NCBI GenBank assembly: GCA_034669905.1
Contig: JAXMOL010000019.1
Location: 71,158 to 135,157, forward strand
Reading direction: 5' to 3'
Origin: Candidatus Hydrogenedentota bacterium
GTDB lineage: Bacteria > Hydrogenedentota > Hydrogenedentia > Hydrogenedentales > JAEUWI01
Length of the DNA: 64,000 bases
A model generated the notes under the pieces. It had not been told where the DNA came from and did not search any database. It was given only the letters and a program-made list of their open reading frames with translations. This document shows, piece by piece, positions 1 through 64,000 of this stretch; within the stretch, counting starts at the first letter, position 1, and each line of letters starts with the position of its first letter. Both the position numbers and the translations under genes were made by a program.

Positions 1-1
1 G

Positions 2-298
2 AAACCCGCGGAAGTCATTCACAATCTCGTGCGTGCGGCCCAACCGTGGCCGATTGCCCATTGCCATATGAATGGCGAGGTATACCGCATCCACGCAACC
101 GAAAGAATCGAGGGCAATGCCATGGCCGAACCCGGCACGGTAGAGCACGTAATGAAAGACCGGCTGGTCGTGGCCACGGGCGATGGTCGCCTCGCGATCA
201 CCCAGATCCAGGCCCCCGGCAAGCGAATGATGGATGTAGGCGACTTTCTCCGCGGACACCGGCTCGAGCCGGGCGTCCAGTTTACGGATATCAGCTGA
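2..298 (+). CDS. fmt: Methionyl-tRNA formyltransferase, C-terminal part (5' truncated by window edge)
   Basis: Frame reads IHNLVRAAQPWP...LVVATGDGRLAITQIQAPGKRMM, typical of the Fmt C-terminal domain; sits directly before rsmB. Confidence 0.9.
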   Translation, partial: KPAEVIHNLVRAAQPWPIAHCHMNGEVYRIHATERIEGNAMAEPGTVEHVMKDRLVVATGDGRLAITQIQAPGKRMMDVGDFLRGHRLEPGVQFTDIS

Positions 299-1629
299 TG
301 GCCGCCGAACCCGTACGCGATGCGGCCATCGATGTGTTGTTGCGTGTCATTGAGCGCGATGTTTTTCTGGATGTTTCGCTGGACAAGACGCTCCGCCGAA
401 AGAACTTCTCCGATCGGGGCCGTCGATTTCTGGGCATGCTCGTCTATGGAACGATTCGCCACCGCATCCTGTGTGACTACGTCCTCCAGAAACATTGCCA
501 TCAGCCCCTGGACAAACTGCCGACGGTCTTGCTGGTCATCTTGCGCATGGCGGTGTTTCAGGCCCTTTTCTGCGATCAGGTTACGACCCCGGCGATGGTT
601 CATACCTCGGTGGATCTGGCCAAGAAACGCACCCACGCCGGGCTTGCCCGCATGGTCAATGCCGTACTGCGAAAAGTTCCCGAGCGTCTCGAAGACATCG
701 TCCTTCCCAGCGAAGAGGATGAGCTGTTCAAGTTCCTGAAGATTCGCTATTCCATGCCCAAATGGCTTATCCGGAAATGGGCGGAGCAGTTTGACGAAGA
801 AACCGCTCGGCGCCTGTGCGAAACCTCCAACGAGGCGGCGGACTCCATCCTCCGTGTAAACACCTTGAAGACGACCGTTGCCGAATTGACACAACGCCTC
901 GAGAAATCGGGTTGTGTCGTAGAGGACGACGTGATGCTGCCCAATGCCCTGCGCATGGTCCAGGGAGGCGCCCTCCCCCGAAGCAAGTGGTTCCAACAGG
1001 GACATTTCTTTCTGCAGGACACGGCTTCCATGCTTCCCGGCCTTCTCCTGGAACCCCAGGCAGGGGAACGGGTATTAGACCTGTGTGCTGCGCCAGGCGG
1101 CAAGGCGACCCATATGGCCGAGTTATCGGATGGGAAAGCCACGATCGTCGCCATGGATTCGAGTCGACGACGCCTCTGGAAGGTCCAGGAAAATGTGGAG
1201 CGACTGGAATGTCCCGGCGTTCACATCGTTTGTGGAAACGGGCTGAACGCGCCATTCGCGGGCGGATTCGACCGGATATTGGTCGATGCGCCATGCTCGG
1301 GACTCGGTACGCTTCGGCGCCATCCCGATTTGAAGTGGCGTATGACCCAGGCATCGGTCGAAGAATTGGCTGAAACTCAACGGGACTTATTGCGTTCCGC
1401 TATTGCGCTTTGTAAAAATAACGGGGTAGTCGTCTATTCCGTTTGCACCTTCACCCCCGAAGAAACCACCGCCGTGGTGGAATCTATTCTATCGGAGGGT
1501 CAGGTGGTGCTGGAAACAGGTCAGGAGTGTTTAGAAACGTGGAAAACGGCCGAGGGAATGTATCAGAGCCTCCCGTCCGACGGGGCGTGGGACGGATTTT
1601 TCTTGACGCGATTTCGGAAACAATCCTGA
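298..1629 (+). CDS. rsmB: 16S rRNA m5C967 methyltransferase RsmB/Sun
   Basis: NusB-like N-terminus, DLCAAPGGK, ILVDAPCSGLG, YSVCT; ATG overlaps the fmt stop (TGATG). Confidence 0.95.
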   Translation: MAAEPVRDAAIDVLLRVIERDVFLDVSLDKTLRRKNFSDRGRRFLGMLVYGTIRHRILCDYVLQKHCHQPLDKLPTVLLVILRMAVFQALFCDQVTTPAMVHTSVDLAKKRTHAGLARMVNAVLRKVPERLEDIVLPSEEDELFKFLKIRYSMPKWLIRKWAEQFDEETARRLCETSNEAADSILRVNTLKTTVAELTQRLEKSGCVVEDDVMLPNALRMVQGGALPRSKWFQQGHFFLQDTASMLPGLLLEPQAGERVLDLCAAPGGKATHMAELSDGKATIVAMDSSRRRLWKVQENVERLECPGVHIVCGNGLNAPFAGGFDRILVDAPCSGLGTLRRHPDLKWRMTQASVEELAETQRDLLRSAIALCKNNGVVVYSVCTFTPEETTAVVESILSEGQVVLETGQECLETWKTAEGMYQSLPSDGAWDGFFLTRFRKQS

Positions 1630-2672
1630 ACTTCGTCTTTTTTATCCTGAAATTCATCTCCTGGGGTATTCAGTGGTCGGCCGCCCTCGCTGTATTTCTC
1701 GTGGTCATGGCGGCCTCGGGCTACTACGTGTATGTGAAGGCCCTGGCTGGGGGCGAGCCGGTTCAGGTGCCGGATATCGTGAATCTTCCCCTGGAAGAGG
1801 CGGCGGTGCGCCTGGCCGAGCGGGGCCTGGAAATGGGTCGGCATCAGCCGGTCCCCCATGATACGGCGCCCAAGTATCAGATTATCAGCCAACGTCCGGC
1901 CAGTGGCCGGGTGGTACGCACGGGGCGCAAGGTATACCCCACGGTCAGCATGGGCCCGGATTTTCTGACGGCTCCGACGCTGGAAAAGCGCTCTCTGGAA
2001 GATGCCCGGTCCGAGTTGGCCAACTCCCGTTTTCGTATCGGAAGCGTGGCCCGGATCCCCCACGCCAGCCCCCGTAACACCGTCATTGCGCAGGACCCGC
2101 CCCCCGGCCAGAACATGCCGGTACAGGGGAGTGTTCACCTGCTGGTCAGCGAGGGCGACGCCCAATACAAGGATTACATGCCCGACCTGCTCGGAAAGTC
2201 GGTGCTGGAAATTGAGAAGATTCTGGCCCCCTATGACGTGACTATCGTGCCGGAAATCGCGACCAACCTGCCCAATGCCCGGGAAGATACGGTACTGGAG
2301 CAGAATCCGCTTCCGGCATCCATGATATTCGACGGCCAGGTGGTCACCTACAAGGTGAAGCCGTCGGGAAGCATCGTGCTGCCCGACACGCGCCACACGG
2401 GTACCGTCCGTTACGTCATGCCCTATGACTGGTATGACCGCGATGTTCGCATTGACCAGATCGACCAGCTGGGCGTTCGCGAAACAATCGGCAGCTACCC
2501 TGCGGCCTTCGATGAAGGTGCCAAGGCAAGCCGGGTCAAAGGTGCCACGCTCAAGATTCCCGTGACCTACATTGGCGCCTGTACCGTCGAAATCTATATC
2601 GATAATGGCCGCATTGCGGCGTATCAACTCAGCAATGGCGAAGCGCCCACCAGCACAACCCAGACGCTGTAG
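1587..2672 (+). CDS. Membrane-anchored PASTA-domain protein without kinase domain (start uncertain)
   Basis: N-terminal TM helix then three PASTA-like repeats (VPDIVNL..IISQRPASG, VIAQDPPPG, MPDLLGK..VLEQNP). Confidence 0.85.
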   Translation: MGRIFLDAISETILNFVFFILKFISWGIQWSAALAVFLVVMAASGYYVYVKALAGGEPVQVPDIVNLPLEEAAVRLAERGLEMGRHQPVPHDTAPKYQIISQRPASGRVVRTGRKVYPTVSMGPDFLTAPTLEKRSLEDARSELANSRFRIGSVARIPHASPRNTVIAQDPPPGQNMPVQGSVHLLVSEGDAQYKDYMPDLLGKSVLEIEKILAPYDVTIVPEIATNLPNAREDTVLEQNPLPASMIFDGQVVTYKVKPSGSIVLPDTRHTGTVRYVMPYDWYDRDVRIDQIDQLGVRETIGSYPAAFDEGAKASRVKGATLKIPVTYIGACTVEIYIDNGRIAAYQLSNGEAPTSTTQTL

Positions 2673-2687
2673 TCGAAAGGTTTTATA

Positions 2688-3332
2688 GTGCCCCCCATTA
2701 AAATTGCCCCGTCTATCCTTGCCAGTGATTTCAGCCGCCTTGGAGAAGAAGTCACTTCCGTCATCAATGCCGGTGCCGACATGATCCATCTTGATGTCAT
2801 GGACGGCCACTTTGCACCAAACCTTACGATGGGGCCCGCCGTGGTGTCATCCCTGCGCCGTCATTGCACGGTGCCGATGGACGTGCACCTCATGATCTCG
2901 GATCCCATGGCCTACGTGGCAGATTTCGCCCACGCCGGGGCCGACATGATTACCTTTCATGTGGAAGCCACTGACCACCCCCTCCGGATCATCGACACCA
3001 TCAAGGAGCTGGGCTGCCAGGCGGGCATCGTGCTGAATCCGGGCACCCCGGAAGAAGACATCGAGTTCATCACCGAATACATCGACATGGTGCTCATCAT
3101 GACGGTGAACCCGGGCTTTGGTGGCCAGAAATTTATTCCGGATATGCTGCGCAAGATTCAAAATGTGCGGGCCATGATGGAAGATCGTGATGTGGAAGTG
3201 GATGGCGGAATCGACGTCAGTACGGCACCAGCCGTCATCGAAGCCGGTGCCAACGTGCTGGTGGCCGGCTCCTATGTATTTGGCCACGAATCCTACCTGA
3301 CGGCCATCGAATCCCTCCGCCCGGCAAAATAA
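2688..3332 (+). CDS. rpe: Ribulose-phosphate 3-epimerase
   Basis: IAPSIL, HLDVMDGHF, DVHLM, MTVNPGFGGQ, VDGGI. Confidence 0.97.
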   Translation: MPPIKIAPSILASDFSRLGEEVTSVINAGADMIHLDVMDGHFAPNLTMGPAVVSSLRRHCTVPMDVHLMISDPMAYVADFAHAGADMITFHVEATDHPLRIIDTIKELGCQAGIVLNPGTPEEDIEFITEYIDMVLIMTVNPGFGGQKFIPDMLRKIQNVRAMMEDRDVEVDGGIDVSTAPAVIEAGANVLVAGSYVFGHESYLTAIESLRPAK

Positions 3333-3350
3333 CCGGGCCAAGGCCTTGGC

Positions 3351-4541
3351 CTATTGGGCCTGTGCGGCGGAAGCGGGGACCTCATGGAGACCCTTCCAGC
3401 GGGCCACCCCTTCTTCGATGGATAGATACCATCCCCGGCTGGGTACGGCTTCCGAGACGATGAGCGGGGTCTTGCTCAGTTCGGTCCCATTTAATGAGAC
3501 GGAAAGCTCTCCGATTACCGTGGCCTTTTGCAGGGGGGCCTGTAGGGAAGGCGGATGATGGGCGGCGATATCCAGCGAGGCCAACAATTGGCGGGGCAGG
3601 TTGACCGTGACATCCCCGGCGGGGCTCACCGCAATCGAATCTGACCGTCCCCGGGTCACCGGCACCGACACCCCGATGGCATCCCCCTTCGCCAGGAGGC
3701 GGACTTCCGCGTAATCGTCAAAGTACTGGTTCATGGTGTCTTCGGCCAGCTGGAAGCGACCGTACTTGCTTTGGGAGCCCATAACGATGCAGATGAGACG
3801 GCGCCCGTTTCGCTTGGCCGAGGCCGCAATACAGAAGCCGGCCGCACGAATATATCCGGTCTTGAGTCCGTCGCAGTCCTCCATACGCCACAGGAGTTTG
3901 TTGGTGTTGAACTTGATGGAATCTTCCGGGCGGAACTGAAACTCTTTTTGTCCTACCAAATCCATGATGGCAGGCTTGTCGACACACGCCCGGGCCAGAA
4001 TCGCCATGTCCACCGCCGTAGTCTGGTCAAAGGGATCCCCCTTATCGGGTGGCAAGCCGTGTACACCGTTGATGATGGTGTCCTTCATACCCAGTGACTT
4101 CGCCCGGGCATTGGCGACCTTGAGGTAGGCATCTTCGCTACCCCACAGGCCCTCTGCGATGGCCATGGCCGCATCGTTGGCGGAGGCGATGGTAACCGCA
4201 TCGAGCAGGTGATCCAGGGGCCAGGTCTCGCCTGCATTCAGATATACCTGGGTCCCCCCCATGCTTTCGGCGAGCGGAGAAACGCTGATGGGCGTTTCCG
4301 TGTGCCAGTCACCGCGTTCGTAGCCTTCCACGACCAGCAACATGAGCATGAGCTTAATCATGCTGGCCGGTGGACGCTTCACGTCGCCATATTCATTGTG
4401 GAGAATAAGCCCCCGCTCGGCCTCCATACACAAAACACTCACCGGCGGCTCGGACCCGGCGACCGCCCGGGCACACATAAGACTTACGACGAGAAACGAC
4501 ACCAACGGGGTGCCAGTCCAATTCCATTTCATAGGGTACAC
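3351..4541 (-). CDS. D-alanyl-D-alanine carboxypeptidase (peptidase S11)
   Basis: Signal peptide, SxxK (ASMIK), SAN, KTG motifs, PBP5_C-like tail; alternative ATG start at 4532. Confidence 0.92.
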   Translation of the reverse strand: MYPMKWNWTGTPLVSFLVVSLMCARAVAGSEPPVSVLCMEAERGLILHNEYGDVKRPPASMIKLMLMLLVVEGYERGDWHTETPISVSPLAESMGGTQVYLNAGETWPLDHLLDAVTIASANDAAMAIAEGLWGSEDAYLKVANARAKSLGMKDTIINGVHGLPPDKGDPFDQTTAVDMAILARACVDKPAIMDLVGQKEFQFRPEDSIKFNTNKLLWRMEDCDGLKTGYIRAAGFCIAASAKRNGRRLICIVMGSQSKYGRFQLAEDTMNQYFDDYAEVRLLAKGDAIGVSVPVTRGRSDSIAVSPAGDVTVNLPRQLLASLDIAAHHPPSLQAPLQKATVIGELSVSLNGTELSKTPLIVSEAVPSRGWYLSIEEGVARWKGLHEVPASAAQAQ

Positions 4542-4572
4542 TCACTTATCCAGGAAAAGTCCCGGCGACAGT

Positions 4573-7344
4573 TTAAACAGGTACGGGTTCTTTGGGAACG
4601 TGGCTCTTCACCAGCTTGACCAGCTCATCGATATGGAACGGCTTGCGAAGGGTGCCCGCGAACCAACTCGGTACGGAGTCACGGCTGGGAAACCCCGACA
4701 TGGCGTAGATGGCGAGACTGGCGTTTTCCCCATGCGCTTTCAGCCAATCCAGACGTTCAAAGGTTTCCACCCCCGGCACGTCCACATCAACCAACACCAC
4801 ATGGGGCAGATCCTCTTCGATAAGCTCTTGGGCCTGCTCCGGTGTCGCCGCGCAATAGGTCAACACCTGGCGATGACTCATGGCCGTTTCGACCCACTCC
4901 AGCAGGCCCGGGTCGGAATCCACCACGAGGAGCCGTGCCTGCCATCCGGGGTTGGTCGTTCCTTCGGAGGGGGTTGTCGGCTCGAAGGCCTGCTCAGAAT
5001 GATTGCACACACGGTCCAATGCGGTCGCGAGATCCTGGGCTGTAAAGGGTTTGTTGACAAACATGATGTCTCCCCAAAGCCGATCCGCCTCTTTCAATTG
5101 CTCTGCCGACTCGCCTGAAAAGGCGATGATGGGTATGGTATCGGTGGCGAGATTCTGACGCAATAGGGCGAGGGTGTTCAGCCCGGCGAGATCGTTCATG
5201 GTGTCGTTCAGGAGAATCAAATCGGGGTGGTGTTGTTCCACTTCCCGAACACATTCATACCCGTTGGCGGCGTAACGACAATTCAGCCCCAATGGAGTCA
5301 GCACGGTATCAATCGCTGCGGGGAAGGCCTCTCCCTCGTCGACGACGAGTAACTCTTTCACCTCCAGGGGCCCCACACTCTCCCGCTCCCACCGTTCATC
5401 AAACACGGCGTCGGGCAGATTGATGGTGAAGGTCGTGCCTTTTCCCTCTTCACTGTCCAAGGTAATGAAACCACCGTGTGCTTCGACAATGCTCTTGGCG
5501 ATGGAGAGTCCGATACCTGTGCCTTCGTAGCGCCGGGTTTTCGAGCTGTCGGCCTGGAAGAACTTTTCGAATACCTTCTGACGATGTTCTTCCCGGATGC
5601 CGATCCCGGTGTCGGATACCGAGAGCGTAAATACGCGATCGGGTGTGGTCGTCGCCCGCACTTCGATGCGACCACCTTCCGGTGTGAACTTGAGCGCGTT
5701 GTTCAGCAGGATGCCCAGCACCTGCCCCAGCTTCTCCCGGTCACACCAGGTGGGCACAATGCCGTCTGCGACGACAGCCACCAGCTCAATCTCCCGTGCA
5801 AGGGCATCCGGATGAAAGGAGGAAACGGCCTCCTCTACCATGTAGGCGGGTGAAAAGAGCCGCCGCGACAGGCGCACGCCCCGAATCTCCATCCGACTGA
5901 ACTCGATAATTTCATTGAGATGGCCAATCAGCCGCTTTACGTTGCGGTCCATGACCCGAATGGCGGCACTCTGCGGGCCCGCCATCTCACCGAGGCTGCC
6001 CGATTCCAGCATTTCCACATAGCCCTGAATGGTGCTCAGGGGGGTCCGCAGCTCGTGGCTCACGTTGGAGAGGAAGCTGTCCTTCGCTCGGTCATGCATC
6101 AACAGCTCTTCGTTGAGGAGCTCCAACTCGTGGGCGCGCTGCTCCAACTGATGCTGCATCTGCTTCAGTTCGCGTACGCTGGTGACCACCAGGGAGTGGC
6201 CCGGCAAGTCGTCTCCGGTGCGCTGCAAAAAGGTCACGGCAACCACGACGGGTAACAGCTCTCCCTGGGCATCGAGAAAATTCAACTCAAGGCGGGCCTC
6301 GTGGATGGGCAAGACTTCACGGCGTACCAATAGATTCAGCAGTCGGACGCGGCCCACGCCATCTACCAGATCCAGCACATTCTTCCCGATGAGGGTTTCA
6401 TTGTCCAAATCAATCAGGTCACAAAACCGCTCATTGACGAACTGAATGCGGTTATTACCATCAACCGTGAGGAACCCTTCGTTCATGGAGAGAAGCAGTG
6501 CCCGCAGCCCTTCTTCCGAATTCTGGAGCCGCTGGGTCTGTTCCTCCACCAGTGTCTGGAGCCCTTCGGCATAGCGCTCGACCCGTTTCGCAAGGCGCCG
6601 CTGCTCGGTGGTTTCCCGCACGGTAGCCATGTTGGCATAGTGGCGCCCGAAACGGTTGAGCAAGGGAGTGCCACTGAACCAGAAGTAACGCTCTTCCCCA
6701 TCGACGCTCCAGCACACCTCGTACTCCGAGGCGATCTGGCTCGCGCGGGCTTTCAGTTGCTCGGTCACCGGGTGGAGTTCAAAGCGGGCGGCGAGGTTGG
6801 TCACATCGGCCCCCAGCACTTCGGCCTCGGCCACACCAAACATCTCGAGAAGCCGCTTATTGGCCATCAGCACGTGGCCGTCCACGTGGCTGAGGATAAA
6901 CCCCTCGTGCATGTGGTTGGCCAGATACATAAAGCGCTCCGCGACCTCTTCCACATCCTCGCTGGTCCTCACGACCATATACAACACAACGACCAGGCCC
7001 AGCATGAGACTGCCGATGCCCACGGTCCGCGAAAACTGGGTGACCGAGTCGGCCACGAGATCACTTTCGGTCATCATGCCCGTGATCCCCGAAACGCTCA
7101 GTCCGGCCCCCAGGAGGAGAAGGAGGACACCGAGAAGGAGGAGGAATCGTTCGACGAGACTAATCTGAAAGCGGGCCAGCAGATTACCGTAGGAAAGGAG
7201 CGGAACGGCCACGGAGAGTAGAATCACGGTGGCACGCCACGGATAGCTCTCCAATTGGTGCGAGAGCTGGACGCCCCCCAGGCCCATCAGGATGGGGATG
7301 AGGTACAGTACGAGACGTTTTCTTGGGTAGCGACTCTTCAGCAT
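4573..7344 (-). CDS. Hybrid sensor histidine kinase (TM, 2 PAS, HisKA, HATPase, 2 receiver domains)
   Basis: SHELRTPL, NALKFT, DTGIGI, GTGIGLSI boxes; two C-terminal REC-like domains. Confidence 0.93.
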   Translation of the reverse strand: MLKSRYPRKRLVLYLIPILMGLGGVQLSHQLESYPWRATVILLSVAVPLLSYGNLLARFQISLVERFLLLLGVLLLLLGAGLSVSGITGMMTESDLVADSVTQFSRTVGIGSLMLGLVVVLYMVVRTSEDVEEVAERFMYLANHMHEGFILSHVDGHVLMANKRLLEMFGVAEAEVLGADVTNLAARFELHPVTEQLKARASQIASEYEVCWSVDGEERYFWFSGTPLLNRFGRHYANMATVRETTEQRRLAKRVERYAEGLQTLVEEQTQRLQNSEEGLRALLLSMNEGFLTVDGNNRIQFVNERFCDLIDLDNETLIGKNVLDLVDGVGRVRLLNLLVRREVLPIHEARLELNFLDAQGELLPVVVAVTFLQRTGDDLPGHSLVVTSVRELKQMQHQLEQRAHELELLNEELLMHDRAKDSFLSNVSHELRTPLSTIQGYVEMLESGSLGEMAGPQSAAIRVMDRNVKRLIGHLNEIIEFSRMEIRGVRLSRRLFSPAYMVEEAVSSFHPDALAREIELVAVVADGIVPTWCDREKLGQVLGILLNNALKFTPEGGRIEVRATTTPDRVFTLSVSDTGIGIREEHRQKVFEKFFQADSSKTRRYEGTGIGLSIAKSIVEAHGGFITLDSEEGKGTTFTINLPDAVFDERWERESVGPLEVKELLVVDEGEAFPAAIDTVLTPLGLNCRYAANGYECVREVEQHHPDLILLNDTMNDLAGLNTLALLRQNLATDTIPIIAFSGESAEQLKEADRLWGDIMFVNKPFTAQDLATALDRVCNHSEQAFEPTTPSEGTTNPGWQARLLVVDSDPGLLEWVETAMSHRQVLTYCAATPEQAQELIEEDLPHVVLVDVDVPGVETFERLDWLKAHGENASLAIYAMSGFPSRDSVPSWFAGTLRKPFHIDELVKLVKSHVPKEPVPV

Positions 7345-7353
7345 AGTACTCGT

Positions 7354-7824
7354 TTACGTAGATCGGCTAGAACGAATCGATTGCTTTTCACGGGCAATGG
7401 CTTCGCTAGCTAGCGTATCACAGCGCTCATTGTAATGCACACCTGCGTGCCCCTTAACCCATTGCCACGAAATGTCATGACGCTGGGTGGCTTCATCCAG
7501 CGCTTTCCAGAGATCCACGTTCTTGATGGGACCGCCCTTCCGTTTCCAGTTGCGGCGCTTCCAACCGGGCAACCACTCCGTAATCCCCCGTTTCACGTAC
7601 TCGGAGTCGGTAATGAGTTGCACGTTACACGGCCGCTTCAGGGCTTCGAGGCCCGATATGGCGGCGGTCATTTCCATACGGTTGTTGGTCGTCTCCGGGT
7701 CACTCCCCGAAAGCTCCCGCTCTTTCCCGTTGTAAATCAGGATGGCGGCCCAACCGCCGACTCCGGGATTGGGCTCGCAGCCCCCGTCGGTATAAATAAT
7801 TACGGTGTCGTTTTCCTGGGACAC
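7354..7824 (-). CDS. rnhA: Ribonuclease HI
   Basis: [42 protein letters not shown] start after GGAG. Confidence 0.95.
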
Positions 7825-8780
7825 AGATCTTGCTCCATCTTTTCCATACCCCGTGGGGTTTCGCGTTTTGTGATTGAATGACCACGGGCGGCCTTGCGGC
7901 GATCCCAGATAACGACGCCGTAGAGTCCCGATAGAATCAGCACCATCGCCGCCACCACATTCCAGGTCAGGGGCTCGCCGAGCACCAGCATGGCCAGCAC
8001 CGCGGCCATCGGCGGTTTCAGTAAGATTACACTCATCGCCTGGGTGGCGTCGATACGCTCCAGCCCCATGAAATAGACCCAATAGGCGATGCCAGTAGTT
8101 CCGATAGAGAGATACAGCACGCGCCCGGGATGTTGGAGCAAGGGTGTCACGTCGAACCCGCCCCCTTCCCAGAGCATGAGGGGCGTCATGAAAGCCACGC
8201 CAAAAACAAAGGAAAGGGCTGTAATGGGCAGGCCACCGAAGGGCCCGGCATACTTTTTGACCAGCACCGCCCAGAGACAGAAAGAACCCACGCTGATCAG
8301 GGCACATCCCACGCCCGGAAGTGAAAAGGTGGCCGACGGCTTCCCGGAAGCCAGCAGGACAATTCCGATAAAACCGCTGGCGAGACCGATGATGCGGGGC
8401 GTCGTCATCAGGTCACCCAGGAGCACCCGGGACATGGCCATGACGAAGAGGGGTGCCGCGCCGTAGACCGTGGCAATGACGGCAGCCCCGCTCAGCGTAA
8501 GTCCGTATTGGAGCGCAATACTCGAAACGGCAATTCCGGGTAAGGAAGACCACGCGGCAAATCGAATAATCGCCCCATTCAGACGCAAACCCCGGCGCCG
8601 AAGTTCAAAGGGCAAGAGGGCAACCAGAAATACGGCACCGAGCATGAACCGGACCCAGGCAAACTGAATGGGCGGGATCGCTGCATGAAGGGTACGCACG
8701 GCCACTTCCACGGTGCTCCAGAGCCCAATGGCTACCAGAAGGAAGAGAAAGCCGAGCCGTTCATTCTTGGTCGTATTCAT
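7800..8780 (-). CDS. DMT/EamA-family transporter
   Basis: About ten hydrophobic helices, P..V...LLGD / LVLGEPL repeats; ATG at 8780. Confidence 0.88.
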
Positions 8781-8988
8781 GGTGCGTCTTGGGGTATCCA
8801 GGTAGGGATGGAAAGAATGGGAGGAATGGCGGGCACAAGGACAACCCGTCTGGCGGTCGACCTGAGAGCAGGGCATCGCCAGATGGGCACATTGTAGTGG
8901 CGTGACCTTGGGGGATGCAAGCCGAGTCCCGATTTCACGGGATTACGCCCCGCAAACCCGGCATGGCCCCGACCTGGTGCCGCACCGA

Positions 8989-9540
8989 CTATTGACCGAG
9001 GAGTGACTCAATGTGTTCCGCGGCCTTTTGCTGGCGGTATTTCTGCGCAAGCTCCAGTGGCGTCTTCCCCGCCTCGTTTGTCTCCGTCAGGGGATCACCC
9101 GCACGGTGGAGTGCGGTCAGCACACGGGTTCGCCCACCCATCGCGGCGGTATGGCTCGGCCGATCACCGAATACGTCGCGCTTCTCCATGTCTGCGCCAT
9201 GGGCGAGGAGCCACAAGGTCGACTTCTTTCCCATCAGGGCCGCCACATGCAGGGGCGTCATGCCGGTCTTGTCTGCGGCATTGACGTCGGCCCCGGCAGC
9301 GAGCAACAACTCCAGGGCGGCCTCCTGATTGTAATAGACCGCGTAATGCATCGGTTGCTTACCCAACTCGTTCTCGGCGTGCACGAGTTCGGGGTTGTGG
9401 TCTAACTGTTGCTTGAGGGTCTCGATATCCCCCCGCCCGATCAGATCATGGGGCGACGGCGTGCAGCCTGTGGTCGCGGACAGGGCAAGAAGCGCCAGGC
9501 CAAGCAGGGGCAGCGTGAAAGTCCGGATACGATACATCAT
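8989..9540 (-). CDS. Ankyrin-repeat lipoprotein
   Basis: Signal peptide ending TTGC; repeats GMTPLHVAA, GADVNAAD, GKTPLELA. Confidence 0.88.
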   Translation of the reverse strand: MMYRIRTFTLPLLGLALLALSATTGCTPSPHDLIGRGDIETLKQQLDHNPELVHAENELGKQPMHYAVYYNQEAALELLLAAGADVNAADKTGMTPLHVAALMGKKSTLWLLAHGADMEKRDVFGDRPSHTAAMGGRTRVLTALHRAGDPLTETNEAGKTPLELAQKYRQQKAAEHIESLLGQ

Positions 9541-10556
9541 GGGCCCGATTTCACCCGCGGTTTCGCTTTCACATCACTGGGTTTTTCCAGCCATTCGCCG
9601 CCGCCTTCGAGGTTGTCGGCGGTAAAGTACCGTGAAGGCAGAACGATTTCGCGGGGCACTTCCTTCCCTTCCAGCACTTCCAGCGCCGTCGCGATGGCCT
9701 GGGCCCCGCCCGTGGGGTATTCGAAGCACACATCCAGGACGCCCTCGCGCACCATGACCTGGCCCTCCTGGGGTAGTCCATCAATACCGACGAAAATAAT
9801 ATCTTTTTCGCGTCCTGCGGCCCGTGCCGCCAGGTAGGCACCCTGGGCAGCCGGGTCGTTGTGCCCGTACACCAAATCTATCTGCTCAAAACGGGCCAAC
9901 GCCGACTCCATCTCCTCCCGGGCCTTCGGCCCAAGCCACTCCATGTCCGCCTCAAAAATAACTTCCAGGTCACTCTCCGCGATACCGGCGCGGAAGCCGG
10001 CGTTTCTATCCTGACCCGGCACGCTGGTCATGAGCCCCTTCAGTTCCACCACCTTGCCCTGTCCGTCCAACTTCAGCGCAGCCCAACGGCCGGCCGCTTC
10101 TCCGATCAGCTTATTGTCGGCGCCGATGAACTGGGTAAAGGCCTCCCCAAAGACCGCGCGATCCAGAACGATGACCGGAATGCCTGCTTCGTAGGCCTTT
10201 TTGAGGGGATCGGTCAGGGGGGCCGCTTCCTTGGGGCTGCAAATCAACACATCCACCCCTTGGTTGACAAACTCTTCGACATGGGCCCGCTGGGTCAGGG
10301 TGTCGTTGCCCGCGTCCTTAAACAAGACCTTAAGGTGTGGATGGAGCGCCGCGGCGGCTTTGATATCCGCATTCATTTGAACGCGCCAGGGCTCCCCGAG
10401 ATTGCACTGGCTCATGCCGATGACAAATGTCTCCGTCTCTCCCACACCGGATGGCTGGCCTTCCTCACGGGCGGGTTGCTCCCCACCACCACAGGCGGTC
10501 AGCAGGGTGACCAGGGCCACCAGCAAGGCACTTCTTCTCCCGAATTTCCACATCAT
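9537..10556 (-). CDS. Sugar ABC transporter substrate-binding lipoprotein (RbsB-like)
   Basis: Lipobox LTAC; GIPVIVLDR, IGADN, YGHND, VGIDG. Confidence 0.92.
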   Translation of the reverse strand: MMWKFGRRSALLVALVTLLTACGGGEQPAREEGQPSGVGETETFVIGMSQCNLGEPWRVQMNADIKAAAALHPHLKVLFKDAGNDTLTQRAHVEEFVNQGVDVLICSPKEAAPLTDPLKKAYEAGIPVIVLDRAVFGEAFTQFIGADNKLIGEAAGRWAALKLDGQGKVVELKGLMTSVPGQDRNAGFRAGIAESDLEVIFEADMEWLGPKAREEMESALARFEQIDLVYGHNDPAAQGAYLAARAAGREKDIIFVGIDGLPQEGQVMVREGVLDVCFEYPTGGAQAIATALEVLEGKEVPREIVLPSRYFTADNLEGGGEWLEKPSDVKAKPRVKSGP

Positions 10557-10573
10557 TTCACGCTCCCGACGTA

Positions 10574-11599
10574 TCACCGTGCACCAGGACCCTGGCGGCG
10601 CTGCAGCAACACGGCTGCAATAATAATGGCGCCGGTCAACATCAGTCGACTGGATTCACCCACGGCATTCAGACTCAGTATTTTCTCAAGGTACCCTATT
10701 GTAAGGGCACCGAGCAACGTCAAGAGTACGCTACCCCGTCCGCCCATGAGGCTCGTGCCCCCAATGACCACAATCGCAATCGCCGTAAGCTCATAGGTCG
10801 CTCCTGCTTCGGGATCCCCCTGGGTCTCCTGGGCGGCCTGGCAAATGCCGGCCACCGCCGCAAAAAATCCGCTGAGCCCATAGGCCAGTATCTTGACACG
10901 GCCCACGGGTACGCCCGAAAGGTGGGCACTGGTCTCGTTCCCGCCGATGGCGTAGAGATAGCGCCCCACCCGCAGCCGCCGGAGCACCACCCACGTTATG
11001 GCCACGCACAGGAGAAACAACACGGTAACAACGGCCACGTTGCCGCCGAGTATGCGGTTATCCAGCGTGGAAAATATGGGCGGCAACGGCACACTCTCGA
11101 AGTGCCCGGCTTCGCTTTGAATATAGGTGGATATTTTTTGGCCGCCGGAAAGGGACTTGGCCAGACCACGGGCGAAGACCATCATGGCCAGGGTCACAAT
11201 AAAGGGCTGGAGGGCATAGCGGGCCACAAGGGCACCGGATACAAGGCCGCACAAGGCCCCGGCCGAAAGACAGAGCGGGATGGCCACATAGGGCGACCAC
11301 CCCTGATGGATGGTCATCATGGAGAACAGGACGGCCACCAGGCCCAGCACGCTTCCGACCGAGAGGTCGATTCCCGCGGTTATGATGACCAGGGTCATGC
11401 CACAGGCCAGCATGCCGTAGACAGAGACCTGGCGCAGCATATCACGGTGGGTATTCCAGTCGAAGAAGGCCCCGTCAGCATGGAAGACCGCCCCGAGCAG
11501 GAGAATTACCACGAGGGCCAGGGCAGCGCGTATCAGGGGAGCTGCCATCATGTTCGACAGGGCCCGAAAGGAATGTAGCCACTTAGAAATCACGTTCAT
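10574..11599 (-). CDS. Sugar ABC transporter permease (RbsC-like)
   Basis: GIDLSVGS, PFIVTL, YAIGGNE, YELTAIAIVVIGGTSLMGGRG. Confidence 0.93.
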   Translation of the reverse strand: MNVISKWLHSFRALSNMMAAPLIRAALALVVILLLGAVFHADGAFFDWNTHRDMLRQVSVYGMLACGMTLVIITAGIDLSVGSVLGLVAVLFSMMTIHQGWSPYVAIPLCLSAGALCGLVSGALVARYALQPFIVTLAMMVFARGLAKSLSGGQKISTYIQSEAGHFESVPLPPIFSTLDNRILGGNVAVVTVLFLLCVAITWVVLRRLRVGRYLYAIGGNETSAHLSGVPVGRVKILAYGLSGFFAAVAGICQAAQETQGDPEAGATYELTAIAIVVIGGTSLMGGRGSVLLTLLGALTIGYLEKILSLNAVGESSRLMLTGAIIIAAVLLQRRQGPGAR

Positions 11600-12482
11600 C
11601 CCCGAGCGAATTGGCCGCCAACTCATTCTCAGACGCCTGGTGACCAGGCGGGTGCAGGGTCCATTCCTCCTCGTAGACCAGGGGCGCCCCCACATTAACC
11701 CCGGTCTGGGTGCCCTCCAGGGCCAACTGGCTGGTGAGACTGGCGTCGTCTACCAGGGCTACGATTTGAAGGGGGGCCGACGAATCCTCCCCCGCACTGT
11801 GCATGCGGCCCCTGCGGGACCAGGTTCCAAAGGGGCTCTCCACCGAGGTGGGCCCGCCGAGGGTCTTCAATACGACATGAGAGCGCCCTTTCCGCCGGGC
11901 GAGCTCGATCCGGTAGTCGGAGCCGGAAGATGCCACGAAGTCCGTAAAGCCCGGAAAGGCACCCCGAAGGAGCTGAAGCCCCCCTTCCGGGCGAGGCGGT
12001 ATCACGAGGGAGGCGCCCCAGGGTATCTGGGCTGTTACGCGAATGGTAACGGACCGTTCCTCCTTGCGGGAGGACAGCACGGACACCCGGTAGGTAACCC
12101 GGGCCTCGTCGCCGTAGAGCCGGTATTCCTTTTTCAGCTGCAGATCAGAGCGGGGACTCTTCGGGCCCATGAGCAGGAGATAATTGGGACGGTGAACCAC
12201 CACGGAGGCAGGCCCCCGGCGCAGGACGGCATCGGCTTCGCTCACGGGCAACACATCGGTCATGATACCGCCCGGTTGCACCAGGCCCGGCTCATTGTAT
12301 TGCCGTTCGGTCAGGTAGAGGGGATCCACAAAATTGGGCCCCCCCGGACGTCCCAGGTATCGGATAGAGTAGGTGCGGGGCTCCACCTCCAGTCGGATGG
12401 CATCGTTTTCCAAGACGACGCCCGCCGCTCCGAAGGGCAGCCAGAAGGCTGTCAGCCATGGAACGATGGAAAGGGCACCCAC
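11583..12482 (-). CDS. Secreted hypothetical protein, possibly aldose-epimerase-like beta-sandwich
   Basis: Signal-like N-terminus, VLENDAIRLEVEP start, beta-rich composition; overlaps permease start. Confidence 0.55.
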   Translation of the reverse strand: MGALSIVPWLTAFWLPFGAAGVVLENDAIRLEVEPRTYSIRYLGRPGGPNFVDPLYLTERQYNEPGLVQPGGIMTDVLPVSEADAVLRRGPASVVVHRPNYLLLMGPKSPRSDLQLKKEYRLYGDEARVTYRVSVLSSRKEERSVTIRVTAQIPWGASLVIPPRPEGGLQLLRGAFPGFTDFVASSGSDYRIELARRKGRSHVVLKTLGGPTSVESPFGTWSRRGRMHSAGEDSSAPLQIVALVDDASLTSQLALEGTQTGVNVGAPLVYEEEWTLHPPGHQASENELAANSLGDERDF

Positions 12483-12584
12483 GAAGCGAATCCCTGTTGG
12501 TTGTAACGGAGCTCATGCAATCGCTCCCTCCATTCTACGATGCGTGGACGCGGGGAACAAGGGCGAAATTCCCGTAATACCGGC

Positions 12585-12613
12585 TTGCAATAGGCTTTTT
12601 CGCATGCTAGCAT
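12585..12613 (+). promoter_or_regulatory. Sigma70-type promoter for cysK
   Basis: TTGCAA-17 nt-TAGCAT. Confidence 0.55.
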
Positions 12614-12649
12614 TGCACCAATATTGCGCAACTCGGCACTGCAATTCAG

Positions 12650-12750
12650 CAGTTTCGAGGAGGGATTCGAGGGATCGTCTTCCGGAAGAGTCTGGCGTGC
12701 GCGCCTGGGTGCCCCTTTTCCGACCCGATCAACAAAACAATGAGGATCTG
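12650..12750 (+). promoter_or_regulatory. Candidate SAM-I-like (variant) riboswitch in cysK leader
   Basis: Motif order TTC-GAGGAG, stem GGATTC/GAGTCT, GAGGGA, GAA, GGC...GGTGCC, TTCC, GGAT mirrors SAM-I; several conserved positions differ. Confidence 0.4.
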
Positions 12751-12755
12751 TGGAC

Positions 12756-13688
12756 ATGCCTGTCTTTGAGGACAATAGCCGAAGCATCGGCAACACGCCG
12801 TTGGTAAAATTACATAAACTGGCCGCCGGACTGAAGACCGAGAAAGTCTACGCCAAAATCGAAGGGCGAAATCCCGCCTATTCCGTCAAGTGCCGCATTG
12901 GCGCGGCCATGATTTGGGACGCAGAAGAGCGTGGCATCCTCCAGCCCGGGGGCACCATTGTAGAGCCCACGTCGGGCAATACCGGCATCGCGCTGGCCTT
13001 CGTGGCCGCCGCCCGTGGCTACAAGCTGATTCTCACCATGCCCGAGACCATGAGCCTGGAACGGCGCAGTATGCTGAAGGCCTTTGGTGCCGATCTCGTG
13101 CTTACACCAGGCGACAAGGGCATGCCGGGCGCAATTGCCGAAGCCGAAAAGATCGCGGCCGAGAATCCCGATTATTTTCTCCCCCAACAGTTTAAGAACC
13201 CGGCCAATCCGGCCATCCACCAGAAGACTACCGGGCCGGAAATCTGGAATGATACGGACGGTGACGTCGATGTCTTTGTCGCGGGCGTCGGCACCGGCGG
13301 CACCATAACGGGCGTCTCCCGTTTCTTCAAGAATGACAAGGGCAAGCAGATTGAAGTGGTTGCTGTTGAGCCCGAGAATTCCCCGGTGATGGGTGGCGGA
13401 AGCCCCGGTAAGCACAAGGTTCAGGGTATTGGTGCAGGCTTCATTCCGGACATTCTGGATATGGACCTCATTGATAAGATCGAGACCATTACGGATGACG
13501 AAGCCTTCTCTACGGCGCGGCGCCTTGCCCAGGAAGAGGGCATCATCTGCGGCATCAGTTGTGGTGCCGCGGCGGCGGTCGCTCTCCGACTTGCGAATCA
13601 GGAAGCCTATGCGGGCAAGACCATTGTGGTGGTGTTGCCTGACTCCGGGGAACGCTACCTCTCCACCCCCCTCTTTCAAGAGAACTAA
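12756..13688 (+). CDS. cysK: Cysteine synthase A
   Basis: [43 protein letters not shown]. Confidence 0.97.
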
Positions 13689-13702
13689 TGGGGCACACGT
13701 AA

Positions 13703-15106
<1,404 letters not shown>

Positions 15107-15231
15107 CACGATTGGCGGGGACTTAATCACCTCCGCCCCGGCACCGGAATGAACTCGCTGACCGGGCGGCAATATGGCCGCCCGGTTCTGAATACTCCCC
15201 GCCAGGGGGCCGCGTTTAAGGAATTGAATTT

Positions 15232-17058
15232 ATGGCAGATGCTGCATCGGTCGGGATTGTAACGCCCCAGTTTTACACCTTTGCGGAAGCACCGCACGAA
15301 CTTGAGTTGGAGTGTGGTGTCCGGTTGGGTCCCATCACGTTGGCCTACGAAACCTATGGCACCCTCAATGAAACCGGCTCCAATGCCATCTTGATTACCC
15401 ACGCCCTTTCGGGCGATGCGCACGTGGCGGGGCTGCATCACGAGGAGGACGCCAAGCCCGGCTGGTGGGATTCCATGGTGGGCCCCGGAAAAGCCTTTGA
15501 TACCAATCGCTACTTCGTGGTGTGCTCCAATGTCCTCGGGGGCTGTCGGGGCACGACCGGCCCTGCGGCCATCAATCCGGCCACGGGCAAGGCCTATGGA
15601 TTGGACTTCCCCGTCATCACGATTGGCGACATGGTCCAGGCGCAGCGCCATCTTGTTGACCACCTGGGCATCGATACCTTGCTGGCCGTGGCCGGTGGCT
15701 CTATGGGGGGCATGCAGGCCCTGGAATGGGCCACCCGCTACCCCGACCGGGTCGGCTCTGCCATGATTATCGCGTCTACCCATACGAGTGGAGCCCAGCA
15801 GATCGCCTTTGATGCGGTGGGCCGCCACGCCATCCAGGGCGACAAGGATTTTCAGAACGGCGATTATTACGGCACCGAGGGTCCTTCTCAGGGGCTGGCC
15901 ATCGCGCGGATGCTCGCCCACATCACCTATCTTTCCGACGAATCGATGCGGCTCAAGTTTGGACGCAATCTTCGCAGTGCCGATCAGCTCAAGTACGATT
16001 TTGACAGCGAGTTCGCGGTGGAAACCTACCTGGATTACCAGGGCGAGCAATTTGTTAACCGCTTTGATGCCAACACCTATCTCTACGTCACCAAGGCGAT
16101 GGACTATTTCGATATTGCGTCGCGCTTCGGCTCCCTGGATGAAGCGATGAAGGTGATTACGAGTAAGATCCTGGTCCTCTCCTTCTCTTCGGACTGGCTC
16201 TACCCACCCTATTTTTCCGAGGATATCGTCTACGCCCTCGCCCGACAGCGCAAGAACGTAACCTACTGTAATATCCAGTCGGCCTATGGCCATGACGCCT
16301 TTCTATTGGAAGTCAATGTGCTGTCCAAGATCATCGGTGGCTTCCTGGACCATATGAAGAACCCGGATCTGGTGCGCAGTGTGCAAAACCTGGTTTCCGA
16401 CTCAGAAACCGATGTGCCCCCCCCTTCTGCCGCGCAGGAAAACATTTACGAAGGCCACCGTGTCGACTATGACATGATCACCAACCTCGTGGAAGAAGAC
16501 AGCCGGGTCCTCGACATCGGCTGCGGCGACGGGGCCTTGCTCGCACAGCTCGTCCGGACCAAGAACGTTCAGGGGATGGGACTCGAGTTGGCCCAGGGCA
16601 GTGTGGTCACCTGCGTGCGCCGGGGCATCTCGGTGGTGCAGGCGGACATCGACAAGGGGCTCAGTGCCTTGCCGGACCAGAGCTTTGACTACGTCATTTT
16701 AAGCATGACCCTCCAGGTCATCAAGAAGCCTGACCTGGCACTCCGCGAAATGCTGCGGGTCGGTAAGAAGTGTATCGTCAGCTTTCCCAATTTCGGGCAT
16801 TGGCGGGTACGTTGGATTACCTTTTTTGAGGGGCGGGCCCCCGTTACACGAAACCTGCCGTACGCGTGGTATCAGACCCCCAACCGACATGTATTGGCCA
16901 TCGATGATTTCCGCAAGATGTGTCGGACCCTGAACGCCGAGATCGAGAAGGAGATCCCCCTGTATTCCCAGGGCGAAGCGACCTTCTGGCCCAATCTCTT
17001 CGCCGAAGAAGCCCTCTATCTGCTTGCATCCTCCGAAAAGGCGGCCGACCCGGACTGA
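15232..17058 (+). CDS. metX: Homoserine O-acetyltransferase fused to MetW-like methyltransferase
   Basis: HALSGD, GGSMGG, YGHDAF; C-terminal VLDIGCGDG, SFPNFGHW, WYQTPNRH. Confidence 0.92.
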   Translation: MADAASVGIVTPQFYTFAEAPHELELECGVRLGPITLAYETYGTLNETGSNAILITHALSGDAHVAGLHHEEDAKPGWWDSMVGPGKAFDTNRYFVVCSNVLGGCRGTTGPAAINPATGKAYGLDFPVITIGDMVQAQRHLVDHLGIDTLLAVAGGSMGGMQALEWATRYPDRVGSAMIIASTHTSGAQQIAFDAVGRHAIQGDKDFQNGDYYGTEGPSQGLAIARMLAHITYLSDESMRLKFGRNLRSADQLKYDFDSEFAVETYLDYQGEQFVNRFDANTYLYVTKAMDYFDIASRFGSLDEAMKVITSKILVLSFSSDWLYPPYFSEDIVYALARQRKNVTYCNIQSAYGHDAFLLEVNVLSKIIGGFLDHMKNPDLVRSVQNLVSDSETDVPPPSAAQENIYEGHRVDYDMITNLVEEDSRVLDIGCGDGALLAQLVRTKNVQGMGLELAQGSVVTCVRRGISVVQADIDKGLSALPDQSFDYVILSMTLQVIKKPDLALREMLRVGKKCIVSFPNFGHWRVRWITFFEGRAPVTRNLPYAWYQTPNRHVLAIDDFRKMCRTLNAEIEKEIPLYSQGEATFWPNLFAEEALYLLASSEKAADPD

Positions 17059-17061
17059 CCG

Positions 17062-18990
17062 TCAGCCCCGTTTCGCTTCCAGTTCTTCCCACCGGGCGAA
17101 GAGGGACTCGACCTGATCCTGGGCAGCCTTGAGCGCGTTCAATTCCGCCTGCACGGCTTCGTGCCCCTTCTCGTAGAAGTCGGGGGCCTGAATGGACGCC
17201 TCCAAGGCCTCCACCGTCGCCTCGGCCTCGGCGATAGCACGTTCCATATTGCCCAGTTCCTGCTTCTCTTTGTAGCTCAGCCGGGCCGGTGCACTCTTTC
17301 GTGGGGCCCCCGAACTCTCCGCCGCTTTGACCTTGGCTTTTGCCACGGCCTTCTCGTCGGCCGCCCTTCGCTCCCGGTAGAGTACGTAGTCGTCATAGTT
17401 ACCCACAATGACCACCACTTCACCATCGGGTTCAAAGACCAGCATATGGGTGCAGACCCGGTTGAGGAAGTAGCGATCGTGGCTCACGATCATGGCACAG
17501 CCGGAAAAGCCGTCGATGGTCTCTTCGAGCACCCGCAGGGTGTAGAGGTCCAGATCGTTGGTCGGTTCGTCGAGAATGAGAAAGTTGCCGCCATGAAGGA
17601 GCTTTTTCACCATATCGAGGCGATTAAATTCACCGCCGGAAAGCCGCCCGATGGGCATCTCCAGGGCATTCGCATCGAAGAGGAAGTTCCCCAGGTAGGC
17701 GGGAATGTAGACCCGGCGTTTGTTCACTTCCCAATAGCGGGCGCCATCGGCCACGTGATCGATGATACTCATCGAGCGATCGACCTCATCATGATTCTGA
17801 TCGACGTAGAGGAAGCGGGTATTCTCCCCGATAATAACCTTGCCCTTCTTGGGCCTGGCCTTCCCCATGAGTACCTTCAACAGCGTCGTTTTGCCGGCAC
17901 CATTGGGCCCCACGATGCCCACCCGCATATCGGCCTGCATGGTCAAGGTGAAGTTGCGAATCAGCGTGCGCCCTTCGATAGCGTAGGTGATATCGCGGGC
18001 TTCCAGGATGGTCTTCCCCAATCGCTCGGGCTCGGGGATTTCAAAGACAAATTCACGGTGTTTCTGCGGAGGCCCCTGCTCCTGAACATCCATCAGGCGG
18101 TCAATGCGCGCTTTCTGCTTGGTGCTTCGTGCCTTGGCCCCCCGTTTGTACCACGCCAGTTCCCGCCGGATGAGCGCCTGGCGATTGGATTCGGTGCGCC
18201 CTTCACTCAACTCCACCTGGCACTTGTACTCCAGAAACTTCGCGTAGGTGCCCGGAAAAGAGTAAAGGCGATTGAACTCAATTTCAACAATACGGTTTAC
18301 GATCCGGTCAAGAAAGTACCGGTCGTGGGTAACGAGCACACAGCTGCCCTCGTACTGCTCGAGAAAGCGTTCAATCCACTCCACGCTCTGGGTATCGATG
18401 TGGTTGGTAGGTTCGTCAAGAATGAGCACGTCGGGACGGTGAAGCAGCTTGTGCGCCAGGTCCACACGCCTCAACTCCCCCCCCGACAGGGAATTGAGCG
18501 GCCGGTCATCGTCGACCAGCCCCAGGGCCATGCGGATCCGGTTGATCTCCAGATCGAGCCCCCAGTCATTGGCCAGATCGATGGCATGCTGAAGCTCGTG
18601 GGTGCTATGGGCTAGCTCTTCGTGCTCCGGACTTCCGTCGGGCAGGGTCGAAAGCACTTCAAGTTGACGGTGATACTCGTCCACGCGGGCCTGTCGATCT
18701 GCGACCGCCGAGTCCAATGCTTCGCGAACCGTCCAGTTTTCCGGAAGGGGGCATTGCTGCTGGAGCAGGGCCACGGCGACGCCCTGACGTACGACCACTT
18801 CACCTTCATCGGGTTCGATGAGGCCCGCCATAATCTTGAGAAGCGTGGATTTTCCACAGCCGTTCCGGCCGATAAGCCCAACCCGGTCACCTTCGTGCAC
18901 GGTAACGGACATTTCATTTAAGACAGGTTGAGAACCAAAACTATGGGTCACTTCCTGGACGCTCAAAACCGCCTTGGGGGCATGGGACAT
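17062..18990 (-). CDS. ABC-F family ATPase (Uup-like)
   Basis: Two ABC domains (GRNGCGKS, GPNGAGKT, LSGGE, LDEPTN), ARSTKQKARI linker, C-terminal coiled coil LSYKEKQEL. Confidence 0.93.
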   Translation of the reverse strand: MSHAPKAVLSVQEVTHSFGSQPVLNEMSVTVHEGDRVGLIGRNGCGKSTLLKIMAGLIEPDEGEVVVRQGVAVALLQQQCPLPENWTVREALDSAVADRQARVDEYHRQLEVLSTLPDGSPEHEELAHSTHELQHAIDLANDWGLDLEINRIRMALGLVDDDRPLNSLSGGELRRVDLAHKLLHRPDVLILDEPTNHIDTQSVEWIERFLEQYEGSCVLVTHDRYFLDRIVNRIVEIEFNRLYSFPGTYAKFLEYKCQVELSEGRTESNRQALIRRELAWYKRGAKARSTKQKARIDRLMDVQEQGPPQKHREFVFEIPEPERLGKTILEARDITYAIEGRTLIRNFTLTMQADMRVGIVGPNGAGKTTLLKVLMGKARPKKGKVIIGENTRFLYVDQNHDEVDRSMSIIDHVADGARYWEVNKRRVYIPAYLGNFLFDANALEMPIGRLSGGEFNRLDMVKKLLHGGNFLILDEPTNDLDLYTLRVLEETIDGFSGCAMIVSHDRYFLNRVCTHMLVFEPDGEVVVIVGNYDDYVLYRERRAADEKAVAKAKVKAAESSGAPRKSAPARLSYKEKQELGNMERAIAEAEATVEALEASIQAPDFYEKGHEAVQAELNALKAAQDQVESLFARWEELEAKRG

Positions 18991-19104
18991 AATAGACTAC
19001 TCTCAGGGATGGGGAAAAGATAAACGCGGTAACATACACCGTTTGGGCATGGAGATGCAAAAGTCACGGCGTTTATTCCGCCATACCTCCCCTCTGAATG
19101 GCGA

Positions 19105-19797
19105 CTAACCGTGCAGCCACTCCGCAATCACCTGGACCGCCTCTGCCGGAATAACATGTTCGCCATCGAAATAATAGCAGGTGGGAGGATGACCGACGTT
19201 TCGCAGTACTTGTTCGGCCTCCTCCGCCTTGCTGAACGGCACGATCCCATCGCTTTTCCCGTGCACGAGCAGGACTGGGAGCTGTTCCGCCGCGGAGATG
19301 GCCCCGTGCACATCGGCGGGCAAGTCTCCCCCGCACGCAATGATACCGGCTACCGGGCGACCACCCAACAGGTGGTAACGATAGGCGATGGATACCCCCT
19401 GGCTGAAGCCCAGGATATAGGGTGCTATCGTAAGGCCCGTGTTGGCCTTCACCTCCTTCAAGACCTTATCGATAAGAGCAATCAGGTTGACCATCGCCCG
19501 ATTGCGGTCATAGGTGGTCAGCCAGGAAAATCCGACTTTCCGGGTCGTCATGTCCAGATACATCTGGTGAGGCCCCTGGGGCGCGACCACCAGGATATTC
19601 TCTTCTTTGAGCGCACTAAAGCGACGGAGGAATGACCGACAGTTTTGTCCCCAGCCATGAAGGACGCAGAGCAATCGGGTATCCGAATTGATGCCCCCTG
19701 TGGGCTCCTGAATGGCATAGTATGCCGTCCCCTGAACAGGGACCGCCGAAACGCCGGCGGGTGTGTCCCACTCGGGAACGCCGCGAAATGCCTTCAC
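19105..19797 (-). CDS. Phospholipase/carboxylesterase-family alpha/beta hydrolase
   Basis: LHGWG, GFSQG, HGKSDGIVP, GEH. Confidence 0.88.
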   Translation of the reverse strand: MKAFRGVPEWDTPAGVSAVPVQGTAYYAIQEPTGGINSDTRLLCVLHGWGQNCRSFLRRFSALKEENILVVAPQGPHQMYLDMTTRKVGFSWLTTYDRNRAMVNLIALIDKVLKEVKANTGLTIAPYILGFSQGVSIAYRYHLLGGRPVAGIIACGGDLPADVHGAISAAEQLPVLLVHGKSDGIVPFSKAEEAEQVLRNVGHPPTCYYFDGEHVIPAEAVQVIAEWLHG

Positions 19798-19821
19798 AGG
19801 TACAACTCCTTCCTGGCCTAT

Positions 19822-19852
19822 AAGAAAGGCCGCCCGTTAGTCGCGGGCGGCC
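19822..19852 (-). terminator. Intrinsic terminator after pilQ
   Basis: GGCCGCCCG stem-loop followed by TTTCTT on the minus strand. Confidence 0.6.
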
Positions 19853-19876
19853 GGTGTATACGAATCAATTCAAGCG

Positions 19877-22327
19877 CTACTTGGAGTGCTTGCGCCATTT
19901 CCAGGCGGGGTCACGCATTTCGCTGGGATAGACCGCATCGTGAATAAGCGCGGTCTCCGCACTCACTTCGAGACGGGCGTCCCGGACTTGCTCCACCCGT
20001 TCCTGCTGGTAGGCAGTCATCGGTACGTCGTCATCGAGCACCGTGCACGTCAGAAAGATAAGCAGTTCGTTGACGGTCTCACTCCGCTGGTTGGAGCGGA
20101 AGAGGAAGTTCATTACGGGCACGTCACCCAACACGGGCACTTTTCGGATGCTGACCGTGTCGTTATTCTTGCGCAGTCCACCGACGTAGATGGTCTGGCC
20201 ACTGGCGATATGGGGCGTGGTCTCAATCTGACGCTTGTCTTCCACCGGAATGCCATTGACCTCCTGCGACGAGGTACTTTCCTTCGCAAGAATCTTGGCG
20301 ATAATGTGGTTGTCATGGGTGACCGTAGGCGTCACGGTCAACTCCGTACCAATCGGCTTGAATTCCGTGCTCGTCTGCTGACCACCCTGCTCGGTTTGCG
20401 TCAACTCCACGTAGGGAATCTCGGACGCGATGAGGATAGTGGCTGGCTGGTTTTCCACCGTAATCAGCTTGGGGTTGGATAACAACGTGGAATTGTTGTT
20501 CCGCACCTCGGCCTGGATTACGCCACGCCAATCTATGTCGCCAGACAGAATACCGAAATTAAGCAGTCCGGCCGCATCGCCAATACTGAGATTGGAGTCG
20601 AGGCTCAATTCCTGCAGATTGCCGGTAAAGATGCCCGTGTTACCCGCTGCGTCCCGACGGCTTTGGCTCTGAACGGCACTGATTAGCCAGTCTACGCCGG
20701 TATCGGCCGCATCGGTAAGGGTTACGTCAACAATGAGTCCCTCGATAGCCACCGACTTGGCAGGAATATCGAGCTGCTCAACGAGGGCGGTAATCTGCTC
20801 GACGATGATCGGGATATCCGTAACCACCAGGATGCGCGCGCGCTGGTCGACCGTAACCTGGCCCACTTCCTTCGTGAGGATGCCTTCAATGACAGCGAGC
20901 ATGTCGTCGGGATCTGCATAGTTCAGTTTGATGGGCATGGTCACCGTCGGCAGGACCATTTGCTCGACGTCCAGCCGTTTGGCCATACGCACCAGCGGCT
21001 CAATCTGATCCACGGGACCAGAAACAATGATGGTACTCGCGATCTTGTTGGCGGAAATGCTGATCAGGGATTCGTATTCGGAACCCGTAATTACGTCTTC
21101 CAACGTCTTCTTGATTTCTTCCGCATCCGAATTCTCAATATCGACCACTTCCGTCCGACGGTCCGCGGCGATAGCTTCGAGGTAGGGCTTGATGTGATAG
21201 ATGCCTTCCTCTTCGACAATACCGAGGCCATTGACGCGCAGGGCGGTTTCCATCGCCTGCTTCAGCGGTACGTTCTTAAGATTCAGGGAAACCGTACCCT
21301 GCAGGTTCTCACCGGCGACCACATTGATCTGGGCCATGCCGGCCAGGATTTGAACGGCATTGATAAGGTTCATATCCCGGAAGTCGATGGTCACGGGCTG
21401 CTGCATGGGGTCGCCCCGCCATACCTTCCGGGGCGCAACCTCGGGGGCCTCGCCCAGAGGGGGCGCTTCGGCAGCAATCATTTGCTTGGCCAATTCGCGG
21501 TTGGCTTCGACGCTCTTCGGCGCCTGAGGCTCGCGGGCCGTTGGCGGTGTAACCGGTTCTTCTTCCTCTACGGCACTTTCTGCTTCCTCGACGACGGGCG
21601 CTTCTTCCGTTGCGGGTGCTTCGGCGGTATCTTCATCCTGAGCGGCGAAGGCGACAGAATTATAGGCGGTGACGTTAACGTCGGCCTCTCGGACCGAACG
21701 CAACATCGCTTTCATCTCGTCCCGGGAAGAACCACGCCACCAATCCTGGCGCTCCGATTCCTGCTCCGTAGCCGCGACGGCCAGCAGGTCCGCTTTCAGC
21801 GCCTGTTCCCGCGTCGGCTTGGTCACTTGCATGACGGGATAGGGCGTGGCGATTACGTTCAACGTAAATTCGTCGCTGCCACTACGAAGCACGACGGACA
21901 TTCCATCGGGCGTTTCGTGCGTTTCGACTTCCGCCGCCTGCGCGAGCGTCAGATCGATTCGGGCCTCCGTCTCGTGTCCCCAGGTCGACTCGATGAGATT
22001 GAGCGAGGCCAGGAGCTTGTCCCCCACCTCAACCACGCCCGCCATATCGGCCGGGATACGACTGTTCATCAACAGCAACCGACGCGTGTCGGGTTCCGCT
22101 CCTTCGGCGATCAGCAGGCCCTGAACGGATTCCACGTGGAGATCCAGATGATTGGCTCCCGCGGTCGGTCCGTTTACCCGGTGAACCGTTGCACACGGCT
22201 GGGCCTTACTTGATGTCGCTACCGTATCGCTGTCCGCCTGTGCGGAGCCGGAACGGAGCATTGGTGCCATGCTGAGAAGCACCGTCAGGACGATAATAAC
22301 CCTGGCATTCCATCGCTTCCTGGTCAT
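19877..22327 (-). CDS. pilQ: Type IV pilus secretin PilQ
   Basis: N0 domain (TIDFRDM, VSLNLKNVP), N3 repeats, secretin core (LSNPKLIT, KVPVLGDVP, ELLIFLT); last gene of pilMNOP cluster. Confidence 0.9.
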   Translation of the reverse strand: MTRKRWNARVIIVLTVLLSMAPMLRSGSAQADSDTVATSSKAQPCATVHRVNGPTAGANHLDLHVESVQGLLIAEGAEPDTRRLLLMNSRIPADMAGVVEVGDKLLASLNLIESTWGHETEARIDLTLAQAAEVETHETPDGMSVVLRSGSDEFTLNVIATPYPVMQVTKPTREQALKADLLAVAATEQESERQDWWRGSSRDEMKAMLRSVREADVNVTAYNSVAFAAQDEDTAEAPATEEAPVVEEAESAVEEEEPVTPPTAREPQAPKSVEANRELAKQMIAAEAPPLGEAPEVAPRKVWRGDPMQQPVTIDFRDMNLINAVQILAGMAQINVVAGENLQGTVSLNLKNVPLKQAMETALRVNGLGIVEEEGIYHIKPYLEAIAADRRTEVVDIENSDAEEIKKTLEDVITGSEYESLISISANKIASTIIVSGPVDQIEPLVRMAKRLDVEQMVLPTVTMPIKLNYADPDDMLAVIEGILTKEVGQVTVDQRARILVVTDIPIIVEQITALVEQLDIPAKSVAIEGLIVDVTLTDAADTGVDWLISAVQSQSRRDAAGNTGIFTGNLQELSLDSNLSIGDAAGLLNFGILSGDIDWRGVIQAEVRNNNSTLLSNPKLITVENQPATILIASEIPYVELTQTEQGGQQTSTEFKPIGTELTVTPTVTHDNHIIAKILAKESTSSQEVNGIPVEDKRQIETTPHIASGQTIYVGGLRKNNDTVSIRKVPVLGDVPVMNFLFRSNQRSETVNELLIFLTCTVLDDDVPMTAYQQERVEQVRDARLEVSAETALIHDAVYPSEMRDPAWKWRKHSK

Positions 22328-22329
22328 AT

Positions 22330-22869
22330 TTATAGCTCCTTCAGCTCTACGGGAATTTCAGCGTCGCCCCACTTGAACCAAACCCGTTTTGGCTCAATTT
22401 TTGTCAAGACGACGCCATCCGCATACTGATGTCCTTCTGAGACAACTTCATCATCGATCACCGCGACCGGTGCATACTCGTTATAGACAATCCCGGTCAC
22501 GCTCTTCTCGGCGATTTCCATGGTACTTGCCGGTCCGATGGGCGTAAGCCCTTCCAGCTGGGTCCGAATTCGCCCGACCAAGGGGGTCATGGGGCTCCGG
22601 CTAATCCGGTTTTCTTCGTAGCGAAAGGTCACTACATCGACTTTCTCGCGCAATTCATCGAGGTCCACGTCGACTTTTTTGAGTCGGGTCGGCGCAACGG
22701 TCGGGCGGGCCACCGGGGCGTTAGACGCCGTTTGCGTCCCCCCCGAATTGGAGGAGCTCGGAGGCGTCCCGGTACCGCCTGCAATGGCGAATTGATACAC
22801 CAGCACGATCACCAGGACAACGCCCAGTACACCGGCCATGATAACCTGTTTTTTATTTTCCTGGTTCAT
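22330..22869 (-). CDS. PilP/GspB-like protein
   Basis: N-terminal TM, SPMTP, C-terminal VTGIVY..VAVIDD..VSEG; position between pilO and pilQ. Confidence 0.7.
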   Translation of the reverse strand: MNQENKKQVIMAGVLGVVLVIVLVYQFAIAGGTGTPPSSSNSGGTQTASNAPVARPTVAPTRLKKVDVDLDELREKVDVVTFRYEENRISRSPMTPLVGRIRTQLEGLTPIGPASTMEIAEKSVTGIVYNEYAPVAVIDDEVVSEGHQYADGVVLTKIEPKRVWFKWGDAEIPVELKEL

Positions 22870-23443
22870 TGCTTGCTACGCTCTCGTTGTCGGCCTGAAT
22901 GAATCGAAAGGTGCTGAGGTGAAAGTTTGCCTCGGAGACGTCGGCTATCTCCTCGCCAATATCCAGGTTTGATACTTTCAGATAACGCTTATCCCGCTCC
23001 AGGAGATTGATAAACTGTACGATATCGTGAAAGCCGCCACGGGCCACGATTTCGTAGGGAATGGTTTCCTTGTTCGTATCGGTGCGGGTCGGTAACTGGG
23101 TAAGCTCTACGCTCAGGCCCAGCTCGGTGGCTTTGGCCTCGAACTGTTCCAGCAGCTTGGGAATTTCGCGTTCTTCCGGCAGGCGCTCTTCAAAGACCTT
23201 CACCAACTTTTCGGCGGTCTCGGCCTGGTTCTTGAATTCTTCGTAGGTCTGGCTGATCGCCACGGCCTCTTTCAGTTCTGCTTCGGTTGTTTTTAGCTCG
23301 GCCTGAATCGCCTGAAGCTTTTCGTTTTGCTTCGTGTAGACGCCAAAGTAGAACCCGGCACTAAGCAGGCCGGTGATACCCAGCACAACCGCGACGAATG
23401 CCCAGTCTTTGGGGGTGACAGTGCCTTTGAAGAATTCCAACAT
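22853..23443 (-). CDS. pilO: Type IV pilus assembly protein PilO
   Basis: TM + coiled coil, LPEEREIPKLL, GGFHDIVQF. Confidence 0.88.
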   Translation of the reverse strand: MLEFFKGTVTPKDWAFVAVVLGITGLLSAGFYFGVYTKQNEKLQAIQAELKTTEAELKEAVAISQTYEEFKNQAETAEKLVKVFEERLPEEREIPKLLEQFEAKATELGLSVELTQLPTRTDTNKETIPYEIVARGGFHDIVQFINLLERDKRYLKVSNLDIGEEIADVSEANFHLSTFRFIQADNESVASNEPGK

Positions 23444-24117
23444 CAGCCTTGGCCTCCCGTCTCGATTCTGTACTCCAACACGAAACCACGCACAGCGTAA
23501 CCGTTGTATTCGGCGTCGGTAATCTGAGGACGGTCGAGAACAAAGATGCTCCCGAACTCTTCGTCTTCCGTGGTGCTGAAGGTCAGCGGATAAATCTGGT
23601 TGGAGCCTTCGTCGTTATTGATGACGTAACCGGAAATTTCCAGCATGGGGCGTTTCACGTTGACCTTAATGGTCTTTTCCACTTTGGTCTTGGGATCGAC
23701 GACCGGCTGGCCGGTCTTTTCATCGATGACCACCCGTTCCTCGCGAACCGTTTTAGAGGTTACGCGGATGCGTTCATACCAGAAGTTTTCCGGCGTCAAG
23801 GTAGCCAGTTCATGCAACTGCTCCGACCAGATAATCCGGTCGGCCAGGATTTCCTGAATCACGTTGATTTTATTTTCGAGTTGCTGCTTCTTCGCGCTGA
23901 GGGCGTTATAGTCCTCCACGATATCCTTCAACGCATCCAACTCCTGCTCGGCCGTGGCCAACTTGGAATTGGTATCACTGATTTCTGCAATCTTGGCCAG
24001 AAACATCAACCCCATCGCACCAATCGCCAATACCAGCACCAAGAGACTGAGCAAGTGCGGCAAGGGCGTGCGTTTGATAGGTCGGAGTTCTTCGGGTAGG
24101 AGGTTTACAACGATCAT
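23443..24117 (-). CDS. pilN: Type IV pilus assembly protein PilN
   Basis: VNLLP motif, TM, coiled coil, W..L..LTPENFW. Confidence 0.88.
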   Translation of the reverse strand: MIVVNLLPEELRPIKRTPLPHLLSLLVLVLAIGAMGLMFLAKIAEISDTNSKLATAEQELDALKDIVEDYNALSAKKQQLENKINVIQEILADRIIWSEQLHELATLTPENFWYERIRVTSKTVREERVVIDEKTGQPVVDPKTKVEKTIKVNVKRPMLEISGYVINNDEGSNQIYPLTFSTTEDEEFGSIFVLDRPQITDAEYNGYAVRGFVLEYRIETGGQG

Positions 24118-25460
24118 AGGTCGGCCATCCCGCGTGCCGCGAGCCCCACCGCTACCATGAACTGTGCGGGCTGCTCTAGCATTTTACCCATGGACATGTC
24201 ATCCGCCACGTACAAGGCGCTATTGGTTGGATTTGCCACATCAACCGATTCCACCCCAAGCTCTTCCAGCAAGGTGGTGCATACCAGATCGGAATGGGCA
24301 ATACCGCCACTCACCACCAGGCGATCGACAGGGCGTTCATACAGTTGATGTTCGTAGTAGTCAAATGAACGTCTAATCTCAGAAACCATCTTGCTGAGCG
24401 ATGCGGAAACGATATCCCGCATGTCTGGCTCAACTTCCTCGGCCATCCCCATGGGCGCGTTAGACTGTATTCCGAAGGAATCGTCCATTTCATCGTCCAG
24501 CGGATCCAGCAACGAGCCACTCCCCAATGACATGGGTGCGGCCGGCTTGGCAGGCGCTGCCTCGCCAAAGGGGTCATCGCCAAAATCGGTCAGGGAATCC
24601 GGGGTCTCTATGGCCGACCCACTGTCTTCAAGCGTATCGTTGAGATTTTCCACGACAGGAACCGCAAAGGGATCGCCGGGGTCGTTGGATGTCAACGCCG
24701 GGGGCTCCGGTGGGGCCTCCGCTTCCGGGGTCTCCACGAGGAATTCCTGCAGGCGACGCTCCGCCTCTTCGTATTCGCAGCGCAGCTCTTTCGCGATGGA
24801 GTGAATCAGCTCCCGGCTCCCCCAATTAACGTCACGAATGAAATTGGAGATGCCGTCTTTTACAAAGTGGATACTTGCCGAGGTCAGGCCAATGTTCACC
24901 AGGGCCACGGTCTCTCCGACACGAAGAAAGTCGCAGGCTTCGGCGGCGTCGGCCAGGGCCAATGAATCTACGCCCAGAACGGCAAACTCCAGTTCGGAGG
25001 CATCCATAATCTGAACGCGAGAATCGATGTTTTCGTGTTTCGCGGCTACCAACAGCACCTTGAGCTGCCGCTGCCCCGCTTCTTCCACCTCATCCAGCAA
25101 GGTCCAGTCGAGGGAGACTTCGGTAAGGTCGTAGGGAATGTTCTGACCGGCCTCCCGGCTCACGATTTCTTCGAGTTGGTCCCGGGCTGATTCGGCGTAG
25201 CGGGGATAACGAATCACCACCGTCTGGCCGGGCAATGCGCCAACCAACTGACTGGAATTGAGATTCATCCCCATCAGGGCTTCACTCACGGCGGATGCAT
25301 GGGCGATGACGGGGTCGGAATTCACCTGATTGCGATCCACGAGGGCATAACCCACCTCATCGATACAAAGGCGACCGCCCCTGCGAGACATTTGAACCGC
25401 TTTTACGGAGTGGGTACCGATGTCGAGCCCAATTGATTTTTTTGCTTTAAAAAACAGCAA
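24114..25460 (-). CDS. pilM: Type IV pilus assembly protein PilM
   Basis: IGLDIGTHSVKAV, IPYDLTEVSLD, EIRRSFDYY, VAVGLA; TTG start after GAGGAG. Confidence 0.93.
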   Translation of the reverse strand: MLFFKAKKSIGLDIGTHSVKAVQMSRRGGRLCIDEVGYALVDRNQVNSDPVIAHASAVSEALMGMNLNSSQLVGALPGQTVVIRYPRYAESARDQLEEIVSREAGQNIPYDLTEVSLDWTLLDEVEEAGQRQLKVLLVAAKHENIDSRVQIMDASELEFAVLGVDSLALADAAEACDFLRVGETVALVNIGLTSASIHFVKDGISNFIRDVNWGSRELIHSIAKELRCEYEEAERRLQEFLVETPEAEAPPEPPALTSNDPGDPFAVPVVENLNDTLEDSGSAIETPDSLTDFGDDPFGEAAPAKPAAPMSLGSGSLLDPLDDEMDDSFGIQSNAPMGMAEEVEPDMRDIVSASLSKMVSEIRRSFDYYEHQLYERPVDRLVVSGGIAHSDLVCTTLLEELGVESVDVANPTNSALYVADDMSMGKMLEQPAQFMVAVGLAARGMADL

Positions 25461-25756
25461 TAAACCCTAGCTCCTCTGCGTACGATGCACATCGCCGACG
25501 ATTCACGGGACCAGCCACCTGGCGGCAACGGCCTGAACAATGAAGGTCCCATGTATTTCTGTCACGCGTCTCGGGCACCCGTAGTATTATCACAACACCC
25601 ATCCGAAAGTTAGGCGTCTGCACATCGGGGGGCTCAATCCAAACACACCACCCACCATGTACGACCACGCCGAAACAGGTCTGCAGGGTTAAACAAAACG
25701 GTCCGAGGCGGTAATCAGTTGACTACCCGGTCCAGCCGTCAGGAGCCTGCATATTT

Positions 25757-25785
25757 AGTTTACGCAGTCCTCGCCCGTTTGTCAA
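25757..25785 (-). promoter_or_regulatory. Sigma70-type promoter upstream of pilM
   Basis: TTGACA-17 nt-TAAACT on the minus strand. Confidence 0.65.
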
Positions 25786-26335
25786 GTGTTTACTTTTATT
25801 TTGCGAAATGGGCCCCCGAAATCGGGTGGCCCATTCACATCTGCTATACAAAATTTTAGATCCCCGCCCATGCCGTCTGGTGATAAGCGCTTCAAACCTT
25901 TCCCTCAATAGGGGGGCGTTTTCACGGTAGCCTTTCGCCTTCCACTCAACTTCGGAGGCCTGACGTTGGCTACACAAATATCAAACACCCGGTTCAATGC
26001 GAAAGGTGCGGCGCTAACATACCATGACGCACACGGCAGGGAAAATCGGAAATGTCTATCGTGCCCCTCCCGTGCCTGGAAGGGTGATTCTGAGCAATGC
26101 CATGGGGCCTCGCGTGAGAAGTGTCGTCATTATAGCATGGGGTAGTGGCACCACGACAAGCCCCCGAGGGATAGAAATCCGCCGCGGATGGAATTATTCG
26201 GCCCCGTTCCGGTGTTTCGTGTATGTCTGAAGAAATGAAGCCTATGCGTTTGTCGCATTTGGATCGACACGACGTGCTGGATTACACTATGTCGAATGAT
26301 TTGTGTACCCACGACCGTCTGGAGTTCTATCGCCT

Positions 26336-27070
26336 GTGAGCACTTCATCTGAACCATCACCGGAAACGGATGCGCCGTTGGAACATTTTGAGCTTCCGCG
26401 GAAGATAGTTCGTGAAGTTCGTGCGTGCGCGTCGGCGGCGGCGGAGCAGCCCGCAGGAGACATCTTCTACCTCTGGCTCCAAATGACCGTCGGCACACCC
26501 GCAGTGGCCGTTGCGCGTGAGCAGTGGCTGAACGTCATCGATGAGGCCGCCTCCGTCGGTGTGAACTGGCTGGTGATCAGCATGGGTGACACCCCCGTCA
26601 ATCTCGACGTGACGGAAGCCATGTGCCGCTGGGCACAAGAGACCCACCAGATGACGGTGTGTCTGCATACGACCATGCAGCATCCGGACCCGGCGCTTCA
26701 CAGCCTGCTTCTCTCCCTCCCGAGGGAGCATACCTACCTGCTCGTCGAGCCGTCCGTCGACGAAGCGTTCGGGGAGCTCAAGGCGGCAGGGGTTCAGGTA
26801 GCCTTGGCAAGTCCCGACACCCAAGAGGCAAATTCCGCCTGCGACTATCCCTGTAAGATGGTCTTTGTGGATGCCTGCGGGAGTCTCTACACCTGCGGTC
26901 TGGTGGCGGGAGAGCGAGAGTTCTTCCTGGGCTCGGTCTTTTCCGGCAGCCTGGAGCGTATCGTACACCACCCTGGACTCCCCCATTCGGTGGATGCGCT
27001 GGAGACGCGGCCCAAAGACGGGTGCAGCGGATGCCCCCCCCTGGTCGCCAAGTACCTCTGCCAGCACTAG
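26336..27070 (+). CDS. SPASM-domain protein with degenerate radical-SAM N-terminus (start uncertain, 26303 possible)
   Basis: C-terminal C..C..VFVDACGSLYTC..LGSV..CSGCP; N-terminal LWLQMT..EQWLNVIDEAASVGV lacks CxxxCxxC. Confidence 0.7.
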   Translation: MSTSSEPSPETDAPLEHFELPRKIVREVRACASAAAEQPAGDIFYLWLQMTVGTPAVAVAREQWLNVIDEAASVGVNWLVISMGDTPVNLDVTEAMCRWAQETHQMTVCLHTTMQHPDPALHSLLLSLPREHTYLLVEPSVDEAFGELKAAGVQVALASPDTQEANSACDYPCKMVFVDACGSLYTCGLVAGEREFFLGSVFSGSLERIVHHPGLPHSVDALETRPKDGCSGCPPLVAKYLCQH

Positions 27071-27125
27071 GCAGACCGCGCGACCACCCGGTGCCCCTTG
27101 ACACGGGGTATCTAAATCTACCGCG

Positions 27126-27365
27126 TCAGGATTTGAATCCGGCTTCCCGCAACACCTCGTCCAACGCCTCGTCGGAGAGCGCGCCATCGGCCAGGGTCAC
27201 CACCGCAGCGCGGTACTCCTCTTCCGTAAACTCGAGGCCATGTTCGGCACCCAGGGCCACCAACCGGCTCAGCACCCCCTTTCCCTGCAGCGCATTAACG
27301 GTATTCTGCAAATCAGGTGAAGCTCCAATCTTTCGTATGAATTGGGTAGCATCCGCTTCAGACAT
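27126..27365 (-). CDS. Nif11-like leader-peptide family protein
   Basis: MSEADATQFI..PDLQ..LVALGAEHGLEFTEEE..LSDEALDEV pattern. Confidence 0.8.
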   Translation of the reverse strand: MSEADATQFIRKIGASPDLQNTVNALQGKGVLSRLVALGAEHGLEFTEEEYRAAVVTLADGALSDEALDEVLREAGFKS

Positions 27366-28869
27366 CGGTTTTCTCCATGGATTCTGTCAAGGTGTTTCGT
27401 GCCGTCTCTACCACCTTTGCAACGTCCGGCGCGGCCAGTTTCAGTGCGGCCACAAGGTCGGCTTGTTCACTCAGGATGGCGGAAACGCCTTCCGCATCGG
27501 CGTGGGCGAGGAAAACGGCTAGTTTCAGCAGGCGGGATGGATAGCCGGTCTCTTCGAAGGCTTCCGGCTCGACGTAGTGGCGGAGCGCCCGCACCGTATG
27601 CATCGGAAAGTGCCAGGATTCTGCGGCAGCCGCCCCGGCTTTACAGTGATTCAGGGTGAAAAAGCGCTCTTCCATGGCCACCAATTCGTCCCCGTAGAGC
27701 CCAAGCTTTATGCGCTTGTACTTCATCGGAGACAGGGAAACCAGGGCAATGCGCCCCATTTCCCCGAGCATACCCAGCGCAAATGCCGCGTTCTCCCCCA
27801 TACCCTTACCCAACTGCGCCAGCCCTCGGGCGATTTCGGCATTGAGCAGGGCCTGTTCGTAGAAGGGCATCAGCGGTTCTGCGATACGGGCCGTCACCGG
27901 CTCCACCAGCTCTTCCAGGACCTGCACCACACCGTCTTTTCCCAGAACCGCAACGGCCATGGGCACACTGTCTACCTGACCTGGCATCCCGAACAGTTCG
28001 CTATTGGCCACGCGCAGGAGGAATGGCCCAAAGGCCACCTCCCGCTCCAGCCGCCGGGCAATGAGGTCCAGAGACTCTTCGGGTACGATGGATTCAAGGA
28101 GGGCCTTGCGCTGCTCGTCCGTCACGTAAATCCCGCTCCAGACCAGGATTTTTTCGTCGACCTTCTCTTTCGCGCCCTCTGTGGAGCCCAGGATATTGTC
28201 AAAGCTGGACGGGGAAAGATCGACACGGCTCCGGTCGGGATAGTACTTTTGCACGGCGGCGTGAATGTCTTCGAGCCGACACAGCATACCCTTGACGCGC
28301 AAGCCCGTGGCCTGCTCGAGGGTCGCAATCGTGCCGGTGTCCAGGGGGCAGGCCATCGCTACGGTCAAGAGCTTACCCAACTGGTCAATGGGCAGTACGA
28401 GGTTTTCAACGGCCAGCTTTTTCGGGACCAATTTCACCAAATCCGGCGAAATGTTACACCGGGACAAGTCGATGGCCGCAATACCCGGCTGCCGGGAAAG
28501 AAAATCGTGGAGCTTGTCCTTATCGAGATGCCCCAGTGCGATCAGGAGCTCAAAGGTTTTTCCGCCCTGGGTGCGCTGCTTCGCCAGGGCGTCATTCAAT
28601 TGCTCTTCGGTGATCACGCCACCGTCGATCAACAACTGTCCGATCGGCTCCTGGGCGGGCGGCGTATCTTCCGGCTGGAGCTCCAGCCGGTCTACGGGGG
28701 GCTCCACCGCCTGCGGGGCCGGTGCGAGGGGCGTTGTGTTGTCTCCTCCACTCTTGGTATGGGCACCGCAGCGGACACACTTGAAGGTTCTCCCCAAGGC
28801 GTCTTCGGGTATCTTCATCTTCTGGCCACAGACGCAGGTAAGGACCACCATGGAAGGACTATCTGTCAC
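27358..28869 (-). CDS. Zn-ribbon + MshEN/GSPII_N + HDOD-domain protein
   Basis: CVCG..CVRCG; IGQLLIDGGVITEEQLNDALAKQ; LTVAMACPLD; LLRVANSELFG, GMLGEMGR, H..AG...AESWHFP; GTG after GGAGG. Confidence 0.8.
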   Translation of the reverse strand: MTDSPSMVVLTCVCGQKMKIPEDALGRTFKCVRCGAHTKSGGDNTTPLAPAPQAVEPPVDRLELQPEDTPPAQEPIGQLLIDGGVITEEQLNDALAKQRTQGGKTFELLIALGHLDKDKLHDFLSRQPGIAAIDLSRCNISPDLVKLVPKKLAVENLVLPIDQLGKLLTVAMACPLDTGTIATLEQATGLRVKGMLCRLEDIHAAVQKYYPDRSRVDLSPSSFDNILGSTEGAKEKVDEKILVWSGIYVTDEQRKALLESIVPEESLDLIARRLEREVAFGPFLLRVANSELFGMPGQVDSVPMAVAVLGKDGVVQVLEELVEPVTARIAEPLMPFYEQALLNAEIARGLAQLGKGMGENAAFALGMLGEMGRIALVSLSPMKYKRIKLGLYGDELVAMEERFFTLNHCKAGAAAAESWHFPMHTVRALRHYVEPEAFEETGYPSRLLKLAVFLAHADAEGVSAILSEQADLVAALKLAAPDVAKVVETARNTLTESMEKTDV

Positions 28870-29059
28870 CAATTCACCTCCTGACACGTGCCGTGGCTGC
28901 CGGGCGGATGGTATCTACCATCCCATCCCGGCCCAACCGGCGTAAGTACACCAAACTGTTGTCCCGGGGTGTGAAAAGAGCAGGGGCTTGACAACAGTTT
29001 TCTTTTCTTATGTTACACTAGACCGTGTAGGAAGCGAAACTGGTTATTTGGAGTTCGGC

Positions 29060-32000
29060 ATGCAATTCACGACCCTCGAAAAGAAACTTGCGGAATCAAA
29101 CGCGCATTTTCGGGAACGCAAACACGAAGAATCCTTGAAAATCGCCCGCGAATTGCACGATATCTTTCCGAGCAATGCCGTGCTCTGTTACGCGCGGGCT
29201 CGTAATCTCGCGGCCCTGAATCAAGTCAATGACGCCCAATCCCTGTGCGCGGACGCCCTCGCCTCTTCCCGTGAACTCCAGGAACGGATGGCCAGCCTGG
29301 GCACGCTGCTCGATCCAGACCAGCACCAGCGACTTCAAGCGGCGACCCGGGAGCAGCAAGAACAATTCGGCTCCCTGCACTCTACGTTGGAGAATAGGCT
29401 GGCGGAAACGCTGGACAAAGTCGATCTGCAGAAGACGGTGGCGGCGCTGCAAAGTCAGCTCAGCCAACTTCAGACCGAGGCCGGGAGCGTATCGGAATCC
29501 GAGCTGGCCCTCCGCGCAGAACTGGATACCCTCCGCAACGCCGAAGAACAGAAATCGGTCGCACTGCAGCGCTCCCAGGACGAGCTGGAAAACCTACGGC
29601 TCCGTCTGGATGAGCGGGAAAGTGCCATCCGACAGGTCGTTGAAGATGCAGAAGAAAAAGACAACCGCATGGCCGAGCTTCAGGATCAGCTCAACACCTT
29701 GAATGCGGAGGCCCAGGCGGCGGCCAATTCCGAGCAGGAGCTGTTGCAGGAGGTGGAGCGCCTTCGGAGTGAAGAGGCGGCCAAGGCGACCGCACTCCAA
29801 GATGCCCGGGGAGCCATGTCGTCCTTGCAGGAGAAGCTGGTCGAGCGGGAGGCCGCCGTGGCGGAGGCCGAGCGTATCAGCGCTGAGCGGGAAGCCGCAA
29901 TCAGCCAACTGCAGCAGGACATGGCGGCAATCGAACAGAACGCCTCCTCGGCGGCCGACTCGGAAAAGGCCCTCCATGCCGAACTCGAGCAATTGCGGGA
30001 GAACGAGCGCAAGAAATCCGAAGCACTCGAAATGGCGCGCAACGAGCTGGTCGACCTTCAGGGCAATCTGAAGGAACGGGAATCTGCGGTGGCGGCGGCT
30101 GAGGCCCGCACGAAAGAGAGCGAAACCGCCATGGCGGCCCTGCAGCAAGAGATGGACGCCATCCAGTCGCAGGCGGCGGCCGCGTCCTCCTCGGAACAGG
30201 CCCTTCAGGTGGAGCTCGAACAGCTCCGTGTCAACGAACGGGAAAAAACGGAAGCGCTGGAAAACGCCCGGGGCGAACTCTCGGAATTACGCAGCACGCT
30301 GGATGAACGGGAAGCGGCTATTTCCGAAGCGGAAAAACGCAGTCAGGAAAGCGAAGCGGCCATTGCAGCGCTCAACCAGGAACTGTCCGCCATTCAGGAA
30401 CAGGCGGTACAGGCCTCCTCCTCCGAAGCGGCGCTCCAAGAGGAACTGTCCCAACTGCGGGACAACGAGCGCGCCAAGTCGGAAGCCCTGGAAAACGCCC
30501 GGGGCGAACTGGCCCAGCTGAAAGATGCCTTGACCGATCGGGAACACGCGATTGTAGAGGCGGAAGCCCGTAGTAAGGAAAAAGAAGCGGCGATCGCGGC
30601 CCTGCACAACGAGTTGCAGAGCATCCAGGATAAGGCGGAAGCGGCATCAAGCTCTGAAAAAGCCCTGGCCGAAGAACTGGCCCAATTACGCCGAAAAGAG
30701 GAAGAGAAAGCACAATCACTCGAGAAAACCCGGGGCGATTTGGAGAAACTCCAATCCGATCTGGCCGAACGGGAAGCCAAGATTCAGGAAGCCACGGCCA
30801 AGAGCAGCATGAGCGAAGAAGCGCTGAATGCCCTCCGGGAAGAACTGGTTGGCCTGCACAGCCAGGTGCATGAACATGCCGAATCGGAACGGGTCCTGGC
30901 CCAGGAAGTCGATCAACTGCGGACGGATAGCAGCACCAAATCGGATTCACTGGAAGGTGCCCGCGGCGAATTGGAAGCCCTTCGCAGTCAACTGAATGAA
31001 CGGGAAAATGCCGTCGATGAGGCCCGCCAGAGCAGTGCAGAACATGCTGCCCAGGTAGCGGCCATGCAAGAAGAGTTGGCCAAGCTCCAGGCGCAGGCCG
31101 AGTCGGCTTCCGATTCGGAATCGAAGATTTCGGAAGAGTTGGAATCCCTGCGTGCCAGTGAGGCCGAGAAGTCGAAGACATTGGAAGACGCCCGGGCCGA
31201 ACTGGAAGCCCTGAAGGGCCAGCTGGGCGACCGGGAAGACGCGGTCGAACAAGCCCGTAAGAACAGTGAGGAGCAAGAACTCCTGCTGAACCGGATGCAG
31301 GAGGAATTGACGGCCCTCCAGGAGCAGGCCCAATCGGCCTCCTCCTCGGAAGCGAGCCTGTCTGCCGAATTGGAATCCCTCCGCTCGAGTGAATCGGACA
31401 AGACGCAGGCCCTGGAAGACGCGCGTAAGGAGTTGGAAGCGCTGAAGGGTGATCTTGCCGCCCGCGAGCAGGCCGCGGCCGACGCCAAAGCAACGAACGC
31501 GGAGCAGGAAGCCCTCGTGCAGGCCATGCAGCAAGAGCTGCTGGGACTCCGGGATCAGGCTGCAAACGCAAGTTCCTCCGAAGCGGCTTTGGCCGGTGAG
31601 TTGGAGCAGCTCCGCAGCAACGAATCGAAAAAATCCCAGGCGCTGGATGAAGCGAAGCAGGAGCTGGAAGCCCTCCGCAAAGCGCTCGAAGATCGGGAAC
31701 AACAGATCCAGCATGCGGCCGAAAGCGACGAGATGAGCGAGGCGCAGATGTCGCAACTGCAGGAAGAACTGCAGGCCTTACAACGTAAGGCGGAAGATGC
31801 GGCATCTTCGGAGAAAGAGCTCGAAAGCGAGCTGATTCAGCTGCGCAACAATGAGCAGGAGAAAAACGCGGCCCTGAACGAATCCCGTGCCGCCCTCGAA
31901 GCCCTGCAGGAATCTCTCGCGAGCCAACAGCAGGCTGCGCAGCAGGCTATTGAAGAGAAGCAGCGCAATGAAGAAGCGGTGCAGCGCCTGCAGGTTGAAT

Positions 32001-33343
32001 TGGCAGAGTTGGAGAAACAGAAATTACAGGCAAACGAATCCCAGTCCTCCCTGGCTGAAGAGCTTGCCCTCTTGAAAGAAGAAGAGCGACAGCAGCTTGC
32101 CAATCTGGAAAAGGCGCGGGCCGATGTGGACAACCTCCGCCAGACCCTGGATAAGCAAGACGACACGCTGGCACGCACCGAGTTCATGCTCAACCGGGCC
32201 AAAGACGGCACCCGAAAGAGTGCCATGCTGCCTGTGCTGGTCATGTTCGGGGTCGTACTCGCGGGCGTGGGTGGCATTGCGGCGTACCGCCAGTTCTCCG
32301 CGGAAGCGCCACCGCTAGAGGCCCCCGTTCAGACCCTGACCCTGCAATTTCCCGAGGACCGCCCCCTGGGCACCCTGCTGGCCACCCCGGTAAAGGAGCT
32401 GGCACGGGCTCAATGGCAGCCCTTCCAGGAAGCGGCGCAAGGCCCCGTGACCAGTACGACGGCGACGGCGTTGCACCTGGAATTGAATGCCGAGGCAACG
32501 GCTGATCTCGCGCCCCTGCGACGCCTCGACCCCCGCGCGATTCGCTCCCTCTCCCTCCCCAATATGCCGGAAGGGGACGAAAACCTGGACCATCTCAAAC
32601 ACCTCACCGGCCTGACTACCCTGGTGACGAAGTTCAGCATCACCGAAAAAGAGCGGGCGGCATTGGCCGAACGGCTCCCCGCCAAATGTCCCATCGTGGA
32701 CAAGGCCGAAGCGGCACCGACCATTTCGCTGGCGGAACTCAATGCGGCACCACCGGCCCGCAATCTTGATTTCCCGACGTCCCTATCGCTCGGCAAGGTC
32801 TTCGTTCGCCCGTGGCGCGCAGACGACCCCGCCCCCTGGCAGTCCCATCGGGATGCCCGTGGAACGGTAGCCATTCCGGAAGGCATGGAAGCCAAACTGG
32901 AAGTGGGCTACGACGTCGGAACCAATCTCAGCGGCCTTTCCAAGCTGGACCGAAATGGTCTGCAGGCCATCGGCCTTATCGGAGAAAAAGTGACCGACGA
33001 GAGCATGATCTACGTCGGACTTCTGACGGGGCTGCGCCATGTAACCCTGAAGCGCACCAATGTTACTGACGAGGGATTCCGGGAACTACGGGAGCTTTCC
33101 CTGCTGCTGAGTCTCGAAGTCTTCTCGCCGAAAGAATTGACAGACGAAGGACTGGAGTATCTCCAGGGGCACATTTATCTGATGGACTGCTCGCTGACCG
33201 GCACCCACCTGAGCAACCGTAGCGTCCGCACACTGGAGAAATTCACCCGGCTCCGTACGCTGCACCTCAAGGACGCCGGCGTCACGGAGGAAGGTATCAT
33301 CTCGCTGGAGGGCGCGCTGCCCAACTGCAAGGTCACGTCGTAA
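29060..33343 (+). CDS. Giant membrane-anchored coiled-coil protein with N-terminal TPR-like helices and C-terminal leucine-rich repeats
   Basis: ATG after GGAG; 77-aa repeats; single TM MLPVLVMFGVVLAGVGGIAAY; LRRs (LRHVTLKRTNVTDEG, LPNCKV). Confidence 0.8.
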   Translation: MQFTTLEKKLAESNAHFRERKHEESLKIARELHDIFPSNAVLCYARARNLAALNQVNDAQSLCADALASSRELQERMASLGTLLDPDQHQRLQAATREQQEQFGSLHSTLENRLAETLDKVDLQKTVAALQSQLSQLQTEAGSVSESELALRAELDTLRNAEEQKSVALQRSQDELENLRLRLDERESAIRQVVEDAEEKDNRMAELQDQLNTLNAEAQAAANSEQELLQEVERLRSEEAAKATALQDARGAMSSLQEKLVEREAAVAEAERISAEREAAISQLQQDMAAIEQNASSAADSEKALHAELEQLRENERKKSEALEMARNELVDLQGNLKERESAVAAAEARTKESETAMAALQQEMDAIQSQAAAASSSEQALQVELEQLRVNEREKTEALENARGELSELRSTLDEREAAISEAEKRSQESEAAIAALNQELSAIQEQAVQASSSEAALQEELSQLRDNERAKSEALENARGELAQLKDALTDREHAIVEAEARSKEKEAAIAALHNELQSIQDKAEAASSSEKALAEELAQLRRKEEEKAQSLEKTRGDLEKLQSDLAEREAKIQEATAKSSMSEEALNALREELVGLHSQVHEHAESERVLAQEVDQLRTDSSTKSDSLEGARGELEALRSQLNERENAVDEARQSSAEHAAQVAAMQEELAKLQAQAESASDSESKISEELESLRASEAEKSKTLEDARAELEALKGQLGDREDAVEQARKNSEEQELLLNRMQEELTALQEQAQSASSSEASLSAELESLRSSESDKTQALEDARKELEALKGDLAAREQAAADAKATNAEQEALVQAMQQELLGLRDQAANASSSEAALAGELEQLRSNESKKSQALDEAKQELEALRKALEDREQQIQHAAESDEMSEAQMSQLQEELQALQRKAEDAASSEKELESELIQLRNNEQEKNAALNESRAALEALQESLASQQQAAQQAIEEKQRNEEAVQRLQVELAELEKQKLQANESQSSLAEELALLKEEERQQLANLEKARADVDNLRQTLDKQDDTLARTEFMLNRAKDGTRKSAMLPVLVMFGVVLAGVGGIAAYRQFSAEAPPLEAPVQTLTLQFPEDRPLGTLLATPVKELARAQWQPFQEAAQGPVTSTTATALHLELNAEATADLAPLRRLDPRAIRSLSLPNMPEGDENLDHLKHLTGLTTLVTKFSITEKERAALAERLPAKCPIVDKAEAAPTISLAELNAAPPARNLDFPTSLSLGKVFVRPWRADDPAPWQSHRDARGTVAIPEGMEAKLEVGYDVGTNLSGLSKLDRNGLQAIGLIGEKVTDESMIYVGLLTGLRHVTLKRTNVTDEGFRELRELSLLLSLEVFSPKELTDEGLEYLQGHIYLMDCSLTGTHLSNRSVRTLEKFTRLRTLHLKDAGVTEEGIISLEGALPNCKVTS
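29480..32200 (+). repeat. About 12 tandem 231-nt (77-aa) intragenic repeats
   Basis: Equivalent SE codons 231 nt apart (29498/29729; 30182/30413). Confidence 0.85.
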
Positions 33344-33367
33344 GCCTCAAGCGGTCGCGGAGCCGGC

Positions 33368-34186
33368 TCAGGGGCGTGCCAGGGCGTCCTGAATGGCATC
33401 GAAGACGGCACGCGGTGTCTGGACGGAGCCCAGTAGCGCCTTGCCCTTCACGGTTCCGTGGCAATCGCTGCCCCCGCTGATGAGGAGCCCCCGCGCCTGG
33501 GCGAGGCTCCGGAATTCTTCTACCCGCCCCGGATTGTGGCTGACGTGGTAGGCTTCAATTCCATCGAACGGCAGGGCCAATAGTTCCGGCAACAGTTTCC
33601 GGACGTTTTTCCCCAGCCCCGGATGCGCCACGAAGGCGAGACCGCCCGCGGCATGGACAAGGTCTATGGCTTCATCGATCGGCAGGTTACGCTTCGGGAC
33701 GTAGGCCGCCTTTCCCGCGTTGAGGTAGCGGTCAAAGGCCTCCTGCGGCTTTTTCACGTAGCCCGCCTCCGTCATGGCGCACGCGATATGCATGCGGCCC
33801 AGGGCTCCCCCCTCCACATCGACCAGGCGCTCCGTCAGGGGCATGCCGAGTGCGCTCAATTGCGTGAGAATCGTGGTGCCCCGCTCCTGACGCTGTTGAC
33901 ACAGGGAATCGAGGGCCCCGAGCAGCCCCTCATGATGGATATCGATGCCCAGGCCGAGGACGTGGATCTCACGCCCCTTGTAATACGTGCTGATTTCCGT
34001 CCCCGTGAGAAAGTCCAGTCCCCCACGCTGCGCTGCCGCCTGCGCCGCCGCCACGCCCGACACCGTGTCGTGGTCGGTCAGGGCGATGGCCGTCGCCCCG
34101 ACACGGAGCGCCCGTGCCACCACCTGCTCCGGCACATCGGACCCATCAGATTGATTGCTATGGAGATGGAGGTCAACGAAAGCCAA
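33368..34186 (-). CDS. PHP-domain metal-dependent phosphoesterase (TrpH/YciV-like)
   Basis: DLHLHS..SDG, ALTDHD, GRMH, AHPG, GGSDCHG. Confidence 0.92.
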   Translation of the reverse strand: MAFVDLHLHSNQSDGSDVPEQVVARALRVGATAIALTDHDTVSGVAAAQAAAQRGGLDFLTGTEISTYYKGREIHVLGLGIDIHHEGLLGALDSLCQQRQERGTTILTQLSALGMPLTERLVDVEGGALGRMHIACAMTEAGYVKKPQEAFDRYLNAGKAAYVPKRNLPIDEAIDLVHAAGGLAFVAHPGLGKNVRKLLPELLALPFDGIEAYHVSHNPGRVEEFRSLAQARGLLISGGSDCHGTVKGKALLGSVQTPRAVFDAIQDALARP

Positions 34187-34195
34187 GACAGGTCC

Positions 34196-34627
34196 TCATG
34201 CGGAGTTTTTCTTGGTCTTCCGTTTCAGCCGATCCAATACACCATTGATGAATTTGGTGGCGTCATCGGCCCCAAATATTTTCACGACTTCGATGGCCTC
34301 GTTGATAGCAACCGGGTCGGGCACATCGCTGATATGGCGCATTTCAAAGAGGGCAATGCGCAGGGCCGCCCGTTCGATGAAGCCGATGCGATCCGGCGTC
34401 CAGCGGTCGAGCGCCGAGCCAATTTCCTCGTCGAGTTCATCACGGTGATTTGCCACGCCGTGAATGAGCTTCTCCGCATACTGACGGGCCCCCGGGCGGG
34501 CGGGATTGATGGTCCAAAAGCTCTCCAGCTTCTCCTCCACGGTATACTCCGTGAAGTCGAGGCTGAAAAGAAATTGCAGGGCACGTTCACGCCCACGACG
34601 TCGTACTTTGGGATTAACCACGTTCAA
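34196..34627 (-). CDS. nusB: Transcription antitermination factor NusB
   Basis: [30 protein letters not shown]. Confidence 0.95.
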
Positions 34628-35087
34628 TCTGCTCCATGAGACTCATCATCTCCAGGGCGGCCATAGCCGCCTCGGCGCCTTTGTTTCCGGCCTTGGTACC
34701 GGCACGCTCAATAGCCTGCTCGATACTGTCGGTGGTCAGCACCCCGAAGAGGATGGGAATGTCTGCCTGGAGCGAAAGCTGCCCGATGCCTTTGGCGGCT
34801 TCACCGGCCACATAGTCGAAATGAGGCGTGCCACCGCGAATCACGCAGCCCAGGGCAATGATGGCGTCATAGCCCCCTTTGTCGATGAGTTTCTTTACCA
34901 CGAGGGGAATTTCAAAGGCACCCGGTGCCCAGACCTGGGTGATGGCGCTGTCTTCAATCCCGTGGCGTACCAGGGTATCGACCGCACCTTCGGCCAGGTT
35001 CTTGGTGATGAACGCATTAAAACGTCCGACAACAAGGGCGACTTTCTTTCCGGAAACCTGAAAGTTCCCTTCGATTATCTGGGGCAT
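34614..35087 (-). CDS. ribH: 6,7-dimethyl-8-ribityllumazine synthase
   Basis: [29 protein letters not shown]. Confidence 0.97.
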
Positions 35088-35118
35088 ATTGTACTCCTTC
35101 CGCGCGAAGCAGGGTACG

Positions 35119-35364
35119 CTAGGCGTCGGTGGCTTCTTCGCTTTTCTTCAGTTGTTCTTCTATCAAATTCTTTGCTGCGGCCGCGTCATCTTCATGCACA
35201 TACACTTCGCAGTCGGAGCTCACGGGCAACACGCTGTGGGGCAAGTCGGTCTGCAGCTGGGCGGAGATGCCATTCTCTGCCAGAAACGCGATCACGATAT
35301 TGGCTTCTTCGTCCTGACCACAGGCAAAAATGGAAACCAGTCCATGGTGTTCTGCTTCGCTCAT
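35119..35364 (-). CDS. DUF2007-like small protein
   Basis: [30 protein letters not shown] pattern. Confidence 0.7.
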
Positions 35365-35508
35365 CGTCAAACCCTTTCTAACGGGACCAGGCTGCGCGGG
35401 GCAATTCCCGATCGGTTACGTTTCACGGTTCCACGGGCCATCACGCGACGTACACCCGGTGTTCCGCGCTCCACCTTCATTGTACGGGTATTGACGGGTT
35501 GAAGCGAA

Positions 35509-36702
35509 TCATTTCAGCAGGTGACCCATTTTTTCCCGCTTGGTTTTGAGGTAGCGGGCATTTACCGTGTTGGGAGGAATCTCGATGGGGACCCGGCCCG
35601 TGATCTCCAGGCCATAGCCTTCCAGACCTGCCCGCTTCACCGGGTTGTTGGTCAGGAGTTGCATGCGGCTCACACCGAGGTCATTCAGGATCTGTGCGCC
35701 CAGGCCGTACTCGCGGGGGTCGGGGTCAAAACCCAGATGAACATTGGCCTCCACCGTATCCATCCCCTGATCCTGCAACTGGTAGGCCTTAATCTTGTTA
35801 ACCAGCCCGATGCCCCGGCCTTCCTGGCGCATGTAGACCAACACGCCACAGCCCGCCTCGGCAATCATGGCCATGGCCTGGTGCAGCTGGTCGCCACAGT
35901 CGCATCGAAGGGAATGGAGCACATCACCGGTCAGGCATTCCGAATGAACCCGCACCAGCGGTGCGTCGGCGTTGCGCACGTCGCCCATGACCAGGGCTAG
36001 GTGCTCATTGGTGTCCACGTCGGTTTCATAGACGATGAGCTCAAACTCACCGAGGGCGGTGGGCAGCACCGTCTGGGCAGCACGACGAATGAGTTTTTCT
36101 TCCCGACGACGGTAGGCTATCAATTCCTGAATAGAACAAATTTTCAGGCCGTGCTCTTTGGCAAAGACCGTGAGATCGGGCATCCGGGCCATGGTGCCAT
36201 CGTCGTTCATGATCTCGCAGATGACCGAAGCGGGCTGCAGGCCCGCCAGGCGCATGAGGTCGACGGAGCCTTCCGTCTGGCCCGCACGGACAAGCACGCC
36301 GCCCGCCTTGGCCATCAGGGGAAACATATGGCCCGGTCGAACGATATCGTCCGGCCCGGCCGTGGGATCGGCTGCCACTTGAACACTACGCGCCCGGTCA
36401 GCCGCACTGATTCCGGTGGTCACACCGGTGGCCGCCTCAAAAGAAAGGTGAAACGCCGTATTAAAGGGGGACGTGTTCTGGGGCGTCATGGGCGGCAATT
36501 CAAGCCGGTCTAAGGCCTCTTCGAGCATGGGCATGCAGATGAGACCACGACCGAATCGGGCCATGAAATTGATGGCCTCGGGCGTGACTTTTTCCGCCGC
36601 GATTACGAGATCGCCTTCGTTTTCACGGTCCTCATCGTCGACCAGAATAATCTGTCGACCGGCACGCAATTCGTCAAGTATTTCGGGTATTGGACTCAGC
36701 AC
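35509..36702 (-). CDS. ribBA: Bifunctional DHBP synthase / GTP cyclohydrolase II
   Basis: [45 protein letters not shown]. Confidence 0.97.
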
Positions 36703-37338
36703 TTACTTCTCCTCAGCGAAGCCATGTTGCCGGAGAAAATCCAGGCTTAACTTTTCTTCGCTGCTGTTGTGCATGAAATGATAAATGTGTTTGCCAATCA
36801 TGTCGGCTTCCAGATTGACCGGGCTCCCGGGTGCCCGAAGGGGCAACACCGTCTTCTCCAGGGTCGCAGGGATAACCGCCACACTGAATCGGTCTCCTGT
36901 AGGATTAACGACCGTGAGGCTGATTCCGTCAATCGCGACGGAACCTTTTGGAATCAGGTAGCGCGCCACCTCGCTTGGGGCCCGAAAATGCCAGAGCTGA
37001 AACGCACCCTGATCGTCCACCCCGACCACTTCCCCCACGCCATCCACATGGCCTTGTACAAAGTGACCACCGAGGCGCTTGTTGGGCGTCATGGCCCGTT
37101 CCAGGTTGACCGTATCGCCGGGTTGGAGCTGGCCCAGGGTCGTCTTCTCAAAGGTCTCGGGCGACACCTGCGTACGGAAGCTGTTTTTCGTGAAATCCAC
37201 CGCGGTCAGGCAGGCGCCGTTCACGGCGATGCTATCGCCTTCCGCGAGGCCTTCAAGCACCGTCGTCGCTTCTATGACCAGCTCCGGCCCACGGAGGGTC
37301 GAAACCTTGCCTAATTCTTCTATAAGACCTGTAAACAA
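36703..37338 (-). CDS. ribE: Riboflavin synthase alpha chain
   Basis: [36 protein letters not shown]. Confidence 0.96.
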
Positions 37339-37353
37339 ACCACTCTCCTGGAT

Positions 37354-38436
37354 TCAGGGGCGCACATAGGCTTCTATCAAAATATCGGGACCAATGGCGG
37401 TGGCGGTCATACCATCGAGCTGGATCGCTTCATCCACCGTATCAAAGCCCGCGCCTTCCACCGGCGTCAGGGCATCCCGTCCCCCCAAAATCTTGGGCGC
37501 CACAAAAAACATGACCTTATCCACCACGCCTGCCTTGAAAGCCGCCGCGTGGGTCGTACCGCCGCCTTCGATGAGCAGGGAGGTGATTCCCCGGGCACCC
37601 AACTCGTCTATCAGAACGGCGATATCTACGCCCCCTTCGCCCTGGGGCACACGAATGACCGCGTCGGCCGCCGGGTATTCCCGGTCCGTACCGACGGCCA
37701 CCCACGTCTCGGCGCGGCTGTTCAGATTAAACACACGCCGCTGGTCGTCGAGGTATTCCCCGGCGTCCAGGATGATACGGGTCGGGTCTTTCACGAAGCC
37801 GGTTTCCAGGCGACACGTAAGACTGGGGTCGTCGAGCATCACCGTACGACTTCCCACGAGGATCCCATCCAACTCGGCGCGAATCTGATGAACCCGGGTG
37901 CGGGCCGCCTCACTGGTAATCCACTTGGAGTGCCCGGTGTGGGAAGCGATTTTGCCGTCTAAGGTCATGGCACACTTGGCCACCACGAAGGGACGACCGG
38001 TGGTAATATACTTCACAAAAACTTCGTTGAGACGTCGGGCCTCGACTTCGCAACAGCCCACGTCCACCTGGATACCGGCTTCACGCAGTCGGGCAATACT
38101 CTTTCCGGCCGTAAGGGGGTTGGGGTCTTCCATGGCCACGACGACGCGAACGATATCTTCCTGGAGCAGCATGTCCACACAGGGGGGCGTCTTGCCATGG
38201 TGCGCACAGGGCTCGAGCGTCACATACACGGTGAGCCGCTTGCGCTGGGGCGGGGCGATATCCTGGAAGGCGTTCACCTCGGCATGGGGCCCACCGGCGT
38301 ATTCGTGGTAACCCTCCCCCACCACTTCTTGATCGGAAACCACGACACAGCCCACCATGGGGTTGGGCGACGTACGGCCACGTGCCCGGACCGCAAGGTC
38401 CAGTGCAATCTCCATGTAGGTTTTGTCCGACGGCAT
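37354..38436 (-). CDS. ribD: Riboflavin deaminase/reductase RibD
   Basis: PNPMVG, HAE, LEPCAHHGKTPPC, TLDGKIA, LIEGGG; ATG at 38436 (the longer ORF runs through the riboswitch). Confidence 0.96.
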   Translation of the reverse strand: MPSDKTYMEIALDLAVRARGRTSPNPMVGCVVVSDQEVVGEGYHEYAGGPHAEVNAFQDIAPPQRKRLTVYVTLEPCAHHGKTPPCVDMLLQEDIVRVVVAMEDPNPLTAGKSIARLREAGIQVDVGCCEVEARRLNEVFVKYITTGRPFVVAKCAMTLDGKIASHTGHSKWITSEAARTRVHQIRAELDGILVGSRTVMLDDPSLTCRLETGFVKDPTRIILDAGEYLDDQRRVFNLNSRAETWVAVGTDREYPAADAVIRVPQGEGGVDIAVLIDELGARGITSLLIEGGGTTHAAAFKAGVVDKVMFFVAPKILGGRDALTPVEGAGFDTVDEAIQLDGMTATAIGPDILIEAYVRP

Positions 38437-38466
38437 AAAAAAATCCTGCTGGTCACGACCAACAGG
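38437..38466 (-). terminator. Riboswitch expression-platform terminator directly before the ribD ATG
   Basis: CCTGTTGGTC-GT-GACCAGCAGG then ATTTTTTT then ATG. Confidence 0.75.
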
Positions 38467-38587
38467 TTGGGTAAAGTAGGGGTGCAATCCACACACAGAC
38501 ACAGCTCCCGCGATCCGTGTCCGGGCCGTTCGAAGGCACCGCCTACACGAATCCCATGGCACGTGCGTCACGTACGGATTCGTCTCC

Positions 38588-38705
38588 CTGCCTTCTCCCA
38601 TCCGGACTTTAACCGTCGGCCCCGGAATTACACCGGTGTCTGCGCCGAAGCGCTCGCGGGCTTTCACCGCCGGTCAGGAATTGCACCATGCCCTGAAGGT
38701 CAGGT
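38588..38705 (-). promoter_or_regulatory. FMN riboswitch (RFN element)
   Basis: CTTCAGGGCATGGTGCAATTCCTGACCGGCGGTGAAAGCCCGCGAG...CCGGTGTAATTCCGGGGCCGACGGTTAAAGTCCGGATGGGAGAAG upstream of ribD. Confidence 0.97.
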
Positions 38706-38724
38706 ATGTTTCAGTTCTGACTTT

Positions 38725-38754
38725 ATTGTACCAAGCAGTAGGTTACAGGGTCAA
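38725..38754 (-). promoter_or_regulatory. Sigma70-type promoter of the rib operon
   Basis: TTGACC-18 nt-TACAAT with extended -10 TG, just upstream of the FMN aptamer. Confidence 0.65.
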
Positions 38755-38948
38755 TGTGCGGGGAATGCGGCGTCCCCGGCACACCACGTGTGCGCACCTA
38801 CTATCGGGAAACCGTACACGCCTGACCAAGGCCACCCTCTTAGGGAAGCCCGCTGAGTCCAATGGGAAATTTCCGCTCCGCCAGGGCTTAACCATACGGT
38901 GGCAAACAGCGCCAAAACAGCAAGCATTAAGTGAACAAGGGGAACCAT

Positions 38949-39134
38949 GGGTGCCACCCTCAAGCGGGGCGGCTCCGCCGCAGCGCTTGTGGGTGAGACG
39001 ACTTCATGGGAGCGGAGCCCTCTGACAAATCCAGCAGAAGCCCAACATGAATCCCCTTTGGGGAAGTGGTTATTCTGAATCTAATACACCCACAAACTTC
39101 CCCCGCTGCGCTCCTCCGTTTGAGGGTGGCACCC
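38949..39134. repeat. REPIN/MITE-like element with terminal inverted repeats
   Basis: GGGTGCCACCCTCAAGCGG ... CCGTTTGAGGGTGGCACCC (18/19), inner TTGTGGGTG/CACCCACAA; related half copy near 63565-63610. Confidence 0.7.
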
Positions 39135-39260
39135 GGCATCACTCTCGAATCCATACGACTATGCCCTCAAATTATTCGCTATCCCCGGCTGCCCCCACTT
39201 AACCCAACGATTACTGCGAGTACACAACGACATGGAGCAAACCAGCCCCCCAGCCCTATC

Positions 39261-39953
39261 TCAGATCGAAAGATCCAGGCGCCCCAGACCGGATACGCCG
39301 CCGCCTCGTACACGACCTTCTGCCTCACCCGGTTGATACTGGGATATCTCCCGGCGCAATGCGGGTGGCGGATCGAGGGGCGTTGCCGTCGCTTCTGCGC
39401 GGTCGACCGGGGTCTGTCCGCTTTCATCGCCCGCCCCCTGCGCCTCTTCCTGCCGGGCCTCCTGCAACTCCCGACGGGCCTCGCTCTCCAATTGGCCGGC
39501 CTGAGCGGCGACGGCCCGGTCTTGTCCGGAGGGCTCCGCCGGAGCGAGGGCGGCGCGGCGAATCACCTGGGCCTTCTGTATGGTCGCCTCCGGCGTCGCT
39601 GCAGGGCTGACGTCGATATTTACGTGCCCGCCGGTGGCGTATTGGCGACCGTCGGGACCGGTGGTGAATTCATATTGGGGCCCCCCCTGGGCATAGCGCC
39701 CTGCCGCCGCTACGTGGGCCTGCTCGTGCTGGCGGACTTCCTGGTCCCGTTGCTTGAGCTCGGTAACTTCCTTCTTCTCTGCATCCGTAAGCTCTTGCGT
39801 AGCCCCGGCAACACGGCCCTCCGACTCGGCACCGCTACCCCGCCCGTTTCCCGAAGTGCTGGCGGGGCTGGTTCCGGGTGTGCTCTCCCGCGGTGCCGGG
39901 AAGTACCCGGGCTGGGGAAACAACGTATTGGCTATGGCTCCGATTCCGGCCAT
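39261..39953 (-). CDS. SprA-related family protein
   Basis: LKQRDQEVRQHEQAH, GPDGRQYATGGHVNID, AALAPAEPSGQDRAVA. Confidence 0.88.
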   Translation of the reverse strand: MAGIGAIANTLFPQPGYFPAPRESTPGTSPASTSGNGRGSGAESEGRVAGATQELTDAEKKEVTELKQRDQEVRQHEQAHVAAAGRYAQGGPQYEFTTGPDGRQYATGGHVNIDVSPAATPEATIQKAQVIRRAALAPAEPSGQDRAVAAQAGQLESEARRELQEARQEEAQGAGDESGQTPVDRAEATATPLDPPPALRREISQYQPGEAEGRVRGGGVSGLGRLDLSI

Positions 39954-40149
39954 GGCGATTCAATCCTTTGAACGGCTGGCTATCGCACCTCCTGCGCGAT
40001 AGATAGGCTATACTGACACCAGTATACCATAGCCATGTTGAGCATTCCGGTGCCTCCATGCTAGGGTTACCGCATCGTGGGGCCTGTGCACCTTCTGGCA
40101 CATCCCTGTGCAGGTGGAAACACAATGAATTCAGCAGGATAGCAGCGCC

Positions 40150-41583
40150 ATGGACCCCAGGGAAAAACAACTGAACGCGTTACGGGAATCCCTCCGGTAT
40201 TCCCCCGAGAATGTACCGCTCCGGCGCATGGTCGCCGAAAGCCTCCTGGACCTGGAGCGCTTTGACGACGCCGAGAAAGAGGCCAAGGCGGGCCTGCAGT
40301 ATGACGGGGACGATGCCGGGTGTAAGACCATCCTCGCGCAAGTCTGCCTCCACAAACGCAATTACAGCATGGGTCTGGTGCTGGCAGAAGATATCCTGGC
40401 CAAATCGGACGACGATGACACCGTGTGGTTATTGCACGCCCGCCTTCTCCAACGGGCAGGCCAGGCCGAAGAAGCCCAGGCATCCCTCCGACGTGCCATC
40501 GCCTTGAATCCTGCCTTGCGGGAGTCCGAACTCGGGGAGCAACTGGAGTCCGCAGACGAGCCCCCAGCTTCGCCTGCGCCGGGCATGCGGGCGGGAAGCG
40601 CACGGGGCAACGCGGGCCAGCAGTTGGTGGAAGACGCCTTCGCCTCCTATCCCCTGGAACTACCTCCCCATTCGGACCGCCCCCCGGTGGCCGGTCGGGA
40701 TCCGGAACTGCCGGGCTTCGTCATGGAAAAGCCCCCCTTCGGTTTCGACGCGGTGGGCGGTATGGCGTCGGTCAAAGACGATGTCCGGATGAAGATCATC
40801 CTGCCGAGTACCAACCAGGAACTCTATGCCATGTATGGCAAGAAAGCGGGTGGCGGCATATTGCTGTACGGCCCCCCCGGGTGCGGCAAGACCCACATCG
40901 CCCGTGCGACCGCTGGAGAGATCGAGGCGAAATTCATCAACATCGGCCTGCACGATATCCTCGACATGTGGGTAGGCAACAGTGAAAAGCAGCTCCACGA
41001 AGTGTTTGAGTATGCTCGGAAAAATGCGCCCTGTGTGCTCTTTTTCGACGAAGTCGATGCCCTCGCCGCCAGTCGCACGGACATGCGGAACAGTGCCAGT
41101 CGCCACACCATCAATCAGTTTCTGGCCGAGCTGGATGGTGTGGACGCCTCCAACGAGGGCATCCTGGTATTGGCCGCGACCAATGCCCCCTGGCACCTGG
41201 ACTCGGCCTTCCGCCGTCCCGGACGTTTTGACGAGGTCATCTTTGTGCCGCCGCCGGACGCCGATGCGCGGGCCAAAATTCTCGAGATTTTTCTGGCCGA
41301 TAAGCCCACCGAATCGGTGGATTACAATAAGATCGCTGCAAAGGCCAAGGAGTTCTCCGGCGCCGACCTTCGGGGTCTGGTAGACCGGGTGATTGAAGAA
41401 AAACTTCGTCAGGCCATGAAGACCGGCAAGCCCGAACCCATTCGGACGAAAGATATCCTGACCAGTCTCAAACGGCAACGGGCCAGCACCCAGGAATGGC
41501 TTTCCACGGCGCGAAACTATGCGGCCTTTGCCAATGAAGGCGGCGTCTACGATGATATCAAGGCCTACCTGAATTTAAAGTAG
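40150..41583 (+). CDS. TPR + single classical AAA ATPase
   Basis: N-terminal TPRs; GPPGCGKT, FFDEVD, AATNAPW, RRPGRFD. Confidence 0.92.
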   Translation: MDPREKQLNALRESLRYSPENVPLRRMVAESLLDLERFDDAEKEAKAGLQYDGDDAGCKTILAQVCLHKRNYSMGLVLAEDILAKSDDDDTVWLLHARLLQRAGQAEEAQASLRRAIALNPALRESELGEQLESADEPPASPAPGMRAGSARGNAGQQLVEDAFASYPLELPPHSDRPPVAGRDPELPGFVMEKPPFGFDAVGGMASVKDDVRMKIILPSTNQELYAMYGKKAGGGILLYGPPGCGKTHIARATAGEIEAKFINIGLHDILDMWVGNSEKQLHEVFEYARKNAPCVLFFDEVDALAASRTDMRNSASRHTINQFLAELDGVDASNEGILVLAATNAPWHLDSAFRRPGRFDEVIFVPPPDADARAKILEIFLADKPTESVDYNKIAAKAKEFSGADLRGLVDRVIEEKLRQAMKTGKPEPIRTKDILTSLKRQRASTQEWLSTARNYAAFANEGGVYDDIKAYLNLK

Positions 41584-41620
41584 TCCACAGTCGAAACTTG
41601 TGGGGCGAAAGGTATAGACA

Positions 41621-42847
41621 ATGGAAGCAGTGATGCGGCGGGTGGAACTCCTCCTGGACCAGCAGCGTTTCTCTGAAGCGCGGGGAATGGTCATGCAGGG
41701 CCTCGCCCAGGCACCGGAAGATGCCGTGCTCAATGCCTTTTTGGGCTATTGCCTGCGCATGGAGAGCCGTGCGAAAGAAGCCCTCGCCCCTGCCCAGTTG
41801 GCCGTCAGCCGTGAACCGGAATGGCCCTTCGTGCACTACGTCATGGCACTCGTTTATGAAGGGCTGGATAAGCCGACCAAAGCACTGGAATCCCTCGATG
41901 TGGCCATTGCCCTCGATCCCCACGATGCCAACTACCACGGCCTGAAGTCCGCCATTCTGTTCCAACGCAAGAAATGGCATCTTGCGATTGAAGCGGCCGA
42001 GCAGGGACTTCAATCTGACCCCGAACACGGGCAGTGTCGCAGCATCCTCACAGCCGCGAAAAACCAGCTGGGGCAGCATGCGGAAGTGGCCCATCTCGTC
42101 GATGAAACCTTGCGCCTCGACCCGCAGGACGGTTTCGCCTTTGCCAACAAGGGCTGGAGCTATCTCCGCCAGGGTGAGCCCAAAGAAGCCATCCTCCACT
42201 TCAAAGAAGCACTACGTCTGGAGCCCGATCTCGAGTGGGCCCGACTCGGTGCGTTGGAAGCCCTGAAAGCCCGCAACGTGTTCTATCGTGGCTTACTGGC
42301 CTTTTTCTTCAAGATGGGGGCCCTGCCCTCCGGTGCCCAGTTTGGCATCATGATTGGCCTTTTCCTGCTCTACCGGTTTGCCCGCAGCGTGGGTGAAAGC
42401 AACCCCCAACTCCAACCCTTCATCACCCCCCTGCTCATCGGATATCTGGTCTTTGCCTATGCCACCTGGCTGGGCACGAGCCTGGCCAATTGCGCCCTGC
42501 TCTTTCACCCTTTCGGGCGGATGGCCATGACCAAGAAAGAGAAGCGGGATGCCTACGTGTTGGGTGCCACCGTGCTCGTGGGACTTACCTGTGTATTCAG
42601 TGGCCTCTACAGCGATCTGGGCGTTTTCCTGGCCCTGGGCGTGCTGCTGCTCTTGAGCACGCTTCCGCTGGTCGGAACCCAAAACGCCAATACCCAAAAG
42701 GGCTTTCGACTCGGCCTTGGCATGACGGCGGCCATCCTGATCTTCGGGTTGCTCGGCATCTTTGTGGTCCCCCATCTCTTCGGTGTGGCCATGATCTTGT
42801 GGCTTGCCTACGTGTGGGTCATCGGGCAGTACGTGACTCGAAACTAA
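41621..42847 (+). CDS. TPR-repeat membrane protein
   Basis: Multiple TPRs (ALRLDP, AIALDP) then about six TM helices. Confidence 0.85.
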   Translation: MEAVMRRVELLLDQQRFSEARGMVMQGLAQAPEDAVLNAFLGYCLRMESRAKEALAPAQLAVSREPEWPFVHYVMALVYEGLDKPTKALESLDVAIALDPHDANYHGLKSAILFQRKKWHLAIEAAEQGLQSDPEHGQCRSILTAAKNQLGQHAEVAHLVDETLRLDPQDGFAFANKGWSYLRQGEPKEAILHFKEALRLEPDLEWARLGALEALKARNVFYRGLLAFFFKMGALPSGAQFGIMIGLFLLYRFARSVGESNPQLQPFITPLLIGYLVFAYATWLGTSLANCALLFHPFGRMAMTKKEKRDAYVLGATVLVGLTCVFSGLYSDLGVFLALGVLLLLSTLPLVGTQNANTQKGFRLGLGMTAAILIFGLLGIFVVPHLFGVAMILWLAYVWVIGQYVTRN

Positions 42848-42969
42848 ATAAGCGAAGGTAGACCTCGATCAAATCCAACTCGTTCGTTACGACCGCATAC
42901 GCAAGCGACGGCAAAAGGCCAACGCACCGGCGGCTTGGCCACTATCGCCCAACGCAAACTTTAACAATT

Positions 42970-43084
42970 GGGAGCGCAGGCGGCCCGCCTGCCTCGGGCC
43001 GAAGGCACGTCGTTTTTACGTCTTCGACGTATTGCAGGCGAGTCTCGGAACGCAACCCACCCCCAGCCCCTCCGAGGAGGGGAG
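42970..43084. repeat. REP-like palindromic elements in the intergenic region
   Basis: GGGAGCGCAGGCGGCCCGCCTGC palindrome and ACCCACCCCCAGCCCCTCCGAGGAGGGGAG hairpin. Confidence 0.45.
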
Positions 43085-43145
43085 TTTATTCTCAAATTGG
43101 ACACGGATTCCCCCCACACGTAGTGACCCATCTCGGAAGATGCAC

Positions 43146-44045
43146 TTAGGAGCGGGTGGCCTTAAGATAGCGGTCAAAGAAGGCCACGATGCGGATTAGC
43201 ATCTCGGGCTCGCGGGCAATGCCCATGCCATGCTTCCCCCCTTCCACGAATATCGCCTCGTGCGGTGCGCCCGACGCTGCCAAGGCCGCAATCATGACGT
43301 CCGCCTGCGTCGTGCGGTCCACCCGCTTGTCGGCCGTTCCCTGCAGAATCAGCATAGGCGGCAGTCCTTTCCGCACATAGCTCAGGGGCGATCCCCTTCG
43401 CGCGGCATCGGCCTTCTCTTTCAGGCTGCCGCCGAGAAAACGCACGACGATAGGATCATCTTCTGCGGCCAAGGCCAGGGATAAGGGCCTCTGAAGGTCG
43501 AAGGGTGCCGCTACCGGTACCGCCGCCTGCACCGCACTGGAATATTCCTGCCACGGGCCATCGCCCTCCAGTCCCGCCTCAGGCCCGGCTACCGCAAGCA
43601 TGGCCGAGAGGTGACCGCCAGCAGAAGCGCCAATGGCCCCTATGTGATCGGGGTCCACACCGTAGCGGTCCGCATGGGCACGTAACCACCGGACCGCCAG
43701 CTTACAATCTTCCACGGCCGCCGGAAACTTCACGTCGTCGGAGAGGCGGTATTCGATGGAGAGGGTCACATAGCCGGCCTCCGCGAAGTGCTGCATCACT
43801 GCGAAGGTACGTTCGCCGCCTTTCCCTCCGGTGTACCACCCACCACCGTGGATGTGAATGATGGCGGGTCGGGGTGCGCCCCCATCTTTTCGGTAGAGGA
43901 TGTCCAGTCGTTGCCGCTCTGACGCCGTACCGTAGGGCACGTCCACCTCAAACACCAGGCCTTCGGGAACCGTGATGTCTGCCACACCGGCCAAGGAAGC
44001 CAATAGGGCTACCAGAAAAACTCCCATCGTCGTCCTTTTTCGCAC
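43146..44045 (-). CDS. Secreted alpha/beta hydrolase (esterase/lipase)
   Basis: Signal peptide, HGGGW, YRLS, GASAGGHL, QGTAD, GGKHG. Confidence 0.9.
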   Translation of the reverse strand: MRKRTTMGVFLVALLASLAGVADITVPEGLVFEVDVPYGTASERQRLDILYRKDGGAPRPAIIHIHGGGWYTGGKGGERTFAVMQHFAEAGYVTLSIEYRLSDDVKFPAAVEDCKLAVRWLRAHADRYGVDPDHIGAIGASAGGHLSAMLAVAGPEAGLEGDGPWQEYSSAVQAAVPVAAPFDLQRPLSLALAAEDDPIVVRFLGGSLKEKADAARRGSPLSYVRKGLPPMLILQGTADKRVDRTTQADVMIAALAASGAPHEAIFVEGGKHGMGIAREPEMLIRIVAFFDRYLKATRS

Positions 44046-44186
44046 ACCATGCTCCTTCGTTTCCCGTGAGTGGTTTATTTAGATTACCCGGAGACGACGC
44101 GTGCCGCAACTTGTATCTGAATGCTGTTTGCAAAAGGTGCCATACCCTCCTACAATCAAACCAACGTCGGCCCAAAGGAACCCCTT

Positions 44187-45221
44187 ATGAATACCGTTCC
44201 CATCCCCCCTACCGTGACGCTGCTCGGCAGCCTCCTGTTGATGACGGCATTCGCTGCCCTCCTTCCACAACAAGCCCACGCAGCGCCGTACCCCAAAATC
44301 AATCTCGCGGCCGGGTATGAAGTCGAGCCCGGCTGGGCGAAGAAGCCCATCGAGATAGCATGGGACCAGATCGCTGGCGTGACCGTGGACAAGCAGGGAA
44401 GGGTCTGGCTCTTCAACCGCGCGGATCCGCCGGTGCAGGTCTACAGCGCGGCGGGAGATTTTCTCTTTTCGTGGGGCGATGGCCTGTTCAAGGGCCCCCA
44501 CTATCTCCGCATCGACCATGAAGGCCATGTATGGACCACCGACTTTCGACGCCACCTGGTGCGCAAATTCACCGAGGATGGGAAACTGCTGCTTACCCTG
44601 GGAACGCCCGACGAAAAGGGCGATGACGAAACCCATCTCAGTGGCCCGACCGACGTGGCGGTATCCCCAGCGGGCGACATTTTCGTCAGCGACGGCTACG
44701 GCAACAACCGCGTGGTCCACTATGACAAAGAGGGCAACTTCGTAAAAAGCTTTGGGGAGTTGGGGGTGGAGTTGGGCCAATTGAGCCAACCCCACAGCAT
44801 CGCCATGGATTCTCAGGGCCGTCTCTATGTGTGCGAACGAAACAACGGTCGCATCCAGATTTTCGACCAGTCGGGCAAGACCCTGGGCGCCTGGAAAAAC
44901 CTCATCAACCCCTGGGGCATCCACATCACGCCGTCCGACGACATCTTCGTGTGTGGCTCCACCCCCGCGCGGTGGACGGAGCGCGGCAATCTGGGCAATC
45001 CCCCCCACGACCAGATTCTCATGCGCTTTGACACGACGGGGCGCGCCCTGGAACTCTGGGGATTCCCCCTCGCCAAAGACGGCGAGCTGGAGCCGGGGCA
45101 CCTGGACTGGATGCACGGCATGGGCATGGATGAAGCCGGCAACCTCTACATCGGGGACGTGGATGAAACCAGCCCGGTCCATCGACTGCAGAAGTTCAAG
45201 CGTCTGCCTGCAGAGCGGTAA
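44187..45221 (+). CDS. Secreted NHL-repeat beta-propeller (PAL-like family)
   Basis: Signal peptide; PTDVAV, SDGYGNNRVV, PHSIAMD, ERNNGRIQIFD. Confidence 0.85.
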   Translation: MNTVPIPPTVTLLGSLLLMTAFAALLPQQAHAAPYPKINLAAGYEVEPGWAKKPIEIAWDQIAGVTVDKQGRVWLFNRADPPVQVYSAAGDFLFSWGDGLFKGPHYLRIDHEGHVWTTDFRRHLVRKFTEDGKLLLTLGTPDEKGDDETHLSGPTDVAVSPAGDIFVSDGYGNNRVVHYDKEGNFVKSFGELGVELGQLSQPHSIAMDSQGRLYVCERNNGRIQIFDQSGKTLGAWKNLINPWGIHITPSDDIFVCGSTPARWTERGNLGNPPHDQILMRFDTTGRALELWGFPLAKDGELEPGHLDWMHGMGMDEAGNLYIGDVDETSPVHRLQKFKRLPAER

Positions 45222-45231
45222 GCCCGCAATA

Positions 45232-47454
45232 CTATTCGGTCATGAAACGAAAGATCGTATCCCCAAAGGAACGTGTATTGTATCCGTCGATCATACGGAT
45301 ACCGTTGCCTTCGAGTTGACTGGTGTCGTTCCGATAAACCGTCAGGGCATACCAATTGTATGCGCCCTTTTCATAGTCGAAGGTCGTACCGTCGTCGTCA
45401 TAGAGCATCATGGTGCCCGGCGCATCGCCATAATGGCGGACTTCAAGAGGATACCCCTCGCCAAGGGCCTTGCTATTGGCCGCGACAGGCGCCAGTGGGA
45501 TAATGCCCCCGTTTCGCACATAAAGGGGCAGCACATCCAGTGCGGCCTCGACTTCGATAACTTCCCCGCCACCCACGTAGTCGCCCGTGTAAAAGTCGTA
45601 CCATTTTCCCCGCGGCAAGACGACCGAGCGCTTCGTCTCCTTGGCGAATAAGGGTGCCACCAGGATGGAGTCGCCCATGAGGTACTGGTCGGTCACCCCT
45701 TTTCGGACCGCCTCGGCGTAGGGATTGCTCACATCATCGAGGGTGCCCGCCTCGGTCCGTTCCCCTTCCAGGAAGCCCTCCACGAGGGCCATCGGTCGGA
45801 AGGGCGGTGTGCCGTCGAAGTGGTAGCGGGCGAAAGCGCTGTAGAGGTAGGGCACCAGGCGCATCCGCAACTGCATGACCTCACGAATGGCGTCTTCCAC
45901 CTCGGGCCGGGACCACGGCTTGGTCCCCGAGGCCCAGGCATTCAGCATGGCCAGGGGCGAGAAGCACACGGTCTGCATGCGGCGCACCCACTCTTCGTCG
46001 CTGGAGGCCGACCGTATCTCCGGCGTCCATAGCAAGCCCGAAAATCCGCTGTTGCAGAGGGCCGTCACGTAGCCCCGGTGGTCGTAGTAATCACTGTAGA
46101 CGACAAAGGGATAGCCCGTCCCCCCCGCGTTGGTTCCCCGGACAAGTCCATAGGTCCGCTGATTCCGTTCCCGATACAAGGCGGTCATCATCTTCTGCAG
46201 GTTCAGCCCATAGATTTGCCGCATCTGTTCGCCATCCAGCCCCGACGGAAACACTGCGTGGTCGGGCCAGAGCCAGGCATCAATACCATCGACCTCATCG
46301 ATCTTGTAGCCGCTGACGCCCACGTCCAGGTGCCGCGTTTTGTGGTGGTCGGAATAGATATGCCGGGCCGCGTCTATCGTGTAGTCCGGCACGACACCAA
46401 GCCAGACCGTATGGGAGCCGGTGTAAGGCAGGAGCCCCTCATAGAGCGATGACTCGGGCGACACATAGGGGTTCTCCCAGAGATTTACGTGTACGCCACG
46501 CTCTGCCATACCGGCGATGAAGGCCGCCGGCTCCGGAAAGTGCTCGCTATTCCAGTCGAGGGTCCCGGGATAAGACTTACTTTGCCACCCCGGCTCCAAG
46601 CCCACCACTTCAATGGGAAAGTCGCGGCTGAAGAAGGACTCAATTTCCGACGCGACCTCCGTATCGGACGCATTCAGGGGCACACGGTGCCAGAAGCCCA
46701 GGCCCCAGCGGGGTGGCAAGGCGCCCCCACCGGAATAGAGGTTGTAGCGGCGCACGGCGTCGAGGGGTGTGGGGCCTGCGAACACATAGACCTCCATCCC
46801 CGGTGCCTGAACCGAAGCTTCGACTGCATCAGAGGTGGGACGGGCCTGCCAGTCGGAATCCGTATTTCGGTTTCGAATGGGCGGCAGGTTGGGGCTGTCT
46901 TTTCGATTGCCGATTCCCGCATGCACAGAAATATGGCGGGCCGTGTTAAAGAGCACCCCGTAGCCCGCACTGGACACATAGAAGGGCACGGGGGCGTGGG
47001 TCATACCGGTGGTGCCGCCATAGTGGTCCATTTTCAGATGGATGACGTCACTGCGATGATTCATCCCCTTGAACTGGAGGCCAAAACCGTAGAGTTTCTC
47101 TGCCTCACCGAGGGGCAAACGCGCGGATGTACGGTTCTTGTAGACCTGCCCCCGTATCCCCGCCTGGGGCAGCGGAAACGATACCTCCCCCAGCTTTTCC
47201 AAGGCCGACATCGCGGGTGGTGCGGCGACGTAGTCCAACAAGCGGGGCGTATCGGTGGCCCCTATCTGAGCCGACCACACGCCCGGTGCCCGTTGTTGCC
47301 ATGTGAGTACCGTGAGATCCTCCAAAGCGACCTGGCCATGGACGGTCGACATACAGAGCGCGGCAAAGAGGCCCGCGGCAAGGTAGAAGCGGGAAATGGA
47401 CAAAACGTGACGGGGTTGGGGCATTTGCAATTCTCCTGAGCTCGGACGGGACAT
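45232..47454 (-). CDS. Glycoside hydrolase family 31
   Basis: PVPFYVSSAGYG, PRWGLGFW, GYKIDEVD, QYLMGDSILVAP. Confidence 0.9.
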   Translation of the reverse strand: MSRPSSGELQMPQPRHVLSISRFYLAAGLFAALCMSTVHGQVALEDLTVLTWQQRAPGVWSAQIGATDTPRLLDYVAAPPAMSALEKLGEVSFPLPQAGIRGQVYKNRTSARLPLGEAEKLYGFGLQFKGMNHRSDVIHLKMDHYGGTTGMTHAPVPFYVSSAGYGVLFNTARHISVHAGIGNRKDSPNLPPIRNRNTDSDWQARPTSDAVEASVQAPGMEVYVFAGPTPLDAVRRYNLYSGGGALPPRWGLGFWHRVPLNASDTEVASEIESFFSRDFPIEVVGLEPGWQSKSYPGTLDWNSEHFPEPAAFIAGMAERGVHVNLWENPYVSPESSLYEGLLPYTGSHTVWLGVVPDYTIDAARHIYSDHHKTRHLDVGVSGYKIDEVDGIDAWLWPDHAVFPSGLDGEQMRQIYGLNLQKMMTALYRERNQRTYGLVRGTNAGGTGYPFVVYSDYYDHRGYVTALCNSGFSGLLWTPEIRSASSDEEWVRRMQTVCFSPLAMLNAWASGTKPWSRPEVEDAIREVMQLRMRLVPYLYSAFARYHFDGTPPFRPMALVEGFLEGERTEAGTLDDVSNPYAEAVRKGVTDQYLMGDSILVAPLFAKETKRSVVLPRGKWYDFYTGDYVGGGEVIEVEAALDVLPLYVRNGGIIPLAPVAANSKALGEGYPLEVRHYGDAPGTMMLYDDDGTTFDYEKGAYNWYALTVYRNDTSQLEGNGIRMIDGYNTRSFGDTIFRFMTE

Positions 47455-47510
47455 CCCCCATCTCGGCGCTCAGGATAACCGAATGAGCACGTAGTGCCCA
47501 AGTACGGCCC

Positions 47511-49115
47511 CTATTCCTGGAAGGGCAACTTGGCCAGGGTAATATCCAGGTTCTTTTCCATGAAATAGTTCATTACCCAGGTGCTTTCAAAAAGCAACAC
47601 GGGACGCTCGTGGCCGTCGTAGGCAAGACGAACCCCGGGAGGCAAGGGCTTACCCACGATCTCTACACTTGGTGCGACCCATCGGGTTTCGGTCCAGGGC
47701 GCATGCTGGAGGCGGGTCTCCGCACCATACTCACTCTCGAGACGGTACTGGACGATTTCGAACTGGAGCGGACCGGCCGCACCAAGCAGGGGCACGTTAC
47801 GCACGGCATCGGGCAAACGGTATTGCTGCATGACACCTTCCTGCAACAACTGCTCGAGCCCGGTGCGAAAGCGCTTTGACTGCACGGGGTGTACATTTTC
47901 GATATAGGTAAAGCACTCCGGCGCGAAGAAGGGAATCTCGTCGAAGTCCACACCGTTGGCTTCGGTCAGCGTATCCCCGATAGCGAAGAGGTTATTGCCC
48001 ACGATACCCACCACGTCACCCGCGTAGGCCTCGTCCACCGTCTCGCGGTCGGAACCAAAAATTTTACTCGCATTTCCCAGGCGCACCTTGCGCCCGGTGC
48101 GTGCGTGGATCACGTTCATGTTGCGCTCAAACTTGCCGGACACAATGCGGATGAAGGCGATGCGATCCCGGTGTTTGGGGTCCATGTTGGCCTGGATCTT
48201 AAACACGAATCCGGAGAAGGCGTTGCTGGCGGGAGTCACCTCATTTCCCGTCGTCGTTTTGCGGGGTCCCGGCGGCGCGGAGTATTTGAGGAAGCCGTCC
48301 AGCAAGAGCTGAACCCCAAAATTATTCAAGGCACTGCCAAAGTAGACCGGCGTGGTCTTGGCAGCGAGCACATCGGCCGGGTCAAACTCCGTACCGGCCC
48401 CTTCGAGCATCTCTACTTCGTCACACACGTTGGCATAAAGGGTAGGATCCAACTGCTCCCGGATAAAGTCATCGTCGAGTCCGCCCGTCTTCACGGGCGC
48501 CCGGTGGGCACCGCCGGTGGTGCGTTCGAAGATATGCGCCATTTTAGTCTGGCGATCCCACACGCCACGAAAATCGGGACCATTGCCCAGGGGCCAGTTC
48601 ACGGCGTAGGGCGCAATACCCAGTTGTTGTTCCAATTCGTCCAGGAGCTCAAAGGGGTCACGGGTCGGCCGGTCCACTTTGTTGATGAAGGTAAAAATGG
48701 GCACACCCCGGTGACGGCACACTTCAAAGAGTTTCAGCGTCTGGGCTTCGATACCCTTACCGGCATCAATCACCATAATGGCCGCATCCACCGCCGTCAG
48801 CACGCGGTAGGTGTCTTCCGAGAAATCCTGGTGACCGGGTGTATCCAACAAGTTGACGCGATAGCCCTCGTAATCAAATTGGAGCACGGTGGAGCTGATG
48901 GAAATACCACGCTTCTGTTCCAGCTCCAGCCAATCAGACGTGGAGGCCCGCTGATTCCGTCGGGCCGTCACGGAACCCGCGAGGTGCACCGCACCACCAT
49001 AGAGCAAAAACTTCTCCGTGATCGTCGTCTTGCCCGCATCGGGGTGGGAAACGATGGCGAAGGTCCGTCGCCGGGTAACTTCATTTTTCAGGGTACTCGA
49101 TGTGGCCGTTTGCAT
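47511..49115 (-). CDS. prfC: Peptide chain release factor 3
   Basis: RRRTFAIVSHPDAGKTT, DTPGHQDFSEDTYR, FKIQANMDPKHRDR. Confidence 0.97.
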   Translation of the reverse strand: MQTATSSTLKNEVTRRRTFAIVSHPDAGKTTITEKFLLYGGAVHLAGSVTARRNQRASTSDWLELEQKRGISISSTVLQFDYEGYRVNLLDTPGHQDFSEDTYRVLTAVDAAIMVIDAGKGIEAQTLKLFEVCRHRGVPIFTFINKVDRPTRDPFELLDELEQQLGIAPYAVNWPLGNGPDFRGVWDRQTKMAHIFERTTGGAHRAPVKTGGLDDDFIREQLDPTLYANVCDEVEMLEGAGTEFDPADVLAAKTTPVYFGSALNNFGVQLLLDGFLKYSAPPGPRKTTTGNEVTPASNAFSGFVFKIQANMDPKHRDRIAFIRIVSGKFERNMNVIHARTGRKVRLGNASKIFGSDRETVDEAYAGDVVGIVGNNLFAIGDTLTEANGVDFDEIPFFAPECFTYIENVHPVQSKRFRTGLEQLLQEGVMQQYRLPDAVRNVPLLGAAGPLQFEIVQYRLESEYGAETRLQHAPWTETRWVAPSVEIVGKPLPPGVRLAYDGHERPVLLFESTWVMNYFMEKNLDITLAKLPFQE

Positions 49116-49441
49116 GGGGGCTCCGAAAATCACGGGATTGATCTGATAAATACGGACAGTAAGACCGTCCAACTGGGCGTTCGATGTGCACGGATGGAGC
49201 TGCACAGTCCCCGGCACACCACGGACACAGCCGGGGCGGTAGAAGGGGTGTGGAGGGGCATCGCGCAGTCGGAAGTGTACGTTGCGCACCGGAAAAAATG
49301 CAAGTTCCGGGAGACATCACCCCCCTGTATCACCGGGCCGCCCGCTCGGAAATGTATTGCAATCGAGGCGATGGGTTCTATACTATCCCGGGAGTATGTG
49401 ATGCAGGGCGCATCACCTCACTATTCGGGCAACGACTTCTC

Positions 49442-49891
49442 GTGAACTTCCTGAGCACTCCCCAAGAACGCGACCGTGCGACATCACTCCGGACCTCCCG
49501 GTGGTGTACGTCTGTGGCGTTGGGGCTGGTGCTCTTCTACATCCTCGCTTCCGTCCGAGCCCTCATCCCGGGATTGTGCGCCACCCAGCTGGCTATGGAC
49601 AACCAGTGTCCCATCGAGCGGGGTGCCCCCCAGCTCATTGGCAACACCATCAGTTGCTGTACGAGTCCTGCGGCCCGGACAATGCCGGAAGACGGTGAGA
49701 AACGCCCCATTACGCCGGCGGAATCCCACTGCGCCTTTTGTAATCTGATTATTGGACTGACGGATCCGCCGGAACCGCTCATCCTTCCTGTTCCCGCTTC
49801 GCCCCAGTACGCGGAGCGCATCCCCCTCACGGTCCAGCGCGCCCAGGAAATCCCCTGGGGCGTGGCACCCAATCGTGGGCCACCCGCCTGA
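49442..49891 (+). CDS. DUF2946/CruR-like leader protein with CxxC and C-terminal RGPP motif (start uncertain)
   Basis: Hydrophobic N-terminal segment, HCAFC, Pro-rich linker, ends APNRGPPA. Confidence 0.75.
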
Positions 49892-50036
49892 TACTCCCCT
49901 ATCCGAATCTGTTTATCGACTGCCCGAAGTGTATCTGGACGTAATTCCGTTATCGCTGTGTTGGCGCACGTCTCAACACAGATGCACTTTCCTCGGAGAA
50001 TGCGGACCCCTGTCCGCACCACAAGGAGTATCACCT

Positions 50037-50981
50037 ATGACCCGCAAGGGCTTTACCTTAATCGAATTACTGGTTGTCATCGCCATCATCGGCATCCTCG
50101 CTGCCATCCTGCTGCCGGCCCTGGCCCGCGCCCGGGAAGCCGCACGGCGCGCCAGTTGCCAGAATAATCTCAAACAATTGGGCCTCATGCTCAAAATGTA
50201 CGCCAATGAAAGTCCGGGCGAGCTCTATCCCCGTATGGGTGTACAGGATTGCAACGACGACCTGCTGATGTGGAACGCCATGTTTGACGCCCGTCAGGTC
50301 TACCCCGAATATCTCAACGACTGGGACACCCTGGTCTGCCCGAGCAACGCCGCCGCCAGCACGGCCCTGGCGCTCTGGGACGAAGGCAATACCAACCACA
50401 TGATTCACGTGGACTCTCCCCTGTCGAACAATGGCGTGGTGGATCCCTGTGAAGTAGTGACCCATCCCTATTACTACAACGGCTTCGCCATGAGTCAGAC
50501 CATGTTTACCTCCGACGACCTGGAGCACAACATGTCCCACTTCGCCGAAGCCGTGGGCATCTTTGGCGATGAACTGATGGCCGCCTTTATGGCCGATGGT
50601 TTTGAGGGTGCCGAGAACTATGTGGATCAGGACTGGGAGTTCTTTTTCCACGGACACTATGGGGCTATCGGCTCCCAGACTTCCGCCCCCCGCCTTCGGG
50701 AAGGGATTGAACGCTTTTTTATCACGGATATCAACAACGCGGCGGGCACGGCCCAGGCCCAGTCGGATATCGTGCTTATGAGCGACACGGTGGCCCCCCA
50801 CCCCAAGCACCTGAACCACGTACCTGGTGGGGCCAACGTCCTCTTTATGGATGGGCACGTGACCTTCATCAAGTGGGCCGGCGGCACCGGGCTGACCAAC
50901 CCCTTCCCCATGAATGAGGCGGGCTTTAACCTCCACCTCGGCACCATGGGCATGATGGGCAGCGGCATGGGCCACCCATAA
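50037..50981 (+). CDS. Prepilin-type N-terminal cleavage/methylation protein (DUF1559, H-X9-DG type)
   Basis: [59 protein letters not shown]. Confidence 0.93.
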
Positions 50982-51003
50982 CTACTTGCCACAATCACAC
51001 AAC

Positions 51004-51033
51004 ACGGGCCGCCATCAGGCGGCCCGTTTTTTT
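51004..51033 (+). terminator. Intrinsic terminator
   Basis: ACGGGCCGCC-ATCA-GGCGGCCCGT followed by a T tract. Confidence 0.85.
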
Positions 51034-51284
51034 GGGGGGCATTTCGGAGAAATTTGATGAGAAAGGACGACTCCTTGGAGTGCGGCAGCTTGCTGCTGCA
51101 TTTCCAAGGGGAGCTTACGCACGCCACAGGGACCGCCAATCTGGTTTGGACGAGGAGTGGAATGTATTTACGTTGTTCAAATTGATAGTTCCTCGACGTG
51201 CCACTAGATATCCCTTTTGAACACCCGCTACTATGAAGGCCCAATACCAATTACTCCATAGCACCCGCTCAAGGAAATACCATC

Positions 51285-54116
51285 ATGAATAGCTTTCGCT
51301 GTATTGCGCTCGTCCTGACCTTACTCGCCGCCCCCCTGGCCCTCGCCACCGATCTCACGCCGGAACGCCTCCGCTGTGAATACCGGGAGAATCCCCTGGG
51401 CATCGACATCACGGCGCCGCGCCTCAGCTGGATCGTCACCTCAGAAACCCGCGGACAGCGCCAGACCGCCTACCGCATCCAGGTGGCTTCCGATGCCGCA
51501 CTCCTCGCCGAAGGCAAGGCCGATTGGTGGGACAGTGGCAAGGTGGAGAGCGACGAAACGGTCAACATCCCCTATGCGGGCGATCCCCTCCCCTCGGGCG
51601 CCCAATGTTTCTGGCGCGTTCGCACATGGGATATGGCGGGCGAGCCGAGTGACTGGAGTGAAACGGCGTTGTGGTCCATGGGGCTCCTCGAGAAGACCGA
51701 CTGGACCGCCGAGTGGATTAGCTTTAAAGACGACACCCCCTTTGAAGCCACCCAACAGCAGATGCAACTGCCCCCCGCACGCTATTACCGCAAAGACTTT
51801 TCCGCAGCGAAAAAAGTGGAGCGCGCCACCCTCTATGCCACGGCCCTGGGCATCTACACCGTCAGCATCAATGGCAACGCCATCTCCGACCAGGTCTTTG
51901 CCCCCGGCTGGCCCGATTATCACAAGCGCACCTATTACAACACCTACGACGTCACCAACCTGCTCGATAGCGGCACCAACACCTGGGGCGCCGTCCTGGC
52001 CGATGGCTGGTACAGCGGCTACCTGGGCTTTGGCCTCCTCGTGGGCTATGGGCCCAATAAATCGGGCCGGGCTTTCTATGGCAAGACCCCGGCCTTCCAG
52101 GCCCAACTCGAAATCGAATATGCCGACGGCACCACCAGGACCATCATCACGGACACGACCTGGAAAACCAGCGAAGGCCCGGAACGTATCGCCGATATGC
52201 AGATGGGCGAAACCTATGACGCCCGCCTCGAAATGCCCGGTTGGGACAGCCCCGGATTCGAAGACGAAGCCTGGGAAAACGCCATCCTTGCGAAGGACAA
52301 CGGCAGCATCAAGTCCCCCTATTGGGACCAGGGCGGCTCCCGCGAAGTGGAGCTCGGCTTTCAGGAACCCCCGGTCTACCAGGCGTACTCCGGCGTGCCC
52401 ATCCGTGTAACGGAACGCATCACGCCCGAATCCATCAACGAAATTGAGCCCGGCGTCTTTATCTTCGACATGGGCCAGAATTTCTCGGGCGTGGTCGAGC
52501 TCAAGGTCAAAGGCGAGGCGGGCACCAAGGTCCAGCTACGCCACGGTGAAATGCTCCACCAGGACGGCCGCCTCATGACGGAGAACCTCCGCAAGGCCCT
52601 CGCCACCGATGTGTACATCCTCAAGGGCGACCCGGCGGGCGAAACCTGGCAGCCCCGTTTCACCTTCCACGGCTTCCAGTTTGTGGAGGTCACCGGACTC
52701 CCCACGCCCCCCACGCTGGACACCCTCACGGGCGTAGTCATCCATTCCGACACGCCCCTGACCAGTAAATTCGCCTGTTCCGACGACATGGTCAACCAGC
52801 TCTTCAGCAACATCGTGTGGACCCAGCGCTCCAACTTCCTGGAACTGCCGACGGATTGTCCCCAGCGGGACGAGCGGCTCGGCTGGACGGGCGACGCGCA
52901 GATCTACGTCCGCGCCGCGACCTACAATGCGGACACGGCCGCCTTCTACACCAAGTGGCTCGACGACCTGGTGGAAGCCCAGGAGGCCAACGGGGCTTAC
53001 CCCGAATATGCCCCTCACCCCATGAACCACGGCCGGGACGGTATCACCTGGGGCACGGGCTGGATGGACGCGGGTATCATCTGTCCCTACACGATTTACC
53101 AGGTGTACGGCGACACCCGGGTCATCAAGCGTCACTATGATTCCATGACCCGCTTCATGGATTTTCGCCGGAGCATCGCCCCCGATTTCCAGGGCGTCTA
53201 CGAGGGCAATGACTGGGGCGACTGGCTCTCCCTCAGCAAGACACCCATCGAATACATCGACGCGTGCTACTTCTACTACACGTCCTCCCTCATGGCGGAA
53301 ATGGCCGACGCCATCGGCAAGATGGACGACGCCGAAAAGTACCGCGACTGGATGAAGCAAATCCAGGGCCGCTACTATAAGAACTACGTCAACGAAGACG
53401 GCACCCTCGCCATCCGCACCCAGACCGCCTACGCCGTGGCCCTCTTCGCGGGCATCTTGCCCCTGGAAAAGCGGAAGCCCGCGGGCGACCACCTCGCCGC
53501 CCTCATCGCCGAAGAAAACCACGCCATGAGCACGGGCTTCATCGGCACCCGCCCCCTCCTGCCCGCCCTTACGGCCACCGGCCACCACGACCTCGCCACC
53601 CGGCTCCTGCAAAACCGCAAGTACCCCTCCTGGGGCTTTGAGGTGGTCAACGGTGCCACCACCATCTGGGAACGGTGGAACAGCTACACCATCGAAGGCG
53701 GCTTCGTCGCGGGCATGAACTCCTTCAGCCACTACAGCTTTGGGGCCGTGTGCGAATGGATGTTCGGCTCCCTCGCGGGTATCGACACTGACGGACCGGG
53801 CTATAAACACATCACGCTCCGCCCCGCGCCGCCCTCCGCCGACAGCAACCCCGACTTCGCACCCATCGACTGGGTCGAAGCGGAGTATGATTCCATTCGT
53901 GGAAAGATTAAGGTGGCGTGGAAGAAGACAGCGACGGGACTGGAGTATCAGGTAACCATCCCCGCAAATACGACCGCAACCTTGGAGTTGCCGATGAGCG
54001 AAGGCGCGACGGTGACGGAGGGTGGCAAACCCTTGGCCGAAGCGGGTATCCCCACGACCGACGCCAACAAACTCACCCTCGCCGCAGGCACCTATCATTT
54101 TGTGGCAAACGAGTAA
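51285..54116 (+). CDS. Alpha-L-rhamnosidase (GH78)
   Basis: LRCEYRENPLGID, DMGQN, PTDCPQRDERLGWTGD, GATTIWERW, MNSFSHY. Confidence 0.95.
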   Translation: MNSFRCIALVLTLLAAPLALATDLTPERLRCEYRENPLGIDITAPRLSWIVTSETRGQRQTAYRIQVASDAALLAEGKADWWDSGKVESDETVNIPYAGDPLPSGAQCFWRVRTWDMAGEPSDWSETALWSMGLLEKTDWTAEWISFKDDTPFEATQQQMQLPPARYYRKDFSAAKKVERATLYATALGIYTVSINGNAISDQVFAPGWPDYHKRTYYNTYDVTNLLDSGTNTWGAVLADGWYSGYLGFGLLVGYGPNKSGRAFYGKTPAFQAQLEIEYADGTTRTIITDTTWKTSEGPERIADMQMGETYDARLEMPGWDSPGFEDEAWENAILAKDNGSIKSPYWDQGGSREVELGFQEPPVYQAYSGVPIRVTERITPESINEIEPGVFIFDMGQNFSGVVELKVKGEAGTKVQLRHGEMLHQDGRLMTENLRKALATDVYILKGDPAGETWQPRFTFHGFQFVEVTGLPTPPTLDTLTGVVIHSDTPLTSKFACSDDMVNQLFSNIVWTQRSNFLELPTDCPQRDERLGWTGDAQIYVRAATYNADTAAFYTKWLDDLVEAQEANGAYPEYAPHPMNHGRDGITWGTGWMDAGIICPYTIYQVYGDTRVIKRHYDSMTRFMDFRRSIAPDFQGVYEGNDWGDWLSLSKTPIEYIDACYFYYTSSLMAEMADAIGKMDDAEKYRDWMKQIQGRYYKNYVNEDGTLAIRTQTAYAVALFAGILPLEKRKPAGDHLAALIAEENHAMSTGFIGTRPLLPALTATGHHDLATRLLQNRKYPSWGFEVVNGATTIWERWNSYTIEGGFVAGMNSFSHYSFGAVCEWMFGSLAGIDTDGPGYKHITLRPAPPSADSNPDFAPIDWVEAEYDSIRGKIKVAWKKTATGLEYQVTIPANTTATLELPMSEGATVTEGGKPLAEAGIPTTDANKLTLAAGTYHFVANE

Positions 54117-54285
54117 ACCGGTCGAAGCACCGACGCAGGCGGATTAGACATTTCCGCCTGCGTCGGATCGAACGCCCTGTCCGACTCAAAAAACACGTCG
54201 GGCAAGCAAATAACGGGGGTCGGACATTCCTGTCTGACACAAAGCCCACGCCAAGCCAGCAAACGGCGCGACGAGCTTGACACGG

Positions 54286-54326
54286 AGCCCACGGGTGCCA
54301 CGGGCAAGCGCTAAAACTTGCCCGTG
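54286..54326 (+). repeat. 41-nt palindromic direct repeat, left copy
   Basis: AGCCCACGGGTGCCACGGGCAAGCGCTAAAACTTGCCCGTG; 37/41 identical to 55413-55453. Confidence 0.8.
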
Positions 54327-54374
54327 TGGGTATGTTGAAAGAAACTGGGCCACACCCACGAGGGAACGGAATCG

Positions 54375-55397
54375 ATGGGCAAGAAAGTACAACGGTCATC
54401 TGAAAACCTGGAAACGCAATTCACCGAAGTCTTGCAGCAGATTCAGCGGGCAAAGCAGAAGGCGTTTCAACAGGTCAACCGCACGCTGGTGGAACTCTAC
54501 TGGAATGTTGGCGGCTATATTTCCAAACGAGTAGTCGAGTCAGGCTGGGGCAAGAACGTTGTGGAGGAGTTGGCCGCCTTCATTAGACGCGAGGAACCGA
54601 GCATCAAGGGGTTCTCTGCCAGAAACATATGGACCATGAAGCAGTTTTACGAGACCTATCAAGGCAGCGAAAAACTGCCATCACTGATGGCAGAATTGAG
54701 CTGGACACACAACCGCCGCATCATGAGCCTGAAAACCGCCGAAGAGCGGGAGTTTTACCTGCTCCTGTGCCAGCAACAAAATTACAGCGTCCGAGAGCTG
54801 GAACGCCTCATAGACAGCGGCACCTTCGAGCGCACCATGCTGGCCGACCAAAACGTATCCGAAGCCATCAAGCAGCTGCCGCAAAGCACGCAGGGCGTTT
54901 TCAAGGACCGCTATATATTCGAGTTCCTGGACCTGCCCTCTCCCCATCACGAGAAAGAACTACAACACGCCCTAATCAGTTCCCTCAAAGATTTCATACT
55001 GGAGCTGGGCGTCGGATTCACCTTTGTTGGCGAAGAATACCGTCTCCAAGTGGGCACGGACGACTTCTACATCGATCTGCTATTTTTCCACCGCCACCTA
55101 CAATGCATGGTGGCATTCGAGCTCAAGAACGAAAAGTTTCGGCCGGAGCACCTGGGGCAATTGGAATTTTATCTGGAAGCCTTGGACCAAGACGTCAAAC
55201 TGGCTCACGAGAACCCCAGCATCGGCGTCCTGCTCTGCCGCGAGAAGAATGACGAGGTGGTGAAGTACTCCCTGAACCGGTCCCTCAGCCCGACGCTCAT
55301 TGCGGACTACGAAACCAAGCTCCTCCCCAAGAAAATGCTGCGCGATAAACTGAATGAAATATATGCACGCCTTGAAAGCGGGAAGGGGGAGGCGTAA
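54375..55397 (+). CDS. YhcG/DUF1016 PD-(D/E)xK nuclease-domain protein
   Basis: LYWNVG, GFSARN, LSWTH, FKDRYIFEFL, IDLLFFH, ELK, GQLEFYL. Confidence 0.93.
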   Translation: MGKKVQRSSENLETQFTEVLQQIQRAKQKAFQQVNRTLVELYWNVGGYISKRVVESGWGKNVVEELAAFIRREEPSIKGFSARNIWTMKQFYETYQGSEKLPSLMAELSWTHNRRIMSLKTAEEREFYLLLCQQQNYSVRELERLIDSGTFERTMLADQNVSEAIKQLPQSTQGVFKDRYIFEFLDLPSPHHEKELQHALISSLKDFILELGVGFTFVGEEYRLQVGTDDFYIDLLFFHRHLQCMVAFELKNEKFRPEHLGQLEFYLEALDQDVKLAHENPSIGVLLCREKNDEVVKYSLNRSLSPTLIADYETKLLPKKMLRDKLNEIYARLESGKGEA

Positions 55398-55412
55398 CGA
55401 TGCCAAGCGAAC

Positions 55413-55453
55413 AGCCCACGGGTGCCACGGTCAAGCGATCAAGCTTGCCCGTG
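55413..55453 (+). repeat. 41-nt palindromic direct repeat, right copy
   Basis: AGCCCACGGGTGCCACGGTCAAGCGATCAAGCTTGCCCGTG. Confidence 0.8.
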
Positions 55454-55485
55454 CAGGCCGGTTCAAGGCGACGCTCATCTTCCAT

Positions 55486-55623
55486 CTCGTTCCCAAGCTC
55501 CGCTTGGAAATGCAGTCTTGCATGCTCCGCTTGCCTGCGGATACAGGGCATCCAGCGTAAAATCGTAGACAAATCGGAGCAGAGCTCCGGAAGCGGCATT
55601 CCCAAGCAGAGCTTGGGAACGAG
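55486..55623. repeat. REPIN-like element with inverted ends
   Basis: CTCGTTCCCAAGCTCCGCTTGG ... TTCCCAAGCAGAGCTTGGGAACGAG; lone right halves at 56386-56433 and 63042-63092. Confidence 0.85.
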
Positions 55624-55672
55624 GAATCGCAGCAATCAAGAATCGGGCGTGAGGGCATGAGTTAGGCATCGT

Positions 55673-56314
55673 ATGAAACTCTATTCCTACATCGTCGCCC
55701 ACGACTCTGGCTTCGCGCCGAATCCGTTCTGGGGCTTTTGCACCCTGGCCAATTGCAAACCGAAGATTCGCGAACGGGCACAGCCCGGCGATTGGATCGT
55801 GGGCCTGGCCTCTCGTACAGGGGGGAATGGCATCGTCTATGCCATGGAAGTGGACGAAGTCATGGGCTATGGGGACTATTTCAATGACCCGCGCTTTGCG
55901 GCGAAGATTCCGGACCATACAAGACTTGATTACGTACAGCGATGTGGCGACAACTGTTACGAACCCCTGCCCGACGGCGGGTTTCGACAGCTTCCGTCCC
56001 ACCATTCAGCGGGCGCGCTTGAAAACCCAAAACTCAAAGCAACGGACCTCAGCGGACGAAACGTTTTGATCGCCAAGCGATTTCATTATTTTGGGAGTCA
56101 GCCCCTTCCGCTGCCGGAGAGCCTGGACACATTAATCGTAGCCCGGGGATATCGGTGTAATTTCCCTCCCGAGATTGTGGATGGGTTTTTGAAGTTTATC
56201 GGAGCGCACCCTCGGGGCGTAAACGCACCGCCCGAACGCTGGCCGAAGGGCAACCAATCGTGGGCAGAGTTTGAGCGGGCGTGTAGCGGCAAAGTTCGGC
56301 GCGAAAGAGAATGA
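55673..56314 (+). CDS. Nucleotide modification-associated domain 2 (Nmad2) protein
   Basis: YSYIVAHDSGFAPNPFWGFCTLANCKPKIR..GDWIVG, GDNCY, VLI...F.YFG. Confidence 0.85.
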   Translation: MKLYSYIVAHDSGFAPNPFWGFCTLANCKPKIRERAQPGDWIVGLASRTGGNGIVYAMEVDEVMGYGDYFNDPRFAAKIPDHTRLDYVQRCGDNCYEPLPDGGFRQLPSHHSAGALENPKLKATDLSGRNVLIAKRFHYFGSQPLPLPESLDTLIVARGYRCNFPPEIVDGFLKFIGAHPRGVNAPPERWPKGNQSWAEFERACSGKVRRERE

Positions 56315-56436
56315 TGGATTTCCGGATTGCGCGTTTCCTCGCAACGTAAGAACGGACGCTACACGGCCGAAGCACGGTAAAAAGCGAAGCAGAGCTTCGG
56401 GAACGGCGTTCCCAAGCAGAGCTTGGGAACGAGGAA

Positions 56437-56888
56437 AAATCGGCACATCCACAACGTGGACGCTGTATCGCCCTTTCAGGGCTTGGTGACTTTTTGGGGA
56501 CCTTGGTACCCAGGGCGGTGCCCTGGGCTTCAAAACTGTGTAGGCCCTTCGGGCCGAAGACGATGACGGGCGCTGCCAGCCCTTCGGAGATCGCGCACGT
56601 GAAAAAGGAATGGTGGCTCGGGACGAACTACCAAAGGGCGGCGGGCATTCCTGTCGGACACAAAGCCCACGTCGTGGCAACCCTATGGCGCGATACGCCA
56701 GGCAGGGAAACCACGGAGCCTGTGCGGGCCGCTTTGGAATTCGACGGCATACCCAACGAATAAACGAAATCGGCACATCCACAACGTGGACGATGTATCG
56801 CCCTATCAGGGCTTGGTGACTTTTTCGGGAGCTTGGCACCCAAGGCGGTGCCCGGGGCTTCAACACTGTGCAGGCCCTTCGGGCCGAA
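56437..56888 (+). repeat. Two 122-nt direct repeats (56437-56558, 56767-56888) of a REP-like family
   Basis: AAATCGGCACATCCACAACGTGGACG..CGCCCT.TCAGGGCT..GGCCCTTCGGGCCGAA, 330 nt apart. Confidence 0.9.
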
Positions 56889-57064
56889 TAAACTTCAAGG
56901 CCATCGCGAGGGTCAAGGTCTCCTATTTCCGTGCCATTCCGTGTTTTCCGTGGTAGACCCCAGCCCCATCCCCCACCATTCCCCTGCGGTGGTGTACAAT
57001 CGTGGTTCCGCTTCCAACAAGCAGCCCGCAAGAACACGCACCAACCACACCACAGGAACACACA

Positions 57065-57574
57065 ATGCAATCCACCCGCCTCACCCGGCTTCTGAAATCC
57101 TCCGTTGTGGCTACGGCCCTCGTCCTCCTTTCGGGCTGCCCCCTACTCGGTGCGGGCTACGTCCCCGATGGCCTCTGGCGCGGTACCATCACCGACGCAC
57201 CGGGCACCATCACCATCCGGGTGCAGGATGGATTCGTCCGAGTCATCCAAATCGAGGGGCTCCAACTCGAATCCCCCGACAACCCGGGTGACTCCACCAC
57301 CTATCCCATCTACATCAACTATGGCTTTATCGACGGGCTTTTCCCGGGTGTGGAGGGATTGCCGATTCTGCCCACGGGTGCCTTCGTCGACTATGCCCTG
57401 ACCGAGGACGGAAGCGAGGCCATCACGGGAACGATAACCCCAGACCTCAGCGCGGGTGGAACGATAAGCATCGTGCTGTTTGCCTACAACGCCGCCGATG
57501 AAGTCTACGATTTCACGTGGACTGCGGAATACGTCGACGAAGTCGAGATGGAGACGGACGAGGAGGAGCGCTGA
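57065..57574 (+). CDS. Hypothetical lipoprotein
   Basis: Lipobox LSGC(P), AGGA RBS, beta-rich body, acidic tail. Confidence 0.75.
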   Translation: MQSTRLTRLLKSSVVATALVLLSGCPLLGAGYVPDGLWRGTITDAPGTITIRVQDGFVRVIQIEGLQLESPDNPGDSTTYPIYINYGFIDGLFPGVEGLPILPTGAFVDYALTEDGSEAITGTITPDLSAGGTISIVLFAYNAADEVYDFTWTAEYVDEVEMETDEEER

Positions 57575-57731
57575 GGCGAGGCACGGCCCTGGGAACGGTA
57601 CGAAGGTTTCCCGACTGCTGAAATAAACAACCACCTGCAGAGCGGTGGGATGGGGAAAGCCCCCGAAAGGGGCTGATTAGTCCACGAAGTGGGTAACATA
57701 GAAATCTCCGGCATGAGATTGGCCTCGACCT

Positions 57732-57830
57732 ATGTCGCCCCGCTGGGACTTATACCGGCGTACGTCGACTAAAACCCAGGACTCGCTGCGCTCGCCACTG
57801 GGCTACGATTTGCCGCCCCCCTGGGGCTGA
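57732..57830. repeat. REP-like multi-hairpin element
   Basis: GTCGCCCCGCTGGGACT..ACCCAGG..CTGGGCTAC..GCCCCCCTGGGGCT, same layout as the 122-nt repeats. Confidence 0.5.
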
Positions 57831-58025
57831 AGACCCTTTAAGCCGCGATTGAGAAAAGTCCGTGCACAGGGACTTGGTCATCGTCCGCTTAGATGAGTAT
57901 GCCGGAACTGCAGCGCCTTATGAATTCTCATTAGCAACGCGGGTGGATTAGCTTTGATTTAGCAAAGCGTATGCGCCTCCTGCGCTGTGCCGACCGGCGC
58001 TCCATAGACCGTGCTGTTGCCTTGA

Positions 58026-58190
58026 TATGGAGCGCCAGCGGCCCGCTGGCATCCGTTACACCGAAGGTGTACGGATTCGGCTTGGTGGTCGCTGGCGACC
58101 AAGGATACCGTCCCTGTTGTTACGCGTAGTTAATCCCCAAGTTGTTGCGGTGGCGTTGCCACCGAGCCGGCGGGCCGCCGGCGCTCCATA
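58026..58190. repeat. REPIN-like element
   Basis: TATGGAGCGCCAGCGGCCCGCTGGC ... GCCGGCGGGCCGCCGGCGCTCCATA inverted pair. Confidence 0.65.
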
Positions 58191-58324
58191 CCTTGCCACC
58201 TGCGCTCCATACGTTGTACACCGCCCCATCCCATTTCGTATGCTGTGGAGGCTGTCCGTTTTCTGCAGGATTGGTGCCCTCCTTGCTGGCCCGTCCATCG
58301 CCGCCCACTGTTGGAGTTCTCACC

Positions 58325-60178
58325 GTGTTGAAATTACTCGCGTCGCTTCTTGCCTTCCTTTGCCTGCTCCCTGCCGCCGCGCAGGATACGCTGCCCCTCG
58401 TGCTGCCCGAAACGCCCAAGCCCAACTATGGCGCACCCGTCCCCGAACAGGTTACGGGCCTCGTGGTGGATGTCAACATCGGCTTCAATGCGGGGGTGCC
58501 TGACGTCTCTGTTACGGATGGCTATTCGGTGGTCAAGACGGACGAAGCGGGGGCCTATACGCTCACGCCCAACCCCAACGCCGTGTTCGTCTACATCACC
58601 CGCCCCTCGGGTTACGATGTGAAGGGCCCGTGGTATCGGCCCCTCTCCGCAGAGGTCAATTTCACCCTCGAAGAAGCGACAGAGAGCGAGGCGGAGTACA
58701 CCTTCATCAACGTGTCCGATACGCACACCAGCACCGATCCGGTTTCCACGGCGGGCCTGAGCGCCTTTGTCCGGGAGGTCAACGGACTGACACCGCCCCC
58801 CCGCTTTGTGATCAACAGTGGCGACCTCATCAACCTCAGCAAGACACTTTCGGATAGGCCGGAGACCGGCGACGCGTTTTTTCGTAACTATGTGGGCATC
58901 ATGAACAATCTCACCATGCCCCACTACCATGTCGCGGGGGACCACACCGATTCGTCTTACCGGTTGGACGAATTTCCACGGGGCGACCATCGTTCGGGGA
59001 AACCCCAATACTGGGAGTTCCTCGGACCCAATTTCTTTTCCTTCGAGTACGGCCAAATCCATTTCATGTCCATCGACAGCAGCTATCACCTGGGAAAGCG
59101 ACAGCTGCACGGCCGGGAATACCCCACGCTGGAAATCCAGCCCATGCACACGGCCTGGATGAAGGAGGACATGGCGAAACGTCGTGAGGGCACCCATGTG
59201 GTCACGGCTTCGGAGACCGACCTGGTCGAACAGTGTCCCGGCTTCCTGGAAATGGCCGCAACCTATGATGTGCGCTTCCAGATGACGGGCGACATCCACG
59301 TGGTCAGCGAAAAACACCACGAGGTCCCCTTCCGCACGGCGGGGGCCTTGGCGGGCTGCTGGTGGAACCCCAAGTGCAACCAGCTCTGTCCCGACCTGCG
59401 GCCCCAGGGCTATCTCATCTACCACGTAACAGGCGACAAAATGGAGGCCTTCTACAAGGGGCTCGGCCAGCGCGTCGCCATCACCTCCCACGTTATCGGT
59501 GTCGCGTGGAGCGGGTCCGTGGTGGTCGAGGCCCATCTGGTCCAGCCGGAAGACGGGGAAGGCCTCCAGCTTTCGCTCGATGGCACGACTTGGGTGGACA
59601 TGGCAGAAACAAGCCGGCCCTTCTACCGCGCCGCCTTCCGCCACACCGTAGATACCACCACGCTGCCCGATGGCCTCCACCAACTCCACGTGCGCAGCAC
59701 CCTCAGCAAAGAAGCCCGGACCCAGGATGTGGTCGTCGTCAACGGCGGCACCTCGGCTGGCATTCAGACCGACGCCACCCTCACCTTCAGCACGGCAGCC
59801 CACAGCAATCGGAAGGCCAACCCGCCTGCGGGCACGGTGCAGGTCCTCTTCAACGGCGCCACGGTCGGTGAACTCACCCCCGGTGCGACCAGGGACTATG
59901 CCTTCACCATCCCGGCGGGTAGCCTCGAAAAAGCCAACACGGTCCGCTTCCAGTTTGAAACGGAACGGGACGGCATGTATATGAGCAGCCCCACGCTCAC
60001 GGTTGCCGGAGAGCCGGTCCATGACATCCGCGACAGCGCCGTGAACGCCATCAAGCGCGCCCACTGGGGCGACGAAGCGGTCCGTTGGGGCGGATTTGTT
60101 GTCGGTGAGGGCGACTTGCTTGAGACACCCTTTATCCGCAAGCAGGACGTCTTTTGCTTTGTTGTTGGCGCGGAGTGA
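58325..60178 (+). CDS. Secreted calcineurin-like metallophosphoesterase
   Basis: Signal peptide; VSVTDG..TDEAGAY N-domain; SDTH, SGDL, GDH; G.WW...D..P.GY C-domain. Confidence 0.8.
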   Translation: MLKLLASLLAFLCLLPAAAQDTLPLVLPETPKPNYGAPVPEQVTGLVVDVNIGFNAGVPDVSVTDGYSVVKTDEAGAYTLTPNPNAVFVYITRPSGYDVKGPWYRPLSAEVNFTLEEATESEAEYTFINVSDTHTSTDPVSTAGLSAFVREVNGLTPPPRFVINSGDLINLSKTLSDRPETGDAFFRNYVGIMNNLTMPHYHVAGDHTDSSYRLDEFPRGDHRSGKPQYWEFLGPNFFSFEYGQIHFMSIDSSYHLGKRQLHGREYPTLEIQPMHTAWMKEDMAKRREGTHVVTASETDLVEQCPGFLEMAATYDVRFQMTGDIHVVSEKHHEVPFRTAGALAGCWWNPKCNQLCPDLRPQGYLIYHVTGDKMEAFYKGLGQRVAITSHVIGVAWSGSVVVEAHLVQPEDGEGLQLSLDGTTWVDMAETSRPFYRAAFRHTVDTTTLPDGLHQLHVRSTLSKEARTQDVVVVNGGTSAGIQTDATLTFSTAAHSNRKANPPAGTVQVLFNGATVGELTPGATRDYAFTIPAGSLEKANTVRFQFETERDGMYMSSPTLTVAGEPVHDIRDSAVNAIKRAHWGDEAVRWGGFVVGEGDLLETPFIRKQDVFCFVVGAE

Positions 60179-60269
60179 GTTTCGTGCTGATAGAATCGGG
60201 CCGTCACGGATAGCGCCTCAGGCGCACGATGGAATGGTGTAGGTATTCCCTACAAGTTCCTACGGCGCG

Positions 60270-60419
60270 GGGGCAAGCTTGCCCGTTCTTTCTTGGCCAC
60301 CGATGGGTCAAAGCTACGCCACTGCTCCGCCTCCGCCCGGGCACAACCGTCCAGTCGATAGCGCTGACGTAGGTCAGGATACGGGCTTGGACAGTCTTGT
60401 GCTCGGTGAGAGTGGACAT
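60270..60419 (-). pseudogene. hsdR: Type I restriction subunit HsdR N-terminal remnant (frameshifted, truncated)
   Basis: MSTLTEHKTVQARILTYVSAIDWTVVP, then in shifted frame RAEAEQWRSFDP; resembles an HsdR N-terminus I recognise. Confidence 0.65.
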
Positions 60420-60438
60420 GGTATCGACAACTAAGTCC

Positions 60439-62682
60439 TTAGCTCGCCTCAGTAACGGCTTGCTCACCATCTACTGGCTCTACGGGCTCCCTCATCATCA
60501 TTCGATAGTGCTCAATGTGATTCGTAACTTCAAATATTCGCTTGAATATGTCAAGGAACTTTTCGACTTGCTGCTCGTCAATTGAAATATATAAGTCATC
60601 ACCTGCGAAATGAGATCCATCGTTAACCCAACTCAAGAGGGAGTTACATACCTGCTTTTCCTTCCCTTTAAAGTACGTCAAGATTTGGTCAAGGGGAATA
60701 CCACCGAGTATTTTGAAGTAGTTCTCAAGAATCCTTCTCAAAGTATTCTGTATGGATAGGTTATTTCTATCTGGAGTTCTGACCTCCACCCAAAGCAGCT
60801 CATATGACGTCTGTATCGGATTCTGGTCGAAAGACTGGACTGTCGAGACCTGTGCGGGTCTCCTAACCATCCAGAACGTCTCGTCGTTGCGTTTACGGCC
60901 GGCGGTACGATCCTTATTGAAAGTCACTTCTTTGTGGAAATACACGTTGTGGGTCAGAATAAACACCTGTTTAATGGTTCCGCTTCCGTCTCGAACCTCG
61001 TCCAAAACGCCCTTGATGAGCGAACTCACAACAAAGAGAATATCGCTGTCTAGGCTAGATACTGGATCGTCAAAAACCACCACGCGATCATTCGTCATTC
61101 CACTTTCCGAATCGCTACCTTTTAGTAAGTAGTAGAAGTAGAGGAAGGTTATGAATGTACGCTCCCCTTCGCTCAACGTCTCCTTTGCATCGGTTCCGTC
61201 ACCCCGACATATTCTGTAGAGATTACCCTCTTCGGATTTCGTTAGGGAAAAGCTGGAAAATCCAAATGAACGAAGCAATGAATTTATACCATCTATCGTG
61301 GGTTGTATGCTCGTGATACTCTTCTCCAACTCCTCAAGTTCCCCTTGCTTAACGCGACTTTCCTTGTTTTTCTGCGCGATTAGCCCATCAATCTTTGCTA
61401 TGGCCTTCTTAATGCCATCGCAATCCGATACGAAAGCGGAAATTAAGGACGATGCCTCATGTACTAGATACTTCCACACTTGAGAAGTCAGTGTCTTCTG
61501 TTCTTTAACCCGATTCGCGATTAGATCATTGTGTTTCCGCGACTCCGAGTTCGCCGATTCGATTTCCGAGAGCACGTTTGCCGCAATCTCGCCGAGTGGT
61601 TTCAAATCAACTACTCTGCTCGATTCGGAACGTTTGTTTTCGAGATGCTTAAGATTCAGCTGTAGACAAGATTTCAATGCCTCATAGGCGACCGACACGT
61701 TCTCTGTTTTTACATATTTTGACGGATGACTTAAGATGTCGCCCACTATGGATTGAATTTCATCTGCAGCGTTCTCGTAATCTGAGCAAAGCTTTTCAAT
61801 CGCCTCCGTATCCGCGATGAAAGTTTCATCAAAATACTTTTCCAGTTCGTCCGCAAACTTCTTATCTGTATCCTGCTGACAGAACGGGCAGGTGCCATCA
61901 TTTTTCTCGAAGTACTCGCGCCCTCGTTTGACCCAGTCACTGTTTTCAAGTTTCTTTATCATATGAGCAATGTCAACATCGGATTTCCCGACGACTTTCT
62001 TTTTAAGTACAGGAGAGTTCTCCAGAGAAAGCAGCAATGAGAAATCCGGAACTGGATGGATAGGCTCGGATTCTGAGTCCTCCGAAAACACCGAAGCAGC
62101 TTTCACTTCCAATTCACTCAAAGAGAGTAGAGCTGCCGAATTCTCTTCAGACTGTAGGAGAAGTCGTTTCATAAAGTCTTTTTTCTTGGCGCGCACCCCC
62201 TGGAAAGCACATTGAAACTTCTCATCGTATTTCTGTTTAATGGACCAACAGCGTTCTTCGAATCGAGTCTCCAACTCCCTGAGCTCTCCCAACTTCCCGC
62301 CGCTTCCGTCCTCGCCTCCCTGCGAGCGCCTGAGCCCATCTATCTTTTTTGCAATCTCGTCTAAATCTTTCTTGGCAGCATCTATCTTTTCAAGGGTTTC
62401 TTTGCTCTGTTCGCCGAGTGTAAAAATTCCTTTGAGCTGGTCCGATTGACTAAAATTGCGCTCGACAAAATCTCGATTATAGACTAGCGTTTCTAAACGT
62501 CGATTTTCTGCCCATAACACCCGACACGATGGAAAGTCATCTTCGCTTGCAATGATTCTGGAAATGGTGGTTTTTCCTGTCCCATTTGCACCATAAATGT
62601 AATTAAATTGGGACAATGAGCTCATTGAAACCGCTGGTGACCCAAAGCTAGCTACATCCTCAATACGTATTTGCTTAATCAT
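60439..62682 (-). CDS. RloC-like AAA_13 ABC-ATPase with zinc hook and C-terminal HEPN-like domain
   Basis: GANGTGKTT, CPFCQQ between coiled coils, LSEGER, FDDPVSSLD, LTHN, NTLRRILENYF, NDGSH; AT-richer than flanks. Confidence 0.85.
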   Translation of the reverse strand: MIKQIRIEDVASFGSPAVSMSSLSQFNYIYGANGTGKTTISRIIASEDDFPSCRVLWAENRRLETLVYNRDFVERNFSQSDQLKGIFTLGEQSKETLEKIDAAKKDLDEIAKKIDGLRRSQGGEDGSGGKLGELRELETRFEERCWSIKQKYDEKFQCAFQGVRAKKKDFMKRLLLQSEENSAALLSLSELEVKAASVFSEDSESEPIHPVPDFSLLLSLENSPVLKKKVVGKSDVDIAHMIKKLENSDWVKRGREYFEKNDGTCPFCQQDTDKKFADELEKYFDETFIADTEAIEKLCSDYENAADEIQSIVGDILSHPSKYVKTENVSVAYEALKSCLQLNLKHLENKRSESSRVVDLKPLGEIAANVLSEIESANSESRKHNDLIANRVKEQKTLTSQVWKYLVHEASSLISAFVSDCDGIKKAIAKIDGLIAQKNKESRVKQGELEELEKSITSIQPTIDGINSLLRSFGFSSFSLTKSEEGNLYRICRGDGTDAKETLSEGERTFITFLYFYYLLKGSDSESGMTNDRVVVFDDPVSSLDSDILFVVSSLIKGVLDEVRDGSGTIKQVFILTHNVYFHKEVTFNKDRTAGRKRNDETFWMVRRPAQVSTVQSFDQNPIQTSYELLWVEVRTPDRNNLSIQNTLRRILENYFKILGGIPLDQILTYFKGKEKQVCNSLLSWVNDGSHFAGDDLYISIDEQQVEKFLDIFKRIFEVTNHIEHYRMMMREPVEPVDGEQAVTEAS

Positions 62683-62874
62683 CTGCTCCCCTTTTGACCA
62701 AGTGTCCTTAGTTTGCCCGAATTCTTCCAGTCATCATCGTATCGAGTAGAACGGAAAATAACTCTTTCAATCGCTCTTGTCTTCTGCGCGCAATCTCTTT
62801 CGCCCATACCCCGTTATTTTGGCCCCAACCCCTTTCGGAGAAAACACGAAAACTCTAACAAATGTAGCCAACCC

Positions 62875-63012
62875 ATGGTCCTGGCGCACGTACAGATTAT
62901 CCAATCCCTCGGCGAGGCGATGTCGTGGTTCGAACGAGAGCTGGGCTGGGGCGTGTCCCCGACGGAATTGCGACACCTGAGCGGCCGCATCGGGGAGCTC
63001 TATGCCGCCCTC
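62875..63012 (+). pseudogene. Truncated DUF6998-like gene N-terminus
   Basis: QIIQSLGEAMSWFERELGWG..ELRHLSGRIGELYAA, which runs into a REP half-element. Confidence 0.5.
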
Positions 63013-63098
63013 TTTGCAAGCGCTGCTTGCTTGAAGGGCGTATCGGAGCAGAGCTCCAGCAGATGCATTCCCAAGCAGAGCTTGGGAACGAGGATAAC

Positions 63099-63152
63099 AT
63101 CCCGAACTATTCAAGAATAGACTACCTACACCGATGTGGCGACAACTGCTAC
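63099..63152 (+). pseudogene. Internal fragment of a second Nmad2 gene
   Basis: IPNYSRIDYLHRCGDNCY versus IPDHTRLDYVQRCGDNCY in 55673-56314. Confidence 0.75.
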
Positions 63153-63200
63153 CCGCCGCAATTCCCAACCGCGCTCCTAGAGAAGGCGGCACGAACTCCC
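63148..63200 (-). pseudogene. HicA toxin remnant
   Basis: REF/CRLL*ERGWELRRVA with frameshift and in-frame TAG, directly after hicB. Confidence 0.55.
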
Positions 63201-63362
63201 TTATAACTCGAGGTCAACGGAAAGACACCCTTCAATCGCTTCGTGGAGATTCTCCATCAGTTCGTCCATGGTATCCCCCTGCGTGGCGCAGCCCGCAATC
63301 GCGGGCACTTCGGCCCAATAGCCGCCTTCTTCGGCTTCGTGAATTACTACCTTGAGTTTCAT
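63201..63362 (-). CDS. hicB: HicB-family antitoxin, 53 aa, probably C-terminally truncated (below the ORF-track size cutoff)
   Basis: Hand translation MKLKVVIHEAEEGGYWAEVPAIAGCATQGDTMDELMENLHEAIEGCLSVDLEL. Confidence 0.88.
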   Translation of the reverse strand: MKLKVVIHEAEEGGYWAEVPAIAGCATQGDTMDELMENLHEAIEGCLSVDLEL

Positions 63363-63462
63363 AAACCTATCCTCCGGGTCGTCTCGCTTCTCGCGAGGAT
63401 CCCTACCGCGCTTTCTGTGTCAGTGTAGCATAGCAAAGTCGCGTCCTTTCTGAGCGTCCTCT

Positions 63463-63815
63463 TTTGCGCCGTTGGCGCTGTGCCGGCGGGCCGCCCACCA
63501 CGGCGCGTCCAAGTCCCTTACAGACACGAGGAACGAGTGGCTTTACGGGTGTCTTGAGACCCTACACCCGTAAGCTCCCCCGCTGCGCTCCTCCGCGTAA
63601 GGGTGGCACCCCCATAGGATATTGGATTTCATACGCCATCCTCTGTGTCGTATGAGGCACAGAGATGAACCGATTGATTTGACCAGGACAGGGAGCATCG
63701 CTATCTCCACCAGATGTGTGCACTTGCCCTTGCCGGAAATATCCCAGCCGAACTCTGATAATGACCCATTTGCGCCGTTGGCGCTATGCCGGCGGGCCGC
63801 CCACCACGGCGCGTC
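63463..63815 (+). repeat. Two 47-nt direct repeats (63463-63509, 63769-63815)
   Basis: TTTGCGCCGTTGGCGCT(G/A)TGCCGGCGGGCCGCCCACCACGGCGCGTC, one mismatch. Confidence 0.85.
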
Positions 63816-64000
63816 TCCGACCGGCGCTCCATAGCGATCAGCACTTCGGTTAGAATTCACGGTAGAGCTGTTTGGGTTATGTTTCATAAGTTCTGCAAAA
63901 AAGGACATGATGTTTCTGGTCCAATACAACCGGGGCGGTAGGCCCCAGAAGGAAACATCATGTCCAAACAAGATAGTAGCAAGTTGTCAGTGGATTGGAA

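Follow-up and report, generated by a model that had tools for sequence, protein, structure and literature searches.

The closest described counterparts of the locus analyzed here are the DUF2946 leaders CutF and CruR. In Rhodobacter capsulatus, stalling at the C-terminal, proline-rich end of CutF (cutFOG) melts a stem-loop that shields the Shine-Dalgarno (SD) sequence of cutO (PMC9973294; bioRxiv 10.1101/2025.02.05.636593). Whether the downstream gene is freed from its dependence on the leader once the anti-SD is gone was addressed for cutF with an SLm mutant (PMC9973294). In Bordetella pertussis, the ribosome stalled on CruR (Bp2923) relieves Rho-dependent termination and copper releases the arrest; as described, this model operates without SD masking and its target is a TonB-dependent transporter (PMC9426467). 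Stalls of the RAPP type hold two proline codons in the P and A sites, and in E. coli and B. subtilis assays RGPP produced the most robust arrest among the RAPP-like motifs, RDPP and RSPP being partially permissive variants (PMC12992588). Other targets named in this survey of RAPP/RGPP small ORFs are TonB receptors, YcnI, PCu(A)C and PepSY, and the words DUF1559, prepilin and pilin are absent from its main text (PMC12992588). The main text of the CutF study recognizes a 'PILIN' signal-peptide category for downstream proteins, and its text supplements make no mention of DUF1559, prepilins or PVC phyla; its larger tables may list pilin-type neighbours (PMC9973294).

The window, a stretch of 64,000 nucleotides from a Candidatus Hydrogenedentota genome, contains a leader ORF followed by a pilin-like gene (Table 1). 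The leader encodes 149 aa if the GTG at 49442 is its start, which was picked by alignment with the paralogue of the same genome; this start is uncertain, as the frame is open from 49184 and an alternative in-frame GTG occurs at about 49513. Its match to DUF2946 (PF11162), the sole Pfam family recovered, reaches 19.4 bits (E 0.0018) when the complete ORF is used and 22 bits when only its C-terminal 125 aa are, both below the gathering score of 23.7. The own-genome paralogue (L004) exceeds this cut-off with 25.4 bits, and 8 of 22 family members match DUF2946 at E<=0.01, with no match to other families. On this basis the leader appears to be a divergent DUF2946 peptide of the CruR/CutF type. Its hydrophobic segment of 18 residues, a likely signal or membrane anchor, is followed by a conserved stretch of 11 residues. 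The C-terminus reads N-R-G-P-P-A-stop (CGT GGG CCA CCC GCC TGA from the Arg codon, 49874-49891), placing RGPP one residue before the stop and exactly 44 residues after the CxxC motif. Judging from this motif, a translating ribosome would likely arrest at these codons.

A total of 49 unique leader homologues were found, all of which carry both CxxC, invariant in an alignment of 22 sequences, and R[A/G/D/S]PP (RAPP in 24, RDPP in 15, RGPP in 8 and RSPP in 2), the latter followed by 1-9 residues before the stop. The spacing between both motifs is 44 residues in 46 homologues and 45 in the remaining 3, and a pilin-like DUF1559 gene is next downstream in 40 of the 49 loci. A homologue search of genome contigs recovered 10 loci, most of them already in the set, and a metagenome search recovered 5, two of which (L066 and L067) carry the same 9-mers as the window. 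The divergently oriented upstream gene prfC (RF3) was discarded as a functional partner, since it adjoins the leader in only 4 of the 49 loci, all close relatives.

Table 1. Features of the leader/DUF1559 locus, in window coordinates.
Feature	Position	Strand	Basis or remark
Promoter-like site TTGCAA-16-TATACT, possible leader promoter	49357..49384	+	consensus scan only, 9/12 matches (weak)
Leader ORF, putative divergent DUF2946 / CruR-CutF-like peptide	49442..49891	+	Pfam and homologue motifs
Hydrophobic N-terminal segment of leader, likely signal/membrane anchor	49502..49555	+	inspection and alignment conservation
CxxC motif (C-A-F-C) of leader	49730..49741	+	invariant in family
RGPP codons CGT GGG CCA CCC, predicted arrest site	49874..49885	+	family spacing and PMC12992588
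Anti-SD segment TGATACTCC, stop codon plus 6 nt	49889..49897	+	sequence, predicted fold
Conserved intergenic motif CCCGAAGTGTAT	49923..49934	+	recurrence in homologous loci
GC-rich hairpin TGCGGAC-CCCT-GTCCGCA	50001..50018	+	6 nt 5' of SD, nested inside long-range helix
SD segment GGAGTATCA, core GGAG 50025-50028	50025..50033	+	sequence, predicted fold
Pilin-like DUF1559 gene	50037..50981	+	Pfam, TIGRFAM

CutF, as published, resembles the window leader in several respects. It is a small peptide of the DUF2946 family that has a signal for export at its N-terminus, a Cys metal motif and, at its C-terminus, a stalling motif rich in proline; the intergenic RNA shields the SD of the next gene, stalling is proposed to give the time for opening, and the leader acts in cis only. 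CutF, however, combines CxxxC with a PPP-type C-terminus, whereas the window family combines CxxC with R[A/G/D/S]PP at a fixed 44 residues, as CruR does. The targets also differ (a multicopper oxidase in CutF, a pilin-like DUF1559 protein here), as do the host phyla and the RNA elements, that of CutF being an intergenic stem-loop and that of the window having its 5' arm in the stop codon region and pairing over a 127-nt loop. According to the CruR report, the likeness extends to the CxxC-RAPP spacing (45 residues, versus 44 in the window leader), the position as first gene of an operon and an intergenic region of about 150 nt (PMC9426467). In contrast to CruR, the window leader scores below the Pfam DUF2946 cut-off.

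The reading favored here, with moderate confidence, is that the RGPP of the leader would likely arrest the ribosome and that the 9 nt starting at the leader stop, which are predicted to pair with the DUF1559 SD, would hide it. Direct reading of the sequence bears out the earlier note in that TGATACTCC, whose TGA (49889-49891) terminates the leader, agrees letter for letter with the reverse complement of GGAGTATCA, which ends 3 nt before the ATG at 50037, and in that the hairpin between them is present. The intergenic region between the two genes is 145 nt long. RNA folding of 49860-50060 places the 9-bp helix 49889-49897/50025-50033 in both the minimum free energy (MFE) and the centroid structure, with an MFE of -64.9 kcal/mol (z = -2.73; 4 of 200 shuffles as stable). 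In a longer context (49760-50085) the SD hexamer GGAGUA has a mean unpaired probability of 0.001, and the predicted cost of opening the SD 9-mer is about 9 kcal/mol. Thus, by prediction, the downstream SD is paired in an mRNA structure beside the stall site, as in CutF-type systems.

Counted from the first base of the codon predicted to occupy the P site, the anti-SD segment lies 9-17 nt in the 3' direction. When the footprint of a stalled ribosome holding the first Pro codon (49880-49882) in its P site was modelled by blocking 49868-49895, the mean unpaired probability of the SD rose from 0.001 to 0.50, in line with the proposal that a ribosome covering this segment would free it; with a footprint reaching only +12 it was 0.22. 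A ribosome terminating at the leader stop (P site 49886) also covers the anti-SD, to which the stop codon itself belongs, and is predicted to free the SD nearly as well (0.43 versus 0.50 when stalled), so that the window alone cannot separate arrest from ordinary translational coupling. Under such coupling each ribosome that completes the leader would, on reaching the stop codon, briefly open the helix, DUF1559 output would follow leader translation and RGPP would serve some other role. This explanation is considered improbable, as it leaves the invariant R-x-P-P and its 44-residue distance to CxxC without a role, and as it fits poorly with the position of the masking segment in other loci (see below).

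The frequency of such matches was evaluated in 1500 SD-bearing ORF starts sampled from this genome. At 0.67% of them, the initiation region (-18..+3) has a perfectly complementary stretch of 9 nt or more somewhere in the 195 nt upstream; for one fixed 37-nt window the figure is 0.2%. Given the roughly 50 genes of a window, a match of this kind is therefore not very rare in a scan of 64 kb and, taken alone, is not decisive. Chance complementarity without function is nonetheless a very improbable explanation here, because the match sits at the arrest site and the arrangement recurs with other sequences in paralogues and homologues. In the own-genome paralogue a different helix, TGAGCATGAT/ATCATGCTCA, forms a 10-nt perfect match at the equivalent place, and in another genus a 12-bp helix occurs, with ATTCTTTCCT perfectly complementary and a G-U at an end.

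In order to examine this recurrence, pairing was predicted in 40 homologous leader/pilin-like pairs, with the downstream starts assigned from the pilin motif. The density of predicted partners of the downstream initiation region is highest between +6 and +24 nt from the Arg codon (0.14-0.23 per nt), which is where a ribosome stalled on Pro-Pro would sit. It does not exceed 0.05 per nt anywhere upstream of this codon or 0.02 between +36 and +150, and reaches 0.05-0.15 in isolated bins past +150, which were counted on 52-102 positions. A segment making up 16% of the folded length holds 46% of the pairing mass. Near RxPP, at least 5 of the 18 initiation-region nucleotides are paired in 20 of the 40 loci; fewer than 5 are paired in the other 20, which include the close orthologues L010 (67% identity) and L012 (48%). 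In 12 of the 40 loci there is a perfect complement of 7 nt or more, compared to 2 of 116 control windows taken from these mRNAs and 2.1% of the genome background. Replacing the initiation region by that of an unrelated locus lowered the paired nucleotides from 5.1 to 1.7, native pairing exceeded swapped pairing in 21 of 28 sequence clusters (Wilcoxon p = 7e-5), and none of 20000 label permutations gave a mean complement length as great as that observed. Because codons for Pro-Pro (CCN CCN) are themselves similar to the anti-SD CCUCC, some generic complementarity is expected; the swapped pairs still retain 1.7 nt. The positional peak, the swap controls and the permutation test argue against chance and, together with the footprint folding, support the predicted unmasking by a stalled ribosome.

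Covariation was assessed in a fixed register over 7 aligned close loci and was not significant: 75.4% of the cells were paired versus 72.6% in shuffled data, 137 of 500 shuffles reached as high a count, and one pair showed a compensatory change. For such a test 6-7 orthologues are too few, and the own-genome paralogue pairs in another register. Conservation of the pairing among homologous loci, which the earlier note had put forward as a check, thus held as regards its position, its locus-specific helices and the advantage of native over swapped regions, but not as regards covariation, and about half of the loci pair little or not at all there. The view of the leader stop as the anti-SD stands for the window and does not extend to the family. 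Across loci the stop codon lies at +15 to +39, and it is the RxPP codons, not the stop, to which the masking segment keeps close; the two coincide in the window because only one codon separates RGPP from the stop. Where the stop is 27-39 nt past the Arg codon, the masking segment is still found beside RxPP, as in L055 (masking at +10, stop at +36) and L041 (masking at +5, stop at +27), which speaks against plain coupling.

Other features of the intergenic region could point to control at the level of transcription. The motif CCCGAAGTGTAT lies 48-54 nt past the Arg codon in 11 of 13 same-genus loci, with the stop at +15 or +30 alike, and also, in another family, at +28 in three loci (L052 twice, L059); no copy within 3 mismatches occurs in the same-genus loci L013 and L029. 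It is not an enriched genome-wide repeat, given 193 matches versus 113-259 for shuffled 11-mers. Its fixed distance from the arrest codons, and not from the stop, would suit a pause or loading signal, as expected if the stalled ribosome mainly kept Rho off the intergenic RNA and allowed read-on into the DUF1559 gene, the helix being secondary (mRNA stability or a second layer) or incidental. Also in keeping with this CruR-type control are the CxxC, the RAPP-like motif and the 44-45 residue spacing that define CruR, the presence of Rho in the genome, the excess of C over G that most intergenic regions show over their first 80 nt (C/G of 1.22 in the window), and a long intergenic region (145 nt, versus 162 nt in cruR-bfrG as given in PMC9973294). 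It leaves unexplained, however, why about half of the 40 loci have an SD partner of locus-specific sequence under the predicted stalled ribosome, and several loci have intergenic regions of 41-51 nt, short for Rho loading. As the principal mode of control it is judged unlikely. Transcription control of this type and SD unmasking are not mutually exclusive.

The hairpin upstream of the SD has counterparts of differing sequence at the equivalent place in many homologous loci. It does not resemble an intrinsic terminator, as CACCACAAGG and no T-run follows it, and a terminator scan reported none in the intergenic region. A scan of 49000-50300 against Rfam at E<=1 gave no match. Fusion of the leader to DUF1559 by frameshifting was also considered, since no stop interrupts the DUF1559 frame from 49875 onwards, in +1 with respect to the leader. 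It was rejected because the frame offsets over the 40 loci are distributed 16/14/10 and only 14 of these loci have a frame that stays open as far back as the leader. Among contigs assembled from sequencing runs, one DNA contig is identical over 49703-50041. An RNA-library contig covers 49828-49972 of a relative about 88% identical, with 49889-49897 unchanged, which is not proof of transcription.

The product of the downstream gene matches the Pfam families N_methyl (34.2 bits) and SBP_bac_10/DUF1559 (43 bits), scores above the cut-offs of TIGR02532 and TIGR04294, and contains a prepilin-type N-terminal methylation motif and an H-X9-DG C-terminal domain. DUF1559 proteins are very numerous in Planctomycetes-like genomes and are, to our knowledge, without assigned function. 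In the literature searched they are named rarely, and never together with copper. Leaders of the DUF2946 type are expected as first genes of operons for metal homeostasis, and the DUF1559 protein next to the window leader ends in a Met/His-rich tail of 13 residues (about 50940-50978). A total of at least 4 His plus Met in the last 20 residues occurs in 21 of 32 complete leader-linked DUF1559 proteins and in none of the 52 pilin-like ORFs of the genome that are not leader-linked. Other leaders of the same genome head an operon of OEP, HlyD-CusB-like and RND efflux genes and an ABC-2 transporter operon, and a gene for a YHS-domain lipoprotein follows the paralogous DUF1559 gene on C12.

In SecM, MifM and VemP, ribosome stalling on an upstream ORF opens up the mRNA structure in which the SD of the downstream gene is hidden; these peptides sense Sec or YidC activity via pulling force, and their targets are secretion-machinery genes. 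The comparison with a SecM/MifM-like switch made in the earlier note is apt as to how the system would work, a stall freeing the SD, and misplaces its kinship, CutF and CruR being closer. The peptides themselves are unrelated to the window leader, their signal is not a metal, and the gene next to the window leader encodes a pilin-like DUF1559 protein and not a Sec or YidC component. In drug-dependent leaders such as ErmCL, too, a masked SD becomes free upon stalling, when the ribosome disrupts, sterically or by helicase action, a helix that has its 5' arm within the leader or beside it. Leaders of this type are very short, lack a metal motif and stall in response to an antibiotic in the tunnel. 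ApdA, ApdP and ApcA, as described, share with the window leader a C-terminal RAPP/RGPP core, a small exported protein and a co-oriented gene downstream but, unlike it, precede sec/yidC genes (PMC12992588, PMC10951233, PMC7897499).

In the unmasking model, the helix 49889-49897/50025-50033 would close a 127-nt intergenic structure in the free mRNA and leave the SD inaccessible. A ribosome stalled with the Pro codons 49880-49885 in its P and A sites would occupy or unwind the mRNA to about +15/+16 nt, that is, most of the anti-SD, and the DUF1559 gene would be translated for as long as the stall lasts. How long it persists would probably be set by the nascent chain. Given its distance of 44 residues from the arrest motif, the CxxC would have just left the exit tunnel at arrest; it presumably serves as a metal sensor, copper being the most likely metal by analogy. 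What the analysis shows is the sequences, the motifs with the distances between them, a predicted pairing and the fact that this prediction recurs at the same position among homologues; that the ribosome arrests, that the SD is unmasked, which metal is sensed and in which direction the response goes are inferred.

A mechanism of this kind has already been described for CutF of Rhodobacter; the locus adds a new lineage and, as a new target, DUF1559 proteins whose tails are rich in His and Met. The switch proposed here would extend the CutF/CruR principle, in which a nascent DUF2946 peptide senses metal and stalls the ribosome, to a little-studied candidate phylum and link it to DUF1559 proteins. 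It also provides a positional rule for the leader family, with the masking sequence 6-24 nt past the Arg codon, under the predicted stalled ribosome, and the His/Met-rich tails of the controlled DUF1559 copies offer a testable idea of their role. More tentatively, it is conceivable that metal-sensing arrest leaders across Hydrogenedentota, with their anti-SD in the mRNA channel of the stalled ribosome, control a His/Met-tailed subclass of DUF1559 proteins. If true, this would give the large DUF1559 family its first physiological context, in which copper-like metals would be captured or handled on a scaffold of the pseudopilus type, and DUF2946 leaders would regulate far more than the classical copper genes.

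The small upstream ORF (the leader, a probable divergent DUF2946 peptide of the CruR/CutF type) ends in a stop codon that supplies the first three bases of the anti-Shine-Dalgarno (anti-SD) 9-mer TGATACTCC (49889-49897). As the earlier note had read, GGAGTATCA at 50025-50033 is its exact reverse complement and the hairpin TGCGGAC-CCCT-GTCCGCA is present at 50001-50018; the Shine-Dalgarno (SD) 9-mer ends three bases 5' of the ATG of the pilin-like gene. When 49860-50060 is folded as RNA, minimum-energy and centroid structures alike contain the 9-bp helix, with the hairpin nested within it (MFE -64.9 kcal/mol, z = -2.73; 4 of 200 shuffles as stable). The hairpin has no T-run and is absent from the terminator scan output, and no Rfam match was obtained within 49000-50300.

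Features of the proposed switch and its surroundings (window positions)
Feature	Position	Strand	Details
prfC (release factor 3)	47511-49115	minus	divergent, upstream of leader
C-A-F-C (CxxC) of leader	49730-49741	+	
Leader C-terminus	49874-49891		Asn-Arg-Gly-Pro-Pro-Ala; CGT GGG CCA CCC GCC TGA
Intergenic motif	49923-49934		CCCGAAGTGT(G/A)T
DUF1559-family prepilin-type gene	50037-50981	+	Pfam N_methyl 34.2 bits, SBP_bac_10/DUF1559 43 bits

The leader frame is open from 49184, and comparison with a paralogue points to GTG 49442 as the most likely start, which would give a product of 149 aa. DUF2946 is the sole Pfam family matched; the whole ORF scores 19.4 bits and its last 125 residues 22 bits, both under the gathering score of 23.7. 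The peptide also has a hydrophobic N-terminal segment, a conserved 11-residue stretch and a CC pair, and its RGPP is placed exactly 44 residues past the CxxC. The DUF1559 product exceeds the cut-offs of TIGR02532 and of the H-X9-DG C-terminal domain TIGR04294. Since prfC adjoins the leader in only 4 of 49 loci, all of them close relatives, no functional link between the two is suggested. The DUF1559 reading frame is open across the whole intergenic region (49875-50036), +1 relative to the leader; a frameshift fusion of both genes is nevertheless unlikely, because this open frame is not kept in homologues. About 300 nt past the DUF1559 gene, on the same strand, lies a gene for a five-domain alpha-L-rhamnosidase (51285-54116), with no evident tie to the switch.

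In toeprinting, the 3' boundary of the ribosome lies some 15-17 nt past the first base of the P-site codon. With the first Pro codon (49880-49882) modelled in the P site, a stalled ribosome would by this measure reach about 49895-49896 and cover seven or eight of the nine anti-SD bases. In the stall described by PMC12992588, one Pro codon occupies the P site and the other the A site. In the free mRNA the predicted mean unpaired probability of GGAGUA is 0.001, and forcing the SD 9-mer open is predicted to cost 9.0 kcal/mol. Blocking the footprint of the stalled ribosome (49868-49895) raises the predicted value to 0.50, a footprint blocked only as far as +12 to 0.22, and a terminating ribosome with its P site at 49886 to 0.43. 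In the window, arrest and termination are inseparable, given that a single codon separates RGPP from the stop. Across the family, the stop varies from +15 to +39 (distances in nt from the Arg codon of RxPP), yet the masking segment keeps to +6 to +24, which speaks more for a stalled than for a terminating ribosome as opener of the helix. The mechanism put forward in the earlier note, in which a ribosome stalled on RGPP would cover the anti-SD and free the ribosome-binding site, is supported as far as computation goes.

Among 1500 sampled SD-bearing ORF starts of the same genome, 0.67% have a perfect complement of at least 9 nt to the initiation region somewhere in the preceding 195 nt, and 0.2% have one within a single fixed 37-nt window; these rates alone would not be decisive for someone reading through a whole window. 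It is the comparison of homologous loci that settles the predicted pairing as more than chance. The paralogue in the same genome has a different perfect 10-mer in the same place, TGAGCATGAT, which runs from its stop codon and is complementary to ATCATGCTCA, spanning the downstream start codon. In L022, a locus from another genus, a 12-bp helix is predicted in the same place from TGATTCTTTCCT, with 10 nt (ATTCTTTCCT) perfectly complementary and one G-U end pair; masking sequences of other loci include GCACACGCCT, CAGCACCTTTTG, CTCCGATG and TCTCCTGA.

Forty loci were folded from 120 nt 5' of the Arg codon to 45 nt inside the downstream gene, the initiation region being taken as -15 to +2. Its predicted partners peak at +6 to +24 from the Arg codon (0.14-0.23 per nucleotide), stay at or below 0.05 per nucleotide everywhere 5' of this codon and do not exceed 0.02 between +36 and +150; past +150 there are a few isolated bins of 0.05-0.15, drawn from 52-102 positions as against 240. 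A segment near the RxPP codons, accounting for 16% of the folded length, holds 46% of all pairing mass. In 20 of the 40 loci at least 5 of the 18 initiation-region nucleotides pair with this segment; little pairing is predicted in the other 20, the close orthologues L010 and L012 among them. Perfect complements of at least 7 nt occur in 12 of the 40 loci, or 10 of the 28 clusters formed at 55% protein identity, versus 2 of 116 control windows taken from these mRNAs. Replacing the initiation region with that of an unrelated locus lowered the paired nucleotides from 5.1 to 1.7, with the native value the higher one in 21 of 28 clusters (Wilcoxon p = 7e-5). Part of the generic signal that persists after swapping comes from the resemblance of Pro-Pro codons to an anti-SD. 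The observed mean length of the longest perfect complement was attained in none of 20000 permutations of the cluster representatives, 8 of 28 reaching p<=0.05 individually, and for 20 loci a swap test based on duplex energy yielded p = 0.00045. Covariation of the two 9-mers, named in the earlier note as a check, was not significant in a column count on seven aligned loci (paired cells 75.4% vs 72.6% shuffled; 137 of 500 shuffles equally high), in which just one pair shows compensation, with G-C in place of U-A in two sequences.

Leaders were detected in 17 of 61 related genomes with a single-protein query and in 36 of 135 genomes of the phylum with a profile query. A profile of 22 leaders run against all fetched loci yielded 51 unique ORFs, 49 after removal of two with E >1e-6. 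All 49 contain the CxxC and an R-x-P-P located 1-9 residues before the stop (RAPP 24, RDPP 15, RGPP 8, RSPP 2), separated by 44 residues in 46 leaders and by 45 in three. The CruR paper (PMC9426467) names as hallmarks of DUF2946 the CxxC, a RAPP at the C-terminus and 45 residues between the two, and RGPP is described in PMC12992588 as the strongest arrest-supporting variant, with RDPP and RSPP partly permissive. A gene with a pilin N-terminal motif follows 41-256 nt downstream in 40 of the 49; among the remaining nine, four are the first of two leaders in tandem ahead of a gene of this kind, four stand before other secreted proteins and one is truncated by a contig end.

In L039, L042, L052, L055 and also L068, one pilin-like gene is preceded by two leader ORFs in tandem, both with CxxC and RxPP, which may constitute two sensors in series. 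Locus families f3 and f5 (e.g. L041, L018, L049, L054, L062) carry RDPP (15/49) or RSPP (2/49) instead of RAPP or RGPP; many RDPP loci read GAT CCT CC-, so that the P/A-site codons themselves form the anti-SD CCUCC. Also, many loci (L011, L012, L013, L041, L049, L056, L057, L060 and others) have a GC-rich hairpin without a T-run whose 3' end lies 3-8 nt before the SD, at the position of the window's hairpin and with differing sequences (stems CCAGGGC/GCCCTGG and CGGGGC/GCCCCG, for example); this hairpin may stack on the long-range helix or help it to form.

The intergenic motif CCCGAAGTGT(G/A)T occurs 48-54 nt past the Arg codon in 11 of the 13 tabulated same-genus loci (not found in L013 and L029), a distance that holds for stops at +15 and at +30 alike. 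The motif recurs at +28 in another family (L052 twice, and L059, counted as three loci) and is not enriched elsewhere in the genome. The motif pairs with the last codons of the leader in some loci or with a downstream GCACTTC in others, and is possibly a pause or Rho-related signal.

The leader presumably senses a metal, which may either prolong or relieve the arrest. In the window's genome, the clear paralogue is on contig C12, and three further, more divergent leaders are on C60 (two) and C43 (one). On C60 (L072, 104-571 and downstream) a His-rich leader ending LRGPPVA precedes an OEP / HlyD-CusB-like / RND efflux operon. On C43 (L075, 211-5640, minus strand) a leader ending QRGPPPRGE heads a seven-gene operon encoding a His-rich membrane protein, an ABC ATPase, an ABC-2 permease, a TPR protein, a 147-aa ORF and a terminal DUF1559 protein. 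On C12 (L002, L071) a YHS-domain lipoprotein gene follows the paralogous leader-controlled DUF1559 gene. The window's DUF1559 protein ends in a His/Met-rich tail of 13 residues (50940-50978), and 21 of 32 complete leader-linked DUF1559 proteins (L009-L064) have at least four His+Met in their last 20 residues. Such tails are found in 3 of 56 pilin-like ORFs of this genome, all leader-linked (C19, C60, C43), and in none of the 52 unlinked ones.

The likeness to SecM and MifM drawn in the earlier note applies to the manner of working; the window's leader is unrelated to either, and the nearest known counterpart is CutF of Rhodobacter capsulatus, itself a DUF2946-family leader. As described in PMC9973294 and in a 2025 preprint (bioRxiv 10.1101/2025.02.05.636593), CutF stalls at its proline-rich C-terminus, the SD-shielding stem-loop before cutO melts, and mutation of the anti-SD makes cutO independent of cutF; with this precedent the mechanism is not new in kind. 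By motifs and spacing, the window's peptide is nearer to CruR of Bordetella, for which PMC9426467 reports that a stalled ribosome blocks Rho-dependent termination and that copper releases the stall. Since Rho is encoded in the window's genome, a CruR-type Rho layer may operate here also, in addition to unmasking of the SD. The literature searched contained no tie of such leaders to DUF1559 or pilin-like genes, though supplementary tables may name such neighbours; it mentions DUF1559 in four papers, never together with copper, and the main texts of the RAPP/RGPP survey (PMC12992588) and the CutF paper (PMC9973294) do not name it. The system would join the CutF/CruR class of arrest-peptide switches, what is new being the lineage and the class of target gene.
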